From contig JAYODI010000012.1 in assembly GCA_038279365.1 (NCBI GenBank), positions 24,189-88,188 on the forward strand: a stretch of DNA of 64,000 nucleotides. The letters are read 5' to 3'. Positions 1 through 64,000 of the stretch are shown here, piece by piece; the first letter of the stretch is position 1, and the number at the start of each line of letters is the position of its first letter. Origin of the DNA: Candidatus Latescibacterota bacterium (GTDB taxonomy: Bacteria; Latescibacterota; UBA2968). A model generated the notes under the pieces. The model saw only the letters and a list, made by a program, of their open reading frames with translations, had not been told where the DNA came from and searched no databases. The translations under genes were made by a program, and so were the position numbers.

Positions 1-585
1 TTCGTATCCCCAAACTTCCTCTAACAAGACATCACGTGTGGCAACCCGCCCTTGTCGTTTGGCCAACGCCAATAAAAGCTTAAACTCTGTTGCCGTCAAA
101 TCCAAATCCTTTTCATCTAAAAACGCGCGATAACCCTCAGGATCAATCATCAAGTCACCCAACTGAATTTCTCGCGACATCGCAGTCGGTTTTGGGGTTG
201 GTGCACTGCGCTTTAAAATCGCCCGAATACGCAAAGCCAATTCTCGTGGAGAAAATGGCTTTATTACATAATCATCTGCCCCCACTTCCAAACCCAAAAT
301 ACGATCTATTTCTTCAGTGCGCGCCGAAAGCATTAAAACTGGAATGGTGGCAAATTCTTCATCGTCTTTTAATCGGCGACAAACTTCCAAACCATCAATA
401 CCAGGCAACCCGAGGTCGAGCAAGATCAAATCTGGGCGATCTTCTCTTACACGCCACAGAACTTCTTCGCCCTGTGCCACACATACCACATCAAAACCTT
501 CTTTTTGAAGACTATGTGAAATAATGGCTTGGTAGTCGGCTTGATCTTCAACCACCAAAATTTTTGGTTTGGTATCTAGTTTCAT
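1..585 (-). CDS. OmpR/PhoB-family response regulator (3' end runs off the window)
   Basis: Absent from the ORF track because it has no stop in the window. Manual translation from ATG 585: MKLDTKPKILVVEDQ...PDLILLDLGLPGIDGLEVCRRLK...IPVLMLSARTEEIDRILGLEVGADDYVIKPFSPRELALRIRAILKR...LTATEFKLLLALAKRQGRVATRDVLLEEVWGYE, i.e. receiver plus winged-helix domains. Context suggests a PhoB/PhoP role. Confidence 0.92.
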   Translation of the reverse strand, partial: MKLDTKPKILVVEDQADYQAIISHSLQKEGFDVVCVAQGEEVLWRVREDRPDLILLDLGLPGIDGLEVCRRLKDDEEFATIPVLMLSARTEEIDRILGLEVGADDYVIKPFSPRELALRIRAILKRSAPTPKPTAMSREIQLGDLMIDPEGYRAFLDEKDLDLTATEFKLLLALAKRQGRVATRDVLLEEVWGYE

Positions 586-597
586 GGCATCATAATA

Positions 598-1245
598 TCA
601 ATGTGTATTTTGACCTAACAAATCGAACGGGTTGGCAATACTGGAAGCAATATTCGACAAATGGGCACTGATGCGTCGCAAATATTGTGCACAACTGCTA
701 CAAACCACATCTTCACGCCCACCGCCCATATTTTGCATGAGCGCTTCCTGTATTTTATGTGTTTTTGCTTTAATCACGCGATTTTGATTCATCACCTTAC
801 GTGCTTCTTCGGCATCGCCTTCCTGAATGGCCTTTAGAGCCTGACCAAACATCGGTTCAATGATATTGCGTATTTCTGTGCAAACTTGCACCTGGGCATG
901 TTGCAAAAAAGAATCGGTGCGCCATTGAGCCAAATAAAGCAAACTCTTATTATAATCTCCAATACGTTCGGCATCGTGAACCACACTCACCAAAGCCAAT
1001 GCCGACGGCAAATCTTGGTCGGGATTCACCATGATATGTTGAAACACCAATCGACGCACCATGCGTTCGCCCATATCTATGTTTTCATCTTTTTCTACCA
1101 CATCAATCGCAGGCTCTTTCCCTTCTAACAATGCCGCCATAGATGCAACAAACATGTGCTCACTTTCTACAATCATCCGACAGGTTTCTTCTATCGCATC
1201 TCCCAATAATCCTGCATCTTTATCTCCAAACAATTTTTCAAACAT
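598..1245 (-). CDS. PhoU-domain protein
   Basis: Two PhoU-like repeats (DAERIGDY; YLRRISAHLSNIA). ATG 1245 follows GGAGGT and lies 2 nt after the transporter stop. Confidence 0.85.
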   Translation of the reverse strand: MFEKLFGDKDAGLLGDAIEETCRMIVESEHMFVASMAALLEGKEPAIDVVEKDENIDMGERMVRRLVFQHIMVNPDQDLPSALALVSVVHDAERIGDYNKSLLYLAQWRTDSFLQHAQVQVCTEIRNIIEPMFGQALKAIQEGDAEEARKVMNQNRVIKAKTHKIQEALMQNMGGGREDVVCSSCAQYLRRISAHLSNIASSIANPFDLLGQNTH

Positions 1246-1247
1246 AC

Positions 1248-2342
1248 CTACCTCCAAACAAATACAATCACGCCAGGTATAATATAAAATACCAAAACAA
1301 GATACACAATGGCCAGCCCCCGAGCCTTGCTCGTCAATTCGGCCAAACCACGCGCAAGACGCAATGGTATGGCCCGTATTTGACGAATGGGATAGACCAA
1401 AACAATGCCGCTCACATTAAAAAACAAATGAGCAAACGCAACAATACAGGCCGCAGGATTGCCAGTTGAAAATGCCGCCAAGAGAGCCGTAACCGTGGTC
1501 CCCACATTGGCACCTAAAGTATAAGGGAACACCTGCTCAAGCGTCACAATGCCCGCCCCCACCAAGGGAATGATCAGCGATGTCGAAATGGAACTGCTTT
1601 GCACCAAAACGGTAAGAACCACACCAAAAACCATTGCCTGAAAAACACCACCAAACATATACTGATTTAAAACACGTTCTGCTCGAGAAATGACCAAACT
1701 CTTGGCCAAAACCACCAAATAGCGCAAAGCCAAAAACATCATCACCAAAGAAACAATCAAAACCAACCAAGGTTGTTGCCCCAACAAGTCTACCAAAAAT
1801 CCAATGGCAGGTTTGGTGGCCAGCTTAAGGGGGCTTGCAAAATGTAGCCCCCCCATGCCTTCAAATACATGCTCTACAAAAGTTGACAAATGCCTTAAAT
1901 AACCAAAGGCCATTTCAAGCGGAAACAAGATCACTACCGTGATCAAATTAAAAAAATCGTGTACCGTTGCTCCTGCCAATGCGCGTTTAAATTCTTCACG
2001 TCGGGTAATGTGCCCCATAGAAACCAAGGTGTTGGTCACGCTGGTGCCTATATTGGCTCCCATAATAATGGGTATGGCTCCTTCAACAGTCAATGACCCA
2101 GCAGCCAAAAGCCCTACCGTAATAGATGTTGTTGTTGACGAACTTTGAACCAGCGTCGTGGCCAATATGCCCGTAAATAACCCAACCAACGGATTGGCCG
2201 TCATGGTCATGAGCTGATTGGCAACACCTTTGCCAAATATTTTAAACGCTTCCCCCATCAAACCGATACTGACCAAAAAGGCATACAAAATGCCCAACAA
2301 CACAACAACACGCAACAACGTCTTCAAACCCTCCGAACGCAT
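1248..2342 (-). CDS. Na+/Pi cotransporter (NptA/SLC34 family)
   Basis: Duplicated signature: VQSSSTTTS...IMGANIGTSVT and VQSSSISTS...LGANVGTTVT. ATG 2342 follows GGGAGG. Confidence 0.93.
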   Translation of the reverse strand: MRSEGLKTLLRVVVLLGILYAFLVSIGLMGEAFKIFGKGVANQLMTMTANPLVGLFTGILATTLVQSSSTTTSITVGLLAAGSLTVEGAIPIIMGANIGTSVTNTLVSMGHITRREEFKRALAGATVHDFFNLITVVILFPLEMAFGYLRHLSTFVEHVFEGMGGLHFASPLKLATKPAIGFLVDLLGQQPWLVLIVSLVMMFLALRYLVVLAKSLVISRAERVLNQYMFGGVFQAMVFGVVLTVLVQSSSISTSLIIPLVGAGIVTLEQVFPYTLGANVGTTVTALLAAFSTGNPAACIVAFAHLFFNVSGIVLVYPIRQIRAIPLRLARGLAELTSKARGLAIVYLVLVFYIIPGVIVFVWR

Positions 2343-2408
2343 CTGCCCTCCCACACTTAAAATGGTTTTACATGGCAATACATCCAATTACCATAACCGC
2401 GACAAATC

Positions 2409-2437
2409 AATGTAATTCTTCTATGCGCCAGTGTCAA
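2409..2437 (-). promoter_or_regulatory. putative sigma70 promoter for the Na/Pi-PhoU-regulator operon
   Basis: Minus strand TTGACA-17 nt-TACATT. Confidence 0.5.
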
Positions 2438-2472
2438 AGCAAAATGCCCAAGCCTATTGGCTTGGGCAGCAA

Positions 2473-4839
2473 TCATTTGCTATTTAATACAAAGCGCATC
2501 TCAATGTTTTTTAAAGACGTCGTAATACGCTCAAAAGGTGTTGTCGAAACCAAGGTGTCAGGAGGAGATTCTACCTGCTTTAATTCCTCCAACAAACCAA
2601 CAAGTTGGAGGTTATCTACTATGCGTTGTCGCTTTACATCATACCCTTTTGCTTGCACCTCAATAAGACTGGTTGGTGGCACCCATAACCGAAATTGACC
2701 ATTCCGAGCGGTCGTTTGCAAAATCACTTGTCCCAATGGGTTTTTGACAAACACCTGCGCTTCCAATATCGGTTTCCCATCTGCCATTTGAATATCGCCG
2801 CGCACCACAGCTTGCACGGGCTCTGGAGGTTGATAGTCTGGTGCCCGAAAATAAATAGGATTGGTTAACGCAACCTGTGTTTCATCCGCACCGTAACATT
2901 TGGCAATATACCAACAGCCCACCGTATCTTGCAATGTCACAGCCAACTTATGGCTACGCGGGTGATCATCCAAAAGCCAAGTGTCTGCCACCTCACCATT
3001 GCGAATCAATTCGATACGTGTTAAATAATCGTCTCCGCCGCCTGCCCAAGCTTGTAGCGTTGCGCGCCGTTTACGCCCCACAGGTAAATCACTACCCGGC
3101 CCAGCTGCAAACACTGAAAACAACAACACAGGGCCACTGCTTACAAAACTGTGACCTTGTGATAATGCTTGTGACAAACGCCCCAAGGTCACATCGCCAT
3201 CTAAACGCACATAGGTGCGAAATGTGCCTGGCAAAACCGGGTTATCACCATCTAATACCGCCCCGGATGATGCCGTAGCAGCAATGCGATACCCACGGTT
3301 AAGCAAATCAAACCACATTTTTTGTGCTTGAATATCATCGGCTTTTTCTGACATCACATCCAAGCAGTCAAACGTTGGACCAGACAGCACATCAAAAACC
3401 ACCCCGCTGGCATGGCGCTTGCGAGTAAACAAATTCGTATGTCCCACAAGCCCACGATCATTGTGCGCCAACTCTTGTGCCCCCAAAACATCTTCAGCCT
3501 CTTGCGAAGAGGCCCCCATCATCCACACATCTCTCAATGGCGTTTCAAAAAAACGCCCCAAAAACGCGTAAAACCCAGTATGCATCTGCAACTCATCTTC
3601 CACCTGATATGGCAAAAGCGTCGCATCCAAATAGTTGGTAAAAACTGCCCAATCCAAACCCACAGCGCGCGTTGCTCTTACCACATCACCCATGGCAATC
3701 AAACGTTTCATTTCGCCACTGACACCCTTTACATTTACATCTCCGGCCAACCAACCCCGCGCTTTCAAATCTATCCAAGACCGAATGGGTAAATCGACAA
3801 CAACAGAATCACCTGCAACCACCGCTATTTCTTGCACTGGAGGAACGATTTGTGTTGGTCCAACTTGTGCAGTTATCCACCAGGTGCCAGAGGGCACAAA
3901 TATCTCATATACACCCAGACAGGCTTGGCGCCAGACAACCTGTTTGAGTGAATCTTGCACCACCACAAACCCCGATTGATCCAATTGGGTTTCGGCATCA
4001 AAAAGACGCCCAACAACACGCCCAGCCCAGGCATCGCCCAAAACATATTGTGCCGATACATCACCCGACCGCGCCCACACCTTGCCCCCCCCAACAAAGG
4101 GATCACCAACTTCCAATACAAACGCAACGCTGCCATTTTGTGTGGTAAGCCAACGAGGTGCTTTCCCGACATCAGAATCCAAAACGACCACCGTGCCATC
4201 TTTGATGGGCATCCCTGTGCTGTCTTGAACCACAACCTGCACCCGTGTTTGGCGTTTATTCGAAACCAAACGGGTAGAAACATCTATTTTTTGGGGGGCT
4301 ACATCTGAAAAATGCGAAAAAGAAACCGAATCGAACCACACGTCAAATGGCTCAAAATTTTTGTCCCAGTCTTCTGCCAAACACAAGATGCGAGCAAACT
4401 GAGCCATTTTAGGAGCAACAACAGTACCTGCAACTTGCTCCCACTCATCTCCTCCAAGGGCCTTTGACGAGGTTCCCCAAGGCCAAACCATTTGTTTCAT
4501 ATTGGCATCAAACCATTGTACATTCAAAAAAGCACGCCGTGTAAATGCTGCATCAAATTTAATATGGGCTCGCAGGTTGTAGGTGGCTCCGCCAATAACA
4601 GAAACAGCCTGAGAAACCATGCCTGTTCCCAAACGGGGTTTCACCACAGACACACGCCCAGAAGCTTTTCCCTGATGTTTCACAGACCGATCAGCAACCC
4701 CCTCCAACGCATGATGAGGTTCCCAACCTATGAGATGATCAGATTGCCCAATTTGCTCAAAATCAGCATTTAAAACAGGCGCTGCATCCAAACGCAATGC
4801 AAATAAAAAACACAAACCCAATAATCGCCAATGCATCAT
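2473..4839 (-). CDS. secreted CehA/McbA-like (PHP-fold) protein with N-terminal carbohydrate-binding-like and carboxypeptidase-regulatory-like domains
   Basis: Signal peptide; CBM4/9-like N-terminus (NADFEQ...GW); WIDLKARGWLAGD, WFDLLNRGYRIAATASS, RTYV, SFVSSGP and ALTNPIY motifs. The usual D-x-H-x-H metal motif reads DVNVK, so catalysis may be lost. Confidence 0.7.
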   Translation of the reverse strand: MMHWRLLGLCFLFALRLDAAPVLNADFEQIGQSDHLIGWEPHHALEGVADRSVKHQGKASGRVSVVKPRLGTGMVSQAVSVIGGATYNLRAHIKFDAAFTRRAFLNVQWFDANMKQMVWPWGTSSKALGGDEWEQVAGTVVAPKMAQFARILCLAEDWDKNFEPFDVWFDSVSFSHFSDVAPQKIDVSTRLVSNKRQTRVQVVVQDSTGMPIKDGTVVVLDSDVGKAPRWLTTQNGSVAFVLEVGDPFVGGGKVWARSGDVSAQYVLGDAWAGRVVGRLFDAETQLDQSGFVVVQDSLKQVVWRQACLGVYEIFVPSGTWWITAQVGPTQIVPPVQEIAVVAGDSVVVDLPIRSWIDLKARGWLAGDVNVKGVSGEMKRLIAMGDVVRATRAVGLDWAVFTNYLDATLLPYQVEDELQMHTGFYAFLGRFFETPLRDVWMMGASSQEAEDVLGAQELAHNDRGLVGHTNLFTRKRHASGVVFDVLSGPTFDCLDVMSEKADDIQAQKMWFDLLNRGYRIAATASSGAVLDGDNPVLPGTFRTYVRLDGDVTLGRLSQALSQGHSFVSSGPVLLFSVFAAGPGSDLPVGRKRRATLQAWAGGGDDYLTRIELIRNGEVADTWLLDDHPRSHKLAVTLQDTVGCWYIAKCYGADETQVALTNPIYFRAPDYQPPEPVQAVVRGDIQMADGKPILEAQVFVKNPLGQVILQTTARNGQFRLWVPPTSLIEVQAKGYDVKRQRIVDNLQLVGLLEELKQVESPPDTLVSTTPFERITTSLKNIEMRFVLNSK

Positions 4840-6858
4840 CTACTCCGGTTTCAATGATTCTAAAATTTCTTTCACTTTATCGTGCTTGTCACCCAAATCA
4901 CCCAAAGCAAGATAACCTTGGTAAATGCTCACTGCATCATCTATCCGCCCGGCTTGTTGATAATAACCGCCCAAGTTAAACAACACATCAGGCGAAATCG
5001 GATTGTTTGTCAAAAAGTCTTCGCATGCCACAATCGCTTGATCAACATTACCCTGTGAATAATAGGCTCCGCTCAAGTTCACAACAACTTCTGGGTCTTG
5101 AGGTGACAGGGCTAGCAGTTGGGTGTAAATCTCAGCAGCGCGTTTAAATGTGCCCAGCTTCATATATAAATCACCCAATTTGCGATATGTTTCTAAATTG
5201 TTGGGATGAAGTACAATAATGCCTTCCAAACAGGCAGCCGCATCGGCTGAATACCCTCGGGCCACATAGGCATCAAACGAAACCTGATAGGCAGCCACGG
5301 CAAAGTCGGGGTTTTCCGTTTGAGGCCACCCTGGCAACAGACGAAACAACTTCCCAGCCTCAAAACCATCAACAGGCAGTGCAGACATCCAAGTTTTGAC
5401 TTGGCTAGCATGCAAAAAAGGAAACGGTTCAGGCGACAAAAATCTTTGTCCTGCGCGCAAACTGTGTCCAATAAAAGCATCATCCACTACCGTGCGTTGA
5501 TGCATCCATTGCCAAGTGCGCCCCGTGTTTTTGGGGTTGGTATAAAATACCCAACCCGCTTTTGTTTTTTCAGCCCAAATAAGCTGACGTTTACTTTGCC
5601 AAACCACCGCCCAAGGAGATGCCACAACGCCAAAAGCACCAGGTCGTGCATCTTCTGGTATCACCACAATCATATCTCCAGGTTGGGTTTTGGCTTGAAT
5701 TTTTGCACCAAAATCAACCATGTTTTGCAATTTCGAAGCATAAGCAACACGTCTTTCTATAGAAAATCCCCACGTATTTTCTGTGTATCTCACACACACC
5801 ACCTGGATTACCACCAATGCCACGGCCAAAACCCATACCATGGTTTGAACAGTTTCCTGTAATCCTTCTGCCAAATAGTGGCTTCCCTCACGCCAGACAG
5901 TCCCCAAACCCAATACATAAATGGGAGCCCAAACAGCCAAAAACACACCCTCATCGCCACCTGTCACACGGGGCAACTGATACACAAAAAAAGGCACACA
6001 ATAAGCACACAACCAAATAAACCGCTCACGATGCAAAAATGCCATCAAACACATACCTAAAATACCAAAGACAAACCCACCCCAACCAAACAGTTGGGCA
6101 TGCATTGAAATTTGTCGAACCAAACCCGATAAAAGCGCGCTGGGACCCAATTCGCCATAACCGTCTGCGACACCTCCCAACATATAAGTCAACCAAGACC
6201 CTTCGGCACCCGAAGATCGAAATAAGAAAAACAACCACAACCAACCAAGCCCAACAACTATGCCAGCCCCCAGGGCCCACTTTTTAATCTCTTGACCACC
6301 TTCTTGACGCAACAAAAAGCCAAAACCAGCCAAAGTAAGCAACGCTACAGGATGCACACCAACTGCCACACCAAACAAAATCCCAGAAATAAGATATCGC
6401 TGTGTATGATGAGACAACAATACTGCCAAACTAAGCCCCAAGGCCCCAAACAATACAGCACCAGGTTCTTGCACGACACTGAGTCGCATTAACAACGGAA
6501 ACAAAACCAACAACAAACCACCCAAAAGCGTTTGTAAGCGATCTTTGGTTAAGCGATCCACCACAAACATCATAGCCCCAACCCCAACAATGCCACCCAA
6601 CAAAGCCAGTAACCGCAACCCCAAATCTGGGGCAAAGAAAATGCCCATCAATTTTCCCAACCACAGATAAATAGGTTGGGGATCAATAGGCACAAATCCC
6701 AATCCGACAGCACACACCATTTCTGGTGCAATGCCCCAAAAAGGTTGTGCAAAAGTTGTCCAATGCCATAGCCAAACCACACACCCGACCAACACAACCC
6801 CAACCACACCGTACATCATATTCTGCGCCCCACCATCCACACCTTGCTGTTTATTCAC
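4840..6858 (-). CDS. multi-pass membrane protein (GT-C/PMT-like) with C-terminal TPR repeats
   Basis: About 11 hydrophobic segments, then TPRs (YRKLGDLYMKLGTFKRAAEIY; VLFNLGGYYQQAGRIDDAVSIY). Confidence 0.7.
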   Translation of the reverse strand: MNKQQGVDGGAQNMMYGVVGVVLVGCVVWLWHWTTFAQPFWGIAPEMVCAVGLGFVPIDPQPIYLWLGKLMGIFFAPDLGLRLLALLGGIVGVGAMMFVVDRLTKDRLQTLLGGLLLVLFPLLMRLSVVQEPGAVLFGALGLSLAVLLSHHTQRYLISGILFGVAVGVHPVALLTLAGFGFLLRQEGGQEIKKWALGAGIVVGLGWLWLFFLFRSSGAEGSWLTYMLGGVADGYGELGPSALLSGLVRQISMHAQLFGWGGFVFGILGMCLMAFLHRERFIWLCAYCVPFFVYQLPRVTGGDEGVFLAVWAPIYVLGLGTVWREGSHYLAEGLQETVQTMVWVLAVALVVIQVVCVRYTENTWGFSIERRVAYASKLQNMVDFGAKIQAKTQPGDMIVVIPEDARPGAFGVVASPWAVVWQSKRQLIWAEKTKAGWVFYTNPKNTGRTWQWMHQRTVVDDAFIGHSLRAGQRFLSPEPFPFLHASQVKTWMSALPVDGFEAGKLFRLLPGWPQTENPDFAVAAYQVSFDAYVARGYSADAAACLEGIIVLHPNNLETYRKLGDLYMKLGTFKRAAEIYTQLLALSPQDPEVVVNLSGAYYSQGNVDQAIVACEDFLTNNPISPDVLFNLGGYYQQAGRIDDAVSIYQGYLALGDLGDKHDKVKEILESLKPE

Positions 6859-7430
6859 GCAGAAACTCTCCCTTCCTGATTTTCAAATTTGCGCAACATC
6901 CGTTTGATTTCGCGATATTCACCAAGTGTTTCATTCAACCGCCGTGTCATAATGTTATTTAAACGCCATATAATCTTAAAACCCAATCGAGGTGCATGTT
7001 CAATAAGCCCCATCAAATCGGCTCGAAAAAACCCCAACACATGGGTACGCTCTGCAGCAATAACAGATGCTGCTCGAGGTGCACCATCAAGCAAAGACAT
7101 TTCGCCAAAAAATTGTTGTTCACCCAACCGAGCCAAATGAATATGTGACCCATCGGGCGTTTCAAGTTCCACATTGGCACTACCCGATTGTATAATATAC
7201 ATCCCCACACCAGGTGCACCTTGATGAACAATCATTTCATTGGGTGAATACGCGCGCGTATGAAGCATCCAACCCACTTTGCGCAATTCGTCAGAATGTA
7301 AATCTGAGAAGATTTCAATTTCAGACAAAATCTCGCGAATATCGCGAGATCGCTGACGAGCAACCTCTAAATCGACATCCCACTCTTCGTCAACGACAAA
7401 TCGAATCTGTTTTTGTTGACCTTTCGCCAT
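6855..7430 (-). CDS. cyclic-nucleotide-binding domain protein (no HTH)
   Basis: Phosphate-binding cassette FFGEMSLLDGAPRAASVIA. Its stop overlaps the next start codon (ATGA). Confidence 0.9.
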   Translation of the reverse strand: MAKGQQKQIRFVVDEEWDVDLEVARQRSRDIREILSEIEIFSDLHSDELRKVGWMLHTRAYSPNEMIVHQGAPGVGMYIIQSGSANVELETPDGSHIHLARLGEQQFFGEMSLLDGAPRAASVIAAERTHVLGFFRADLMGLIEHAPRLGFKIIWRLNNIMTRRLNETLGEYREIKRMLRKFENQEGRVSA

Positions 7431-7506
7431 AGGCCCCACCTACTCATCCTCTCAAAATCAACCACCAAACACCTATAATCATGACAAATCGTTCACTAAT
7501 ATGGAC

Positions 7507-7557
7507 AAAAAAAAGCGGAGGGGCAAGTCTTCCGTTTCTGGGAGACCACCCTTCCGC
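7507..7557 (-). terminator. intrinsic terminator after the molybdoenzyme operon
   Basis: Imperfect GC-rich hairpin GCGGAAGGGTGGTCTCCC...GGAAGACTTGCCCCTCCGC followed by T8 on the minus strand. Confidence 0.7.
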
Positions 7558-7577
7558 CATTATAAACCCAAATAAAA

Positions 7578-7817
7578 TCAAACAGATCGTATCAAACTCG
7601 ACTTGTAACAACTGCGATGTGAGCCACAATTACTGGGGCACACATAATCATCATCTGGGCCAATCACGCCCATCGTACGCACGCACCAATACCCAGTTTC
7701 CGAGACGTCTTCGGTTAGGTAGGTTGCAGGAGGATCATCAGAAATGTAAGACCTTTTGCTACGTAATTGCGTACAAAAATCCAATTTAATCGGTGTTACG
7801 TTGATGGTATCTGCCAT
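7578..7817 (-). CDS. small Cys-rich hypothetical protein (79 aa)
   Basis: RBS GAGGA; co-directional between the FAD subunit gene and a terminator; five Cys (FCTQLRSK, YWCVRT, GPDD..VCPSNC..RSCY). Confidence 0.7.
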   Translation of the reverse strand: MADTINVTPIKLDFCTQLRSKRSYISDDPPATYLTEDVSETGYWCVRTMGVIGPDDDYVCPSNCGSHRSCYKSSLIRSV

Positions 7818-7865
7818 ATTAAAAATCCTCAGGTAATGTACAAGCTACGGTGGTTCTTATCACGT

Positions 7866-8834
7866 TTATACCAAAGCCATCACACCGCGTTTGACCATTG
7901 TTTTGCTCAATGTCACTTTAAAAGCATTATCACGTAGCGGTTCGGCATCCTTTAATGCCCTATTGGCAAATGCCACAACACGCTCTTCGGTAAGCGCCTG
8001 CCCCACCAAAGAAGACGCATCAACTTGCCAAGGCTTGGGTGCCACACCTCCCAAAACCACTTGTGCTTCACGGCAAACCCCACCCTCAACACGCAAGGCC
8101 ACAGCCGCTGCCGACAAGGCAAAATCCATAGACCCTTTTTCCTTAAATTTCAAATAGGTGCTCTTGCTCCCAGACTTGGGTTTGGGCACAAACACTTCGG
8201 TAACCACTTCATTGGGCAACAAGACTGTTTCTTGGTATAAATTTTCCATGGGCAAAACAAAAAACTCAGATGCAGGCACAGTGCGCTCACCTGTTGGCCC
8301 TTGAATTTTAATGGTCGCCTGAAGGGCAATCAACGCCGGTGCCGTATCTGAAGGATGGACAATATGACAAGGCCCCCCTCCCATAATGGCATGGTATTTG
8401 TTTTCACCATCTACAGCAAAACACTTATGACCACCCTTTTTCAAACAGTGGAACTCTTCGCCCCGATAATACCAACAGCGCGGGCGTTGGCACAAATTGC
8501 CACCGATCGTACCCACATTGCGAATTTGCAAAGACGCAACCGAGGCAGCAGCCTCAGACAAAGCCGTATACATTTTAACGACATCGGCATCAGATGCCAC
8601 ATCGCTCAGTGTTGTGGTTGCACCAATGCGCACACCGTCTTTGCCATGCCGAATATAGCGCAAATCTAAAGCCTTGATATTAACCAGGCGATTTGGTGCA
8701 ATTAAATTGTCTTTTAACTCCCCCAACAGATCAATGCCACCGGCCATCACCACCGATTTGCGGTCGCGTTTTTGGCTCAACAACTGAGGCACATCCTTCA
8801 GGTTCGACGGATTGACATATTCAAAAGCATTCAC
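7866..8834 (-). CDS. xanthine dehydrogenase-family FAD subunit (PaoB/YagS-like)
   Basis: AGGIDL and QIRNVGTIGGNLCQRPRCWYYR motifs, with the Cys-rich insert C..C..C..C-HIVHPSD that binds a [4Fe-4S] cluster in PaoB. Confidence 0.93.
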   Translation of the reverse strand: MNAFEYVNPSNLKDVPQLLSQKRDRKSVVMAGGIDLLGELKDNLIAPNRLVNIKALDLRYIRHGKDGVRIGATTTLSDVASDADVVKMYTALSEAAASVASLQIRNVGTIGGNLCQRPRCWYYRGEEFHCLKKGGHKCFAVDGENKYHAIMGGGPCHIVHPSDTAPALIALQATIKIQGPTGERTVPASEFFVLPMENLYQETVLLPNEVVTEVFVPKPKSGSKSTYLKFKEKGSMDFALSAAAVALRVEGGVCREAQVVLGGVAPKPWQVDASSLVGQALTEERVVAFANRALKDAEPLRDNAFKVTLSKTMVKRGVMALV

Positions 8835-10954
8835 GATGCTGCCTCCTTGTTACCTTGAGCCAACGCATTTAATACCTTGTCGGGCGTCATAGGAAAATCG
8901 GTCACCCACACACCAATTGCATTATAAACGGCATTTGCCAAAGCACCTGCCGTGGGAATGGTTGCCGGTTCACCCAAACCAATCACACCCCGTTCGGGCA
9001 TATCCATCAAAATGGGTACAATCTCGGGCATCTCCAAAGCACCTGCTACTTTATAGGCTTCCATGTTGGGGTTCACCATCACGCCCGTTTGCCGATCTAA
9101 AAGCCGATCTTCTAACAAGGCATAACTCAAACCACCGATCACTCCGCCATTGACCTGACTTTCGGCCAAAAGCTTGTTCACCACAAGGCCACAATCATTG
9201 ACAGCCACAATTTTAATGGGCTGAATCCGACCTGTTTCAACATCTACTTCGACCTCAGCAAAATGCACCCCCGCTGCTCCCGAGCTGTGATACCCATCAT
9301 CGCGATTGGCTGTGACCACAATATCACTGGCCAATTGGGCAGTAGCCTCAGACCAACTGATACTTTTGCCATTGCCAATCACCTGAATTTTGCCTTGGCG
9401 CGTTTCAAGCGTGGAAGCATCAACACCCAACAATGGCGCAACAAATGCCAACAATTCACCCTTGGCTTTGCGTGCCGCTGTTTTGGCGGCAGGAACCATA
9501 GATGGGGTCGTACTGCTGCCCCCACTGCCCGTTCCTGGTGGAAAATGGGTATCGCCAATGTGTGGGGTCACCTGATCCATTGTGAGGCCCAATTCTTCGG
9601 CAACCGTCATGGCCAAAATCGTTCGAGAACCTGTACCAATATCTTGTATGGCACACTTGGCATCTACAGTACCGTCAGAGTGAATTTGCACTTCGACATA
9701 ACTGTTTCTATTGCCACCGCCTCCCCACATACCACACCCCATACCCAAGCCACGCTTCACGGGCCCCTTGGCCGAACCTGCTACTTTGTTGCGCCGTTCC
9801 CACCCAATGGCTTTGGCACCGATTTCATATTGTTTGAGGCGAATGTCATTGGCACTGGAACCATTGGCCTTGCGAAAATCCAAAGGATCCATCCCAACCG
9901 ATTCGGCCAAAGCATCCAAAGCACAATCCATCGCAATTTCTGCCTGAGGATGCCCTGGTGCACGCATTGCCCGAGCACCGCCTGCGTTAATATGTACATC
10001 TTTAAGCTCAGACTTGTAGTTGGCAATGTCGAACACATAGGGCAGTGGAATGTTTCCGATGCCCCCCACGCCACCCGTGCCATAGGTTTGTGACTGGAAG
10101 GCCGTAATTTTCCCGTCTTTTTTGGCCCCCATCTTAATCGTCATCACCGCTGAAGGGCGATTGCCAACTGCCAGTTGTTCTTCTTTGCGGTTGAGCATCA
10201 GTTTTACGGGCACTTGTGCCATACGCGCCAAAGCGCTCACCGCCAAGCCTTCGGCGCCCGCACCAAATTTACTCCCAAACCCACCCCCCATATATTGACA
10301 AATCACCTGAACACTTTCTTTTGGCAACTTATAGTGCTCGGCCAATTCATCGCGCACACTCACCACCCCTTGCGTGGAACACCAAACCGTGAGTTTGTCA
10401 CCCTCCCATTGGGCCACCGCGCCATGCGTTTCCAAAGAGTTGTGCACTTGCACAGGCACCCGATATGTCTTTTCAATAATGGCATCTGCTTCGGCAAAAC
10501 CAGTAGCCACATCGCCTTTTTCGCGTTGACCACGCCCTGGCATTTCCACATTACCCCGTGGATGAATTTGCGCGGCACCATCGGCCATAGAGGTCTCTTC
10601 ACGCACACTAAAAGGCAATGTTTCATATGTCACATCAATCAACCTTAATGCTTCTTCAGCCACCTCAGGAGAGATTGCCGCCACAGCGGCCACTTCTTCG
10701 CCTGCATAACGCACCGTCTGTTTTTCAAAATCATAAACGGCTTTTACACCAGGATGTGCCGACGCGCGCGTCAAATCCACTTTTATCACTTTGGCATGTG
10801 GATGTGGAGATCGCAAAATTTTGCCATACAACATATTGGGCAAATTGAGGTCGTATGTATATTTTGCTCGCCCAGTGACCTTATCTTCGCCATCGAGCCG
10901 TATTATGTTGGTGCCCGTCAAATACCGTTCACCCCATGGTTTCATGTCTGCCAT
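8831..10954 (-). CDS. xanthine dehydrogenase-family molybdopterin subunit (PaoC/YagR-like)
   Basis: KVTGRAKY, MGGGFGSK, AMRAPGHPQ, QDIGTGSRT and GLGEP motifs. Confidence 0.95.
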   Translation of the reverse strand: MADMKPWGERYLTGTNIIRLDGEDKVTGRAKYTYDLNLPNMLYGKILRSPHPHAKVIKVDLTRASAHPGVKAVYDFEKQTVRYAGEEVAAVAAISPEVAEEALRLIDVTYETLPFSVREETSMADGAAQIHPRGNVEMPGRGQREKGDVATGFAEADAIIEKTYRVPVQVHNSLETHGAVAQWEGDKLTVWCSTQGVVSVRDELAEHYKLPKESVQVICQYMGGGFGSKFGAGAEGLAVSALARMAQVPVKLMLNRKEEQLAVGNRPSAVMTIKMGAKKDGKITAFQSQTYGTGGVGGIGNIPLPYVFDIANYKSELKDVHINAGGARAMRAPGHPQAEIAMDCALDALAESVGMDPLDFRKANGSSANDIRLKQYEIGAKAIGWERRNKVAGSAKGPVKRGLGMGCGMWGGGGNRNSYVEVQIHSDGTVDAKCAIQDIGTGSRTILAMTVAEELGLTMDQVTPHIGDTHFPPGTGSGGSSTTPSMVPAAKTAARKAKGELLAFVAPLLGVDASTLETRQGKIQVIGNGKSISWSEATAQLASDIVVTANRDDGYHSSGAAGVHFAEVEVDVETGRIQPIKIVAVNDCGLVVNKLLAESQVNGGVIGGLSYALLEDRLLDRQTGVMVNPNMEAYKVAGALEMPEIVPILMDMPERGVIGLGEPATIPTAGALANAVYNAIGVWVTDFPMTPDKVLNALAQGNKEAAS

Positions 10955-10955
10955 A

Positions 10956-11594
10956 TTATGCCCCTCCCCGTTGCAATTTGGCAGCCGTCAAAGCCGCATC
11001 AAAAACACGTGGATAGGTGCCACACCGACAAGTATTGCCAGATACGGCCTTTTTAACATCATCCAGAGTGGGATTGGGGTTGCGATCCAATAATGCACGT
11101 ACAGAAACCACAAACCCTGGCGTGCAAAACCCACACATTTGTGCATCGTGTTGTAAAAATGCCTCTTGTACAGGATCCAACTCACCGTCTTTTGACAACC
11201 CTTCCACCGTGGTAATTTCTTTTCCCACAGCATCAATGGCCAGCATCATACATGAATAAACAGGCTGTTTATCAACCATCACCGTACATCCACCACACGA
11301 ACCCCGCTCACAAATGGGCTTTGGGCCCGTAATGTCTAACTTTTGCCGCATCACATCTAAAAGGGTATGACGCGGTTCAATGGCCGTTTTGTGTTCTGTG
11401 CCATTGATCTTTAAGGTGACTTGTGAGGCTTGGGGGCCAATGGTCTTACCCAAGGCTTTTTTTGCTTCAACTGTTTGGGGGGGCACAACAACCGTTAACA
11501 AACCCGTTGCCGCAGCACCAGCACCCAAACCTTGCAGAAATGTGCGTCGAGACATACCCGACGTGTTTTCTGAATGATTCGGTTCTTGTTTCAC
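10956..11594 (-). CDS. Tat-exported 2x[2Fe-2S] subunit (PaoA/YagT-like)
   Basis: Twin-arginine SRRTFLQG; CERGSCGGC..C and CGFC..CRC clusters; GTG start after AGGAGG. Confidence 0.95.
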   Translation of the reverse strand: MKQEPNHSENTSGMSRRTFLQGLGAGAAATGLLTVVVPPQTVEAKKALGKTIGPQASQVTLKINGTEHKTAIEPRHTLLDVMRQKLDITGPKPICERGSCGGCTVMVDKQPVYSCMMLAIDAVGKEITTVEGLSKDGELDPVQEAFLQHDAQMCGFCTPGFVVSVRALLDRNPNPTLDDVKKAVSGNTCRCGTYPRVFDAALTAAKLQRGGA

Positions 11595-11691
11595 TCTTGC
11601 ACCTCCTGATCGTATTGGTTTGCCATCTAAAATTTAGCAAACCTCGGCGCGAAATGATAATACATCAATATTCGTTTATATACCCTAAGCA

Positions 11692-11721
11692 ATGATACGC
11701 TCGATTTTGTAGGTCTGTCAA
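11692..11721 (-). promoter_or_regulatory. putative sigma70 promoter for the molybdoenzyme operon
   Basis: Minus strand TTGACA-18 nt-TATCAT. Confidence 0.5.
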
Positions 11722-11827
11722 GCTAAAATACCCAAATCTTGGCGTTGCGACCAGAGCTTATTTGTCTACCGATACCAAAGTGAGGTAGATTTATCATGTT
11801 GGGAGTCTTTACAGAAGGAGACGTTTC

Positions 11828-11950
11828 ATGATCACGCTCAAAGCACAACAAAGGGACGCAGACCGGGTGGGCCACATGTTTGAAATTGCCCTCAAAATTC
11901 TCGGAGGTCTTGTGATTCTCACAATTGGTATCGGCATGATGTTTCCATAA
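11828..11950 (+). CDS. 40-aa single-TM small protein (below the ORF-track cut-off)
   Basis: Strong RBS AGAAGGAGA, then MITLKAQQRDADRVGHMFEIALKILGGLVILTIGIGMMFP*, followed by a terminator. Confidence 0.65.
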   Translation: MITLKAQQRDADRVGHMFEIALKILGGLVILTIGIGMMFP

Positions 11951-11986
11951 TTAACGCACACACCGCCACACCAGACTCCCAAATGT

Positions 11987-12030
11987 AAACAAAAGCCCTT
12001 AGATTTTTAACAATCTGAGGGCTTTTGTTT
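11987..12030. terminator. bidirectional intrinsic terminator
   Basis: AAACAAAAGCCCTTAGATT-loop-AATCTGAGGGCTTTTGTTT between convergent genes. Confidence 0.85.
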
Positions 12031-12052
12031 GATATTTAGATCACAACCGTCA

Positions 12053-13084
12053 TCACTTTATGGCGCGTTCTACCGCATTGCGCATAGCAAGCATTTGGCC
12101 AATGGCAAAAGCCCACCCCATACGTGTATCAACCGTATCGCCATCAACAATAGGGGTATGGTCGGGATCAATTAAGCCATCGTACCCCACCTCATGAAAA
12201 GCCTGCATACACGCAAACATATCACAGTCACCTTCATCGTGAAACACTTCTACATACTTAAAACGAGGTGTTTCCACACGCACATTTCGAAAATGCACCG
12301 TACCTATTCGCTTCCGCGAGCCAAAATACCGAATCATCTCCACCGCATCGGCACCCTTTTCGGTCATCACGCCTGTATCAAAAAACACGCAGTTTGACGG
12401 ACTATCTACCACCTCAATCAATCGCTTCATACCGGCCACATCGCCCATGGCCTGTGCCACACCGCGATAAACCGGCACCGGTGGATCATTGGGATGAACA
12501 GCCAACTTGACACCTGCTTTTTCAGCGGTCGGAATGACGGCTTCTAAAAAATAAGCCACCCGATCCCACATCTCTTCATGTGAATGACACCCCACCGACT
12601 CTAAGGGTGGCAAATCTTTGATGCGATCATAGTCAAAATCGCGCAAATCGGCTCCACCACGCCCACCACCCATTCGTGGGCCATACCCTTCAGAAGCACG
12701 CAACGCCGTAAAATTGTATGTCAACACACCCAACCCAACACGCCCCGCTATTTCGATATTGGCCTTAACCGTTTCCAAATCGTCATCGCGCCCATCTTGC
12801 CCCATCAAAATATTGCCCGACACCCCCAACGCAGCCACCGTGGGTTTTAAACCAAACGATTCGATACGCGCCCGAATACGCAACAACAATTCTTCATCCC
12901 ACATATGACCTTGCCCACCCACTGGGCCAGTTTGTGTTGGCGGAACAAAAGGACGCGTGGTGCCCCCAGTGCCGGGTTCTTCATTCCACCGTGTGGGCAT
13001 GCTGACCTCTTCCACACCCAACTGCTTAAAAAAGCGCAATGTTGTTTCAGCCACATCGCCTAATCCTTTTCCAATCTTAATCAT
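12053..13084 (-). CDS. mannonate dehydratase (UxuA) family protein
   Basis: LTYNF, YFLEAVIPTAEKAGVKLAVHPNDPP, VHFRNV, FHDEGD.DM and PDHTP motifs. Confidence 0.88.
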   Translation of the reverse strand: MIKIGKGLGDVAETTLRFFKQLGVEEVSMPTRWNEEPGTGGTTRPFVPPTQTGPVGGQGHMWDEELLLRIRARIESFGLKPTVAALGVSGNILMGQDGRDDDLETVKANIEIAGRVGLGVLTYNFTALRASEGYGPRMGGGRGGADLRDFDYDRIKDLPPLESVGCHSHEEMWDRVAYFLEAVIPTAEKAGVKLAVHPNDPPVPVYRGVAQAMGDVAGMKRLIEVVDSPSNCVFFDTGVMTEKGADAVEMIRYFGSRKRIGTVHFRNVRVETPRFKYVEVFHDEGDCDMFACMQAFHEVGYDGLIDPDHTPIVDGDTVDTRMGWAFAIGQMLAMRNAVERAIK

Positions 13085-13140
13085 AAAATGCTCCCATCAA
13101 AGATATCATATGACAATAAATAGCTCATTTCCAACACCCC

Positions 13141-15066
13141 TTATGCCCATGGCAAACGATAAGACGGCTCATGCACATGCCGTTCTAATCCAAGCACCAA
13201 CCGAATCTCCGTGCCCAACGGCAACGTCACCTGCAAATGGGCATCATCAACGGTAACGGTCTCCAAGACCGATTCAACCTCAGGTGCCGCATAGTCACCC
13301 ACCTTGCCCGGATACACACTCACAATTTGATTAAATGCAACCTGTGTAAATTGATGTTCACCCAATGTACCGGCCTGTATCAAAACCCTACGCGCATGTC
13401 GCGCACTTAAATTCACCAAATGGAGCACAATCTGATCACGGGAAACAGTCTCAACCAACGCCCCCACATCAGGTGGCAAACCGGGGCGTTTTTTATCGGC
13501 ATCAAAATAGCGCAATGGCGCAAGCAACAGCCCACCATTATACAAAAGTTGTGGGGCGCCCAACGTCAGCTGAATCAATGCCTCAGTTGTCACCGGATTC
13601 AACTGCTGCCACCAATGAATATGATTGTTGCGTGGGTCTGTCTCATCTTCTCGCACCTGCGCCATACGCTTGTAAACCTGTGCCAAGCTCGCCTGTAATA
13701 TTTGCTCAGGATAGTTGGGGTTGTCCCCATTGATATACGCAAACCACGGTTGCTCATGCCCCGCATCTTCTTTGGAATGAAACGAAAACACCTGAGACCA
13801 ATCATATGTCTCTTTTTTGCGGATCGTTTCAACCATCTCCAAATCCACATCATCACCACTTACATTCCACAACGTCAGTGGATAAATAGGAGCCAAGGGT
13901 TGCCAATCAAACCACCCCGAATCGGCATACCGATAGGGCACCACCCACGTCTCTTTGTGATCGCCCAACGCTTTCATCTGCGCAATCCAATGGTGCCGCA
14001 AGCTCATCTGTAAATCGTCTACATTCGCCATTTTCCCTTCGGCCATCACCTTGCGCAATTGATTGCGTGGCAACTCCAAATACTTTTGATCACGCGTTAG
14101 CAAAAAACACCCTACCCCCGCCAAAATAGCAGCCATCGCAATGTTGTATAATCCATGTGGCCATGTCCAACCATACATACTGCCATACCACTTGCCATTC
14201 ATATGCTCACCCACCACACCCGATGGACCTACATTGTCAGGCAAAAAACCATCATGGGCATTGGCACGTGCAATCCACGCATCCACATATTCCAACAACC
14301 AGTTTTTGTATTTCTCGTCGCCCGTCAGCAAAAACGCATTTGTAATGAGCGAGCAAACATGCAGGTTTGTGGCCACGTCCCCCTGGGCCATGCGGTCTTT
14401 CATCACCTGCCCCATCCGCCGAGCCAGCTCAGGGTCTTTCAAATCTTCAATGCACGAAACACCCTCTACATCTTCAAATGGAATGCCATACACGGCCATA
14501 CCCGGTGAATAACCATAAGAAGGCGTTTCATTCTCTTCATAAAGCCAGCGCGGGCCTTTAGACCCATTATGCGCACAACGCAACGTCTTTGTCTGTGGGT
14601 CATAATTTTGTGCTTCGGGATCTTCATTTAAGAAAAAGCCAGCAAAACGGCGGGCCCGATCAATGTTCTTCTCATGTTTGGGATCGGCCAAACACAGCAA
14701 GTAAAAATAAATGTAACTTTCACTTTGATGAAATTGATCATAACCAATCTCATATTCTTTGTAAACATGCCCAATTTCTTCCATCAACTTCGTCGTGGCA
14801 TCCCACTGGCGGTGCCCCAAATCCAACAAATGATCGCCACCACCCAACAAATAAAGCAACGGCCAATTGTAAAAACTCTCATAAAAATCGTCGGCACCAT
14901 CACGGCTTTGATGAATGCCTTCTTTCCAAATCAAACGACCATCGGGATGGGTATATTTTTCCAAGAAAGGATAAACAGCCTCCTCCATAACAGCAATCAA
15001 TTGGCGTTCCAACACCGCCCAAGCCGGTGCCTTTTCCAATGGCACACTTGCCACAATTTCCATCAC
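13141..15066 (-). CDS. uncharacterised 641-aa protein, possibly an alpha/alpha-toroid glycosidase/lyase-like enzyme
   Basis: Long ORF in operon with ribosome-binding site; acidic/aromatic motifs RDGADDFYESFYNWP and YDQFHQSE. Fold call is tentative. Confidence 0.75.
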   Translation of the reverse strand: MMEIVASVPLEKAPAWAVLERQLIAVMEEAVYPFLEKYTHPDGRLIWKEGIHQSRDGADDFYESFYNWPLLYLLGGGDHLLDLGHRQWDATTKLMEEIGHVYKEYEIGYDQFHQSESYIYFYLLCLADPKHEKNIDRARRFAGFFLNEDPEAQNYDPQTKTLRCAHNGSKGPRWLYEENETPSYGYSPGMAVYGIPFEDVEGVSCIEDLKDPELARRMGQVMKDRMAQGDVATNLHVCSLITNAFLLTGDEKYKNWLLEYVDAWIARANAHDGFLPDNVGPSGVVGEHMNGKWYGSMYGWTWPHGLYNIAMAAILAGVGCFLLTRDQKYLELPRNQLRKVMAEGKMANVDDLQMSLRHHWIAQMKALGDHKETWVVPYRYADSGWFDWQPLAPIYPLTLWNVSGDDVDLEMVETIRKKETYDWSQVFSFHSKEDAGHEQPWFAYINGDNPNYPEQILQASLAQVYKRMAQVREDETDPRNNHIHWWQQLNPVTTEALIQLTLGAPQLLYNGGLLLAPLRYFDADKKRPGLPPDVGALVETVSRDQIVLHLVNLSARHARRVLIQAGTLGEHQFTQVAFNQIVSVYPGKVGDYAAPEVESVLETVTVDDAHLQVTLPLGTEIRLVLGLERHVHEPSYRLPWA

Positions 15067-15153
15067 GTATCCCTTTCACACATCAACACACAGAGTCGCA
15101 TCACGAATCACAAAAACATCACGCAATAAATGCGTCACACCCAAGCCAAGACT

Positions 15154-16962
15154 TTACCGTTCCACAATATCCACAATCGCCACAGCCACCTCCCCCATCA
15201 ACTGACCATTTCCCCCAACTTCTCCCCCAATGAGAAAACGGCCCCCTTTTATCTTTTTGGGAATCACCACATCAAAACTTATTCGACGTTTTTTATGCCC
15301 CAAAACAGTGAGCGACCGTTGTCTCTGTTTTGAGGTCCACCCCTCAGGCAATGTTGGCGAAACGGTCACAGACATCTTTTGATCACGTGCATTCTCCACA
15401 TAAAAACGCAAAGTAATGGTTTGTCCAGCACGTGCTTCGGTTCGAAATGGTTCCCACCCCATCATTCGCGGATCATAATCTTGCACCCAATCTCCAGATG
15501 GACACAAATCACGTACTGCTTTTTCGGCTTGTGTGGCCCATTTCAAAATGCGCCGATATAGATCAGCATCATAGCGATACACACAACCATGACCATTACA
15601 TATCAAATCGGGTTTTAAGTCCAATACCACCTGTGCCGACCTGCCAAACCCATCTATGAACCGACTGCCATTAAACGCACAAAATCCACCCGTACCATTC
15701 CAACGTGTAGGCGGCTGAAAATTATCACCCGAAAACAAAACATGCTGGCCAAATATGTCGGTATCAAATGCACAATGCCACAACGTTTGCCCCGGAAAAG
15801 GGCGAATTTGAAAATCATATTCTCCCCACTTAAATGCCCCTTCTTCGGGCAACAAACGATCAGGGACAATAGAATCAGCCGGCAACCACGGCACATCCAT
15901 CACATTGCGATCCACCATCGGTTTGGCCACCCACGGGTGCAACCACACCTTGGCACCATATTGTTTACGCACCCAATTCAGCCCATCGCTGTGATCCCGG
16001 TGATAATGTGTGGCCGTGGCCACCGTTACCCGATCCACACCCGCAATCGCCATCACCTCGCCAATGCGTTCAATACTTGGCAATGTGGGGTCAATGATCA
16101 AACCCTCACCATTTTGTCCTGCCAGCAAATATGTATTGCTTCCCCATATAAACAAATTGGGCAACACGCGAGAAATGCCATTGCCCAAAACCTCGACACC
16201 AAACCAATGATCTATCGCACCCGCACAGACAGAACCCTTGGCTTTCACAAAAGCCAAAATGCGTTTTTGGGTTTGCCGAACACACGCACGGGCACCTTTT
16301 GCAACAACCGCACCATGCGACGGACACAACAGATCGATTCGACACCCACCCAAACGCTCCAAACCATACCAAGCAGACAGTGCACCTTCACCCGTCCAAT
16401 GATCCCATTCCAAATGATAAGGCTGATGTAACTTGCCATTTTCCAAAACAGCATCACCACAAAAGACAATGGATTTCCCTTGCCAATTCACCACATAACT
16501 CACAGCCCCACGCGTATGCCCCGGTGTGGGAACAACACCCACCGTCACCCCTTCCCAAACCAATTCGGAGGCATCACCCACATCCCCTTTCACAAAAGGC
16601 AATGGCACGCTTGGAGCCGAATAATTGGGTGGACAACCACCTGCTTGATAGGTTCGCCAAAAAGCCAGTAAACGATCGGCCTGAAAAAAACGCCCATCTT
16701 CGCCCGAACAATGCACCTCAAATGGCCATTCCGATTGTGTGGACAAACCATAACATTGATCGCGATGTGCATGCGTCAACAACACATGCCGAAGGTTTTT
16801 TACACCAATTTCAGCAAGGTGGGCCAACCACTTTCCCGAACCAAAATCAATGGCAATGGCATCCTCTCCACATTTGAGAAGATAAACATTGCACGCATCT
16901 TGAACATGGTAAACACTGGGCAGGATTTCTTTAAACATCGTTTTGGGCATACACCTATCCAT
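15154..16962 (-). CDS. tandem MBL-fold metallohydrolase with C-terminal Ig/NEW3-like domain
   Basis: THAHRDQ...TPGHT...GDA...PSHG and THYHRDH...FPGQT...GDN...NGHG. Confidence 0.85.
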   Translation of the reverse strand: MDRCMPKTMFKEILPSVYHVQDACNVYLLKCGEDAIAIDFGSGKWLAHLAEIGVKNLRHVLLTHAHRDQCYGLSTQSEWPFEVHCSGEDGRFFQADRLLAFWRTYQAGGCPPNYSAPSVPLPFVKGDVGDASELVWEGVTVGVVPTPGHTRGAVSYVVNWQGKSIVFCGDAVLENGKLHQPYHLEWDHWTGEGALSAWYGLERLGGCRIDLLCPSHGAVVAKGARACVRQTQKRILAFVKAKGSVCAGAIDHWFGVEVLGNGISRVLPNLFIWGSNTYLLAGQNGEGLIIDPTLPSIERIGEVMAIAGVDRVTVATATHYHRDHSDGLNWVRKQYGAKVWLHPWVAKPMVDRNVMDVPWLPADSIVPDRLLPEEGAFKWGEYDFQIRPFPGQTLWHCAFDTDIFGQHVLFSGDNFQPPTRWNGTGGFCAFNGSRFIDGFGRSAQVVLDLKPDLICNGHGCVYRYDADLYRRILKWATQAEKAVRDLCPSGDWVQDYDPRMMGWEPFRTEARAGQTITLRFYVENARDQKMSVTVSPTLPEGWTSKQRQRSLTVLGHKKRRISFDVVIPKKIKGGRFLIGGEVGGNGQLMGEVAVAIVDIVER

Positions 16963-17019
16963 TTTTTTACGAATGATACGACAAGCTTGGAGATTTAGTT
17001 TCAGCTTTCACTGTCCTGT

Positions 17020-17047
17020 ATTCAGCGTTCAGCATTCAGCGTTCAGC
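17020..17047. repeat. tandem heptamer repeat (RTTCAGC x4)
   Basis: ATTCAGC GTTCAGC ATTCAGC GTTCAGC, with a degenerate copy at 16999-17010. Confidence 0.85.
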
Positions 17048-17090
17048 AATCCGTTCTCGGCACCCAATCCGGAAAGATGTGTCCACCTTT

Positions 17091-18020
17091 TTAAGGATTC
17101 AGTTCACAGGCCAATTCCATAGACGGAAACACATCGGCAATGGTGGGCCACATCGCACGTTTTTCAATGAGTGCCGTCACAAACTCATGGGTTTCGGCAT
17201 AAGGACCAATGCGAATAAAATGAGGCTCATCGGCATCGGGTTGTTTGTCAATCACCAACTCATTGTTTTTCCAACATTGCAAACGGGGTTCGCGAGAATT
17301 TTCTACAGCCATATTGACCCGATATCCTTCGCCATAAATTTCATACCTTTCTTCGGCGCATCCATCTGTCGTGAGCACATCAAAACTACCCAACGCGCCC
17401 GACTCAAAATGCAATACAAAATGATGCCACGGCGTACCATCATTTTGTGAAAAAGATTCTGTGCGAACCACATCACCTGCAATAAATCGCAACGCATCAA
17501 TGCTGTGAATGCCCGTGCCAGACACAAAAAAATCTTCGCGGCGATTGTGACGCAACATGGATGCCCGCACAAACCGAATGGGCCCTTGAGCCAATGCCCA
17601 CGCACGCCCTTCACAAATAAGCGGTTGAAACCGTCGATTCACCGAAATCATATGAGGTGTTCCTGTTGCCTTGGCAATTGCAAGCAACTCGCGTCCTTCT
17701 TCAACAGATGCGCCCGGCGGTTTTTCGATGGTCACAGGCATACCCATTTCCATCAATTCTTTGGCCAACGGCACAATCAATGGAATGGGCATCACGCACA
17801 CACACCCATCGGGCTTTTCCTTTTCAATCATCTCACGATGATCTGTATAAGCCGACAGAAAACCATATTCTTTCGCAAATTGATCGGCCTTATCTTGCAC
17901 CAAATCGCAAACAGCCACCAACGAAACCCGATCTGCGTGATCTTTTGCATATTGCGCCAATGCGGGTGCATGATTGATGCGACAGTGATTACCTGCGCCG
18001 ATGAGTGCAACCTTTACCAT
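17091..18020 (-). CDS. Gfo/Idh/MocA-family oxidoreductase
   Basis: VALIGAG, IEKPP, NRRF and GIHSID motifs. Confidence 0.92.
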   Translation of the reverse strand: MVKVALIGAGNHCRINHAPALAQYAKDHADRVSLVAVCDLVQDKADQFAKEYGFLSAYTDHREMIEKEKPDGCVCVMPIPLIVPLAKELMEMGMPVTIEKPPGASVEEGRELLAIAKATGTPHMISVNRRFQPLICEGRAWALAQGPIRFVRASMLRHNRREDFFVSGTGIHSIDALRFIAGDVVRTESFSQNDGTPWHHFVLHFESGALGSFDVLTTDGCAEERYEIYGEGYRVNMAVENSREPRLQCWKNNELVIDKQPDADEPHFIRIGPYAETHEFVTALIEKRAMWPTIADVFPSMELACELNP

Positions 18021-18036
18021 AAACGATCCTCTCCGT

Positions 18037-18801
18037 TTAAAATCGTGATTTGGCTTTTAATAAACGCAAGGCATTGCCACCTAAAATCGCCTCAGCCACA
18101 TCGTCAGCAACGTCTGTCACCACACGGCCCAAAGCGGCATGAGGAATAAACAATGGGGCGTGAGAACCAAACGCCAACCGTGCCCCCAACCCCTTATCGA
18201 CCAAAACCTTAACCGCATCCAAACCGTCTACCTGTGAAGTATCGGCATACACATTGGGCAATGCCACTATACGCTCTGCCAAAGTGCGCAACTCGGCCGC
18301 CTTTGCCCCACCAATCACCACACACAACTCAGGCAATTGTTCGGCCATATCCACCACCACAGAAGCGGCCAAACTTGGCACAACTGCCAAAGGATGATGA
18401 CGACGCGGATCTTCCAAACAAATCTGCACCATCACAGATAAATGCGCATCGTGTATCGCCTGCAAAAAGTCCTTCTCGCTGGCCAAATCATACCCGCCGT
18501 AATTAGGCAACAACCGAACCATTTGTACACCATCATGTTCACACGCACATTTTAATTCCTGCTGCCAATTTGCCACCGTCGGATCTAATACTGGCACTGG
18601 GGATACATCGTCAAATGCATCACTTGCCTCAAACAAAACACGATTATATACATGAGGGTTACGACACCACACAGAACCCAAATGTGACGCAAAAATACGC
18701 GTTACACCAACTTCCCGCAACGAAGGCCACACATCTTCAGGATCGCCCATCACAGGATGAGAGGGCCACGTGCCAATAAAATTGTTCAAGTCAATAATCA
18801 T
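18037..18801 (-). CDS. amidohydrolase_2-family protein (metal ligands partly degenerate)
   Basis: MIIDLNNFIGTWP, NVYADTS, LAFGSHAPL and ILGGNA motifs. Start placed at ATG 18801. Confidence 0.8.
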   Translation of the reverse strand: MIIDLNNFIGTWPSHPVMGDPEDVWPSLREVGVTRIFASHLGSVWCRNPHVYNRVLFEASDAFDDVSPVPVLDPTVANWQQELKCACEHDGVQMVRLLPNYGGYDLASEKDFLQAIHDAHLSVMVQICLEDPRRHHPLAVVPSLAASVVVDMAEQLPELCVVIGGAKAAELRTLAERIVALPNVYADTSQVDGLDAVKVLVDKGLGARLAFGSHAPLFIPHAALGRVVTDVADDVAEAILGGNALRLLKAKSRF

Positions 18802-18815
18802 ATTCAAATTCCAAA

Positions 18816-19649
18816 TTAAATTTGTGTGATACCTGTCCAAGCGGGCAACAACTTGGCCGTATTGTTCCAAAGAATTTTTCGCTTCACCACATCTGATAAA
18901 TTTGTTCCCAATGTTTTGCCCAACTGCACAGCAAAATGACGGATAGGTGCATCTGAGCCAAACACCACCCGATCTTCACCCAACATATTTACAGCCGCTT
19001 CAACCATGCCACTTTCTGGGTCGCCACCCGATGTATCAACCACCAAGTTCTCGCAATCGGCAACCGCCGCCAAGCCACGCAACCCACACCCATTGAGATG
19101 TGCCATAATAATGCGGGCCTTGGGATGGCGTTTTGCCAAGTCAGCAACATCCCAAGGAAAAGACTCGCCCTCCAAATTACCCGTTGTTTTTTCCCACGCA
19201 TGTTGTAACACGGGCACATCCAATGCCACAGCGCGTTCCATTATTGGGTCTAATCCCAAATCGGTTGCACGCCGTGCCACCCAAAGTTTGATGCCACACA
19301 TTCGTCCCACACCCACCGTCCGATTCATTTCGATCACAGACTCTGCTGGATACATCGGATTGACATAACAAAATGGATAAAAAACATCGGGCGCAATTTT
19401 TTGCATTTGTAATGCATAATCATTTGCCTCACGACATTGGTCCATCGTGGGTTCACGTGGCACAGTTGTATGAAGCGAAAACAGCACCATCTTTTCCACA
19501 CCCGATCGCCTGGCAGATGCGATAAGCCTTTGGGCATCTTCTTCGGCCGAAGTCACAGCATACATACCAAAATTATCTAACGGGTGCACATGCACGTCGA
19601 ATGCCGGAAACGGCGTTTTTAGTTGTGCACGCAACTCAGTAAGTCCCAT
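18816..19649 (-). CDS. amidohydrolase_2-family protein
   Basis: DVHVH, GIKL, PVLQH, IIMAH, VDTSG and VVFGSDAP motifs. Confidence 0.9.
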   Translation of the reverse strand: MGLTELRAQLKTPFPAFDVHVHPLDNFGMYAVTSAEEDAQRLIASARRSGVEKMVLFSLHTTVPREPTMDQCREANDYALQMQKIAPDVFYPFCYVNPMYPAESVIEMNRTVGVGRMCGIKLWVARRATDLGLDPIMERAVALDVPVLQHAWEKTTGNLEGESFPWDVADLAKRHPKARIIMAHLNGCGLRGLAAVADCENLVVDTSGGDPESGMVEAAVNMLGEDRVVFGSDAPIRHFAVQLGKTLGTNLSDVVKRKILWNNTAKLLPAWTGITQI

Positions 19650-19785
19650 ATACCCAACCTTGTATGGAGTTAAAAACAGAGTACACATCATAAGTGTATC
19701 AAATGAAATCTTTGAATAAGCCCACCGAAAAGCAAGCCCTAAAACAAACGCCCCAACACGTCGCAGAGGCGTTTCTTATTTTTGC

Positions 19786-19814
19786 TTGATCTAACCCCAT
19801 CTCTCTCTTATACT
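19786..19814 (+). promoter_or_regulatory. putative sigma70 promoter for the kinase operon
   Basis: TTGATC-17 nt-TATACT. Confidence 0.5.
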
Positions 19815-19862
19815 GTGAAACCGATTTTTACATTTCCAACGCCAATCGCAACACAATGACTT

Positions 19863-21053
19863 ATGCCAACACTTGTCGATCAACTCATATCTGAAATGCA
19901 CAAACGATTTGGCATTGCACCTGCCCATGTCAAAATTGTGCGTTCACCCTATCGCATCTGCCCATTGGGTGCACACATAGATCACCAGTTGGGTGCCGTG
20001 ACAGCCATGGCAATTGATCAGGCCGTTTATTTGGCATTCGCCCCCACAAACAACACCAAAATACAACTGCAAAGCCTCACATTTGATGGCCAAGTTCGCT
20101 TTGACATTCTTGATGTGCCCCAAAAGCAAAGCAATGACTGGGGTAATTATGCACGTGGGGCCGTTTATGCACTCCAAAACCAAGGACACACACTCACCAA
20201 AGGCTTGGTGGGGCTCACGAGTGGCAGAATGGACGAAGGTGGTCTCAGTTCATCAGCGGCCATTGGTGTGGCCTATTTGCTTGCGCTTGAATACGTCAAC
20301 CAAATTGAGATCACGGCAGAAGAAAACATTCGCCTCGACCAAGCCATCGAAAATGGGTATCTCGGCCTTAAAAATGGGATTCTCGATCAATCGGCCATTT
20401 TGCTTTCACGCAAAGACCATCTCACGCTGATTGATTGTGCATCTGTCGATTACGAATGCATACCCAAATCTCAAGAGATGCCCCCCTTTGATATCTTAAT
20501 TGCACAATCGGGGCTCAAAGAAGCACTCGTCAGCACCGGATATAACACCCGCGTAGATGAATGTGCACAGGCCGCTCATTTGTTATTAAACGCGGTTGGG
20601 CGTTCTCACCAAGCACCATTGTTGGGCAATATTACAGCAGCAGAATACCACACCCATCAACATGTTCTCTCAGGCGATATTGCCAAACGTGCGCGCCATT
20701 TCTTTGGTGAATCAACACGTGTCAAGCAAGGCATAGAAGCATGGCGCACAGGAGACCTCAACACATTTGGCAAACTGGTTGCCGAATCGGGTTACAGCTC
20801 TATTCACAACTACGAATGTGGCAGCACAGCACTCATAGATCTCTACCACATCCTCATGGAAACCGAGGGCGTTTATGGTGCACGATTTAGCGGTGCAGGG
20901 TTTCGAGGGTGTTGTGTGGCGCTTGTAGACCCATCAAAATCAACCGCAGCACGCGAACAGGTTCACAGACAATACCACGAAAAACAGCCTCGCCTTGCCA
21001 AAAATGCCTCTTCCTTCACCTGTCACCCCGCCGATGGAGCACACATCCTGTGA
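19863..21053 (+). CDS. GHMP sugar-1-kinase, galacturonokinase-like
   Basis: SPYRICPLGAHIDHQ, GGLSSSAA, NGILDQ, YNTRVDEC and GARFSGAGFRGC. Carries GAHIDH in place of the galactokinase GEHxDY. Confidence 0.9.
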   Translation: MPTLVDQLISEMHKRFGIAPAHVKIVRSPYRICPLGAHIDHQLGAVTAMAIDQAVYLAFAPTNNTKIQLQSLTFDGQVRFDILDVPQKQSNDWGNYARGAVYALQNQGHTLTKGLVGLTSGRMDEGGLSSSAAIGVAYLLALEYVNQIEITAEENIRLDQAIENGYLGLKNGILDQSAILLSRKDHLTLIDCASVDYECIPKSQEMPPFDILIAQSGLKEALVSTGYNTRVDECAQAAHLLLNAVGRSHQAPLLGNITAAEYHTHQHVLSGDIAKRARHFFGESTRVKQGIEAWRTGDLNTFGKLVAESGYSSIHNYECGSTALIDLYHILMETEGVYGARFSGAGFRGCCVALVDPSKSTAAREQVHRQYHEKQPRLAKNASSFTCHPADGAHIL

Positions 21054-21820
21054 AAGCCATTATACTTGCAGCCGGTTATGCCACACGCCTTTACCCCCTC
21101 ACCAAAGACTTTCCCAAACCCCTACTTGAAGTGGGTGGGCAAACCATTTTAGATCACCTGATTGACCAACTTAAAACCATTCCAGAACTCGACCATGCCT
21201 ACTTGGTCACCAATGCACGGTTTCATAATCATTTTACAAATTGGGCGCAAAACCGTGCCGCCAAAGCCCAAGAATCGGAACAAGCACATGTGGGGCTGCG
21301 CACAGACATTCTTGACGATGGCACATCTTCTAATGAGGATCGACTCGGTGCCGTGGGCGATCTTCAATTTGTCATAAATGCACGCGACATTCACGATGAT
21401 GTGCTCGTTTTGGCAGCCGACAACATTCTCCAATTTTCACTGCAAAAACTTATCAACACCTTTAAAAACAACCCAGCACCACACATTACCGTAAGATCCA
21501 ATCCCGATGTGGAAGATCGCAAACGCAGGGGCAACGCACGCCTTGACACCACCAACAAAGTCATTGAGTTTATCGAAAAACCCAAAACACCCATTTCAGA
21601 ATGGTCTGTTCCTCCCTTCTATATTTATCCCACAGCCGTATTACCACGCATCACCGAATACCTCGACAATGGGGGCAACCCCGATGCACCGGGGCATCTG
21701 ATTGAATGGCTCCATAAAGAAGAAGCGGTCTATGCTTACGAAATTGAAGGCGAAATTATAGATATTGGCAATCACGAATCTCTTGCTGAAGCACGACGTA
21801 TCTTTGGTGAAAAAACCTGA
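21050..21820 (+). CDS. sugar-1-phosphate nucleotidyltransferase (NTP_transferase family)
   Basis: GTG start overlapping the kinase TGA (GTGA); KAIILAAGYATRLYPLTKDFPKPLL, FIEKP and DIGN motifs. Confidence 0.92.
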   Translation: MKAIILAAGYATRLYPLTKDFPKPLLEVGGQTILDHLIDQLKTIPELDHAYLVTNARFHNHFTNWAQNRAAKAQESEQAHVGLRTDILDDGTSSNEDRLGAVGDLQFVINARDIHDDVLVLAADNILQFSLQKLINTFKNNPAPHITVRSNPDVEDRKRRGNARLDTTNKVIEFIEKPKTPISEWSVPPFYIYPTAVLPRITEYLDNGGNPDAPGHLIEWLHKEEAVYAYEIEGEIIDIGNHESLAEARRIFGEKT

Positions 21821-21869
21821 AACGCTTATCGTTATATTTCACAATCTTAAAGTTAGAGAGGCAACATCC

Positions 21870-23069
21870 ATGGCAAGTGTTAACATCATTCGTCACAAAC
21901 CCATTCCCATCTTTTGCAGCACCGCCGAAGTCGTCATCACATACGATGACAATCAGATTGTTCGACTCATAGAACCCAGCGGCAATGTGGGCACACAATA
22001 TTCACAAGAACTGGGTTCGCAGTGGTTTGGTACCATTCAAAACCTCAATCCTGGCCTTGAACGAGGTGGTGCAAATTGGGGCGATGTTTATAAAACCGAT
22101 GTGCTCTGGACAACCCCATCACCCGACCGCGATGTTTGTGAAGCCTATCGCAACGACTACAATGCCGTTTATGGCCCCATGATCCAAGCGGTCACGGGTT
22201 GTACGCTCAAATCCAATCGCATGGCGCGCTTCACACATTCAGAAGGCTTTCCCGATCCGAAAGCGCGTTTTGAAGTTCAAATCAAAGCCATCAAAGGCGA
22301 AGGCATCTCCTTTGGAAATGGCAAAATTGAATTGGGTGCTTGGACAGATTTCCAACCCAGTGGCGCTTCCGTACAACACACCGACGACAAAGGCAACTTG
22401 GTCACCACCTTAGGTGACGATGTCAAAAAAGAAATGGAATTTGTACTGGTTGAACAATATGAAAAAAAACTCGCCAAAGAGGGTGTTGACTTCAAAACCC
22501 AAACGGCTTGGTTAGAAGTACTCGTTGCCATTGATGACGATCCATCGACCACCTGGCAACGCATTGAGGCTGTGCGTGAAGTCATTGCCGAATACTTTGG
22601 CGACAACCGCCCTGCTGGCAAAATTTACCCCGTCTCACGCATCCCCAACCTCGATGGCATTGTTGAGCCCCAACCGCGCTGCGTCACGGGCGATGTCAAA
22701 ATTGATCGTTCGGGAGAAATTATCGATGGGTTTAGCACCTGGACAGCCATTCGGCGCAAAGGTGTTTCAGAAGTACTCGTAAGTGGTGTGGGGGGTGACA
22801 ATGCCAACACCATTCTCAACACCATTGACAAACACATCAAAGCAGCCGGTGGACAAGGTTTAAAAGAAAATGGCGTTTTTAACAATGCCTACATCGTTGC
22901 CGGTGCCAACACGGAAGAAAGCCGTGCACGACTCGTTAAATTCAATGAACAATTTTCGGGTTATTATACAGGTGTCGCACCTTCTGGGCGCACAGCACAA
23001 TATTTACCAGGCTTTATGCAAGAACGTTACATCTGTGGCATATCCAACCGCGCCATTTATGCGGGTTAG
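21870..23069 (+). CDS. hypothetical protein with repeated RidA/YjgF-like segments
   Basis: Three imperfect Rid-like units (GANWGDVYKTDV..YNAVYG..FEVQIKAI; EYFGDNRPA..GIVE; FNEQFSGYY..PSGRTA). ATG 21870 follows GAGAGG. Confidence 0.65.
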   Translation: MASVNIIRHKPIPIFCSTAEVVITYDDNQIVRLIEPSGNVGTQYSQELGSQWFGTIQNLNPGLERGGANWGDVYKTDVLWTTPSPDRDVCEAYRNDYNAVYGPMIQAVTGCTLKSNRMARFTHSEGFPDPKARFEVQIKAIKGEGISFGNGKIELGAWTDFQPSGASVQHTDDKGNLVTTLGDDVKKEMEFVLVEQYEKKLAKEGVDFKTQTAWLEVLVAIDDDPSTTWQRIEAVREVIAEYFGDNRPAGKIYPVSRIPNLDGIVEPQPRCVTGDVKIDRSGEIIDGFSTWTAIRRKGVSEVLVSGVGGDNANTILNTIDKHIKAAGGQGLKENGVFNNAYIVAGANTEESRARLVKFNEQFSGYYTGVAPSGRTAQYLPGFMQERYICGISNRAIYAG

Positions 23070-23088
23070 TCAAAAATGCAGATAAAAT

Positions 23089-23119
23089 AAATGGCGCGAG
23101 TTTATAACTCGCGCCATTT
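23089..23119 (+). terminator. terminator-like hairpin
   Basis: Perfect 13-bp stem AAATGGCGCGAGT/ACTCGCGCCATTT followed by GTGTTTCT. Confidence 0.8.
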
Positions 23120-23222
23120 GTGTTTCTATGATCAAATAGATATTTTATCACTTGACATCTGCCCACATATTCCACATTAAACGCAAGCAAATCGTCCATC
23201 GCATAAACACGGATACGAACCG

Positions 23223-24491
23223 ATGACCGCTTGGCAATTCACACCCATCGCTTACCTTTATTTTATAGCCGCTGCAAGTGCGCTCTATTTGGGCGTTTAT
23301 GCCTATCGACTGCGCCCAGTGCGTGGAACAACCTACTTTTGCTTATTAAGTGTCTCTGTAAGTATTTGGACATTGGGTTATATCTTAGGGTTGCTCAACC
23401 CCAGTTTAAGTGGCAAACTTCTTTTTTTGCGTTTGGAATATTTGGGCATCATTGCTACCAATATCTTCTGGCTTCTGTTTATTATCACGTATATCTACCA
23501 TAACCATTGGCTCACAAAAACCACGCTCACACTCTTAAGCATTATTCCGATAATCACCTACATTCAAATTCTCACTGTAGAGCAACACAATTTCTTTTAT
23601 CGCGTCTATGAACTCACAACCGTTGACAACCTCGTTGTGACCCGCAAAGTATATGGCACAGGATTTATCTTGTGGTCAATTTATGCCTATACCACTTTTT
23701 TTATAGGCGAAATGCTTCTTATTTGGAGCATTTTTCGCATGCCCGACCAATTTCGCAAACAAGCCATTCCCATCGTGTTCATTGTCGCAATGGCCATGGT
23801 ACCCAACTTTCTCTACATCACAAACAGCAACCCCATTGCCCCTTACGATCCCACACCCTTACCGTTTGTTATATCAAGTATCTTATTTCTACTCATGATT
23901 CGCCACTATGGGTTTTTGAATATTGTACCTGTTGCCTATAATCTCATCTTCAAAAATGTCCACAGTGGCATCATCATTCTCGATGAACACCACCGCATCA
24001 TAGACATTAATCCCATTGCAACAAACATCATAAAAAGCACACAATTGGATATTTTAGGTAAACCATTGGCCGATTTTTTTCCAGAAATAAAAGATCATAT
24101 TCATCCTGAAAACAAACAAAACAACATTGAAATTGAAAAAGACGAACATACTTACGAAATACAATCTACGCCGTTATCCTATCATAAAAATAAATCCGCC
24201 GGCCAAATCCTCATGCTCTATGATGTTACCGCTCGAACATTTTTAGAACAACAACAAAGCCTGCTCATCAAGGAATTAAGAGACGCACTCGATCAAGTCA
24301 AAACGCTAACGGGTCTCTTGCCCATTTGTGCCAACTGCAAACAAATACGCGACCCAGATGGGGCCTGGCAACAAGTAGAAACCTACATTCAAAGCCGTTC
24401 CAGTGCCCATTTTACACACAGCATTTGCCCCACCTGTGTAGAAGAATTATACCCCGATTACATCCAAAGAAGAAAGCAAAAATCCCAATGA
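23223..24491 (+). CDS. HisKA_7TM membrane sensor + PAS + C-terminal Cys4 domain, no kinase domain
   Basis: Seven TM segments; PAS (GIIILDEHHRIIDINP..ILGKP); GLLPICANCKQIRD..W..VETYI..FTHSICPTC. Confidence 0.85.
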   Translation: MTAWQFTPIAYLYFIAAASALYLGVYAYRLRPVRGTTYFCLLSVSVSIWTLGYILGLLNPSLSGKLLFLRLEYLGIIATNIFWLLFIITYIYHNHWLTKTTLTLLSIIPIITYIQILTVEQHNFFYRVYELTTVDNLVVTRKVYGTGFILWSIYAYTTFFIGEMLLIWSIFRMPDQFRKQAIPIVFIVAMAMVPNFLYITNSNPIAPYDPTPLPFVISSILFLLMIRHYGFLNIVPVAYNLIFKNVHSGIIILDEHHRIIDINPIATNIIKSTQLDILGKPLADFFPEIKDHIHPENKQNNIEIEKDEHTYEIQSTPLSYHKNKSAGQILMLYDVTARTFLEQQQSLLIKELRDALDQVKTLTGLLPICANCKQIRDPDGAWQQVETYIQSRSSAHFTHSICPTCVEELYPDYIQRRKQKSQ

Positions 24492-25180
24492 ACACACAAC
24501 GCGAAATCTTTCTGCTCATCGGTCAGTCCAATATGGCAGGCCGCGGTCTCTTAGACACCACCACACCTTTAACCCACCCCAACATTTCCATGTTTCGCGA
24601 CGGGCAATGGCAAATGGCAAAAGAACCGCTTCATACCGACAAAACCACAGCTGGCATCAGCTTGGGCATCAGCTTTGCGTATCACCTATTCACCCAAGCG
24701 CCCAACAAACAAATTGGCCTCCTGCCTTGCGCGGTAGGTGGCACGCCATTAAGCCGTTGGATGCCTCAAAACGATCTCTACGAAAATGCTGTGTCCATTG
24801 CCAAAACAGCCTTATCCAATGGCAACATCCTCAAAGGAATTCTGTGGCACCAAGGTGAAGCCGATTCCAAAGACATTCCCACAGCCAACACCTACGGCAC
24901 ACGCCTCACCACCATGATCTCAACCTTGCGCATAGCACTCCAGGCCGATCATGTGCCTTTTATTTCGGGTGAATTGGGTCATTTTCTTCAAAATCATGAA
25001 CAATGCACCTACTTTACCCAAATCAATTACACTTTGCGTACCCTCAAACTGCCACATTACACGTGTGTCAGTGCCCATGGCCTCACAGACATTGGTGACA
25101 ACGTGCACTTTGATGGCCCCTCTTTGCGTGAATTTGGCCAACGATATGCCATTCAATATCTCAAAATGTCCCACCATTAA
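24488..25180 (+). CDS. sialate O-acetylesterase / CE6-like SGNH esterase
   Basis: GQSNMAGRG, LWHQGEAD and DNVHF motifs; ATG overlaps the upstream TGA. Confidence 0.92.
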   Translation: MNTQREIFLLIGQSNMAGRGLLDTTTPLTHPNISMFRDGQWQMAKEPLHTDKTTAGISLGISFAYHLFTQAPNKQIGLLPCAVGGTPLSRWMPQNDLYENAVSIAKTALSNGNILKGILWHQGEADSKDIPTANTYGTRLTTMISTLRIALQADHVPFISGELGHFLQNHEQCTYFTQINYTLRTLKLPHYTCVSAHGLTDIGDNVHFDGPSLREFGQRYAIQYLKMSHH

Positions 25181-25219
25181 TCCCAATGAAGATCACATCA
25201 ACCAAAGAAAAACACCCCA

Positions 25220-26491
25220 ATGTCAAACCTCCCCAAAGTGGGTTATCTTCAACTCATTCGTAACAACAAAAACTGGCGTTATCTTTGGTTGGGGCAAATC
25301 GTCAGCCTCTTAGGCGACTGGTTCAACCTCATTGCCTCAGCCTCTCTTATTGCCACCCTAACCGATTCCGGTTTTGCCATTGGTGGGCTCTTTGTCGTAC
25401 GTGCATTGGCTCCGTTTCTCATCAGTCCGTTTGCGGGCGTATTCACCGATCGCTATAACCGCAAGTACATCCTCATTACCTGCGATCTTGCCCGCATTTT
25501 TATTGTACTGGGTTTCCTCTTTATTAAAGACCCACAATTTACGTGGGTGATCTATGCTTTGACAGCATTTCAGTTGGCCATTGGCGGCATCTTCTTTACC
25601 GCCCGCCGTGCCATCACGCCCGACATTGTGGCCCCCAACGAAATTGGCCCCGCAAATGCCATCGGTTCAGCCACCTGGTCGGTAATGCTCGCCATTGGTG
25701 CCGCCATTGGCGGTCTGGTATCTGGTGCATTTGGCGTTTACACAGCCTTTGCCATCGACAGTGTCACATTTATCATTTCGGCACTCATCATCACCCGCGT
25801 GCAGTATCATGTGCCCGACGAAGTCACCCAATCGCGTAGTGTGTCCATTTGGCATTTTCACAAACAATATTTAGAGGGTTTGCGCTACCTCAAAAAATAC
25901 CCAGAAATTCTCGCCATCACACTCAACAAAGCCGCCCTACAACTCACCTTAAGTTCGGGGTATGAAATTGCTCAAGTGCAAATTGCCAAAGACATCTTTC
26001 CAATGGGTGTGGCCGGTGGCATCAGCTTGGGGTTGCTCTACGCCACTTCAGGGGTAGGCAGTGGCGTAGGCCCTATTTTGGCACGCACGTTCACGGGAGA
26101 TCGCATATCGCGGCTGCGCCTCACCATCACCTCGGGTTATTTCATTGCTGCCATAGGTTTGGCCATCATTGCCACCTTACACAGTTTTCCCATCGTCATC
26201 TTCGGCGGCCTGTTACGCAGCATTGGCGGTGGTATTGCTTGGGTCTTTTCCACACAACTCCTACTCCAACTGGTGCCCACCCACATTCGAGGGCGCGTCT
26301 TCTCTTTTGAACAAGCCTGCTTCGCCCTCACCAGTTCTATTGCCGCCGCCACAAGTGGCCTTCTCCTCGACGCTTTCCCTCAGTTGCCACACGTTATTTT
26401 GGGCATGGGTGTTCTTACCCTTATCCCCGGAACCTTCTGGGCCATTTGGTGTTTCAAACGCCCCATGACCGACGACTTTCGTGCCGATTAA
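25220..26491 (+). CDS. MFS transporter
   Basis: About 12 TMs; WLGQIVSLLGDW, GVFTDRYNRK and HIRGRVFS motifs. Confidence 0.93.
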   Translation: MSNLPKVGYLQLIRNNKNWRYLWLGQIVSLLGDWFNLIASASLIATLTDSGFAIGGLFVVRALAPFLISPFAGVFTDRYNRKYILITCDLARIFIVLGFLFIKDPQFTWVIYALTAFQLAIGGIFFTARRAITPDIVAPNEIGPANAIGSATWSVMLAIGAAIGGLVSGAFGVYTAFAIDSVTFIISALIITRVQYHVPDEVTQSRSVSIWHFHKQYLEGLRYLKKYPEILAITLNKAALQLTLSSGYEIAQVQIAKDIFPMGVAGGISLGLLYATSGVGSGVGPILARTFTGDRISRLRLTITSGYFIAAIGLAIIATLHSFPIVIFGGLLRSIGGGIAWVFSTQLLLQLVPTHIRGRVFSFEQACFALTSSIAAATSGLLLDAFPQLPHVILGMGVLTLIPGTFWAIWCFKRPMTDDFRAD

Positions 26492-26529
26492 AAAAAAGCA
26501 CCTCTTGGCATTGCGATCAAGAGGTGCTC
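26490..26529 (-). terminator. intrinsic terminator for hisN
   Basis: 11-bp stem AGCACCTCTTG/CAAGAGGTGCT with a T-run on the minus strand. Confidence 0.8.
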
Positions 26530-26552
26530 TCAAAAGGAATAAACGATGCGTG

Positions 26553-27320
26553 CTATCCCTTAATCATCGCCATCACATCATCAAACAACGCGCCATTGGT
26601 GGCAACAGCTTCATCTCCCCAAATGGTCGCTTTCCCATTCCAATCGGTAAACGTGCCACCAGCTTCTTCCATAATCGGTGCCAATGCCGCACAATCCCAC
26701 ACATTCATCTTCGGGTCAAGCTGTACTTCGGCACGGCCTGTGGCGACCAGTGCATATCCATAACAATCGCCCCACCCACGCACCAACTTGGCTGCGCCAC
26801 ACAGCCGCTCAATGGCGGCATCTTTGCCATATTTATTCATATAACTGGTCATAATCACTGTTGCATCCTTCATATCCGACACGCCCGACACCCGTGCCCG
26901 TCGCCCATTCCACCACGCACCCAACCCTTTGGCGCCACTAAGCATTTCATTCAACGCAGGAAAGTTTACCACTCCCACCGTTGGCACACCTTCAAATTCC
27001 ACCCCCACCATCACCCCATAAAGCGGCACCCCGTGAACAAACGACTTTGTGCCATCTATCGGGTCCACAATCCACCGCCGCCCCGTAGTACCCTCTTTAT
27101 CGCCGTGCTCTTCACCCACAATGCCGTCATTGGGAAAACGCGTTTCTATCATGTCGCGCAACAACGTCTCCGCACCTTTATCAGCAATTGTCACCGGTGA
27201 TTCATCTGCCTTTTCTTCAACCACCACACCCGTTTGAAAATGCCGCAACGTTAACCGCCCGGCCTGCCAAGCCGCTTCCATTGCAAAATCCAACACCTCA
27301 CGCACAGACTCATTTGCCAT
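26553..27320 (-). CDS. hisN: histidinol-phosphatase, inositol monophosphatase family
   Basis: KADESPVTIAD, GEE, WIVDPIDGTKSFVHGVPLYG, RGWGDCYGY and WDCAAL motifs. Confidence 0.85.
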   Translation of the reverse strand: MANESVREVLDFAMEAAWQAGRLTLRHFQTGVVVEEKADESPVTIADKGAETLLRDMIETRFPNDGIVGEEHGDKEGTTGRRWIVDPIDGTKSFVHGVPLYGVMVGVEFEGVPTVGVVNFPALNEMLSGAKGLGAWWNGRRARVSGVSDMKDATVIMTSYMNKYGKDAAIERLCGAAKLVRGWGDCYGYALVATGRAEVQLDPKMNVWDCAALAPIMEEAGGTFTDWNGKATIWGDEAVATNGALFDDVMAMIKG

Positions 27321-27414
27321 GATATTACCTCCCCAAGTTGCTAAAGATCAACGCTTGAATAAACGCACTCAATCTACGTGCCCCACCCTTTTAAGTCAAG
27401 CCACTCAAAGTACG

Positions 27415-27441
27415 TTGACATAAACAATTATTTATTATAAT
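27415..27441 (+). promoter_or_regulatory. possible sigma70 promoter
   Basis: Perfect TTGACA and TATAAT, but only a 15-nt spacer. Confidence 0.4.
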
Positions 27442-27528
27442 CCATCTTCATTTTCTAAGTTTGGGTTTCACTTGCATTTTATTCCAGTCTCCAACATATT
27501 CTATCGCCACTTTAAAAAAGGAGTCCTT

Positions 27529-28578
27529 ATGGAACACCCCAATCACTCAGAGCCCATTCGCGAATATTTGTCACACCTTTACAATGACACGCATCGTTAT
27601 GTTGCCTGCCGTGCTGAAAATTCTCAAGACTTTCTCAAATGGCAAGATGACGCCCGCCCAGTACTTCAACACATGCTCGGCCTTGAAAGCATCGGTGCCA
27701 CCATGGGTGACCACGTCATTCGCGTGGAACTTGGCCCCTTGGAAGACCTTGGCGATTACACCCGCAGACACGCCTATATCAGCACCGAGCCCCATTTTCG
27801 TCTCCCATTTTGGTATCTCCTCCCCAAAGGCGAAGGCCCCTTCCCTCTGGCCCTCTTGCCACACGGACACGACAACCATGGCAAAGACACCTATGTGGGC
27901 ATCGCACACGATGACACACACAAACAAAAAATCGAAACCGAAGACCGCGATGTGGCCATTCAAGCCGTCAAGCGTGGCTTTGCCGCCATATCACCCGGCG
28001 TGCGTGGCCAAGGAGATGTGGGCATTCCCGACATCAACAAACGCCACAGCGCCCGCGATTGTCGCAGCCAATTTATGCACGCCATTTTAGCTGGTCGCAC
28101 CGCCACCGGTGAACGCGTGTGGGACATGATGCGCCTGATCGATTGGGCACAAGACATGCCCGAAATAGACACCACCAACATCCTCCTCATGGGCAACTCT
28201 GGCGGTGGCGTCATCACTCTTTTTACAGCAGCTGCAGACACCCGCGTCACCATTGCTGTACCCAGTTGCTCTTATTGCACCTTCATTGGCAAAAGTGGCC
28301 TTTTACACCACTGCGACTGCAATGCGGTACCTGGTGCCTTGCGTTTTGGCGAAATATGGGACGTGGCCGCTCTTATCGCCCCACGCCACCTTTGCATCGT
28401 CAATGGCAAAGAAGATACCCTCTTTCCCCTCGAAGAAGTTGACCGTGCCGTCTCTCGTGCCAAAGCCCTCTACCAAATCGCCAACGTGCCCAACAACATC
28501 GAACACCACTACGGTTCAGCCGGTCACCGATTTTACAGCGACCTCATGTGGCCCTTCATTGAATCACGCCTCATATAA
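27529..28578 (+). CDS. alpha/beta hydrolase (dienelactone hydrolase / Abhydrolase_7-like)
   Basis: GNSGGG nucleophile elbow, ALIAPRHL..NGKEDTLF and GHRF; RBS AAGGAG. Confidence 0.9.
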   Translation: MEHPNHSEPIREYLSHLYNDTHRYVACRAENSQDFLKWQDDARPVLQHMLGLESIGATMGDHVIRVELGPLEDLGDYTRRHAYISTEPHFRLPFWYLLPKGEGPFPLALLPHGHDNHGKDTYVGIAHDDTHKQKIETEDRDVAIQAVKRGFAAISPGVRGQGDVGIPDINKRHSARDCRSQFMHAILAGRTATGERVWDMMRLIDWAQDMPEIDTTNILLMGNSGGGVITLFTAAADTRVTIAVPSCSYCTFIGKSGLLHHCDCNAVPGALRFGEIWDVAALIAPRHLCIVNGKEDTLFPLEEVDRAVSRAKALYQIANVPNNIEHHYGSAGHRFYSDLMWPFIESRLI

Positions 28579-28647
28579 GTAAACACATCAAAATTCTATT
28601 TTACCCACGGGTAGAATAGAATGATTCAATCAAACCAAAGGAAAAAA

Positions 28648-30651
28648 ATGGCAACCGAACCTCTCAACCTCCCCGACAATTTCAATCCCAAAACCAACCT
28701 GCTCTCCAAAACCACCGAAAACGGTACCTTTCACGAATCTCGCGCAGGCGCAAGCCTGGCCGAACGTCTCCTCAAAAACGGCCACCCCAACGACATCACC
28801 CAAGCCATCAAAACCCTTGAAGCCACGTTGGCCTGCCAAGAAACCCACCCCAATGACCCCCATTATGGCAACTTCTTTTGGATGGCCGAAGACGATGTGG
28901 TCGGCGACCTCAACGCCGTCGAATTTTGCCTCGAAAGCCTCATCCCCATGATGATTGGTCAGGGCAATCTTTTACCTCAAGACATGCAAAAACGCGTTCT
29001 CAACGCCATCCGTTTAGGTCTCGACGAAATACGACGCATCAATGTACGCGTCACCTACTCCAATATCACCGCCCTCGACATTCTCAACTCTTGCTTGGGT
29101 GGCGAACTTCTCAACGACGCAGCCATCTCTCAAAGAGGTTATGACAAACTCGAAGAATGGATGGCCTACACCGACCTTAATGGCACCCCCCGGGAATTCA
29201 ACAGTCCCACCTACATCGGCGTCTTTATCAACGCTTTTAAACGTCTCTCCGATCATGTACAACACAAACCCACCCAAGTGCGTGCCCGAACCATGGCGGC
29301 ACGCCTCGCCTTTAGCGTGGGCCTCCACATTCACAAATCAACCGGTCGCTGGTCTGGCCCGCACAGCCGTGCCTATCACCCATCTGTCGTTTGTGAAGCC
29401 CCTGCCGAAATCAACCGTGTCAACCAATGGTTCGAATCGGGTGCCCTTCCCAAATGGGCCAATGACGTCCTCAACTACCCCACCCCCATCGACGTTATCG
29501 AAACCGCCGACCTCGAACTCAAAAGCTGTCTCACCACCCACCAAAGCAATTCATTTTGTTTGGGCACAGCCACACGCCAATATGGCGGTCAATCCGATGT
29601 TCTTATGGCCCATTACACCCGCGAAGGCACAGACCGCCCCGGCGTGCTCTACACCCGCTACCTCCTCAACGACAAATGGTTGGGCGATTTCTACCATGCC
29701 ACCGACCGCACCAAGTCGCGCAACCTCGTAGACGAAGGTCAATTTAGAGGCGTACAACACGGCTCTCGTGCCATTGGCCTTTACACCCCCCAAAGTGTGG
29801 GCAACATCACCAGTGCCAAAGCGTGCTTCATCTTCACCCAACGCGAACACATTGACGAAATTTGGGTCGGCAATCAACAAATCACAGCCCTACCCGCCGA
29901 CGTGCCCGAAAACCAAACCATCACCATCGCTTCAGGCACCACGCTCTTTGCCATTTGCCCTCTTTCACGCACAGATATTGGGCGCAATGCCCCCATTCGT
30001 CTTGTAGACAAACAAGGCGACCTCGTGCTTGAAACCTATAACTACCTCGGTTCAGAAAAATCCTTTTGGGAAATGCGCCCAGATGGCCCATTCTTTCAAG
30101 GCCACCCCAAAAACGGCATCTACATCGAAATGGCCGAACGCTCTGCTTATCCAAACGCGCAAACCTTTGGGCAAACAGTTTCCTCTGGTTCCCTAAGTGA
30201 AGAAACCGATGCACCCACGGTTTACGATGGCAAAACCCCACGCAACTGGCGCGTAGAATACGAACGTGACAACCAAAAAATTGGCATCGAAATAGACCTG
30301 ATGCAATGGGATCTGAAACGCCGTTGGACGCATGAGGGCGATCTCGACTTTCCCATGCTCACAGCACCCATTGTTCATCAATCACGCAGTGGAAAAATAG
30401 AAATTGACCATGCATCACTTACATTTGGCAATGGCGCAGGGTGGCTTTACAAAAGCCCAAATCAAGACCTATGCATTGCAGGGTATCACGGCCCCAACCC
30501 AGGGCCTATGACACTTACCCTACCCAATGGCCAAGTCGCAATCGAATCCCTCACATGTGGCACCATCATTTGGCAAAATGGCAAAGTAACCATTGATGCA
30601 CTCAATCTAAAAAACGCGCCTCAAGTAACAGGTGGCCAACTCATTTCTTAA
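28648..30651 (+). CDS. uncharacterised protein, heparinase/lyase-like architecture (tentative)
   Basis: Helical N-terminal half (DLNAVEF, YSNI, REFNSPTY, WSGPHSRAY) and beta-rich C-terminal half. Confidence 0.75.
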   Translation: MATEPLNLPDNFNPKTNLLSKTTENGTFHESRAGASLAERLLKNGHPNDITQAIKTLEATLACQETHPNDPHYGNFFWMAEDDVVGDLNAVEFCLESLIPMMIGQGNLLPQDMQKRVLNAIRLGLDEIRRINVRVTYSNITALDILNSCLGGELLNDAAISQRGYDKLEEWMAYTDLNGTPREFNSPTYIGVFINAFKRLSDHVQHKPTQVRARTMAARLAFSVGLHIHKSTGRWSGPHSRAYHPSVVCEAPAEINRVNQWFESGALPKWANDVLNYPTPIDVIETADLELKSCLTTHQSNSFCLGTATRQYGGQSDVLMAHYTREGTDRPGVLYTRYLLNDKWLGDFYHATDRTKSRNLVDEGQFRGVQHGSRAIGLYTPQSVGNITSAKACFIFTQREHIDEIWVGNQQITALPADVPENQTITIASGTTLFAICPLSRTDIGRNAPIRLVDKQGDLVLETYNYLGSEKSFWEMRPDGPFFQGHPKNGIYIEMAERSAYPNAQTFGQTVSSGSLSEETDAPTVYDGKTPRNWRVEYERDNQKIGIEIDLMQWDLKRRWTHEGDLDFPMLTAPIVHQSRSGKIEIDHASLTFGNGAGWLYKSPNQDLCIAGYHGPNPGPMTLTLPNGQVAIESLTCGTIIWQNGKVTIDALNLKNAPQVTGGQLIS

Positions 30652-30671
30652 AAACAATATTGGAGTTTTTT

Positions 30672-32921
30672 ATGTCGCAAACTTTTGATATTGCACTCAA
30701 AACAGGTGCAACAGTAAGGGTGCAACCCATTTCAGAACACACCTTTCGCATTCGTCTGCGCCCCGACCATCTTTTTGAAGAACCAGCCCTCATTCGTTAC
30801 AACATTCTCAAAAATGATTGGCCAGAGACAAACATCCAACAAGAAGAAAACGATCAAAACACCACCCTTGTCACAACACAGACGCGCTTACTCGTCAATA
30901 AAAACAATGGGCAAATCACCTTCCAAAAAGCATCTGGCGAAACCTTACTCACCCAAACAGCCCCCCCCGTCTCTGACCCACAACGCGGTTTTCGCGCCGA
31001 GTTTGCACTGGCCCCCGAAACCAAGCTTTATGGTTTGGGCGATGAAACCCGTGAAACCATTCAGAAACGCGGACGCATCACCACCATGTGGGTTAAAAAT
31101 GTATCGTGTTATGTACCCATTCCTATCTTACTAAGCACAAGCGGTTGGGCCATTCTTGCCAATACCACCCACAAACATTACTTCGATTTAGGCCACAAAA
31201 AAACCGACCGTCTTGCTTTTGGTGGACGCACTGGAGAACTCGACTATTACCTCATTGCAGGTGAAGACCTTCCCACCCAAATAGACCGCTACACCGCCAT
31301 TGCAGGAAAACCCCACCTGCTCCCTCTATATGGTTATGGTCTCACCTTTGTTTGCAACCAACAAGCCAATGCCCGAGAAATGATCGACGACGGTCTGAAT
31401 CTGCGTAGAGAAAACATCCCTTGCGATCTCATCGGTCTCGAACCCGGCTGGATGGCCACACGCTATGACTACACCACCGAAAAAAAATGGCATCCAGAAA
31501 GGTTCTTCATCCCACCTTGGTCCCCCCAAGGTCCTGGAAATTTCTTTAATGCTCTCGACCGAATGGGCTTCAAAATGAGCCTATGGCTGTGCTGTGATTA
31601 CGACTTAAGTTATGAAGAAGAACGGCGCGCAGGACAGCAGATAGACACGCGCTCAGGCCCCGATGATGTTCACCCCGACGATTTTGAACAAGACCAAAAT
31701 TTTGGACATGGGCCCATTTACCAAGACAAACAAACCAAACCCGATGAAGCCTGGTTTGAACACCTTAAAAAATTTGTCGACCAAGGTGCATCTGCGTTTA
31801 AAATGGACGGAGCCCTGCAAGTCAACGAGCACCCAGACCGATTATATGGCAACGGCATGACCGATGCCGAAATGCACAACCTCTATCCCACATTGCTCAA
31901 CAAACAAATGAGCTTAGGGTTTAAAGAACATACCCAACAACGCGCCATGATCTACAGCTCTGGTGGATATTTGGGCATCCAACAATTTGCAGCCACCTGG
32001 GCAGGCGACACGGGCGGTGGCCCAAAACCACTGGTCTCCATTCTCAACCACGGCCTATCTGGTCACACCAATGCCAGTTGTGATATGGATGTTTTCACCC
32101 CCGAAGGCATTCACTTCGGTTTCTTCATGCCCTGGAGTCAAGTTTGTAGCTGGGCCTATTGGCGGCACCCCTGGCTCTTAGGCGATCACCTAAGCAACAT
32201 TTTCAAATTCTATGCACGGCTTCGTTATCGCCTCTTGCCTTACATTTACGCCATGGCACACCAAGCCACCCGCACTGGCCTACCCATTATGCGTGCCATG
32301 TCCCTATCCTTTCCCGACGACCCAAAGTCAGACGAACTCATCAACCAATACATGTTTGGCGATGCATTTCTTACCGGTGCATTTATAGATCAGATTCACC
32401 TGCCCGAAGGCCGTTGGATTAACTATTGGACAGGTGAAGTACACACTGGCCCCAAAGACCTCCCGTGTGACACACCCGAAAATCGAGGCGGTCCACTTTT
32501 CATTCGCGCAGGAGCCATTATTCCCCATTGGCCAGACATGCAATACGTTGGGCAAAAACCCACCGACATTCTGGATTTGCATGTTTATCCACATCAAGAC
32601 AGTTCATTCACGCTTTTTGAAGATGATGGTCTGTCTTATGAATATCAAGAAGGGGCAATGGCCACCACAGACATTGGATGCAGTGCATCGCAAAACAACA
32701 TCACCCTCGTTGTTGGATCACGTATGGGGACGTATCAGGACATGCCCATAAACCGGAGTTACAATCTTTATATCTACACACCACAAATACCACAATCACT
32801 CACCATTGATGATCACCCCCTCAATACAGAAGAATGGTTTTACGACGAAACCCTTGGTGCCACTCGCCTCTCTGTCACCGAAGCTTCGGGTCGCTCAGTG
32901 ACCGTGGCACTGGATCTATAA
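30672..32921 (+). CDS. glycoside hydrolase family 31
   Basis: LYGLGD, IPCD, nucleophile region FKMDG, MHNLYP, acid/base WAGDT, LRYRLLPYIY, PIMRAM and QYMFGD. Confidence 0.93.
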   Translation: MSQTFDIALKTGATVRVQPISEHTFRIRLRPDHLFEEPALIRYNILKNDWPETNIQQEENDQNTTLVTTQTRLLVNKNNGQITFQKASGETLLTQTAPPVSDPQRGFRAEFALAPETKLYGLGDETRETIQKRGRITTMWVKNVSCYVPIPILLSTSGWAILANTTHKHYFDLGHKKTDRLAFGGRTGELDYYLIAGEDLPTQIDRYTAIAGKPHLLPLYGYGLTFVCNQQANAREMIDDGLNLRRENIPCDLIGLEPGWMATRYDYTTEKKWHPERFFIPPWSPQGPGNFFNALDRMGFKMSLWLCCDYDLSYEEERRAGQQIDTRSGPDDVHPDDFEQDQNFGHGPIYQDKQTKPDEAWFEHLKKFVDQGASAFKMDGALQVNEHPDRLYGNGMTDAEMHNLYPTLLNKQMSLGFKEHTQQRAMIYSSGGYLGIQQFAATWAGDTGGGPKPLVSILNHGLSGHTNASCDMDVFTPEGIHFGFFMPWSQVCSWAYWRHPWLLGDHLSNIFKFYARLRYRLLPYIYAMAHQATRTGLPIMRAMSLSFPDDPKSDELINQYMFGDAFLTGAFIDQIHLPEGRWINYWTGEVHTGPKDLPCDTPENRGGPLFIRAGAIIPHWPDMQYVGQKPTDILDLHVYPHQDSSFTLFEDDGLSYEYQEGAMATTDIGCSASQNNITLVVGSRMGTYQDMPINRSYNLYIYTPQIPQSLTIDDHPLNTEEWFYDETLGATRLSVTEASGRSVTVALDL

Positions 32922-32927
32922 CCCAAT

Positions 32928-32959
32928 AAAAAAGGCGTGCTAAAAAGCACGCCTTTTTT
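32928..32959. terminator. bidirectional intrinsic terminator
   Basis: AAAAAAGGCGTGCT-AAAA-AGCACGCCTTTTTT between convergent genes. Confidence 0.9.
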
Positions 32960-32982
32960 AAACTTTGTTCACTCGCATCCTC

Positions 32983-34950
32983 TCACACCATCCCAAAAGA
33001 AATCTCCAAATCCCATACATCCACACGATTTAACCGCACAGAAATCATCTCACCAGGTGTCACATCCTTGTTCACTCGCACGTCGGTTTGCCAAGCAAAA
33101 TCCACCACTTCCACTTTACAATTGTGTGACCACACATCCAAAACCAAAGCATCAAATGTTTGGCCGCGTAGAGCCATCAAATATTGACACAGCCAATAAC
33201 GCTCCCGCAAACGCTCCAAACGCCCAATTGTACGCACCCGATCGGCATTGCCTTCACTCAAAGTATTAAGCATTTCTTCGTTATACGGCGCACCCTGACC
33301 AGACAAAAACCCAGACAACTGACGTTGGGTAACCAAGTCTAAATATCGGCGCAAAGGAGAGGTGACCTGACAATAGGGCGTCACACCCAATCCTCCGTGG
33401 GTGCCAGGCGTCAAAGAAGTCGTTGCAGGGCGCATTTGTTTCAACACACGATACCGATGCAAACGTTCATTTTCCGTGGGTTCCATCTCAGAAATGTCAG
33501 GTGCTTGTTGCACCCGATAAAAAACGGGGATCTCCTTTTCTGCACACAAGCGCCCCACCTCGGTATTGGTAAACACCATCAACTCGCTCACCAACAAATC
33601 GGCTCGCGAATGACGAGTTTGCACCGACACCGAAATGTCACCACCGTCCAATATTTCAACCCGACGATTGAGATTGGCCACCGACAAAGCCCCCGCATCA
33701 ATGCGATTCATTAACAATTGCTCACCCACTTGAAACAACGCATTGAGCATTGGGTATCGAGGATGTGTTGACTCATCTAAAATTGCATCTACTGCATCAT
33801 AACTCAACTTTTCACGACATCGAATCACAGCACGCAAAAACTTTGTATCTCCCAACAATCCATCGCGTCCTACATTGCAAAGCATACTAATCACCAACCG
33901 ATCTTTCCCGGGTTGCAAACTGCCCATGCCTTCTGATAATTGCGCAGGCAACATCGCTATTTTTTGATCGGGAAAATACAAACTTGCAGCCCGTTGAGCT
34001 GCATCCACATCCATAGCCGAATCCATCGGGATCAAAGCAGACACATCGGTGATATGTACCCCAATTTGATATGTGCCATCCTCAAAAAATTGTACCGATA
34101 CGGCATCATCCATATCTTTGGTAGATGCATCATCAATGGTTACCGCATCCACGTGGCGCAAATCTTCTCGTGAAGAATCGGATAACAACGCGGCAAAGTC
34201 AATTGTGTCAACCGCATCAAGTGCCGCTTGCGAACATGGTACTTCAATGGCCTCGCGAATCAAGTCGAGAAACACATGTTTGTGCCACACACCTTGGGCA
34301 ACCAATCGCTCAAATGCCCGCTTTGGTGGAACAACCTCCCCAACCATCCGTTCTAACCAACGCATCTCACTGCTGTGTTCACCATTAACAACCACATCTT
34401 GAACACGACGTAGCCAATCTTCCTCTGGATCTCCTACCCCATTAACAAACCAATCAACAAACTTAAGCCGTTCCTCTTCACGCGCCTCCTCCTTAACCGC
34501 ATGGGCCTCACGCAACAAAATCGTTTCGGTATCCAAAGCACGAAAATGAACCCCATCGGCTTCAAAATAATCACCGCGCTCCAATGCCATCACAAAGGAT
34601 GCCAATTGATTTGTATCCACATCATTGCCAAAATACAATTCGGCCAATTCTTCAAAAGCCCAAACACCGTCTTCTTCATTCACCAGCGTCCACAACTCCT
34701 GAAGGTGTACGTTTTGGCTTAATTGTTCTAGATCTTCTTGCCATTTCATCGCATCATTTTTATTCTCTGCCATTTGCCCAGTAAGCAACAACACATTCTC
34801 CAACGGAACATTGACCGACTCCTTAGGCGACACGGCAATACGCACCTTTGCACGCGCCGCCTGCAGGCAAACCCCAGTCATTAACCGATTGCGATAGCGA
34901 AACAAAACAATCTCATTTTCGCGGGGTAATCGATCCAAAAAACACCTCAT
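32983..34950 (-). CDS. RNB-domain 3'-5' exoribonuclease (RNase II/R family)
   Basis: TIDDASTKDMDDAVS, VHITDV, LVSELM, YRVQ and HGGLG..YCQVTSPLRRYLDL. Exact start uncertain. Confidence 0.93.
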   Translation of the reverse strand: MRCFLDRLPRENEIVLFRYRNRLMTGVCLQAARAKVRIAVSPKESVNVPLENVLLLTGQMAENKNDAMKWQEDLEQLSQNVHLQELWTLVNEEDGVWAFEELAELYFGNDVDTNQLASFVMALERGDYFEADGVHFRALDTETILLREAHAVKEEAREEERLKFVDWFVNGVGDPEEDWLRRVQDVVVNGEHSSEMRWLERMVGEVVPPKRAFERLVAQGVWHKHVFLDLIREAIEVPCSQAALDAVDTIDFAALLSDSSREDLRHVDAVTIDDASTKDMDDAVSVQFFEDGTYQIGVHITDVSALIPMDSAMDVDAAQRAASLYFPDQKIAMLPAQLSEGMGSLQPGKDRLVISMLCNVGRDGLLGDTKFLRAVIRCREKLSYDAVDAILDESTHPRYPMLNALFQVGEQLLMNRIDAGALSVANLNRRVEILDGGDISVSVQTRHSRADLLVSELMVFTNTEVGRLCAEKEIPVFYRVQQAPDISEMEPTENERLHRYRVLKQMRPATTSLTPGTHGGLGVTPYCQVTSPLRRYLDLVTQRQLSGFLSGQGAPYNEEMLNTLSEGNADRVRTIGRLERLRERYWLCQYLMALRGQTFDALVLDVWSHNCKVEVVDFAWQTDVRVNKDVTPGEMISVRLNRVDVWDLEISFGMV

Positions 34951-34988
34951 AAAAAATAAAGGGCAGGCGGGAGAAGAGCCCGCCTGCC
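34951..34988 (-). terminator. intrinsic terminator after the peroxiredoxin gene
   Basis: Perfect stem GGCAGGCGGG/CCCGCCTGCC followed by CTTTATTTTTT. Confidence 0.8.
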
Positions 34989-35013
34989 AGACAACCATCA
35001 TAAAATTATAAGT

Positions 35014-35457
35014 CTATATGGTAGGCAACAACGTTTCAGGGTGCTCCCGAGCAACCACTTCGGCATGCACTTGTAACACCTTGCCATCGGGTCCAATAAC
35101 ATAAGAAATCCGTTTGGCAGCACCATCTTCGGCCGTTGCACAAGCACCATAGGCCAAACAAATTTCACGTTTGGTATCGCACAAAAGTGGATACGTAAAA
35201 CCCTGCTCTGTTGCAAACTTGGCATTGGCATCCACACCATCTGTGCTCACACCCAAAATTTGTACATTTTTAGCATTGTATTCTTGGATTCGCGCCTGGA
35301 ATCCTAAACCTTCAGCCGTTCAACCACCGGTACTGGCGCGTGGATAAAACCACATCACCACTGTTTTGCCCTGATAATCGCTAAGCGCAACTTCTTTTCC
35401 CGTGTGATCCAAAACGGAAAAACCAGGGGCAATATCACCAACCTTCAACATAGGCAT
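35014..35457 (-). CDS. bcp: BCP/PrxQ peroxiredoxin with in-frame TGA (probable selenocysteine at codon 46)
   Basis: RBS GGAGG, ATG 35457: MPMLKVGDIAPGFSVLDHTGKEVALSDYQGKTVVMWFYPRASTGG-TGA(35322-35320)-TAEGLGFQARIQEYNAKNVQILGVSTD..., continuing in frame into the ORF-track fragment 35014-35256. Confidence 0.88.
35286..35304 (-). other. candidate bacterial SECIS hairpin
   Basis: GGATTC-CAGGCGC-GAATCC stem-loop starting 15 nt 3' of the TGA, with a G-containing loop. Confidence 0.55.
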
Positions 35458-35582
35458 AAGTGCCTCCTCTATGGGATGTTTCATCAACCAAACGAACGGG
35501 CATAATATAGGCTCAGAAAGCCAACAATGCCAGCATAATTACAACAGGATCATCGGATGTGTTTACAACTCATACCAAGCTA

Positions 35583-35611
35583 TTGACACAACCACACACG
35601 TCGGGTATTTT
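35583..35611 (+). promoter_or_regulatory. putative sigma70 promoter
   Basis: TTGACA-17 nt-TATTTT upstream of 35688. Confidence 0.4.
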
Positions 35612-35687
35612 TTACCACCTTATTTACAAATGACATCCATCTCATCAAACTTACCCCAATACCACCGCTCAAAGACTCGGAGTCGTT

Positions 35688-36260
35688 GTGTCATTTTTTG
35701 CACGCCACACCTTCAGCCTCATCTCTGCCACTGTTTTTATGCTCTTTGCCAGTCTTGTATTGTGGGCTTATAACCACGATCTGGAACGTGACCTTCAACG
35801 CCCCATCTCCCCCACATACCCCACCGAACAAAGCAAAGTCATCATCGCTTACCACAATCGGCCAAACATCCCACACATCAATTATCTGCTTACCAACACG
35901 CTCACACAAAACCCGATCAAAAAAATAGCCTATACCCTTTTACTTGCAAGCAAACCACAACACAAAATCCTCACAGCTTATGCCTATTATGCCCAATTTG
36001 GCCAAGTCCAAGGTCTTGCCAAAGCCGCACACAGTTATTTTGGCGTTTCTGTCCAACACCTTTCCATAGGCGAAACACTCCTCCTGCTTGAGCTCGCACA
36101 AAATCCACACTTACCCATTACCACACCCACCACGGCCCTCCAATTGCGCGATCGCCTCTTGTCAGACCTTTACAACCACCACACCCTCACCCAAACACAA
36201 TACCAAACCGAATGCCAAAAGGCACTCGCGCTCGCCGCAGACCATAAGCCAATCAATTAA
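35688..36260 (+). CDS. membrane-anchored degenerate GT51 transglycosylase-like protein
   Basis: N-terminal TM; ILTAYAYYAQFGQVQGLAKAAHSYFGVSVQHLSIGETLLL resembles GT51 motifs 4-5; no EDxxFxxHxG catalytic motif. Confidence 0.6.
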   Translation: MSFFARHTFSLISATVFMLFASLVLWAYNHDLERDLQRPISPTYPTEQSKVIIAYHNRPNIPHINYLLTNTLTQNPIKKIAYTLLLASKPQHKILTAYAYYAQFGQVQGLAKAAHSYFGVSVQHLSIGETLLLLELAQNPHLPITTPTTALQLRDRLLSDLYNHHTLTQTQYQTECQKALALAADHKPIN

Positions 36261-36474
36261 AAATATTGCGCCTACAACTGGTCATACCAACATACCCAAC
36301 CTTACCAAATCCCTCACCAAACCCAATCATTTCCATCTTGTCATCCGTTGTAAACCTTTAAATGCCCAAATAGACCAAATTGTAACACAATCTTCACTTG
36401 CCCTTAATGTAAGCGAAACAAATTTTGTTTACTTTTGTGCGTCCAAAACGACACACCTTACGAAAGGAAGGGAT

Positions 36475-37314
36475 ATGGCACACGAAGACAAAGATATGGT
36501 TCTGGATTATTACCTCAAAGAACTCGCCACATCTCACCCATTATCTGGAGAACAAGAATGCAATTTGGCAGTACGCATGAAAAATGGTGACCAATCGGCA
36601 CGCAACGAACTCATCGAAGCCAATTTGCGGTTTGTGGTCTCTATCGCGCTCAAATACAAAAACAGAGGCGTTCCCCTATCAGATTTAATCAGCGCAGGCA
36701 ATGTGGGTCTCATCACCGCCACCGAGCGATTTGACGAAACACGAGGCTACAAATTTATCTCGTATGCAGTTTGGTGGATTCGCCAATCCATTTTACAAAC
36801 TTTGGCAGAGCATGGGCGCTTGGTTCGCCTCCCCATCAATCGCTCCGATCTGTTGCGGCGCATCAACAACTTTACCACCGACTTTCAACGTCAGCACAGT
36901 CGTCCCCCAACAGAAGAAGAGATGGCCAAAGAGTTTGACCTCTCCGAAGACCAAATTGTCGATACCTTAGCGCACAGCCCCGTAATCATGTCTCTCGACA
37001 CCCCCGTGCGCAACGACAAAACATCCCTGCTCGAAATTATGCCCGACGACACCCAAGATTCACCCGAAACAGCCATGCTCCAAAACGCGCTCAAAAACGA
37101 CATCCACGACTTACTCGACACCCTCACCGATCGAGAAAGTGATGTCATTCGCCTCTACTTTGGCCTTGAAGGACAAGAGTGGACACTCGAATCCATTGCG
37201 CAAAAATACAACCTTACCCGAGAACGTGTGCGCCAAATCAAAGAAGTGGCGCTTCGCAAACTCCGTCATCCTATTCGTGGACGCAAACTTATTTCTTATG
37301 CAGAAGCCGTGTAA
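36475..37314 (+). CDS. RNA polymerase sigma70 factor, RpoD/SigA family without region 1.1
   Basis: LIEANLRFVVSIA, DLISAGNVGL, FDETRGYKFISYAVWWIRQSI, SLDTP and LTRERVRQIKEVALRKLR. Confidence 0.95.
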   Translation: MAHEDKDMVLDYYLKELATSHPLSGEQECNLAVRMKNGDQSARNELIEANLRFVVSIALKYKNRGVPLSDLISAGNVGLITATERFDETRGYKFISYAVWWIRQSILQTLAEHGRLVRLPINRSDLLRRINNFTTDFQRQHSRPPTEEEMAKEFDLSEDQIVDTLAHSPVIMSLDTPVRNDKTSLLEIMPDDTQDSPETAMLQNALKNDIHDLLDTLTDRESDVIRLYFGLEGQEWTLESIAQKYNLTRERVRQIKEVALRKLRHPIRGRKLISYAEAV

Positions 37315-37378
37315 AAGCAGTGAAACGGCAAATGCAAAAGAAAAAACAAAAGCTTTCTTTCATCTGCCGTTTGCCGTC
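37312..37378. repeat. inverted heptamer cassette, copy 1
   Basis: TAAAAGCAGTGAAACGGCAAATG...ATCTGCCGTTTGCCGTC. Confidence 0.75.
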
Positions 37379-37890
37379 TACAACGTTTTATAATACGTCA
37401 CGTTCTCTTGTCGAATGTCAAATCCAGCCTTTTCATAAGCACGTCGGGCTGGTGCATGACCTTCATCCAACCCCGTGGTAACCGAAGCAAACCGCAACCC
37501 CATCGCTTTAAAAGAATCCAATACATAACGATGCATTGCAGCCCCCAATCCACGCCCTTGTAGATTGGGTGCTATTGCGTTGTTCCCAATCGTCCCCAAT
37601 GATTTTTCCTTGTTGATACGCACGGTCACAAAGCCCACCACTTTCTCATCTGCCTCTTGAACCACCACATAAAACCAATTGGGGTGATGTTCAAAGTGCC
37701 CGCGTACTTGTGTGGCCTTGCTGTCTTCCCAGTTGGCACATACCACCTCGTGCATCTCTGCCCCCATAATCGTTCGGAAACTGTCATGGATACGTGCCCA
37801 TGCACCTTTTGCAATTTCACACGCATCATCCACATCTTCTTTTTGTGCCTGACGTATCACATATCCCGAAGTTAAAACATGTTTTTCCAT
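37378..37890 (-). CDS. GNAT N-acetyltransferase
   Basis: AIAPNLQGRGLG and ARRAYEKAGF motifs. Confidence 0.92.
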   Translation of the reverse strand: MEKHVLTSGYVIRQAQKEDVDDACEIAKGAWARIHDSFRTIMGAEMHEVVCANWEDSKATQVRGHFEHHPNWFYVVVQEADEKVVGFVTVRINKEKSLGTIGNNAIAPNLQGRGLGAAMHRYVLDSFKAMGLRFASVTTGLDEGHAPARRAYEKAGFDIRQENVTYYKTL

Positions 37891-37981
37891 ATCACACCTT
37901 TCATTTGACAAACCCGTTTGAATCCCTATCTTTGGTGCCGCAAAACATATTATCTATCTCTCACACATGAAGGAGCCTGTT

Positions 37982-38746
37982 ATGAAATTAGGGTTTGTTA
38001 CCTACAACATTGCCAAAGATTGGGATGCGGCCACCATCATCGAAAAATGTAACGCATTGGGTTACCAAGGCGTTGAAGTGCGCACCACACATGCACACGG
38101 CATCGAACCCTCTCTTTCAGCCCAACAAAGAAGAGATGTACGCAAACAATTTGAAGATGGTGGCGTTGAAATTGCCGGCATTGGTTCCATTCACGAATAC
38201 CATTCCGACGACCCTGCCATTGTACGCGAAAACATCCATGCGACCATCGAATCGGCCAAACTCGCTGCAGACATCGGTTGCCCAGGCGTAAAGGTGCGCC
38301 CAAATGGTTTGCAGGTAGACAAAGGCATTCCAGTAGAAAAAACGCTCGAACAAATTGGCAAAGCCGTTGGTGAATGTGCCGCTGCCGCCGCCGACTTGGG
38401 TGTGCAAATTCGTGTCGAAGTACACGGCAGAGAAACCAAACGCCCCGACTATATGCGCACCATCATGGATCATGCCAACCACAGCAACGCTTATGTCTGT
38501 TGGAACTCAGACTTTGGCGAAGTTGAAAATGGCTCCATCCAAAAAAACTTTGATCTGCTCAAACACAAAATTGGTTTGGTTCACATCACCGAGCTTTGGA
38601 AAACAGAATACCCTTGGCGCGAGCTCTTCTCATTGCTCAAAGCCCAAAATTACGCGGGTTATACATTGGCCGAAATCCCTGGCAACGAAGATGCCGACCG
38701 CATCTTAAGATATTACAAAGCCCTCTGGGATGCCTATACAGCATGA
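37982..38746 (+). CDS. sugar phosphate isomerase/epimerase (AP_endonuc_2 TIM barrel)
   Basis: GYQGVEVR, RVEVH, VHI and YAGYTLAE motifs; RBS AAGGAG. Confidence 0.88.
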   Translation: MKLGFVTYNIAKDWDAATIIEKCNALGYQGVEVRTTHAHGIEPSLSAQQRRDVRKQFEDGGVEIAGIGSIHEYHSDDPAIVRENIHATIESAKLAADIGCPGVKVRPNGLQVDKGIPVEKTLEQIGKAVGECAAAAADLGVQIRVEVHGRETKRPDYMRTIMDHANHSNAYVCWNSDFGEVENGSIQKNFDLLKHKIGLVHITELWKTEYPWRELFSLLKAQNYAGYTLAEIPGNEDADRILRYYKALWDAYTA

Positions 38747-38819
38747 TAATGCAAAATTTAACATTGGGTGGATGGTTCTTTTTTTAATTTTTTTATTGGA
38801 CACTCATAACACACCAAAA

Positions 38820-38889
38820 CAAACGGCAAACATATGACCACCCATCTCCGTGGATCCATACGTTTGCCGTTTCACATTTGCCGTTTGCC
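38820..38889. repeat. inverted heptamer cassette, copy 2 (opposite orientation)
   Basis: CAAACGGCAAACATATG...CATACGTTTGCCGTTTCACATTTGCCGTTTGCC. Confidence 0.8.
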
Positions 38890-38897
38890 TTTTATCT

Positions 38898-39590
38898 ATG
38901 AACAACAACCGAAAAATTCATGACCTCAAACGCGAGCTCTCTGGTCGCTATCACCTATCCGAAGAACGCCACAACATTTGTGGGCGCAACCTCGCCATTA
39001 CCTGTGTCGAAGATGCCGAAGCACTCTTTAGCAAAATGATCGTGGCCGACCCCAACAGCCTCGAAGTAAAAGACGAGCGCCTGCCTTACTGGGCTACACT
39101 TTGGGGGTCTGCGCTTGTTTTGGCCGATGCCATTTTAACAAACGACCTAATCACCCCAGGCGAACAAGCCCTCGAGTTGGGCTGTGGCCTCGGTCTTGCA
39201 TCAGCCATTGCCGCACTCAAACGCGCCAAAGTTACGGTTTCTGATTACCAAGCCGATGCCCTTAAATTTGCACGCCTCAATTGCCTACAAATATCTGGGC
39301 AAGATCCCGAAACATTGTTGCTCGACTGGCGAGAGCCTCCCACAGAGAAACAATATCCCCTTCTCTTAGGTGCCGACTTGGTTTACGAATCGCGTTTTTT
39401 TGCCCCACTCATCAACACCTTTAACACCCTGCTCGCGCCCAATGGCCGAATCCTGTTTGGTGAACCCAACAGAATGCTTGGCAAACCCTTCTTCGACAAA
39501 CTCGAAGAAAACCACTGGACATTCACCCCGCTGTTAGAAAACGAAGACGGTACCGTGTATGAAATTAGGCGCATAGACGCACAGCCGTAG
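38898..39590 (+). CDS. class I SAM methyltransferase (Methyltransf_16-like)
   Basis: LPYWATLWGS, LELGCGLG, LDW and GADLVYE motifs. Confidence 0.9.
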   Translation: MNNNRKIHDLKRELSGRYHLSEERHNICGRNLAITCVEDAEALFSKMIVADPNSLEVKDERLPYWATLWGSALVLADAILTNDLITPGEQALELGCGLGLASAIAALKRAKVTVSDYQADALKFARLNCLQISGQDPETLLLDWREPPTEKQYPLLLGADLVYESRFFAPLINTFNTLLAPNGRILFGEPNRMLGKPFFDKLEENHWTFTPLLENEDGTVYEIRRIDAQP

Positions 39591-39618
39591 GCTACAACGA
39601 GCGTAGCGAGTAATAGAC
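39587..39618 (+). repeat. degenerate GTAG-type REP-like element
   Basis: GTAG-GCTACAAC-GAGCGTAGCGAG-TAATAGAC, overlapping the TAG stop. Single copy in the window. Confidence 0.4.
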
Positions 39619-39629
39619 GAATAGGTTTT

Positions 39630-39700
39630 GATTCGTAGATTCGTAGATTCGTTCATTCATTCATTCGTTCATTCGCTGATTCGCTGATTCGCTGATTCGC
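39630..39700. repeat. tandem octamer repeat (about 9 units of SATTCRNW)
   Basis: GATTCGTA x2, GATTCGTT, CATTCATT, CATTCGTT, CATTCGCT, GATTCGCT x2, GATTCGC. Confidence 0.9.
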
Positions 39701-39704
39701 GCCT

Positions 39705-40589
39705 TTAATAAAGATCCAACCCCGACGCATCCAACTCGCTGCGCAACGAAGCCAAACCCGCCTCATCCAATGGCCGTGTTGGTTTAACAGGGTCACCACA
39801 GTCAATGCCTTGCCAACGCAAAATGGCACGCACACTGGCATGCCCACCATAGTTTTGACAAATGCGAATCAATTGGTTCACTTCACCTTGAAGTTTACGC
39901 CCTGTTTCTAAATCGCGGTTATGAACCGCCTCATAAATGCCCACAAAATGGGCTGGCATCAAATTGTAAAATGTACCAATACCGGCCTGTGCGCCCATTG
40001 TAATTCCAGCCAATGCCACTTCATCGTGTCCATTAAACACATGGGGTTTGTGACGCCCATTTAGAATGCCTTCCATCAAATAGAGGTTGTGATTGGTAAA
40101 TTTCAACCCAACCACCCCATCAATATCCAACATTGCCTCCACCTGATCCAAGGTAAACTCTTGATGGGTAACCACTGGAATATAATAAACAAACAAAGAC
40201 AAATGCTCAGCTAAAACGCGATAATAAGACAATATATCGGCAAACTTATACCCTTGCACATAAGGTGGCAAACTCGAAATGGCATCGGCACCCGCATCGG
40301 CGGCGTGTTTGGCCAGTTCCACAGCGTCGCGCTCAGAAGGCGCGCCCACATGCACCACCACGCGCCCATTGCCACGCGATGTTTTGACCGCAATTTCAGT
40401 GGCCAATTTGCGCTCAGCCAACGTCATCAAATACCCTTCACCCGTATTGCCCGCCACATAGACACCGTGTGATCCCTGTTCATAGATATGCCCAATCAAC
40501 TTCTCAAATGCACTGGGGCTAAATTCACCCTTATCATCGCGTGGGCTCACCAACGCAGGATACATCCCATTAAATCCGTCAAGCAACAT
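39705..40589 (-). CDS. DHDPS/N-acetylneuraminate lyase-family aldolase
   Basis: GVYVAGNTGE, VVVHVGA, YYIP, GLKFT and GIGTFYN motifs. Confidence 0.92.
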   Translation of the reverse strand: MLLDGFNGMYPALVSPRDDKGEFSPSAFEKLIGHIYEQGSHGVYVAGNTGEGYLMTLAERKLATEIAVKTSRGNGRVVVHVGAPSERDAVELAKHAADAGADAISSLPPYVQGYKFADILSYYRVLAEHLSLFVYYIPVVTHQEFTLDQVEAMLDIDGVVGLKFTNHNLYLMEGILNGRHKPHVFNGHDEVALAGITMGAQAGIGTFYNLMPAHFVGIYEAVHNRDLETGRKLQGEVNQLIRICQNYGGHASVRAILRWQGIDCGDPVKPTRPLDEAGLASLRSELDASGLDLY

Positions 40590-40671
40590 CCAAATCCTCC
40601 CGGTCAATAGTTTTTCGCTAAAATATCAGAGCCAGCCATTCAAGAATGGCCCCCTTCCACAATTCATCCAA

Positions 40672-40872
40672 TCATCTGCCCCCCCCGTCGGGCCAAACAC
40701 CCCACAGATTGCTCAGAACAGCCGCAAAGGTATCGACATCACCACGCGTTGTCAATGCTCTTATGAGGGTGGTGTCAAAAAATTTTGGGCCACGCCAAAA
40801 ATCTATAATGCCCAACAACCGCCATCGTTCCTCTAGCAGCTCAAGTAAAGTCTTATTTTGCCATTGTCCCAC
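40672..40872 (-). pseudogene. possible ADP-ribosylglycohydrolase C-terminal remnant
   Basis: FDTTLIRALTTRGDVDTFAAVLSNLWGVW resembles the GDxDTxAAxxGxLxGA motif; the rest of the gene is missing. Confidence 0.4.
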
Positions 40873-40940
40873 CCCACCCCACAGTGTATCTTAGCATTCC
40901 TTTTTGCTTCAATTTTCATATCCAAAACGACAGTGACCTC

Positions 40941-42311
40941 ATGATGCACGCATCTCAAAAACTCGGCCTTTACTTGGGTCTACTCCTGCCCTTTACCATA
41001 TTCCTCATACCAGGGCTGAACGGCCCGTCACAGGTGGCACTTGCCATAGCCGTCTTTGCCATTGTCTATTGGACCTTCGAACCCGTTCCCATTCCCTACA
41101 CCGCAATTCTCATGCTCACGCTGTACCCCTTACTTAATGTATTGCCCTTCGAAACCACATTCAACGCATTTTCGGGCAAAGCCATTTGGCTTGTTTTTTC
41201 GGGCATGGCACTCAGTTTGGGCATCACCGAAACACCGCTTGGTTTGCGTATCTCCCACCTGATCTTAGATCGGGTGCGATCATATCAACAACTCCTCTTT
41301 GGCTTGCACTTACTTGGCCTCATCATGGCCTTGCTCATCCCTTCAGGTGTTGTGCGCGTGCTCATTCTTATGCCCATGGTCTTAAGCCTGCTCAAATCAC
41401 TAGGGGAAAAGCCTGGGTCTAAAATCAGTGCCGCCTTTGTGCTTGCAGTGGTCTGTTCCACCTATTATGGTGGCGTAGGCATTCTCACCGCATCAGTGCC
41501 CAACCTCGTTTTGTTGGGTGTGCTCGAAGCCCACAACATCACTCTTTATTGGAGTCAATGGGCCTACTATCTGTTTCCCGTCATTGGCCTGCTTCGCGTA
41601 GGTGTCGTTTATTTGCTCATTCGCTTTATTTTTCATACCACACAAGAACCCGACCTCTCCAAACCACCCACTATTGGTGATGTGCCTCCCAATCTCACCA
41701 CAGCCGAAAAAAAAGTGCTCGGTGTCTTACTCACAGGCATCCTTTTATGGGCCACAGATGCCATCCACGGGATACATCCTGTCTTCATAGGCCTCGGCAT
41801 CGTTTTATTTATTTACTTACCCGTTTGGGGTCCCCTTCAATTTGAAACCATCAAAAAAGTCAATTTTCCACTCCTCATCTATATTGCCGCCACATTCACC
41901 ATGGGGTATGCCCTCGAACACACGGGCCTCAACAATCATCTCACAGCCATCTTTACGCCATTCCTTCAGCAAATCACATCGCCCATTACCCTCTTAGGGT
42001 GTGTCACCTATCTCGCGATTCCTTTCAACTTTCTCATGGATACGGCCGTTGTTGCTGGCGTGCTGACCCCACTCATACTCGACCTTGCCACCGCTCTCAA
42101 CTTGCCCCCACTCCCCTTAGCCCTCAGCCTCGGCATTGGCACGGGCATTGTCTCAATCCCATACCAAGGCGCACCCTTTGTCGTTGCCTACAGCTTTCGC
42201 CAAGTCACCATGAGCCAATTCATCCTTATTATGATGCTCATCACACTGATCTCACTCACCGTGCTGGTTCCCCTCAACCTTCTCTATTGGCACCTGATAG
42301 GGTTTGTCTAA
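40941..42311 (+). CDS. SLC13/DASS family anion transporter
   Basis: YWTFEPVPIP, LIPSGVVR, GILTASVPN and IPYQGAP motifs; many TMs. Confidence 0.9.
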   Translation: MMHASQKLGLYLGLLLPFTIFLIPGLNGPSQVALAIAVFAIVYWTFEPVPIPYTAILMLTLYPLLNVLPFETTFNAFSGKAIWLVFSGMALSLGITETPLGLRISHLILDRVRSYQQLLFGLHLLGLIMALLIPSGVVRVLILMPMVLSLLKSLGEKPGSKISAAFVLAVVCSTYYGGVGILTASVPNLVLLGVLEAHNITLYWSQWAYYLFPVIGLLRVGVVYLLIRFIFHTTQEPDLSKPPTIGDVPPNLTTAEKKVLGVLLTGILLWATDAIHGIHPVFIGLGIVLFIYLPVWGPLQFETIKKVNFPLLIYIAATFTMGYALEHTGLNNHLTAIFTPFLQQITSPITLLGCVTYLAIPFNFLMDTAVVAGVLTPLILDLATALNLPPLPLALSLGIGTGIVSIPYQGAPFVVAYSFRQVTMSQFILIMMLITLISLTVLVPLNLLYWHLIGFV

Positions 42312-42489
42312 AAGCAGTGAAACGGCCAAAATGTGAAACGGCAAATGTGAAACGGCAAAAGTAAAATCTTAAAATCTGTAAAACAAAACCCCAATATATC
42401 GCGCAATTAAATAACATTGTTGATTCGTCTGCCGTTTGCCATTTGCCGTTTGCCGTCTGCCATTTGCCATTTGCCATTTGCCATTTGCC
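42309..42489. repeat. inverted heptamer cassette, copy 3 (largest)
   Basis: Left arm (GTGAAACGGCAAAT) x3 at 42317-42359; right arm nine RTYTGCC heptamers at 42427-42489. Confidence 0.9.
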
Positions 42490-42576
42490 CTCTCTTTCCC
42501 CCTTGACAATCCCCCCCCGATACACTTTACTATTCACACGGTTCTCATTCAACGTATATCTTGTAGGAGCAAACGC

Positions 42577-44187
42577 ATGTCTCAATCTATTGCAGGTGAA
42601 AAAGCATTGGCCTGGGGGGCCATAGAAGCGGGTGTTCATTTGGTAACGGGGTATCCCGGCTCTCCCGGAACCAACACTTTTATCAACTTGGCCGAAGCAG
42701 CCAAAGACCACGGCCACCACGCCGAATGGTGCCTCAACGAACGCATCGCTCTCGATATGGCCGCAGGGTCTTCGCAAGCTGGCAAACGCGCCCTTGTATG
42801 CCTCAAAAGTGTGGGCATGAACGTTGCGCTTGATACGCTCATGGTCTTAAACATGACGGGCGTCAATGCGGGCCTCGTCATCGTTATGGGTGATGACCCA
42901 GGTGCTTGGGGTTCTCAAAATGAGCAAGACACACGCCCACTTGGCCCATTGGCCGAAGTGCCCATGCTCGAACCTGCCACCCCGTCAGAAGGCCGTGCCA
43001 TGATGCGCTGGGCCTTTGACTACTCCGAATCCCTCCAATCGGTTGTCATCTTGCGCATTACACGCAGCTACAGCACAAGCACCGAAGAGCTCCCACCTCT
43101 TAATGCACCCGCTTCAAAACCCACCAAACCCGCCGACCGAGAGCCATTAAGTTGGATTTCGGCCCTGCGCACAACAGAAGCCAACCACACCCAACTTCAC
43201 AAAAAACTCGCCAAAGCCACACAAGACTTTAGCGAGTCCACATTCAATCGGGTCAATGGTTCTGGAAAAAAAGGCATCATTGCAGCGGGTATGGTACACA
43301 CAAAACTGATGGATGCGCTCAAAGGGGCCGACATTTCAAGCCTCGCTATTCTCAAACTCAGTGCCATATATCCCCTCCCCCAAGACCTCATTGCCACCTT
43401 TATGGCCCAATGTGATGAAATTCTCGTCTTAGAAGAAGTAGACCCCTATGTTGAAGACAACATCAAAGCCATTGGTTATGATACAGGCAACACCCCCACC
43501 ATCATCGGCAAACGCACAGGGCATGTTGCCAGTGTGGGGGAATTGTTCCGCTGGCAAATCCAAAAAGCGCTCGATACCTTTTTACCCGGCTTTTCACCTG
43601 AAACACGTTACACACAAGAAAATTGGGAAAGTGAAAAACCCTTTCGCAAAAACCATTGCGCGGGTTGTCCTTTCCCTGAAGTGCTCAAAGCACTGCGCGA
43701 CGAAGCCAAAGGTTTGGGGCAAAATCCTTTCATCTCTGCAGATCCTGGCTGTATCGTTATGGCCTCCCAAATGCTCGACACCAAACTCTCTATGGGCTCA
43801 GCCGTAGGTGTGGCTTGTGGGCTACAACGCGCCAACATTCCCGAACGAACCATTGCCGTATGCGGTGACTCAGCCTTTTATCACGGGGGTGTCAACGCCC
43901 TCATACATGCCAAAGCCACCAACTCCAACCCCATCCTTCTGGTACTCGACAATGGAGGCGCCCTCACCACAGGTGGTCAAAACACACCCGATCGTGGCGT
44001 GGCTTTGGGTGACAAAGTGGGTCCCACAGTCACCATTCACGACCTTGCTCTTGCCTGCGGTGCCTCTATTGTGCGTGAAATCAAAGAAGACGACAGCGAC
44101 GAACACATGCGTGCCATCTTCCGCGAAGCCCTCCAAGACCATACGCTCAATGTCATTATTGCACGCAAACCTTGTAAACACGAATGA
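42577..44187 (+). CDS. indolepyruvate:ferredoxin oxidoreductase alpha-like ThDP enzyme lacking the C-terminal ferredoxin domain
   Basis: GYPGSP, NERIALD, KSVGMNVALD, DDPGAWGSQNEQDTR, CAGCP, DPGC and the ThDP motif GDSAFYH..LDN..TTGGQ; RBS AGGAG. Confidence 0.88.
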   Translation: MSQSIAGEKALAWGAIEAGVHLVTGYPGSPGTNTFINLAEAAKDHGHHAEWCLNERIALDMAAGSSQAGKRALVCLKSVGMNVALDTLMVLNMTGVNAGLVIVMGDDPGAWGSQNEQDTRPLGPLAEVPMLEPATPSEGRAMMRWAFDYSESLQSVVILRITRSYSTSTEELPPLNAPASKPTKPADREPLSWISALRTTEANHTQLHKKLAKATQDFSESTFNRVNGSGKKGIIAAGMVHTKLMDALKGADISSLAILKLSAIYPLPQDLIATFMAQCDEILVLEEVDPYVEDNIKAIGYDTGNTPTIIGKRTGHVASVGELFRWQIQKALDTFLPGFSPETRYTQENWESEKPFRKNHCAGCPFPEVLKALRDEAKGLGQNPFISADPGCIVMASQMLDTKLSMGSAVGVACGLQRANIPERTIAVCGDSAFYHGGVNALIHAKATNSNPILLVLDNGGALTTGGQNTPDRGVALGDKVGPTVTIHDLALACGASIVREIKEDDSDEHMRAIFREALQDHTLNVIIARKPCKHE

Positions 44188-44204
44188 CTTTCTATTTAAA
44201 AACG

Positions 44205-44244
44205 AAAAAACCGCAAAGCATCTTCATGCTTTGCGGTTTTTTTT
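44205..44244. terminator. bidirectional intrinsic terminator
   Basis: A6-CCGCAAAGCAT-CTTC-ATGCTTTGCGG-T8. Confidence 0.9.
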
Positions 44245-44246
44245 AT

Positions 44247-44343
44247 AAAAAAAGAGGTCCTTTCGGGTCGCGGAACCCGAAAGAACCCTGTCGAAGCTAG
44301 TGATACCGCTTGGTCATTGTCAATAATCGGCAACAAGGTACCC
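44247..44343 (-). ncRNA. candidate small structured RNA or structured 3' UTR (two hairpins plus U-tract)
   Basis: Hairpin GGTACCTTG...CAAGCGGTATC, then hairpin GGTTCTTTCGGGT/ACCCGAAAGGACC followed by TC and T7. No family recognised. Confidence 0.3.
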
Positions 44344-44415
44344 AAACTTGAATTAAAAATAACCTTGCAACAAACAAACGCACCACAAAACACCACGCAA
44401 GAACAGTAATAACAA

Positions 44416-45021
44416 CTATTTACCAGAATTAAATCTTATGCTCTCAACGATCTTGCGATATTCAGCAACGGGGTATCCCACGTCATTGCTTCCATTGCCA
44501 ATCATAAAATACCCTTGATCTTTATGCACCGCAATAGCAGCCAAAAAGCTCGTGCCAGGAACCCATTGGCTGGGCAAAGCAGAAGGAGCATTTCTAAATT
44601 GCCACACAATCAATTCACCGCCTGCAATCGTCACTTTTTGTTTTTCTTCTATTACACCATACCCACCAAAATAGACCTTCAATTCATTTTCTTCAAAAGC
44701 ATTCGCCAATTCTACAATATCAATGCCATCCGAAACAGCCTTCGCCATCAAAAAAAGTTCAGGACGAAACGCAGCCCCCAAAGATTCCGTAATTGGGCTG
44801 GCAATATGAATCTCAACCGCGGGTAAACCATTGGGATAGCGTTGTGTCAAAAAGGTTTGCGCACTAATGCCCCAGTCCGTAGTTGGGCGTGAAACTTGAA
44901 ACCCCCAAGTATCGTTCACATAAACCAACTCACCATCGGCAACACCCAAATCGGGTGCTGTCGGAATAGTACCGCACCCACACACCCACAACAAACCCAA
45001 AACAATAAGACGGTGCCTCAT
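44416..45021 (-). CDS. putative lipoprotein, PsbP/DcrB-like
   Basis: Lipobox-like WVCGC; YVNDTWGFQVSRPTTDW and EYRKIVESIRF. Confidence 0.7.
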   Translation of the reverse strand: MRHRLIVLGLLWVCGCGTIPTAPDLGVADGELVYVNDTWGFQVSRPTTDWGISAQTFLTQRYPNGLPAVEIHIASPITESLGAAFRPELFLMAKAVSDGIDIVELANAFEENELKVYFGGYGVIEEKQKVTIAGGELIVWQFRNAPSALPSQWVPGTSFLAAIAVHKDQGYFMIGNGSNDVGYPVAEYRKIVESIRFNSGK

Positions 45022-45160
45022 AATCATCCTCCAAATAGAGATGCAATTACCGCCAACGCTATCGTACGCCAAAATAAACAAATCAATAGGCAATGTCAAT
45101 GGCCATTTACGTCCAACTTACTCTGTGGCAAACCATTGCCAAACCCCATCAATTAAACCA

Positions 45161-48055
45161 TTACGGCCTATTAGAGTTCCTATCTTTCTGAGCCAATTCT
45201 GGGTGCATTTGATAAAAAACAGTCTCTATACGTCCCAAGCCAGCACCCATGACCACCACTTGCCCATCCAAAACCACAAAAGGCACCATATCTATACGCC
45301 CACCCAACAAACGCATCTGTTCCAATTCGTGGGTAAGTGCATCATTTGGCAGATGAAGCGCCACCACGCCAAAACCCGCTTGTTGCAAGCAGGTCTCAGC
45401 AGACAAATCGGAGCGGCGCTGTTGTTGCCCCCACAAATAGGCCAATAATGCATCCCAAGCACGAGGGACATCTTGTGCAAATGCATTGCGAAACAATTGG
45501 TCCACAGGACCTTGCCCCACCAAATGCACACGCAACCGATTCATATCATTTACATCTCTCACCCATCGCAACAAACGCTCAGCCAAAGCCCCAGAGGCCG
45601 GATGTGCCAAATCGAGAAACACATCTATGCCCAGGACGTCAACAGGGCTTAAAGTCTTTGCAACGGATATCATACGCATATCCGGTACAAACCCGTCTCC
45701 CACAGCCATAACCGTGCGTTGAAAACGCTCAAAACGAGCCGTTTTTGCAAATGCGGCATCCAACACAAAAGAAGGCACACGATCCAAACCATACCGCTTT
45801 TGCAAAGCCTGCCCTTCTAAAGAAGCAACATCTACCGTTTCAAACTTTGCCAGTGGAAACAACGCCAATGTCGAACGCACAAATGGATACGTTTCACATA
45901 CCACACAGGTAGAATCATTGAGCACTTGCACCCGAAAAGCAACCGGTTCGCGTACCTCACACTTGGCCTGCGGCGTATTTGCGTGTACACAAATCCCTAT
46001 TTTTCCTAAACTTTCACAATCTTCATCCGTGCGACACAATGGCAACTGAGCACACACGTCCACATTCGAATCTGATGCACAAATGGCTTGTGCCAAAGCC
46101 GTTGGATCTAAAAAGGCCTCAACCTCTTTTCCATTTACACGCACAGTAGGCGATGCTTGAATGCCCAACAAATTTGCCCGACGAATGTTGTTAGAAAAAA
46201 GCGTGGCTCCCATATCGCCAGCAACCATCTCTTCTATCTTTGCCACATCCAATCCAAATTCCATCGCACACTTACGCCAATCGTCTGCGGTGGTATTCCG
46301 ACACAAAATGTAATCCCACAACCGTTCAGGATAAAGTTGCCCAATCACCAATTGCCGGATCCCCTCGGTCACTTCTGCATCACCATGTAAACTGCGAAAA
46401 CGCCCCGTGCCCGTTGCTGTTCCCGAACACCCAGGTGTACGCCGTGTATCTGTCACTGACACATCCACATCGTCTACACCCACTTCATCGGCAATAAAAT
46501 ATAATTTTAAATCCACCTGATCACCCATTTGGCGAAGCAACGGAATCAACGCATTTTCTGCACGTATGCCATAAGGACAATCGGCCATCACAAACAACTC
46601 TACCAAAGGCTTGCCTTCTTGAGCCAGATCCAATGCGGTTTGCAACGATGGTTTCTTTTGCCCTTGCCCGTGATGTGTAATTTCTGCCAACATATCGGGA
46701 AAACGTGTCATAAAATCGGGCGTCTGATCGGCATCGTGACATTGTTGACACAAATCTGGCGTGGGGCTGTGCCGAATGTTCCGCTTTTCTGGGCGTTTCA
46801 CATGCTGCCCACCTGGCCCATGACACACTTCACATTGTACGTTCGTAAGCGATTCATGATCGCGCCCAATACGAAACCCCGTTTCAAAACCAAACCCCGT
46901 CGTATGGCAAGGCACACAATCTGGCTGAACATGTTTTTGTTGTTGCAACAACCTTTGAAATGCATGCGCATGGGGAGTACTTTGCCAATCGGCATATTCC
47001 TTTTCATGACAGCCCGCACATGCTTCTGCCCCCATATAGCCATTGTGCCCACTCACAACTTGTTTTTCCAAATCGGCCCCCACAAACCGAGGCGTATTTG
47101 TCATTTGCAATGTTGCGCTTTCGGCCACCTTTGCATAAAACCCATCCACCATTTTTTTTACGGCCACATCTTCACCAATATTTTCAGTTACAAAAGAAGA
47201 CACAACCCGACGCTTGACAATATGTCCATTTACCACATCCAGCACAGCATACCCAACGGCTTTTCCTTGGGGTTGCGTGCCCAAAATCAATGCCTGTTCC
47301 GTTTCTATCTCCATTTCGTTTGACCGAGTCGAAATAACCACATCCACTTGTGCCACGGCGCGCACCAAGGCGTGTTCGGTCTCGCGATCCAAATCGCTCA
47401 ACACAACCACCATATCCACACCACCCATTTTTTGAATGGATGTCTGCACAGCCAAAACAGCATCTACAATCTCTACATTCTTCGCATCATTTGCCCTATT
47501 CTGCATACCCATTGCAACAACATCAGCCGCAGGCAATGCCGCACCAACGCCTATAACACCAATGCGAATCCCTTCTCGCACAACAACTCGAAATGCGGGC
47601 ACCCATGTATTGCCATCTACACGTACATTGGCATTAACAAAAGGCACCTGAGAAGTATCGCGCATGGTCTTTAAAAAATCCGTGCCAAATTGAAATGCGC
47701 CCACATCAACATGGGCCACATCATATTGCATCGCCCGCATGGCATCTAAATGTATGGCACAGCGCAACTGATCCAATATCGAATCTCCCGCAAACAAACC
47801 ACCCGCATCCAACAAAATCGCCTGAGGGTGCTTATATCGCAAATCCCGCACCATGGCCGCACGCCGAGCAACACCTCCCAACTGGTTTTCAGAACACCCA
47901 CAAACCTCCAAAAAACCTTGTGTATTGCCCGTATAAAGCAACACCACTTCCGTGGCCTGCCCTTGCCCTGCCATCAAAAGGCCAAAAATTAAAAAACCAA
48001 AAACCTGTCGCCACACCGTTAGATAACACACCCTGGCCCACTTCTTCCAATCCAT
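45161..48055 (-). CDS. secreted fusion: UshA-like metallophosphoesterase-fold domain + tetraheme cytochrome c554-like domain + thioredoxin-fold domains
   Basis: LLYTGNTQGFLEVCGC...GGVARRA; LLDAG; heme motifs CAGCH, CVPCH, CEVCH and CQQCH; ELFVMADCPYG...GIQASPTVRVNG. Confidence 0.88.
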   Translation of the reverse strand: MDWKKWARVCYLTVWRQVFGFLIFGLLMAGQGQATEVVLLYTGNTQGFLEVCGCSENQLGGVARRAAMVRDLRYKHPQAILLDAGGLFAGDSILDQLRCAIHLDAMRAMQYDVAHVDVGAFQFGTDFLKTMRDTSQVPFVNANVRVDGNTWVPAFRVVVREGIRIGVIGVGAALPAADVVAMGMQNRANDAKNVEIVDAVLAVQTSIQKMGGVDMVVVLSDLDRETEHALVRAVAQVDVVISTRSNEMEIETEQALILGTQPQGKAVGYAVLDVVNGHIVKRRVVSSFVTENIGEDVAVKKMVDGFYAKVAESATLQMTNTPRFVGADLEKQVVSGHNGYMGAEACAGCHEKEYADWQSTPHAHAFQRLLQQQKHVQPDCVPCHTTGFGFETGFRIGRDHESLTNVQCEVCHGPGGQHVKRPEKRNIRHSPTPDLCQQCHDADQTPDFMTRFPDMLAEITHHGQGQKKPSLQTALDLAQEGKPLVELFVMADCPYGIRAENALIPLLRQMGDQVDLKLYFIADEVGVDDVDVSVTDTRRTPGCSGTATGTGRFRSLHGDAEVTEGIRQLVIGQLYPERLWDYILCRNTTADDWRKCAMEFGLDVAKIEEMVAGDMGATLFSNNIRRANLLGIQASPTVRVNGKEVEAFLDPTALAQAICASDSNVDVCAQLPLCRTDEDCESLGKIGICVHANTPQAKCEVREPVAFRVQVLNDSTCVVCETYPFVRSTLALFPLAKFETVDVASLEGQALQKRYGLDRVPSFVLDAAFAKTARFERFQRTVMAVGDGFVPDMRMISVAKTLSPVDVLGIDVFLDLAHPASGALAERLLRWVRDVNDMNRLRVHLVGQGPVDQLFRNAFAQDVPRAWDALLAYLWGQQQRRSDLSAETCLQQAGFGVVALHLPNDALTHELEQMRLLGGRIDMVPFVVLDGQVVVMGAGLGRIETVFYQMHPELAQKDRNSNRP

Positions 48056-48090
48056 AATTGTCTCACGCATTTCAATATCCTTCCAACAAC

Positions 48091-48125
48091 AAAAAAGGCC
48101 CGATATCTACAACACATCGGGCCTT
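48091..48125 (-). terminator. intrinsic terminator after lepB
   Basis: Stem AAGGCCCGAT/ATCGGGCCTT with a T-run on the minus strand. Confidence 0.75.
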
Positions 48126-48144
48126 CATCATCAACCGCCACACA

Positions 48145-48807
48145 TTAATTAAGCAAACCCAACCGCCCCCATCGAATCTTGGCAAAAATATTCCAAAGCG
48201 GCTTGGCACTGTCCCACGAATAATAAATAAACAGAGGGTGTGCTTTTACCTTTTCCAAAGGTACTGGCCCCCAAAAGCGACTGTCATAACTGCTGTCACG
48301 ATTGTCTCCCATCACAAAAATATTCCCAGGAGGCACTCGATAAGGGCCAAAGTTGTCACGTGGTTGATATTGCCCCCCCCAAATGCGCGGGTCTTCGTGT
48401 TTGACACCTTCTGGGTTTTCAAACGGTTTGCCATCTACAAACAAAACTTTGTCTTTTACTTCTACCGTTTGCCCTGCAACAGCCACACATCTTTTAATAA
48501 AATCGCGTGAGGCATCTTCAGGAAATTCAAAAATTACCAAATCGCCCGGAGCAGGGTCTGTAAAGCCAGGCAAGCGAAAAGAAGGCAATTTGGTATTAAA
48601 AAAAGGCAACCGATCTGGAATTTGCGTGCCAAAAGTCAACTTGTCACCCAACACATAATCACCTTCTAAAAGCGTATCTTCCATCGAGCCCGATGGAATG
48701 TGATAAGCCTGCACAAACGTTGCCCGAATAAGAATGGCCAAAAATACCGCAATTGCCAACTCGCGAAATGCACTGCGTTTCGGTTTTGTTTTTTCTTCTG
48801 TTGCCAA
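48145..48807 (-). CDS. lepB: signal peptidase I
   Basis: IPSGSMEDTL (Ser), DFIKRC (Lys) and MGDNRDSSYDSRFWG; TTG start after GGAGG. Confidence 0.96.
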   Translation of the reverse strand: MATEEKTKPKRSAFRELAIAVFLAILIRATFVQAYHIPSGSMEDTLLEGDYVLGDKLTFGTQIPDRLPFFNTKLPSFRLPGFTDPAPGDLVIFEFPEDASRDFIKRCVAVAGQTVEVKDKVLFVDGKPFENPEGVKHEDPRIWGGQYQPRDNFGPYRVPPGNIFVMGDNRDSSYDSRFWGPVPLEKVKAHPLFIYYSWDSAKPLWNIFAKIRWGRLGLLN

Positions 48808-48911
48808 TTGGGAAACCTCCAAAATATGTGATCAAAGCTGCCACACCAACAAACCAGAACTACAAATGGCTATATGATGGCCCATACAAACCTATGGGTG
48901 CACTGTTCCTT

Positions 48912-49889
48912 TTAACGCTTCTGTGAAAAATAGGTTCGCTGCGGTTGCCCCGTTTCAGCCGATTTATTGGCTGCCAAGCTTACATCCAAAGACCGAATGC
49001 CATCTTCTAAGTCTGATAAAATACCAGAGCCATCACCAGTGCGAATGGCATCCATAAACACTTCATCAATATCTTCGTTCTCTGGAATAGGGCCTGGATC
49101 ATCGGCACCATTTGGAAGAACAGTCACGCCATCTGTCCAAACAGAGGCACGCATGTCGCGCATAATAATATCAATGCCACTGGCGCCCCCTCCTTCGCGC
49201 AAGGCACACGTAGAACTCAATGTGCCCACGGCACCACTTTCAAATTTCATGGTAACAGCATACACATCTGGAATATCCAAATTTTCAACATCGCCCAACA
49301 CTTGCGTGGCATAATAAGCGTGAACTTCTTCAACATCACCCGCAAAATAACGCAACAAATCTATTTGGTGTGTTGTTTGCTCCACAAGTTGCCCACCCGA
49401 TTGTGCCATCACACGCCACCAAGGCGTACCTGGCAAGCCACCCCAACGATGGGTCATCACCATAGCAAGAGTTTTGTCTTTCAAAAAATGATGGCCTTGC
49501 TGTGCCCAGCCCGAATAGCGTAGTTGATACCCAACCGAGGTCAATACCCCCGCTTGGTTCACCGCATCCAAAATTTCTATCGCTTTTTCCATTGTTGGCG
49601 CAACGGGTTTTTCCAACATCAAATGAATGCCTTTTTGAGCAGCCAAAATTTCAGCGTCATAATGTGCAAATGTTGGCACAACCACATACAGGGCTGTCAA
49701 GTCTTCTTTTTCTAACATGGCGTGGTAGTCGGTATAAACCCGGCCACCATATTCATCTGTGGCTTCTTTGGCCGTATTTTCATTCACATCACAAATGGCA
49801 ACAATTTCTACATCCTTAATACTGTGAAGCGTGCGCATATGATTTCGCGCACGTCCACCAGCACCCACAAACCCCACCTTAATGGCCAT
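48912..49889 (-). CDS. Gfo/Idh/MocA-family oxidoreductase
   Basis: VGFVGAGG, LEKP, VGYQLRY and SGGQLVEQTTHQID motifs. Confidence 0.93.
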   Translation of the reverse strand: MAIKVGFVGAGGRARNHMRTLHSIKDVEIVAICDVNENTAKEATDEYGGRVYTDYHAMLEKEDLTALYVVVPTFAHYDAEILAAQKGIHLMLEKPVAPTMEKAIEILDAVNQAGVLTSVGYQLRYSGWAQQGHHFLKDKTLAMVMTHRWGGLPGTPWWRVMAQSGGQLVEQTTHQIDLLRYFAGDVEEVHAYYATQVLGDVENLDIPDVYAVTMKFESGAVGTLSSTCALREGGGASGIDIIMRDMRASVWTDGVTVLPNGADDPGPIPENEDIDEVFMDAIRTGDGSGILSDLEDGIRSLDVSLAANKSAETGQPQRTYFSQKR

Positions 49890-50005
49890 TTTGAATCTCC
49901 TTATTAGACATAAAAAAGATACACCTCAAGTATCACGCTAAAAAGATAGACCCCACGTGCAAAACAGTCAAGGGTTAGAATACAGTGTATGTATCAATGC
50001 ACCAC

Positions 50006-51751
50006 CTATTTTTTGACCACTGGCCCAGTTGGTGCATCTTTGCTATAAAGCGCACGCCCACGTTCATAAGAAACCTGGATCTTACCATCAACCACGTCCA
50101 GTCGAGGTACATTTTGACCAAACGCATCTCGATCTGGCCCACGCATCACGGCCATTTGAGCATCATTCATGCCATCAACCAAGTTGCCCCATCGGTTTTC
50201 TGGGTGTGTTAACTCCCCACCACTGCGATTGAAATTGCGCGAAGAATATTTGTGCAAAATACCGCGTCGGGGAATATCACTTTTCCATGCCAATGCCCCA
50301 TGTGTGGTGCCACCATCCATAAAAAAGACCACATCTCCAGCTTTCATCTCAACATGTTTTACCAAGCCCATATGATCATCACAAGAACGCACGCCAGGGG
50401 GTTGACGATAATAAGCTTTGTGAGAACCAGGTACACATGCAAATCCGCCATCTCCAGCATTCACATCGCGCAACTGCCACGTTACCGTAATGGCTTCACA
50501 ATAACTGCGCCCATTTTGATACACATAACCCCGCGTGGGGTTCAATGGTTCATTCGAATCGTGAAGCGCATGCCCAGAACCTCCTTTGACCGAACAAAAC
50601 GCAGTGCCCCCACCCGTACGTCCGCCACTTGCCCCCATCCAATTGAGCCGATGTTCAACAACAGGATGTGCCAACATGCGCCGAAACGGATCACAATAAG
50701 GCGCTGGCAGTTGAATCAACCCATTAAGCAAGGGACGCCCAGTACCAGCCAAACTCTTAGACCCACCAGATAACTCTTCACCCACCTCAATTTTATCTTC
50801 AAAACGATCAATGGCGGCATTTGCCTCAGCCAACCAATCTTTATCCATTACACCCCGTAACACCAAATATCCATTCAAATCCCAAAAATAAAATTCTTTT
50901 TCATCAATCACAGAGTTGGGGTCTTTCATCAGTATAGACGGGTGAAACACCTTGCAGGATTCATCTATTTTTACCGTCTTGCCATCCGTTAAAATGGTCG
51001 GCGGTGGCGTGGTATCGCGATACCCCGGTTTATACAACGAAGCTTGTTGTTCTGATGTCATCTCAGATATCCAATCAGGTTTGGGTTGCTTTTCAGAAAC
51101 AGCTCCCACACCTGCCGAACGCATCACACCACGCCCCACATATTCATATGACAGCAAACGCTGTCGCCTTTCACCTTGCCAGGGGCGCATGCCTTGTAAC
51201 ACGCTCAACCCCACAATCAGCAAATCACCTGCCTTTAATTCGGGTTGCCACACAAAATCTTTGTCGTCGTTACCTGTCAAAACATCTTCAGGTGTTTCTA
51301 AATTTGCCTTATGGCTCCGAGGCACCATCACAAACCCACCCTCGCCCGCCTTCACATCTTCCAATGCCCATATAACCCGAACACCTTCACAATATCGCCG
51401 ACCATTTTGGAAATAATAAGCCACGCCTGGTTCACGAGGTTCGTTCCCCCCCACCAAAGGCGCAGCCGTATCACACGTCTCATCACACAAAATCTCAGGT
51501 TCGCGATCCAGTCTAAAACCAGGTCCTACAATTTGGTTCAAATACCACACCAACTGAGGTTGTATCAACAAATCGCGAAAGGGCTCCTTCCCATCCCCTT
51601 CCCACCGCAACATCCCTTCTAATGCCCCAACACCATCAATCACCCGATTCAACCGCTCGACTTCAGGCCGTGTTAATACCCCTTGTATATGTAAATAACC
51701 AGCAATATCAAATGCGTAATTCTCTTCATTGGTCATCGTTTCTCGATCCAT
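50006..51751 (-). CDS. double-domain phytanoyl-CoA dioxygenase (PhyH)-family protein, paralog 1
   Basis: Two units, each with F/WD..GYL..GV, PFR.LL/ML..P, GGF..VP.SHKA and KAGD; the C-terminal unit has HGALAW..RR. Confidence 0.88.
   Translation of the reverse strand: MDRETMTNEENYAFDIAGYLHIQGVLTRPEVERLNRVIDGVGALEGMLRWEGDGKEPFRDLLIQPQLVWYLNQIVGPGFRLDREPEILCDETCDTAAPLVGGNEPREPGVAYYFQNGRRYCEGVRVIWALEDVKAGEGGFVMVPRSHKANLETPEDVLTGNDDKDFVWQPELKAGDLLIVGLSVLQGMRPWQGERRQRLLSYEYVGRGVMRSAGVGAVSEKQPKPDWISEMTSEQQASLYKPGYRDTTPPPTILTDGKTVKIDESCKVFHPSILMKDPNSVIDEKEFYFWDLNGYLVLRGVMDKDWLAEANAAIDRFEDKIEVGEELSGGSKSLAGTGRPLLNGLIQLPAPYCDPFRRMLAHPVVEHRLNWMGASGGRTGGGTAFCSVKGGSGHALHDSNEPLNPTRGYVYQNGRSYCEAITVTWQLRDVNAGDGGFACVPGSHKAYYRQPPGVRSCDDHMGLVKHVEMKAGDVVFFMDGGTTHGALAWKSDIPRRGILHKYSSRNFNRSGGELTHPENRWGNLVDGMNDAQMAVMRGPDRDAFGQNVPRLDVVDGKIQVSYERGRALYSKDAPTGPVVKK
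50957..51586. repeat. 630-bp direct repeat, copy 1
   Basis: Appears identical to 52718-53347 (offset 1761); shadow ORFs 51004-51375 and 52765-53136 translate identically. Confidence 0.9.
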
Positions 51752-51766
51752 CTGCGCCTCCAAAGT

Positions 51767-53512
51767 TTAAGAATTTGCTACTGGCCCTGTCGGTGCATCT
51801 TTGCTATATAAACCTCTCCCGCGCTCATAAGACACATCTATTGCACCATTTTGAACAATTAAACGAGGCACATTGCTGCCAAACACATCTCGATCTGGCC
51901 CGCGCATCACAGCCAGTTGTGCATCATTCATGCCATCAACCAAGTTGCCCCATCGGTTTTCTGGATGTGCCAATTCCCCACCACTTCGGTTAAAGTTTCG
52001 AGACGAGTATTTCACCAAAACGCCACGCCTTGAAAGATCACCTTTCCAAGCAAATGTACCATGCGATGTGGCCCCATCCATGAAAAAGAGCACATCCCCA
52101 GCTTTCATGCCAATGTGTTTCACCAAGCCCATATGATCATCGCAGGTTTGCACACCCATAGGTGTGTTATAATTGGCCTTATGTGAGCCAGGCACACATG
52201 CAAACCCACCATCGGCCTCTGTCACATCGCGCAATTGCCAAGTCACCGTAATGGCTTCACAATAACTGCGCCCATTTTGATACACATATTGACGCCCAGG
52301 ATTTAATGGCTCACCATTGCCATGTTGCGCATGCCCAGAAGTTCCTTTTACTGATGCAAATACAGATGGATTACCCATACGCCCACCACTTGCCCCCATC
52401 CAATTCAAACAATGTTCGATCACTGGGTGTGCGACCATTCTTCGAAACGGATCACAATAAGGCGCAGGCAATTGTAAAACCGCCTTCAACTCTGGTCGCC
52501 CAGTCCCCACCAAACTCTTAGACTTGCCCGAAGTGACTTCTCCCACCACAATCTGATCTTCAAAGTGATCAACCGCCGCATTGGCTTCGGCCAACCAATC
52601 TTTATCCATTACACCCCGCAACAACAAATATCCATTCAAATCCCAAAAATAAAAATCTCTCTCATGAATGGTCGAATTTGGATTTTTGACCAAAATCGAC
52701 GGATGAAACACCTTGCGGGATTCATCTATTTTTACCGTCTTGCCATCCGTTAAAATGGTCGGCGGTGGCGTGGTATCGCGATACCCCGGTTTATACAACG
52801 AAGCTTGTTGTTCTGATGTCATCTCAGATATCCAATCAGGTTTGGGTTGCTTTTCAGAAACAGCTCCCACACCTGCCGAACGCATCACACCACGCCCCAC
52901 ATATTCATATGACAGCAAACGCTGTCGCCTTTCACCTTGCCAGGGGCGCATGCCTTGTAACACGCTCAACCCCACAATCAGCAAATCACCTGCCTTTAAT
53001 TCGGGTTGCCACACAAAATCTTTGTCGTCGTTACCTGTCAAAACATCTTCAGGTGTTTCTAAATTTGCCTTATGGCTCCGAGGCACCATCACAAACCCAC
53101 CCTCGCCCGCCTTCACATCTTCCAATGCCCATATAACCCGAACACCTTCACAATATCGCCGACCATTTTGGAAATAATAAGCCACGCCTGGTTCACGAGG
53201 TTCGTTCCCCCCCACCAAAGGCGCAGCCGTATCACACGTCTCATCACACAAAATCTCAGGTTCGCGATCCAGTCTAAAACCAGGTCCTACAATTTGGTTC
53301 AAATACCACACCAACTGAGGTTGTATCAACAAATCGCGAAAGGGCTCTCTTTGTTCATTCGCCCATCCCAACATACCAACCAACTGGCCGGCTTGATCTA
53401 TCGCAGAATTCAATCGCGCAATCTCTGCCTTACCCAATACCCCAGGCACATGTAAGTACCCAGATATATCAAATGCGTAGTTTTCCTCAAGCGTCATCTC
53501 ATTGCGGTCCAT
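51767..53512 (-). CDS. double-domain PhyH-family protein, paralog 2
   Basis: Same architecture and length (581 aa) as paralog 1. Confidence 0.88.
   Translation of the reverse strand: MDRNEMTLEENYAFDISGYLHVPGVLGKAEIARLNSAIDQAGQLVGMLGWANEQREPFRDLLIQPQLVWYLNQIVGPGFRLDREPEILCDETCDTAAPLVGGNEPREPGVAYYFQNGRRYCEGVRVIWALEDVKAGEGGFVMVPRSHKANLETPEDVLTGNDDKDFVWQPELKAGDLLIVGLSVLQGMRPWQGERRQRLLSYEYVGRGVMRSAGVGAVSEKQPKPDWISEMTSEQQASLYKPGYRDTTPPPTILTDGKTVKIDESRKVFHPSILVKNPNSTIHERDFYFWDLNGYLLLRGVMDKDWLAEANAAVDHFEDQIVVGEVTSGKSKSLVGTGRPELKAVLQLPAPYCDPFRRMVAHPVIEHCLNWMGASGGRMGNPSVFASVKGTSGHAQHGNGEPLNPGRQYVYQNGRSYCEAITVTWQLRDVTEADGGFACVPGSHKANYNTPMGVQTCDDHMGLVKHIGMKAGDVLFFMDGATSHGTFAWKGDLSRRGVLVKYSSRNFNRSGGELAHPENRWGNLVDGMNDAQLAVMRGPDRDVFGSNVPRLIVQNGAIDVSYERGRGLYSKDAPTGPVANS
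52718..53347. repeat. 630-bp direct repeat, copy 2
   Basis: See copy 1. Confidence 0.9.
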
Positions 53513-53664
53513 CACCAACCTCCTGAAACGTGTAATTACAACGCGCTCGAAACCCGTGTACCCAATGATAAAAATTCACATCCACACCAGAGCTTATTTT
53601 AGACCTCCATGAAAACCCGTTTTTTGTGTAAACACAAGCACAAATGACACGCCCCCACTACCGC

Positions 53665-53693
53665 TTGACGTGCCAGAGCCCCTGAAGTACATT
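53665..53693 (+). promoter_or_regulatory. putative sigma70 promoter
   Basis: TTGACG-17 nt-TACATT upstream of the VOC gene. Confidence 0.45.
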
Positions 53694-53782
53694 GCCCACT
53701 CATAATAAAACAGACTGCATAAGCATCATTTGTCCAGCAAAAACTAGTAGATCAACCGCCGTTCACCCTACTGGAGGTTTTC

Positions 53783-54202
53783 ATGATTACAGGCATAGGT
53801 CATATTGCTGTCACCGCGCAAAACATTGATAAATCACTCGACTTTTACACACGCATCTTGGGTTTACCAGAAGCTTTTCGAATGCACAACGATGATGGAA
53901 GTTTGTGGATGGTCTATGTGCTAACAGGCAATGGCGGTTTCATAGAAATTTTTACCAACGGGGGTGACAAACCCAACTTACCCCAAAATGCGTCAGGCTT
54001 CAAACATCTGTGTTTATGGGTAGATGACATCGAAGCAACCCTACACGATCTCAAAGACAAAGGACTCGATGTCGACCCCAACAACATTCGCACAGGCAGA
54101 AGCAAATGCCGCCAATATTTTATCACCGACCCCGACGGGCTACGCATCGAACTCATGCAACTCATGCCCGAATCGGAACAAGCCAAAGCATTAAACGCTT
54201 AG
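53783..54202 (+). CDS. VOC/glyoxalase family protein
   Basis: GHIAV..SLDFYTRILG, FIEIF, KHLCLWVDD and ITDPDGLRIEL. Confidence 0.93.
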   Translation: MITGIGHIAVTAQNIDKSLDFYTRILGLPEAFRMHNDDGSLWMVYVLTGNGGFIEIFTNGGDKPNLPQNASGFKHLCLWVDDIEATLHDLKDKGLDVDPNNIRTGRSKCRQYFITDPDGLRIELMQLMPESEQAKALNA

Positions 54203-54303
54203 TCACAAGTCGCATGCCTATTAAGTTGCATTCAAAACCTCAAACAGTTGATCACCCAACTTTACAGACCAGCAACCAGTGACCTTCTAACGGGACCTTC
54301 ACC

Positions 54304-55350
54304 ATGACCATTCATGACCTCGACACCCCTGCCCTCACCATCAATTTAGACATTCTCGAAAAAAACATTCGTGAAACCCAAGAAGATTGCAACAAACACA
54401 ATATTCATCTGCGCGTACACACCAAAACGCACAAAATTCCCGAAATTGCCAAAATGCAACTCGAAGCGGGTGCCATTGGCATTGTCTGCCAAAAAGTGGG
54501 TGAAGCCGAGGTGATGGTCGAAGCAGGTATATCCGACATACTCATCCCCTACAACATTGTGGGACCTCTCAAAGTTAAGCGCCTAACCGAACTGTGCAAA
54601 CGTGCGACCATGACGGTTGCCGTCGATTCAGAAATCACGGCACGTGGCTTATCCGATGGTGCCACACAAAACAATGTCACCATCCATATCCTCATCGAAT
54701 GTGACACTGGAGGTGGGCGATGTGGTGTACAATCACCCGAAGCAGCCTTGGCTTTGGCAAAAATTATCAACGAACTGCCAGGGCTCAACCTACAAGGTAT
54801 CATGACCTTTCCCAGCAACGAAAAAGCCAAACACTTTCTCGATCAAACGCGCACCCTATTTGCCAATGCCAATCTCCCACTTCGTATCATAAGTGGTGGT
54901 GGCACAGGCGCAGCCCAAGTGTCTAAAGCCATAGGCTGTACAGAAACGCGCAGTGGCTCACATGCTTTTGAAGGCTTAACCCGCATCAGCCACCAAAACA
55001 ACCCTCCCAACCCCATCACATGTGCCGAACGCATGATTGTCACCGTGGTCAGCACACCCACACCTGATCGCATCATTATTGACGGGGGGCAAAAAACTTT
55101 CGCCAGTCACCCACCCACTCCCTATGGCTATGTTGTTGAACATCCCAAAGCCAAAATCTATGCCATGTCGGTCGAACATGGTCATGTGGATGTATCACAA
55201 TGCAATCACAAATTTACCGTAGGTGATCGTCTTTCAATCATTCCGCTTCACCAAGGCATGACAACCAATCTCCACGACGAGGTCTATGCCGTACGCAATG
55301 GCAATGTCGAACATCTTTGGAAAGTGGCAGGGCGCGGCAAAGTGCGCTAA
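54304..55350 (+). CDS. PLP fold-type III enzyme, D-threonine aldolase / DSD1 family
   Basis: LDTPAL, RVHTKTHK, CQKVGEAE, GRCGV, SGGGT, IDGGQK and SVEHG motifs. Confidence 0.92.
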   Translation: MTIHDLDTPALTINLDILEKNIRETQEDCNKHNIHLRVHTKTHKIPEIAKMQLEAGAIGIVCQKVGEAEVMVEAGISDILIPYNIVGPLKVKRLTELCKRATMTVAVDSEITARGLSDGATQNNVTIHILIECDTGGGRCGVQSPEAALALAKIINELPGLNLQGIMTFPSNEKAKHFLDQTRTLFANANLPLRIISGGGTGAAQVSKAIGCTETRSGSHAFEGLTRISHQNNPPNPITCAERMIVTVVSTPTPDRIIIDGGQKTFASHPPTPYGYVVEHPKAKIYAMSVEHGHVDVSQCNHKFTVGDRLSIIPLHQGMTTNLHDEVYAVRNGNVEHLWKVAGRGKVR

Positions 55351-55404
55351 TCTTATCTTTCATACACGACAATCACCACAAACGCTCTTTAACGAAAGAT
55401 CACC

Positions 55405-57780
55405 ATGTCCGAACAACCTCAAAAACCGATCATTTCCAGACGCGAAGCCATTACCGGAATCGGTTTGGGCGGTGCCGTTCTTGCCCAATATGCCACCACA
55501 GCAATGGCTCAGGAGATTCCTATGAATGCAGAAAACGTTACACACTACGCTACCGTTCAGGCACTCAAAGCACAAGCCACACTCAAAACAGGACAATGGG
55601 TTAAAACAATGGGTTTCTACACACCCGGAGATGGTGGTGATGCGCTATACCACATCCAAAAGCCCGACAATGCATCACAGCCCAACGGTGCCAACATCAT
55701 AGACGTTGGTAAAAACTTAGTTGCCGTTTTACAAAAAGCTACATCCGTCAACTACAAAATGTTTGGTGCCATTGGCGATGGCAAAAATGACGATGGTGTC
55801 CAGATCAAATGGGCCCACGAATTTGCCAATCAGCATCACATACCAGTGGTGAACCTAAGTGGTGAATATTGGATTCATCAAACCAACGACATCCCCATTC
55901 GCACGAATGTGTCTTGGGGACAAACCATTGTTCATATCAACGAAAAATACAACAGCAAAAGAGAACCGCGCTTTGTTATAGAAAATGATCACCCCAAAAA
56001 AGACCTCACACAAAACACAGCCATTAAATCTGCGCTATTAGAAAAGTTAAAACCTGGCGTACAACTCATTCCCGAATTGGCCGATTATGCAGGTCATCTC
56101 TTCATTGTCGAAGACGAAGCAGATCGCATTGGCATTCGAGCAGGAAATTATTCCAAGAGTGGATGGGCACGCGAAGAGATTTTTTACGTCGAAGAAGAAG
56201 GGCGTATCATTGGCGATATTGCCTGGGATTTTAAAAATCTCACCGAAATTTCAGCCACACCGTGTAATGACAATTACCTCATTGTTGAAGGCGGTGGTTT
56301 TTACTTTTCGGGCGACAGTGGCAGCGAAGATTCCAGAGGGTATCACCATCACGGTTTTTCAGTACAACGAAGCCGCACCATCATTCGCGAACAATGGATG
56401 GGGCTGGAAAAAGGCAAACGCGATATTTCGATGCAACCCCGGCGTGGGTTTTATGCATTTAGTGGCGTCTATGACACCACATTGGAAAATATTCGGGCAA
56501 TGCCCTGGGAAAAAAACCGCGAAGAAAAAGAAAAAGTGCTTTCAGCAGGCACTTATGGTATTGGTGGGGCACGCATGCTCAATTGCACCTTTCGCAACCT
56601 CACCGCAGAAGGCGGTTGGGTCGCGTGGGGTGTCTTTGGCACCAACTTGAACAAAAACTTCCGCGTTGACAACTGCCGTCTCAATCGCATTGATGTTCAC
56701 TTCCATTGCTGGAATTTACACATCAGCAATTCTACCATTGGTTTTAAAGGCATCGCACTCACAGGTGGTGGCAACTTACTCATCGAAAACACCACCCGAC
56801 ACGGCAACAACTTTGTCAATTTCCGCAGCGACTATGGTTCCAAATGGGATGGCAACATCCACATTCGCAACTGCACGCTCAAACCCAGTGGCAATGGACG
56901 TGTCTCCGTGCTCTCCTATCGCCCTGCAAACTTCGATTATCAATATCCCATCGGTTATGGTCAAACCATCAAAATTGAAGACTTGATGATTGATTACAGC
57001 GCAGCCCCCACATCCGATGCCTCTTGTTGGATCATAAACAATGTCTCTTTTTCAAAAACAGATACCAACGCGCGGCTCTTCTTTCCTAACCGAATCGAAT
57101 TTCGCAACATCTTGGTCCAAGGCAGAGAACTTGGCGTAAGACTTTTGCGCTTGCCCAGCCCACATCACTACGACCTACGCAACAATGGCGGTTACGACGG
57201 CGACCAACTCTATGCCAATTGCACCATGATTTTTGACAATGTACACCTTGAAAAACTTCCCCCAGCCAATCTCACAGATGAAGAAGATGACCCCATGCAT
57301 CTCATCATTGGCGATGATCAAGCACACGACTATGCCGATGCATTGGCCCTCTATCCCAAAATTCGCTTTACCGAATGCGACAATGTCACTGTTTATTTGG
57401 GGCATTGCGTTGCCAGCACATCTTTTGAAAGATGTACCATCAACACCGTGCAAGCACCCAACCTGCAAGGCGCATTAAACTTTAATGATTGTCATTTCAG
57501 ACCCAACATAGAAACCGCACCCGAAAACATCAACATCGTGCAAAGCACACTGGGTACTCGTTTTACAAATTGTACCATCCATGCCCCCATCATCAATGGC
57601 AAATCGGAGCCCGACAAAATCAACCAAATGGGTTTCATCGAAATCAACAAATCCGTAAAACACTATCACCTCAACACCGCTCTTGGCAATGACATTTTAA
57701 ATCACCTCAAAAATACAGGCAAAACCCTCACCAAAAAATTTATTGCAAACCTAAAAAACCATCACGAATTAGAAGGCTGA
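55405..57780 (+). CDS. Tat-exported beta-helix (pectate lyase 3 / tailspike-like) protein
   Basis: SRREAI twin-Arg signal with AMA cleavage site; TMGFYTPGDGG; NYKMFGAIGDGKNDD; Asn/Cys beta-helix-like periodicity. Confidence 0.75.
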   Translation: MSEQPQKPIISRREAITGIGLGGAVLAQYATTAMAQEIPMNAENVTHYATVQALKAQATLKTGQWVKTMGFYTPGDGGDALYHIQKPDNASQPNGANIIDVGKNLVAVLQKATSVNYKMFGAIGDGKNDDGVQIKWAHEFANQHHIPVVNLSGEYWIHQTNDIPIRTNVSWGQTIVHINEKYNSKREPRFVIENDHPKKDLTQNTAIKSALLEKLKPGVQLIPELADYAGHLFIVEDEADRIGIRAGNYSKSGWAREEIFYVEEEGRIIGDIAWDFKNLTEISATPCNDNYLIVEGGGFYFSGDSGSEDSRGYHHHGFSVQRSRTIIREQWMGLEKGKRDISMQPRRGFYAFSGVYDTTLENIRAMPWEKNREEKEKVLSAGTYGIGGARMLNCTFRNLTAEGGWVAWGVFGTNLNKNFRVDNCRLNRIDVHFHCWNLHISNSTIGFKGIALTGGGNLLIENTTRHGNNFVNFRSDYGSKWDGNIHIRNCTLKPSGNGRVSVLSYRPANFDYQYPIGYGQTIKIEDLMIDYSAAPTSDASCWIINNVSFSKTDTNARLFFPNRIEFRNILVQGRELGVRLLRLPSPHHYDLRNNGGYDGDQLYANCTMIFDNVHLEKLPPANLTDEEDDPMHLIIGDDQAHDYADALALYPKIRFTECDNVTVYLGHCVASTSFERCTINTVQAPNLQGALNFNDCHFRPNIETAPENINIVQSTLGTRFTNCTIHAPIINGKSEPDKINQMGFIEINKSVKHYHLNTALGNDILNHLKNTGKTLTKKFIANLKNHHELEG

Positions 57781-57801
57781 TCCAAATAGGAGTATTTGAT
57801 T

Positions 57802-58698
57802 ATGAGAGAAGTCCGCTGGGAACGCCTGTTTCCCGATGAACTCGAAACCGCCTTCAAAGCCTGTCCGGTTGTCTATTTCCCATACGGTCTTTGTGAACCG
57901 CATGGCCCCCAAAATACCGTTGGATTAGATGCCTTAAAAGCCCATGCCATAGCTTGCCGAACCGCACACCAACACGGCGGCATCGTGGCACCACCCGACT
58001 ATTGGCATATTCACGAAATAGGCGGGTATGCCCTATGGTCAGAACGTGCTGTGGGCCAACCCGAACGATCTTGGCTCACCTGTATGCCCCCGTGGCAACA
58101 CTTCAAAAATATCTGTTACCACATTCGCCAAGCAGACACGCTCGGTTTTCAAGCCGCCATTTTACTCACAGGTCACTATGGCCCCAACTGGCAAGATCTG
58201 AAAACCCTTTGTGATCTCATCCAACCGCACGTTGGCACGCGCCTTTATAGCCTACCCGATTTTGAGGCCAATCAACCGGGCTTTAACAACGACAACAAAA
58301 GTGGTGGCGACCATGCAGGCCGTGTTGAAACCTCGCTCCTTTGGGCCGTCGAACCCGACTGTGTGGATATCTCTCGCGTTCCCCCAAAAGACGAACCCGG
58401 CCCTCACTTTGCGATGGGACAAAACGTACGTGAATCCAATCGCAAAATTGGTGAACGCATGGTCAACGACGAAGTGGCTTGGCTTGGCAATAAAGCCCGA
58501 GAACTTCTCAATGCATACCAAGCTGAAAAACCCACTCAAAAATTGCGCACCTTTGGGCAAGTTGAACAGCTTTGGGAAACCATTATTCGCCCTGAGCTCA
58601 AAAACTTTCGCACCATGCAAAACAGTTGGAATGACGATACAACACTGCCTAAAGACTCTGTATGGTATGCCAACTGGCAAGTGCCTGACCTCGAATAA
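57802..58698 (+). CDS. creatininase / creatinine amidohydrolase family protein
   Basis: PYGLCEPHG..GLD, TGHYG and DHAGRVETS motifs. Confidence 0.9.
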   Translation: MREVRWERLFPDELETAFKACPVVYFPYGLCEPHGPQNTVGLDALKAHAIACRTAHQHGGIVAPPDYWHIHEIGGYALWSERAVGQPERSWLTCMPPWQHFKNICYHIRQADTLGFQAAILLTGHYGPNWQDLKTLCDLIQPHVGTRLYSLPDFEANQPGFNNDNKSGGDHAGRVETSLLWAVEPDCVDISRVPPKDEPGPHFAMGQNVRESNRKIGERMVNDEVAWLGNKARELLNAYQAEKPTQKLRTFGQVEQLWETIIRPELKNFRTMQNSWNDDTTLPKDSVWYANWQVPDLE

Positions 58699-58816
58699 GG
58701 GCAAAGAAATAGCAAATTATTTGGTTATATGCATAAAAAGTGCCATCTTTTCATGTTGCCAGACAAGCAGGGGAGATTTGACACCTCAAACACATATAGC
58801 CAGCACAGGAGATCAC

Positions 58817-59362
58817 ATGCCAAAGGGTCATACAAAAGCGTACATCGGCACACTCATTGCCCTACTGCTATGCATCGGTTGCCAAAATCAATCTTCAAAA
58901 TCAGATAAAACCGAACAACTCCAGATTTTGCATGACCAAATCAATTGGGATGGATACAACAACCTCAACGTCTACGGTGAAATCATTTATATACCCATTT
59001 ATTCCAGTGTTTACCATCAGGGTGGAAAAAAATTCGACCTCACATCTACACTCAGCGTTCACAATGTAGACCTCAACAATCCGATCCAACTCATTCGTGT
59101 GAACTATTACAATACCGATGGCAAACTCATTCGCAAATACATCAAAGAACCAACCGTCATCAATCCCTTCCAAACCAAACAATTTGTCATTCCATCGGTT
59201 GACACAACAGGTGGAACGGGGGCAAACTTTGTTGTACAATGGGTCTCCGAAGTCCATGTCACATCGCCCATTACCGAAGCCATTATGGTGTCTACCACAC
59301 AAAACCAAGGATTGTCTTTCTCCACCAAAGGGAAAGTTATCAGTACGATTCGCACCCAATAA
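58817..59362 (+). CDS. DUF3124-family lipoprotein
   Basis: Lipobox LCIGC; YIPIYS, LTSTLSVHN, YYNTDG, GGTGANFVVQW and EAIM motifs. Confidence 0.88.
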   Translation: MPKGHTKAYIGTLIALLLCIGCQNQSSKSDKTEQLQILHDQINWDGYNNLNVYGEIIYIPIYSSVYHQGGKKFDLTSTLSVHNVDLNNPIQLIRVNYYNTDGKLIRKYIKEPTVINPFQTKQFVIPSVDTTGGTGANFVVQWVSEVHVTSPITEAIMVSTTQNQGLSFSTKGKVISTIRTQ

Positions 59363-59382
59363 CAATGAATTGAGACAAAACC

Positions 59383-61656
59383 ATGAGCTGTAGTGAAACT
59401 TTTATACACACCAAGCCCCCATCATTCATATACATAAAAGCATTCCTGTTTTTTTTAAGCCTGATACTTTGCATTTCGCCATCCATCCAAGCACACGATG
59501 AATTTCCCCCCGATAACAAAACAGTCAAAGCGATTCGCCTCACAGCCGAACAACATATAAACCTCGATGGACATCTCGATGAACCCATTTGGAAAACCAC
59601 AATACCAGCAACAGACTTTATACAAAAAGAGCTTGATTACGGATTACCTGCACAGCAGAACACCGAAGTTCGATTTTGTTACGATGAGGAAAATCTTTAT
59701 GTAGGCATCCGATGTTTCGACGACCACCCAGAAAGCATTCTCAAACCTATGAGCCGTAGTGAAAACGACATGAATGCGGGTGATGTATTAAACCTGTTTA
59801 TCGACTCTCGACATGACCACCGAACAGGTTATAGAATCAGTGTCAACCCAAGTGGCATGCGCGGTGATGAGGCCCGATACAACGATTATTTGAAAGACAA
59901 CAGTTGGGATGGATTCTGGTGGGTGGAATCACATGTAGACAGTTTGGGATGGACTGCAGAACTCAAAGTCCCTTTTAAAAATTTTCGATTTGAGACACAA
60001 GGTGAACAAGTTTGGGGCCTCAACATTGAACGTAGGTTGCCACGCCTCAACGAACAAAGTTACTGGAAACAAGTTAGCTTAGATGATGGCCGATTCACAC
60101 GCATGTCTAAACTCGGTCACTTAACAGGCATTCGCGACATCAAACAAGGCCGAAGAATAGAAATTGTTCCTTACGGGCTTATTGGCACAACCCGGTCAGA
60201 TGCCACAAAAACCGATTTCACTACCGAAACAGGTCTCGACCTCAAATATGCCATCACTTCAAGTCTCACACTCGATGCCACGGTCAATCCCGACTTTGCC
60301 CAAGTCGATGCCGATGTTGACGAAATCAATCTCTCGCGTTTTCCCACTCGTTTTCCAGAACAGCGCCCATTCTTTGTGGAAGGCAACAATGCATTCCTCA
60401 CCCCCATCGAACTCTTCTACAGCCGCCGCATTGGTGGTCGTGCAGACATCTTAGGGGGCGGAAAAATTTCAGGTAAAGTAGGGCCATACACCCTCGGCCT
60501 CATTACAGCCCAAACCGGTGATTGGACATACTTTGGCATACAAAATGATGATGCCACCAAAGAAGACGCCACATTTGGTGTGGTACGTCTCAAACGCGAT
60601 ATTTTTTCCAAATCTACTATCGGTCTCGTTTTTGCCGACAAAGAGTATGCAAACAAATACAGCCGTGTTGCGGGCGTTGACCTTTCCCTGCGTCCCAGCG
60701 ATCTCGTTCTCTTCAACGCCCAAATTGCTGGCTCTTGGCAACCCGGCCTTACAGAAGGCAACATCGGATTCACATCCGACATCTCGCGCATTGCCGATGC
60801 ATCATCTGTCAAATTTTTCTACGAACGTTTGTCTCCAGACTTTGATGTCAACCAAACCGGTTTTTTACGCAAAGAAGCACATCGTGGGCGTGAGCGCATG
60901 GGGTTGGATTTGGTTTATAGCCCTCGTCCAGATATTGGAAATGTCAAACAAATCTATCTCACAGGGTTTGTCGATGCCCAAAGACCCATATTAACCAACC
61001 GTTATCTGACCGACCAAACCACAAGCTACCCCGGTACCCTATTTTCGCCCGACTTTCTCGATGAAAAACGCGGTTTTGGAGGGGGTACATCCTTAGAGGT
61101 AAGATTTGACTCAGGCTCCAGTGTAGAACTCTTTGCATCCAAGCAACACCGTTATGATATCACTGGCGGGTACGACTCAGACAGTCTCCGTGTGAGTGCC
61201 AGTACTCCCAGCCAATACAAAGTGGCCTTTCAAGCTTCTGCATTTATGAACGATTTTTATAACTTTTCTCGACGCCATGTCAGCAGAGAGTGGTCATTGA
61301 CCCTTGACACCACATTGCGCCCCCAAGACCGCTGGCGTATTGAAACCCGACTGCGTCACTCAAGAACATTTGACCCAAGCAACACACTCGAAGACCGCAT
61401 CTGGTTGGGATCACTCCGCACCGTTTACCTGTTCTCACCCGACACCTTCCTCAGTATATTTGCCCAAGGTCGTTCAGACCATACCCCATTGGGCACGCAA
61501 AAAACCTTTCTCGTCAGCAGTGTCTTCGGTTGGGAATTTACCCGAGGCAGTCGGCTTTTTGTAGCCATCAACGATTCGCGAGACGATGGCACTGGCACCT
61601 TTCGCCTCAACAACCAAACCCTTATTCTCAAGCTTGTTCGCTCAATTGATCTCTAA
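59383..61656 (+). CDS. CBM9-like + DUF5916 outer-membrane-associated protein
   Basis: LDGHLDEPIW, TEVRFCYDEENLYVG, GWTAELKVPF, TVNPDFAQVDAD, FPEQRPFFVEG and LFYSRRIG. Confidence 0.88.
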   Translation: MSCSETFIHTKPPSFIYIKAFLFFLSLILCISPSIQAHDEFPPDNKTVKAIRLTAEQHINLDGHLDEPIWKTTIPATDFIQKELDYGLPAQQNTEVRFCYDEENLYVGIRCFDDHPESILKPMSRSENDMNAGDVLNLFIDSRHDHRTGYRISVNPSGMRGDEARYNDYLKDNSWDGFWWVESHVDSLGWTAELKVPFKNFRFETQGEQVWGLNIERRLPRLNEQSYWKQVSLDDGRFTRMSKLGHLTGIRDIKQGRRIEIVPYGLIGTTRSDATKTDFTTETGLDLKYAITSSLTLDATVNPDFAQVDADVDEINLSRFPTRFPEQRPFFVEGNNAFLTPIELFYSRRIGGRADILGGGKISGKVGPYTLGLITAQTGDWTYFGIQNDDATKEDATFGVVRLKRDIFSKSTIGLVFADKEYANKYSRVAGVDLSLRPSDLVLFNAQIAGSWQPGLTEGNIGFTSDISRIADASSVKFFYERLSPDFDVNQTGFLRKEAHRGRERMGLDLVYSPRPDIGNVKQIYLTGFVDAQRPILTNRYLTDQTTSYPGTLFSPDFLDEKRGFGGGTSLEVRFDSGSSVELFASKQHRYDITGGYDSDSLRVSASTPSQYKVAFQASAFMNDFYNFSRRHVSREWSLTLDTTLRPQDRWRIETRLRHSRTFDPSNTLEDRIWLGSLRTVYLFSPDTFLSIFAQGRSDHTPLGTQKTFLVSSVFGWEFTRGSRLFVAINDSRDDGTGTFRLNNQTLILKLVRSIDL

Positions 61657-61715
61657 AAAATGACGAACACATAGGTCCTCGACAATTGGCCTTCAAAAAG
61701 ACAAGATAGCCAAAC

Positions 61716-64000
61716 ATGAAAACGCATATAGAAACACCCACCACCGCCGACCACACGTATTGCATTCACATGGGAGGCACGCTTGACGGCGTAAATACCC
61801 GCGACCCTGTCGGGTATTCGCCTTACAAACAGTCTTATGAGCCCAACAAATATGTTCGTCTCGAAAACGTAGGCGACACAGATATTGTCAACCCGTGGAT
61901 TATCGTCAACAACAAACGCGATTGGCGATCCATAGACCACATATTGGCAGGCATCATAACCGACGACATGACCGATGCAGAAAAAGCCCGAGCCATTTGG
62001 GAATTTGCCTGCAACCATCGCTATCATTACACCTGTGCCACAGACGAAGTCAAAGACACCGTCAAAATGCTCAACTGTTATGGCTACACCCTTTGTTGGG
62101 ATGAAGCATTCACAGTCTCAAATCTCTGGCAAGCGGCGGGTCTTAAAATTCGCAGAGGCTACCCACACGGTCACTGCACCACTGAAGTTTACTATGATGG
62201 AGCTTACCACCTCTTAGACAGCGACGAACACCTGCTCTATCTCTTGCGTGACAACCAAACCGTTGCATCCGAAGAAGACCTCTCCCACGACCACGACCTT
62301 GTCAAACGCGGTCACCCCTATGGCATCACCTTAGACGAAAACAGAGAACGATCTGAAAGCACCGCCTCTGCATTTTTTCACACAGGTCCACGAAGCGGTA
62401 CACGCCCTCAGCTCACATTTCACACCATGAACATGACCCTTCGCCCAAATGAAGCCCTCCTTTGGGAATGGGAAGATCGCAACAAATACCACGGATATTG
62501 GGATCGCCCAAAACGATTGGCAAATGGGCGCATGCAATACACCCCCCAACTCTCGCACTTTGAAACATGGGCCACACAAGCCGAAAATTTGCATTATAAC
62601 AAACACGGCCTTCACCCCATTCATGCCAATCAAGATGCGTATTTGGATATCACCATTCAAAGTCCTTATGTTATAGTTGGCGGAAAACTCACCTTATCAC
62701 TCACATCCAACACACAGGTTTCTGTAGGTATTTCTCGCAATGACAATCCCTACCAAACCCTTTGGCATGCCGATACAAATACCACCATCAAAACAACCAT
62801 AGACCTCAACCCAGCCTTTCCTGCCAACTCACCTGCATCTTACGCATATCGGGTTCGCATCGCATTAAAAGCCAACGATCACCCAGCGATGATCAAACAG
62901 ATCACTCTTGAGTCCGACTTACAGATAGCCCCCTTATCCTTACCTGCATTGGAAGTTGGCAACAACACCATTCACTACACCGCCGACAATGATGGACAAG
63001 TTGAAATCACCCATGCATTTGAAGAACAGGAATCCGATCCACCACCCGTCTCACCAACTAAACCCACATACCCACAAAATGGTGCAACCGTTTCAGGCAC
63101 CCAATTCACATTCGCTTGGCCCAAAGTTGAAGGCGCAACGGACTATCACTTTCAACTGAGTGATTTATCCAATCTCCAATACACACTCTCACCAGTGTTT
63201 AACAAACTCGTTTCCAAAACACCATCTGCAAAAAAAACCCAGTGGGAAATCCCACATGAAGGATTGCTCAATTCCAACCAAACCTATTACTGGCGCATGC
63301 GCCCACGCCTTGCCAATGGCCTTTGGGGCGCCTGGAGTAACATTTGGTCCTTCACACCTCAAGCCCCTCATGTGCCGATCCAGGTTGAAATCCACCCCAA
63401 CTGGGAAGACCGCACCCTTACCCTACATTGGCAACCCAACCCACGGGGCAACAAACCCGACCATTACGAAATCTATGGCAGCAACGAACGGGGTTTCACC
63501 ATCAGCCGAGAACCTTATGTGGTTGTAACAGGAAATAAAAAGGCAGAAACCTTCCCTGCCAACCTCATTGCCACAACAGATCAAACAACCATCCAAGTTG
63601 CGGGTTCAACAATAAAAAAAGGCAACCACGCCTATTATCGCGTTGTTGCCGTAGACAAACATGGTGTGCGCAGTGGCCCCTCTGCCATGTCCGAAGCCCC
63701 TCGCCCCATGATCATATCGCACCCACCCAAACAAGCCATGGCTGGCCAAACGTATACCTATCAAATCCAAGCCATTGCATCTATCGGTGATTTACGCTGT
63801 GAAAGCAAAGGCCCTCGGCGATATTTCTCAGCATTTCGAGATGGCGACACCTTGCGCTACCTTCTCGACGAAGGCCCTGACTTTATTGCATTGGATGAAA
63901 AAACAGGCATCTTAACAGCCACACCAAAAACACAAGACATCAGCACCCATACCGTCACCATTCGTGTTCAAAACGGCCAAGGTGGAACAGATATGCAAGG
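61716..64000 (+). CDS. large transglutaminase-like protein with FnIII/Ig-like domains (3' truncated)
   Basis: Absent from the ORF track because it has no stop. Start region: MKTHIETP...EKARAIW...YGYTLCWD...GHCTTEVYYDGAYHLLDSD (Cys-His-Asp). The window end is in the same frame and reads as an Ig-like segment, LDEKTGILTATP..VTIRVQNGQGG. Confidence 0.8.
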   Translation, partial: MKTHIETPTTADHTYCIHMGGTLDGVNTRDPVGYSPYKQSYEPNKYVRLENVGDTDIVNPWIIVNNKRDWRSIDHILAGIITDDMTDAEKARAIWEFACNHRYHYTCATDEVKDTVKMLNCYGYTLCWDEAFTVSNLWQAAGLKIRRGYPHGHCTTEVYYDGAYHLLDSDEHLLYLLRDNQTVASEEDLSHDHDLVKRGHPYGITLDENRERSESTASAFFHTGPRSGTRPQLTFHTMNMTLRPNEALLWEWEDRNKYHGYWDRPKRLANGRMQYTPQLSHFETWATQAENLHYNKHGLHPIHANQDAYLDITIQSPYVIVGGKLTLSLTSNTQVSVGISRNDNPYQTLWHADTNTTIKTTIDLNPAFPANSPASYAYRVRIALKANDHPAMIKQITLESDLQIAPLSLPALEVGNNTIHYTADNDGQVEITHAFEEQESDPPPVSPTKPTYPQNGATVSGTQFTFAWPKVEGATDYHFQLSDLSNLQYTLSPVFNKLVSKTPSAKKTQWEIPHEGLLNSNQTYYWRMRPRLANGLWGAWSNIWSFTPQAPHVPIQVEIHPNWEDRTLTLHWQPNPRGNKPDHYEIYGSNERGFTISREPYVVVTGNKKAETFPANLIATTDQTTIQVAGSTIKKGNHAYYRVVAVDKHGVRSGPSAMSEAPRPMIISHPPKQAMAGQTYTYQIQAIASIGDLRCESKGPRRYFSAFRDGDTLRYLLDEGPDFIALDEKTGILTATPKTQDISTHTVTIRVQNGQGGTDMQ

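Follow-up and report, generated by a model that had tools for sequence, protein, structure and literature searches.

Characterized bacteria make UDP-galacturonate from UDP-glucuronate and break galacturonate down by isomerase or oxidative routes. They also activate kinase-made sugar 1-phosphates with PF00483-type transferases, as in Bacteroides FKP (L-fucokinase/GDP-fucose pyrophosphorylase) and AmgK-MurU. The galacturonokinase (GalAK) of Arabidopsis is said to have been characterized by Yang et al. in 2009. In plants, galacturonate is salvaged by GalAK (At3g10700, EC 2.7.1.44), an anomeric GHMP kinase, and then by UDP-sugar pyrophosphorylase ("Sloppy," USP), as outlined in the available portions of PMC8636097 and PMC3355719. 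The zebrafish protein DrGKUP is a glucuronokinase fused to a bacterial-type uridylyl pyrophosphorylase domain, according to the accessible part of PMC3938481. Here we describe a bacterial gene pair that probably encodes a galacturonate salvage route, a variant of the plant one.

The pair lies in a 64,000-nucleotide stretch of DNA (the window) from a Candidatus Latescibacterota genome that is 98.5% complete. The host is a marine-sediment-type bacterium. On the forward strand, an open reading frame (ORF) with an ATG start at 19863..21053 encodes a 396-aa GHMP sugar-1-kinase, assigned to the plant GalAK type from Pfam matches, motifs, and trees, and 21050..21820 on the same strand encodes a 256-aa sugar-1-phosphate nucleotidyltransferase (NT) of family PF00483. 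The kinase TGA (21051-21053) overlaps the NT GTG (21050-21052), so that the genes share 4 nt (GTGA) within the sequence cctGTGAaagcc at 21046-21056. The NT frame opens MKAIILAAGYATRLYP, and GGAG lies 11 to 14 nt 5' of its GTG. The overlap implies translational coupling of the two genes. An earlier note on this DNA had described the kinase ORF, the overlap, and the NT end at 21820, all of which the sequence bears out. A mechanical ORF list opens this frame farther 5', with a GTG at 20909; we place the start at 21050 because NT homologues are 244 to 259 aa long and fit the 256-aa form with 98 to 100% coverage.

A third forward-strand ORF, orf399 (399 aa, 21870..23069), begins 49 nt beyond the stop codon of the NT gene, with AGAGAGG ahead of its ATG, and a pattern scan found no terminator-like site between the two. 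It probably belongs, as third gene, to the kinase-NT transcription unit, which a two-way hairpin with a 16-pair stem at 23087..23121, terminator-like by pattern match only, would close. Promoter-like sites were no commoner in the scan than in shuffled sequence (5 versus 5.4 ± 2.2), and we therefore name no promoter. The earlier note had also placed the pair divergent from a sugar-acid cluster. Opposite-strand genes with such families are present, namely, two Amidohydro_2 genes (PF04909; 18816-19691 and 18037-18870, together 18037..19691), one Gfo/Idh/MocA gene, one MBL-fold gene, and one UxuA-like gene, although these assignments are by Pfam family only.

The kinase matched PF10509 (42.5 bits), PF00288 (40.2 bits), and PF08544 (36.4 bits), all above the cut-offs, and it has the GHMP fold with a galactokinase-type N-terminal sugar-binding signature. 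Searched against 1.84 billion proteins, it matched the Camellia sinensis galacturonokinase (UniRef100_V9QNR1) at 51% identity (368.9 bits, E 3.1e-105), a match far beyond chance to a protein that is named by database homology and is not the assayed Arabidopsis enzyme. The best solved galactokinase scored 147.3 bits, and all five NCBIfam galactokinase models (TIGR00131 and PRK models) stayed below their cut-offs (238.4/385, 215/226.65, 195.5/499, 186.7/443, and 154.9/509). The host genome encodes its own canonical galactokinase (GalK) on another contig, with all the usual motifs and about 30% identity to the window kinase.

The earlier note had matched four motif blocks, at residues 29, 162, 312, and 336, to plant galacturonokinase; compared with the Camellia protein, two of them show no difference and the other two a single substitution each. 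GAHIDHQ and GFRGC are the same in the window kinase, Camellia, and Spirogloea, whereas canonical GalKs have PGRVNLIGEHTDYN, SLRDDYEVS, and GAGFGGC at these blocks. Canonical GalK (EC 2.7.1.6, TIGR00131, Leloir) shares with the kinase the GHMP fold and three motifs. When aligned with the Lactococcus galactokinase 1PIE, the kinase keeps Arg36, Asp45, Asp183, and Tyr233 of GalK as R31, D40, D175, and Y227, and the Glu of GEHTDY (Glu42) becomes Ala37 (GAHIDH), which is the replacement that the note had ascribed to plant galacturonokinase. We take Asp183 and Arg36 to be catalytic residues of GalK and Asp45 and Tyr233 to be those that read the galacto configuration; a literature search on the roles of galactokinase Glu43, Asp46, and Tyr236 returned nothing. 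Ala37 and Arg348 were invariant in 26 aligned sequences.

Two phylogenies, a check that the note had proposed, placed the kinase with plant sequences. A quick tree (94 rows), with Camellia V9QNR1 as the plant reference, put it in a 23-row clade with plant and streptophyte-algal proteins (SH-aLRT 97), and the wider "GAHxDHQ" family (84 rows) stood apart from GalK with support of 100. A careful tree of 53 rows gave the same grouping, split from GalK at 100/100. Identity, motifs, both trees, the sub-cut-off galactokinase scores, and the separate GalK in the genome all mark the kinase as one of plant galacturonokinase type rather than an ordinary galactokinase, as the note had maintained. The free tree placed the plant enzyme among bacterial sequences; however, a tree in which all 46 bacterial rows stand together with the plant clade outside was not rejected by the AU test (p 0.173), and we therefore do not treat nesting of plant GalAK within bacteria as established. 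In 2012, Physcomitrella and green algae were reported to lack galacturonokinase (PMC3355719, in the portion available). This report, together with the tree position, raises the question of transfer between bacteria and land-plant ancestors.

The NT matched PF00483 over its full length (97.2 bits; residues 2-249, profile positions 1-239 of 245), and its N terminus, with a glycine-rich motif and Lys, reads LAAGYATRLYPLTKDFPKPLL. It fell below every NCBIfam equivalog cut-off (AglF was best at 78.3/400, followed by rmlA_long at 69.1/320, MurU at 46.6/250, and galU at 42.4/326.8), and none of the transferases with which it was compared by name (AglF, RmlA, GalU, MurU, GlgC, and mannose-1-P guanylyltransferase) was reached. 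Its closest solved relative scored only 57.2 bits, and its base-recognition loop, DDGTSSNEDRLGAVGD, aligned poorly with both RmlA-type and GMPPB-type loops. By these scores, the NT is remote from every characterized transferase. There was no match to PF01704, the UDPGP family of plant-type UDP-sugar pyrophosphorylases, at an E value of ≤0.001. Two GalU-like genes elsewhere in the host genome rule out the NT as the housekeeping UDP-glucose pyrophosphorylase.

Fusions point to the kind of product that the NT makes. Among the best 120 longer NT relatives we counted about 50 with a GHMP-kinase domain, about 40 with an SDR epimerase domain, 3 with a UDP-glucose dehydrogenase domain, and 3 with an aldose 1-epimerase (mutarotase) domain. 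Two of the SDR-epimerase fusions carry the JGI name UDP-glucuronate 4-epimerase, and in a quick tree the fused NT domains were nested inside the kinase-linked NTs. These fusions favor a UDP-sugar as the product of the NT. The fused GHMP kinases are not of the GalK type. In the kinase-NT fusions of about 570 aa (P0183 and others), the kinase part ends near residue 314, without the C-terminal domain that holds motif III; we therefore rejected them as Rosetta-stone evidence and counted them only as further cases of adjacency.

We gathered the loci of kinase relatives from an alignment, since a single-protein query gave no relatives. The NT lay directly 3' of the kinase in 20/20 loci of the Latescibacterota family, the window's own locus included. 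Of a wider set of 80 loci from named genomes, 37 showed this arrangement (24 Latescibacterota, 9 Verrucomicrobiota, 2 Pseudomonadota, and 2 other). Of the 43 loci without the NT after the kinase, 7 had less than 1 kb of downstream DNA and 4 had another NT. The latter are Chloroflexota loci with a nonorthologous enzyme (PF00483 plus Hexapep) in the same place, and two of these four have the tagaturonate epimerase gene uxaE upstream. Elsewhere, at locus L043, a GH28 polygalacturonase-family gene lies two genes 3' of the kinase. In Planctomycetota the kinase mostly occurs without this NT, and no NT orthologue was found anywhere in 4/5 tested genomes that have the kinase without an adjacent NT. 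A cultured species, Tautonia sociabilis (locus L090), is among the carriers of the kinase that lack this NT. In nine loci (eight labeled Planctomycetota and one Gemmatimonadaceae), the kinase adjoins a conserved ORF of about 370 aa with a GxxGxxG start and an EKP motif, which we take to be typical of Gfo/Idh/MocA oxidoreductases.

The NT also occurs on its own. A sister family has an NT orthologue (50 to 61% identity) in 15/16 genomes, no GalAK-type kinase was seen in those genomes, and amidohydrolase genes lie beside the NT in 6/7 fetched loci. The Amidohydro_2 pair is divergent to the NT in these kinase-less loci (54 to 71% identity) and in several pair loci, and by this comparison the two genes are conserved divergent neighbors of the NT across the order. 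Retention of the NT in the kinase-less family indicates a role independent of this kinase, and the occurrence of each gene without the other shows that the pair is not an obligate unit. Conservation of the pair, which the note had proposed to test, thus holds in part: kinase and NT are again neighbors in Latescibacterota, in Verrucomicrobiota, and at two Pseudomonadota loci, but in only 37/80 loci overall and with an NT that is not dedicated to the kinase.

We consider it reasonably probable that the GalAK-orthologue kinase and its coupled NT convert galacturonate via galacturonate-1-phosphate to NDP-galacturonate, with UTP as the most likely nucleotide. We infer this substrate, nucleotide, and product fate as follows. 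The first gene product would phosphorylate free D-galacturonic acid at C1 with ATP, and the second would join galacturonate-1-phosphate to an NTP, most likely UTP, to give NDP-galacturonate. The cell might then use the product to build its own glycans, or a 4-epimerase from another part of the genome might interconvert it with UDP-glucuronate; the host encodes a UGDH-family protein and also an SDR that is 52% identical to the epimerase part of an NT-epimerase fusion. The NT would be the older resident of the locus, probably accepting more than one sugar 1-phosphate, and the kinase would have been added in front of it in this Latescibacterota family.

So read, the pair would follow the logic of the plant route, an anomeric GHMP kinase followed by a pyrophosphorylase, with a kinase that shares its clade, motifs, and 51% identity with a plant GalAK. 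A short RmlA/GalU-fold transferase would replace the plant enzyme: USP is a UDPGP-family protein of about 600 aa, whereas the second enzyme here is a 256-aa PF00483 transferase. The plant genes are unlinked, and those of the window, known from sequence, overlap and are co-oriented. DrGKUP, likened here by description (PMC3938481, in the part accessible), similarly joins a uronic-acid GHMP kinase to a short bacterial-type nucleotidyltransferase for UDP-uronate salvage, and relatives of the window NT are likewise fused to non-GalK-type GHMP kinases. However, its glucuronokinase belongs to another GHMP subfamily, and it is one fusion rather than two genes. FKP and AmgK-MurU differ from the pair in their sugars and kinase families. 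The de novo route (UDP-glucose 6-dehydrogenase plus UDP-glucuronate 4-epimerase) yields the same end product from UDP-glucose, whereas the window pair would start at free galacturonate and so be an additional, sugar-saving route.

The same two-step activation could instead act on another sugar, either glucuronate or another uronic or galacto-configured sugar of marine or estuarine polysaccharides, and we regard this as unlikely. The "GAHxDHQ" family is very diverse (30 to 55% identity), and its GFRGC block varies to GFGGC and GFNG, which suggests several specificities. A search of the host genome found no GH28, GH88, UxaC, or UxaE and only one weak PL1 match, and there is therefore no obvious encoded source of free galacturonate. 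A glucuronoyl-esterase-like gene lies 6 kb 3' of the pair, and the window DNA is present in estuary, marine, and marsh metagenomes. Against a different substrate, the kinase sits within the plant-protein subclade and has all four blocks in common with it, including Ala37 and Arg348. It also keeps the positions aligned to GalK Asp45 and Tyr233, which we presume to read the galacto configuration, and the UxaE and GH28 neighbors in other phyla indicate galacturonate.

Less likely still, the two genes may be adjacent without a pathway from kinase to NT. The NT would then serve an order-wide cluster of two amidohydrolases, orf399 or another ORF, and an inositol-monophosphatase-family gene, and act on some other sugar phosphate, while the kinase product would go elsewhere, for instance to a redox or catabolic route, as in Planctomycetota. 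This would fit the NT that stays beside the amidohydrolase pair in kinase-less genomes, the nine loci with the 370-aa ORF next to the kinase instead, and the absence of the NT from four of the five genomes tested. UxaC was found in 0/41 genomes of the order, kinase carriers and noncarriers alike, so that another entry route for uronate would be needed; the same count makes a test for a complementary distribution of kinase and uronate isomerase uninformative. However, the 4-nt overlap implies coupling, the order kinase then NT recurs in three phyla, Chloroflexota have a nonorthologous NT in the same place, and GHMP sugar kinases are fused to NT relatives. Moreover, we know of no catabolic route that begins at a uronate-1-phosphate.

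A broader proposal, which we think improbable, gives orf399 a part. The ORF matched no Pfam or NCBIfam family, lay near the pair in 26/26 Latescibacterota-type pair loci, and had no similarity to the 370-aa Planctomycetota neighbor. Against solved structures its best sequence match reached only an E value of 0.08, and a low-confidence predicted model resembled chorismatase and RidA/YjgF folds best. The kinase-NT-orf399 operon and the divergent amidohydrolase and oxidoreductase genes might form an undescribed nucleotide-activated route of galacturonate use, set in an order without a detectable uronate isomerase, in which the activated uronate would be the substrate of the Latescibacterota-only orf399, with a chorismatase or "Toblerone"-like triple RidA fold. 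It would follow that such bacteria were the source of galacturonokinase in land plants and their closest algae. Finally, an ordinary Leloir galactokinase with a GalU-type UDP-glucose pyrophosphorylase is very improbable and already contradicted by the sequence evidence: the top named matches are the Pfam galactokinase signature and NCBIfam galactokinase models, but all five models score under cut-off, the GEHTDY Glu is Ala, the clade is separate with support of 100, and the genome encodes a canonical GalK, located on another contig, as well as two GalU-like proteins.

As an annotation the idea is not new, since JGI, and NCBI for one protein, already call bacterial homologues galacturonokinase. 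The literature that we searched yielded no published biochemistry of a bacterial galacturonokinase-type enzyme, in agreement with the note, which knew of none. If the galacturonate reading is true, activation of the free sugar by a kinase would be a new piece of bacterial nucleotide-sugar metabolism, and the pair would probably let a bacterium reuse a pectin sugar as a building block in activated form. Nor is the family a rarity: when one genome from each of 185,579 species was scanned with two motifs, relatives turned up at 522 places. According to the available text of a UDP-glucuronate 4-epimerase paper (PMC7984243), galacturonate-1-phosphate is no longer sold, and poor stability and low activity made the plant kinase unsuitable for preparative work. 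Orthologues from bacteria, together with a matched transferase, are obvious candidates for one-pot UDP-galacturonate synthesis.

We also looked for the locus in the assembled contigs of four metatranscriptome runs, in which any match may reflect DNA carry-over rather than transcripts; no contig bridged two genes. In three runs, contig pieces fell on orf399 only. Run X15 had short contig pieces on the kinase, the NT, and orf399. The X15 kinase piece showed 10 differences in 241 bases and therefore came from a relative.

The GHMP kinase encoded at positions 19863 to 21053 of the window (forward strand, ATG start, 396 aa, TGA stop) carries the Pfam galactokinase signature and both GHMP domains, and it scored below the cutoff of all five NCBIfam galactokinase models (e.g., 215 versus 226.65 and 238 versus 385). 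Among its better matches in a library of 1.84 billion representatives was a galacturonokinase from Camellia sinensis (UniRef100_V9QNR1; E = 3.1e-105, 368.9 bits, 51% identity), and two more matches in that library belong to streptophyte algae, Spirogloea muscicola and Mesotaenium endlicherianum, which we take to be zygnematophytes. The top solved structure was Lactococcus galactokinase 1PIE, at only 147.3 bits, and the canonical galactokinase of the same genome (contig C20) shares about 30% identity with the kinase. The motif blocks PYRICPLGAHIDHQ and GVYGARFSGAGFRGCC are identical in the window kinase and the Camellia protein, and the other two blocks are one residue apart each; the corresponding blocks in canonical galactokinases, including the C20 paralogue, are PGRVNLIGEHTDYN, SLRDDYEVS, and GAGFGGC. 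When the kinase was aligned with 1PIE, the counterparts of Arg36, Asp45, Asp183, and Tyr233 were conserved and Glu42 was replaced with Ala37. These five galactokinase residues presumably bind the sugar, with the Glu directed at C6; a literature search on these roles found nothing. Neither Ala37 nor Arg348 (the R of GFRGC) varied in 26 aligned members.

We built a quick tree (LG+G4) of 94 full-length rows after dropping 15 fragmentary or gapped rows. The wide kinase family that has a GAHxDHQ motif in place of galactokinase GEHTDY (84 rows) was split from canonical galactokinases at support 100, and the window kinase fell in a 23-row clade (support 97) together with the plant and algal proteins. 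A careful tree of 53 rows, with bacterial loci from named genomes, agreed with the quick tree and placed the plant/algal trio (support 100/99) inside an unresolved 40-row group that also includes Planctomycetota, Verrucomicrobiota, Latescibacterota, and Sumerlaeota. A topology with the 46 bacterial rows as one clade and the plants outside survived an AU test (p = 0.173); thus, the window kinase is of the plant galacturonokinase (GalAK) kind, but any transfer could have run in either direction. A 2012 review reports GalA-kinase as undetected in Physcomitrella and green algae (PMC3355719). An earlier note had proposed a kinase of the plant galacturonokinase type and suggested a phylogeny as a check; in our trees, which held both plant GalAK-type and GalK rows, the kinase groups with the plants and away from canonical galactokinases, and this common clade, the identity to the Camellia protein, and the common motifs all support that proposal. 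Judged by its sequence, the kinase very probably belongs to the plant galacturonokinase clade as one of its bacterial representatives, and D-galacturonate is its likely substrate.

Relatives of the kinase are abundant, with at least 7959 significant matches among 8000 candidates scored in a word-indexed search. The best 120 of these share 57 to 91% identity with the kinase and represent Latescibacterota, Planctomycetota, Verrucomicrobiota, and Sumerlaeota; many of the 120 are named "galacturonokinase" by JGI and one is so named by NCBI. A two-motif scan of one genome per species gave 572 matching stretches, 522 of which encode a kinase relative. Our full-text literature search for bacterial galacturonokinase biochemistry found none, the results being plant, chemo-enzymatic, or unrelated, in agreement with the earlier note, which knew of no bacterial example described biochemically.

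The window belongs to a Candidatus Latescibacterota genome of 6.03 Mb (completeness, 98.5%; contamination, 7.4%). Downstream of the kinase lies a sugar-1-phosphate nucleotidyltransferase (NT) gene (21050 to 21820, forward strand, GTG start, 256 aa), and the kinase TGA overlaps the NT GTG at 21050 (junction DNA, cctGTGAaagcc). On rereading the ORFs and the junction DNA, we found the earlier note's coordinates, motifs, and overlap to be correct throughout. A third ORF, orf399 (21870 to 23069, forward strand, ATG start, 399 aa), begins 49 nt past NT, and the bases just ahead of its ATG are rich in purines. We found no terminator-like sites between the three genes; past orf399 there is a two-way hairpin with a stem of 16 pairs (23087 to 23121). 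Promoter-like matches were no more frequent than expected by chance.

NT directly follows the kinase in all 20 loci of the window's family, its own locus included, and the genes mostly abut or overlap. The gene pair that the earlier note thought worth checking for conservation holds within the family but is found in only 37 of 80 loci from named genomes, with NT 0 to 224 nt after the kinase (24 labeled Latescibacterota, 9 Verrucomicrobiota, 2 Pseudomonadota, 1 "Gemmatimonadetes," and 1 unclassified); in 7 of the 43 loci without NT after the kinase, the DNA ends within 1 kb downstream. Four of the 43, all Chloroflexota (L072 to L074 and L077), carry a different transferase 25 to 180 nt after the kinase (PF00483 plus hexapeptide repeats, 317 aa), which is not orthologous to NT and is followed by a xylose-isomerase-like TIM barrel. 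Two of the four have the tagaturonate epimerase UxaE and an SDR upstream of the kinase. A UxaE-family match also lies near the kinase at L096, as do a GH28-family gene at L043, TRAP DctP proteins at L060 and L085, and sodium:solute symporters at L058, L062, L078, and L080. These neighbors point to uronates or uptake.

The two genes also occur apart. An NT orthologue was absent genome-wide from four of five kinase-bearing genomes without adjacency (three Planctomycetota and one Sumerlaeia; best E = 1e-7). At nine loci without NT, the kinase adjoins a conserved ~370-aa ORF that lacks a Pfam match, begins with a GxxGxxG motif, and contains an EKP motif (L043:6199-7293, L046:6194-7363, L049:6287-7417, L051:6251-7363, L064:1540-2646, L094:6213-7418, and L100:6256-7377, plus L097:6388-7527 and L053:4751-5866, both on the reverse strand). 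We take these motifs to be typical of Gfo/Idh/MocA oxidoreductases. The ORFs are 47 to 80% identical among themselves and are found in Planctomycetota without NT, where they may reflect a different fate of the kinase's product.

Conversely, a GalAK-type kinase was found in none of 16 genomes of the sister family within the window's order, save for two marginal matches (E of ~1e-3), and an NT orthologue was present in 15 of the 16 (50 to 61% identity). In six of seven sister-family loci examined, NT and the Amidohydro_2 pair known from the window (54 to 71% identity) are divergently oriented, and five of these six have an inositol-monophosphatase-family gene downstream; the NT loci without the kinase are L107 to L113. 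One sister-family locus has orf399 (72%) immediately after NT. In one sister-family genus (g7), the Amidohydro_2 genes are tripled and a 484- to 535-aa ORF with a weak Cu2_monoox_C match stands in place of orf399. We read NT with its amidohydrolase neighbors as the older arrangement, with the kinase added ahead of NT in the window's family. Because NT occurs in the same neighborhood without the kinase, it must have at least one substrate that the kinase does not make, and it is probably a broad enzyme not dedicated to the kinase.

NT matches PF00483 over its full length (97.2 bits) but attains no NCBIfam equivalog (top, AglF, 78 versus a cutoff of 400) and is distant from solved structures, the nearest being a short RmlA-type enzyme (57.2 bits). 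Databases name it "nucleotidyltransferase family protein" or, at JGI, glucose-1-phosphate thymidylyltransferase. Longer relatives were the most telling, and we counted domains in the best 120 of them listed (37 to 46% identity over the NT domain). The NT domain is joined to a GHMP kinase not of the GalK type in about 50, to an SDR epimerase/dehydratase in about 40 (two named UDP-glucuronate 4-epimerase by JGI), to a UDP-glucose/GDP-mannose dehydrogenase in 3, and to an aldose 1-epimerase in 3. The SDR part of one fusion, P0418, matched solved chains 5U4Q (353.7 bits; deposited as dTDP-glucose 4,6-dehydratase), the 6ZL6/6ZLD set (164.9 bits; listed only as epimerase domain protein), and MoeE5 (111.3 bits). 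The 6ZL6/6ZLD set is presumably the Bacillus cereus UDP-glucuronate 4-epimerase. MoeE5 is treated as an epimerase with UDP-glucuronate bound in one report (PMC7984243). In a quick NT-domain tree, epimerase-, dehydrogenase-, and mutarotase-fused domains fell inside the kinase-linked NT clade, with GHMP-fused domains as sister. Together, the fusions and the tree favor UDP-hexoses and UDP-hexuronates as NT products and suggest a rather broad enzyme.

The kinase would make a sugar-1-phosphate, which the overlapping NT most likely activates, with UTP the probable nucleotide. We lean toward the view that the two constitute a bacterial version of the plant galacturonate salvage route. Such a route would be a novel variation on a known plant pathway, already hinted at by automatic annotation. 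Separately, several distinct clusters of ~570-aa proteins (P0183, P0412 to P0417, P0419, and P0422) join the first ~314 residues of a GalAK-type kinase, without its C-terminal domain, to a complete NT with its own Met; either read-through from a truncated kinase into the NT gene or a genuine architecture could account for them.

No Pfam or NCBIfam family matched orf399, and the ESM Atlas clusters that hold it contain only Latescibacterota. It is highly conserved (66 to 91% identity among 12 sequences) and lies 0.05 to 3.5 kb from the pair in 26 of 26 Latescibacterota-type pair loci, a count of related and not independent loci, and near the pair in 0 of 11 Verrucomicrobiota/Pseudomonadota pair loci. 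Exact orf399 segments were present among the contigs from four metatranscriptome runs. Its AlphaFold model, from 12 sequences, was of low confidence (mean pLDDT, 55.8; pTM, 0.64); the top Foldseek matches of this model were chorismatases (E = 7e-5, TM 0.41 to 0.47), individual RidA/YjgF domains, and the "Toblerone" folds of cyanuric acid hydrolases. As a lead from this model, orf399 may be akin to chorismatase, triple RidA, or Toblerone folds. In three Latescibacterota loci (L026, L037, and L039), NT and orf399 are separated by an insertion of one to three Uma2-family genes (putative restriction endonucleases) in tandem.

Elsewhere in the genome, contig C172 encodes a UDP-glucose dehydrogenase-family protein and contig C26 an SDR with 52% identity to the epimerase portion of P0418, which makes de novo synthesis of UDP-glucuronate and UDP-galacturonate plausible. 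There are also two GalU-like genes. Searches of this genome for the uronate isomerase UxaC, UxaE, GH28, and GH88 found none, PL1 gave one weak match only, and UxaC was found in 0 of 41 genomes of the order. Upstream of the kinase, on the other strand, are two Amidohydro_2 genes, a Gfo/Idh/MocA oxidoreductase, an MBL-fold protein, a 641-aa protein of no family, and a UxuA-like dehydratase. Going by their Pfam families, these could be a sugar-acid oxidation/dehydration set; the families are compatible with the "sugar-acid cluster" described earlier.

Window DNA was present (at least half of sampled words) in 10 runs labeled estuary, marine, marsh, or outdoor metagenome. A second kinase/transferase neighborhood (contig C34, 25034 to 26685) places a GalU-like gene (TIGR01099, 223 bits) next to a 547-aa open frame that weakly resembles the kinase's N-terminal half. 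The window also encodes two tandem ~585-aa PhyH dioxygenase-domain proteins (50009 to 53518) and a three-gene xanthine-dehydrogenase-type molybdoenzyme set (Fer2_2, MoCoBD, and FAD_binding_5; 7869 to 11594). Strand composition is extremely asymmetric: all 2-kb bins of the window have a GC skew between -0.11 and -0.29, regardless of gene strand. The genome-wide median absolute GC skew is 0.20 in 96 contigs of >20 kb (52 positive and 44 negative, only one of the 96 having an absolute value below 0.05). On contig C46, the sign flips near 100 kb, a candidate replication origin or terminus.

Follow-up and report, generated by a model that had tools for sequence, protein, structure and literature searches.

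A predicted selenocysteine peroxiredoxin of the BCP/PrxQ type without the usual resolving cysteine in a Candidatus Latescibacterota bacterium

Main finding

The TGA at codon 46 of a peroxiredoxin gene in the window (the whole stretch of DNA that was analyzed, 64,000 nucleotides from a Candidatus Latescibacterota bacterium) occupies the catalytic position of a BCP/PrxQ-type protein and, judged from sequence comparison, very likely encodes selenocysteine (Sec). The Sec46 enzyme, which has no Cys at either known PrxQ resolving site, is predicted to reduce peroxides and to be re-reduced directly by thioredoxin, a reading that is given a probability of roughly 0.6.

Gene and predicted protein

The reading frame extends from an ATG at 35457 to 35014 on the minus strand, ends with TAG, and contains one internal TGA, codon 46 (35322-35320), in the context WFYPRASTGG*TAEG (the asterisk is the TGA). 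Translation reproduced the single-TGA frame of the original prediction, with 147 codons, and the GGAGG described ahead of the ATG was found at 35467-35463, 5 nt upstream. The features of the gene are as follows; positions with a plus sign are counted from the TGA.

35014..35457, minus strand: BCP/PrxQ-type peroxiredoxin gene with predicted Sec at residue 46 (PF00578, 115.6 bits; fold match)
35320..35322, minus strand: TGA in frame at the peroxidatic residue (motif PxxxTxxU with P39 and T43), from alignment, conservation and independent contigs
35305..35307, minus strand: codon 51 (Leu), the alpha2 resolving-Cys site, adjoining the stem on the outside
35286..35304, minus strand: SECIS-type hairpin, register B, stem +16..+21 with +29..+34, from conservation across relatives
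35179..35181, minus strand: Cys93 (LLCD), hallmark of the subfamily in both Cys and Sec forms
35158..35160, minus strand: Cys100, in helix 98-103 of the model, invariant in its own 33-row clade
35140..35142, minus strand: Cys106 (YGAC), common yet variable
35110..35112, minus strand: Arg116, invariant active-site arginine (120/120 protein matches)
35463..35467, minus strand: ribosome-binding site GGAGG, with comparable sites at 7 related loci inspected
34962..34988, minus strand: intrinsic-terminator-like hairpin 3' of the stop, 10 pairs and a T tail (consensus match only)
35504..35533, minus strand: weak sigma70-like promoter match, 9/12 (2 found vs 1.2 expected, not significant)

The read-through protein matched PF00578 above the cut-off in a Pfam scan (115.6 bits). 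The structure predicted for it, with a pLDDT of 96.7, has M. tuberculosis BcpB (5epf, TM 0.89) as its best fold match. The active-site motif PxxxTxxC/U is present as P39, T43 and U46, and the invariant distal Arg that is a feature of the peroxiredoxin superfamily is present as R116, in 120/120 protein matches. The protein is ~147-150 aa long and has no C-terminal arm, a signal peptide-like extension is absent from the 147-aa form, and the closest profiles and structures are BCP/PrxQ. The score against PRK09437 (bcp equivalog) did not reach the cut-off (101.5 vs 140 bits), and the protein is therefore placed in the wider PrxQ subfamily and no more narrowly; the cut-off of NF040737 (PrxU) was not reached either (52.3 vs 270 bits). 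Given the terminator-like hairpin, the gene is likely to be transcribed on its own. Two RNA-library contigs overlap it (35035-35482 and 35000-35379); these are not counted as evidence of expression. An RNase II/RNB-family gene lies directly 3' (window 32983-35001, minus strand), a position kept at 13 loci of the family. At 28621-30651 (plus strand) the window encodes a 676-aa protein with no Pfam match, located between hydrolase and GH31 glycosidase genes.

TGA as a selenocysteine codon

As claimed from the letters alone, the TGA sits exactly at the catalytic Cys, since it aligns with that residue in solved PrxQ proteins. The expectation that orthologues share it was borne out in 30/30 genomes of the same family and, in a survey of 168 genomes of the phylum (matches at E<=1e-28), in 50 of 52 matches, the 50 having one TGA each and the other 2 none. 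The nearest named records are Candidatus Latescibacterota bins with 86% identity. Two further samples of 400 genomes each were taken around a record with Blastocatellia in its title, where TGA is present in all 31 matches, and around a deltaproteobacterium-titled record (Myxococcota, judging by protein names), where 40 matches carry TGA and 31 carry none, each of the two counts excluding one unpublished genome.

Gene callers mishandle the gene, as had been foreseen: close relatives appear in the protein collection as C-terminal fragments (P0035, P0065, P0097), and W stands at the peroxidatic site in 9/120 protein matches (P0002, P0003, P0009, P0014, P0022, P0028, P0074, P0090, P0106), probably because these callers read TGA under a UGA=Trp code. 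Such products, together with a hairpin that is unremarkable when taken alone, would agree with a TGA that is a real stop (the gene then being a pseudogene or yielding two short products), that arose as a sequencing error, or that encodes Trp or Cys under a variant code; these explanations are very improbable even when combined. Contigs from four other studies bridge codon 46 with identical bases and without TGT, TGC or any other letter (four runs, 2 DNA and 2 RNA libraries; 4 of the 20 listed holders), which speaks against an error. A real stop is hard to reconcile with a TGA kept in relatives down to 41% protein identity and with purifying selection that acts downstream of it as well as upstream (pN/pS 0.20/0.76 and 0.17/0.78, respectively; 35 pairs). 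The genetic code is standard, with TGA terminating 382/1750 long frames of the genome, and the sole UCA-anticodon tRNA is tRNA-Sec.

Selenocysteine machinery and other candidate selenoproteins

The Sec machinery that was predicted to exist elsewhere in the genome is present on contig C34, where selA, selB, selD and tRNA-Sec all scored over their cut-offs; selD carries one TGA itself. In the phylum, selA was found in 131/168 genomes and in 48/50 genomes with the TGA gene, the two without a selA match being 91% and 80% complete. The cluster on C34 (31069-36920) has the order selA-selB-[ResA-like candidate]-selD(TGA)-tRNA-Sec, and the ResA-like candidate selenoprotein is of the WAxxUGC type (157 bits vs a cut-off of 300). 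A heuristic scan of the genome yielded 251 read-through candidates, 55 of them in a motif-like context, and of 15 of those that were scanned 12 look like further selenoproteins by sequence; the other three (C14, C26, C180) have the appearance of ordinary stops. Hairpin loops of most such candidates begin 17-24 nt after the TGA. A 436-codon read-through frame at C142 6619-7929 (GHPVGCVU), in which the TGA is followed at 18 nt by a strong hairpin, has no Pfam or NCBIfam match and is possibly an undescribed selenoprotein. A DUF5069 protein at C6 43897-44181 (YPU, hairpin with a UGGA loop) is another candidate. Further read-through candidates have the Prx/Trx fold (TxxU, UxxC), several with signal peptides, and are located at C124 14970-15575, C16 32634-33218, C134 59359-60315, C134 4729-5217, C9 8479-9510 and C49 23029-24336; others are an M20 amidohydrolase (C18 40297-41619, HGUGH), a DUF1223 protein (C128 27842-28594, GUSSC) and a DedA-rhodanese protein (C129 38804-39856, FCTU).

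SECIS-type hairpin and its two registers

The stem-loop reported 15 nt after the TGA is present as described (GGATTC at 35304-35299, loop CAGGCGC, GAATCC at 35291-35286), and an additional C+22/G+27 pair would shorten the loop to AGGC. By itself the hairpin is weak evidence, because shuffled versions of the 76-nt region that contains it fold as well as the original (z 0.47), the segment energy is -7.0 kcal/mol for +10..+45, and a 6-pair stem at the same distance occurs at 308/14399 ordinary coding positions (2.1%). It is taken as real because it is conserved across relatives and synonymous change is suppressed within it. In 44 distinct rows every position of the stem is paired (264/264 cells, 4 two-sided changes, 0/500 shuffles), and slid controls are 6-66% paired; these rows were picked for at least 5/6 pairs, a number that each of the 44 Sec forms examined in the phylum has, and one row of intermediate type was assigned to the other set. 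Across the hairpin codons pS drops to 0.135 (0.78 upstream, 0.76 downstream), and TTC, CGA/AGA and ATC are each fixed in 44/44, with a use in the genome of 14%, 19% and 27%, respectively. A second, distant clade (L082-L089, 41-49% identity), from another family of the class, has the identical register-B stem.

The bSECIS consensus, as given in the relevant passage of PMC13188914, has a stem of 4-16 bp and a loop of 3-9 nt at 16-37 nt from the UGA, with G in the first two loop positions and an MFE at or below -7.5 kcal/mol. Computed energies lie on either side of that MFE limit, at -7.0 kcal/mol for +10..+45 and -10.1 for +1..+57. The geometry of the hairpin agrees with the consensus (6-7 bp, loop 4-7 nt, 21-22 nt from the UGA); the loop G is found only with the C+22/G+27 pair (AGGC loop) and not in the 7-nt loop. 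This pair is part of the MFE fold, and G+27 is present in 19/19 rows with CAG at codon 54. An Rfam search around the gene gave nothing near the gathering score.

Most Sec forms outside the phylum have the other stem, register A (+10..+17 with +21..+28), which contains codon 51. It is 95% paired in 36 distinct rows, with 7 G-C to C-G changes; shuffles reached the observed number of paired cells in 0/500 cases, but the number of changed pairs in 411/500. Because codon 51 lies inside the register-A stem its replacements are limited (TGC in 47 and CGC, TCC, ACC or AAC in 14 of 61 rows), whereas register B leaves the codon free (20 different codons in 56 rows, 8 of which keep Cys51). On these codon counts, register B frees the replacement of codon 51 without forcing the loss of Cys51. 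A rule by which the SECIS shift causes the loss of C51 was rejected, given the 8/56 register-B rows that keep it and the 14/61 register-A rows without it.

Selenocysteine and the loss of Cys51

The original prediction had Leu at the usual resolving position (L51) and three other Cys (C93, C100, C106), and both statements are correct. The alpha2-type site, five residues after the peroxidatic residue, is L51, and the alpha3-type site, the equivalent of Xanthomonas Cys84, is A82; Cys is present at 51 in 0/44 and at 82 in 0/44 of the Sec forms of the phylum examined. The resolving Cys of PrxQ proteins is placed in alpha2 in ~60% and in alpha3 in ~6%, with about a third having none, in the section of PMC4749874 that deals with them.

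The comparison of Sec and Cys forms suggests, but does not show, that Sec permits the loss of C51. Among 157 DNA-verified rows, the Sec forms number 62 without and 56 with C51, and the Cys forms 10 without and 29 with it; since Cys forms without C51 exist (10/39), its absence does not require Sec. C51 is present in 99/107 database Cys proteins and in 1/9 W-miscalled proteins. Every run of a four-state model placed losses on the Sec background alone and gains on the Cys background alone, a fit that was significant when database proteins were included (p 1.3e-5; for equal loss, p 0.04). Restricted to DNA-verified rows, Pagel-type tests were not significant (p 0.20/0.16; second set p 0.12/0.21), and independent pairs, which have low power, gave 3.3 vs 0.1 of 8 (p 0.25) and 1.2 vs 0.2 of 3; neither test established the stronger claim that Sec is required for losing C51. 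The trees were built quickly, with poor resolution and uneven sampling, and leave out six duplicates, one fragment, three non-orthologues, the unpublished locus, three protein fragments, one duplicate protein and 54 distant metagenome rows.

The metagenome scan was able to find Cys forms only, and 9 of its 10 subfamily rows are without C51. Two of the metagenome Cys rows, L153 and L155, keep the full register-A hairpin, as reversions would, and six form a long-branch clade without the hairpin. Inside the Sec clade, the Sec form L071, with Ile51, has as its sister the Cys form L070 of the same genus, with Cys51; L070 keeps 5/6 register-B pairs and its genome has selA. A joint reading, tentative and with the odds somewhat against it, would be that C51 was lost only in Sec forms and came back once Sec had reverted to Cys, that a six-base shift of the SECIS freed codon 51, and that the result is a one-Sec enzyme served by a ferredoxin-dependent thioredoxin or having an undescribed resolving site at C100. 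If it were true, the PrxQ subfamily would be a natural experiment in selenocysteine reshaping an enzyme.

Proposed catalytic cycle and reductants

In the proposed cycle, SelB would almost certainly bind the hairpin and deliver Sec-tRNA, and the selenolate would, by the chemistry of the family, very probably attack H2O2 or ROOH to form a selenenic acid. No internal Cys would resolve it; a WCGPC thioredoxin would probably attack the selenenic acid, or alternatively a protective selenenyl-amide form, giving a transient Se-S link and then the free enzyme. Model selenenic acids are rapidly captured by thiols, as stated in a passage of PMC13427140, and the genome encodes two thioredoxins (WCGPC) over the cut-off. 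Because no canonical NADPH thioredoxin reductase was found in the genome (best TrxB match 87.5 vs 343 bits, below the cut-off), re-reduction of thioredoxin is suggested to proceed, with less assurance than the other steps, from ferredoxin via the FTR catalytic-subunit homologue (PF02943, contig C36 28322-28582). Among 31 genomes of the family, TrxB is present in 5 and the FTR homologue in 21, both are present in none, and neither in 5, which are incomplete. No reductant gene was recognized among the conserved neighbors (clusters inspected by eye, Pfam on the neighbors in the window). Counting against the thioredoxin route, the PrxQ of C. glutamicum without its resolving Cys is not reduced by thioredoxin, according to the experiments described in part of PMC5811025.

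A distal Cys, most likely C100 or else C93 or C106, might instead resolve Sec46 as a selenenyl sulfide, in-chain or cross-dimer, from a position outside the five described. With C93 present in 44/44 Sec forms of the phylum and C100 in 33/33 rows of its own clade, which lacks C51 (2/199 rows outside), a role for an internal Cys is possible, but the distribution of the three residues does not support the new resolving mechanism that had been suggested, and this route is rather unlikely. C100 is absent from 11/44 Sec forms of the phylum without C51. Xanthomonas PrxQ, in which the alpha3 Cys is the resolving residue, and Burkholderia BCP each have a Cys at the position aligned with C100; the matching Cys99 of E. 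coli BCP is presumably non-catalytic. C93 and C106 are older than the loss of C51 and are not enriched in its absence (79/85 rows without vs 134/149 with C51 for C93; 62/85 vs 92/149 for C106), so neither shows a sign of compensating for the missing residue. Three of 118 Sec rows are free of any Cys (L119, L258, L268). Two narrower proposals were rejected: C93 as a Sec-specific resolving Cys, which Cys forms and C51-bearing forms have just as often, and an obligate C93-C106 disulfide, C106 being absent from many C93 carriers.

Recycling without an internal resolving Cys could also depend on a small thiol and a glutaredoxin-like protein, as in selenium glutathione peroxidases and some 1-Cys peroxiredoxins; 1-Cys Prxs are able to use GSH/Grx (PMC5811025). 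This is the less probable of the two routes that compete with direct reduction by thioredoxin, and is considered improbable, because the genome, 98.5% complete, has no match to gshA, GCS2 or bshC and its gshB match is below the cut-off. A CPYC glutaredoxin-like gene (78.8 bits vs a cut-off of 90) would be in line with it, as would a flavoprotein on contig C193 that combines a ferredoxin-like part at its N-terminus with a YpdA/TrxB-like domain, far under all cut-offs. The flavoprotein is matched in all three genomes of the genus.

Comparison with known systems

The gene is a Sec-BCP/PrxQ, a member of an already catalogued selenoprotein family. That Sec-peroxiredoxins are known in general, as the original prediction stated, is correct: TxxU peroxiredoxins of the BCP group have been catalogued since 2005. 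The passages on the prokaryotic selenoprotein family 'Peroxiredoxin (Prx)' (PF00578/COG1225, TxxU) in PMC1088965 list 43 Sargasso Sea sequences and rank these COG1225 peroxiredoxins as the second most abundant selenoproteins there; 12 are given for genomes in the corresponding part of PMC1794560, and the family is tabulated too in PMC13188914. The present gene shares with them the PxxxTxxU motif, the Prx fold, a SECIS right after the UGA, widespread Cys homologues and frequent Sec/Cys exchange, and there is no difference at the family level. Neither the status of the resolving Cys nor the SECIS register nor Latescibacterota is taken up in the main-text passages of these three papers, and their supplements may list the subfamily. 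A literature search that covered few subscription papers returned nothing on a resolving mechanism of Sec-PrxQ, on a SECIS overlapping the resolving-Cys codon, or on selenoproteins of Latescibacterota.

PrxU of Eubacterium acidaminophilum is a Sec-peroxiredoxin shown by experiment, as cited in passages of PMC13188914 and PMC7231847; it likewise has Sec at the peroxidatic site, and differs from the 147-aa BCP-like protein, which scores 52.3 bits on the 233 positions of NF040737 (cut-off 270). The best sequence and fold matches are M. tuberculosis BcpB (5EPF), Xanthomonas PrxQ, Sulfolobus Bcp1 and Burkholderia BCP (5ENU), from which the protein differs by Sec in place of Cys, by being about five residues shorter ahead of the active-site Arg, and by the LLCD and YGAC cysteines. 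The distal active-site Arg is known, for example, as AhpE Arg116 (in the portion of PMC7231847 on that enzyme). Glutathione peroxidases, a different family, offer an analogy in that their Sec forms can manage without a resolving Cys and their Cys forms carry one (stated in a passage of PMC10298544); here 56/118 Sec rows keep it and 10/39 Cys rows are without it, so the split is not clean.

The annotation repairs a gene that is split or mistranslated by gene callers across a whole class of uncultured bacteria, and is ordinary by itself since the family was already known. What is added is modest, a comparative angle on resolving Cys and SECIS registers in an unannotated family member. Close relatives show all four combinations of Sec or Cys with and without the resolving Cys, which makes the relation between selenium and the loss of that residue testable in a 16-kDa protein, and the comparative set shows how a SECIS inside the coding region limits the residues able to replace a catalytic Cys.
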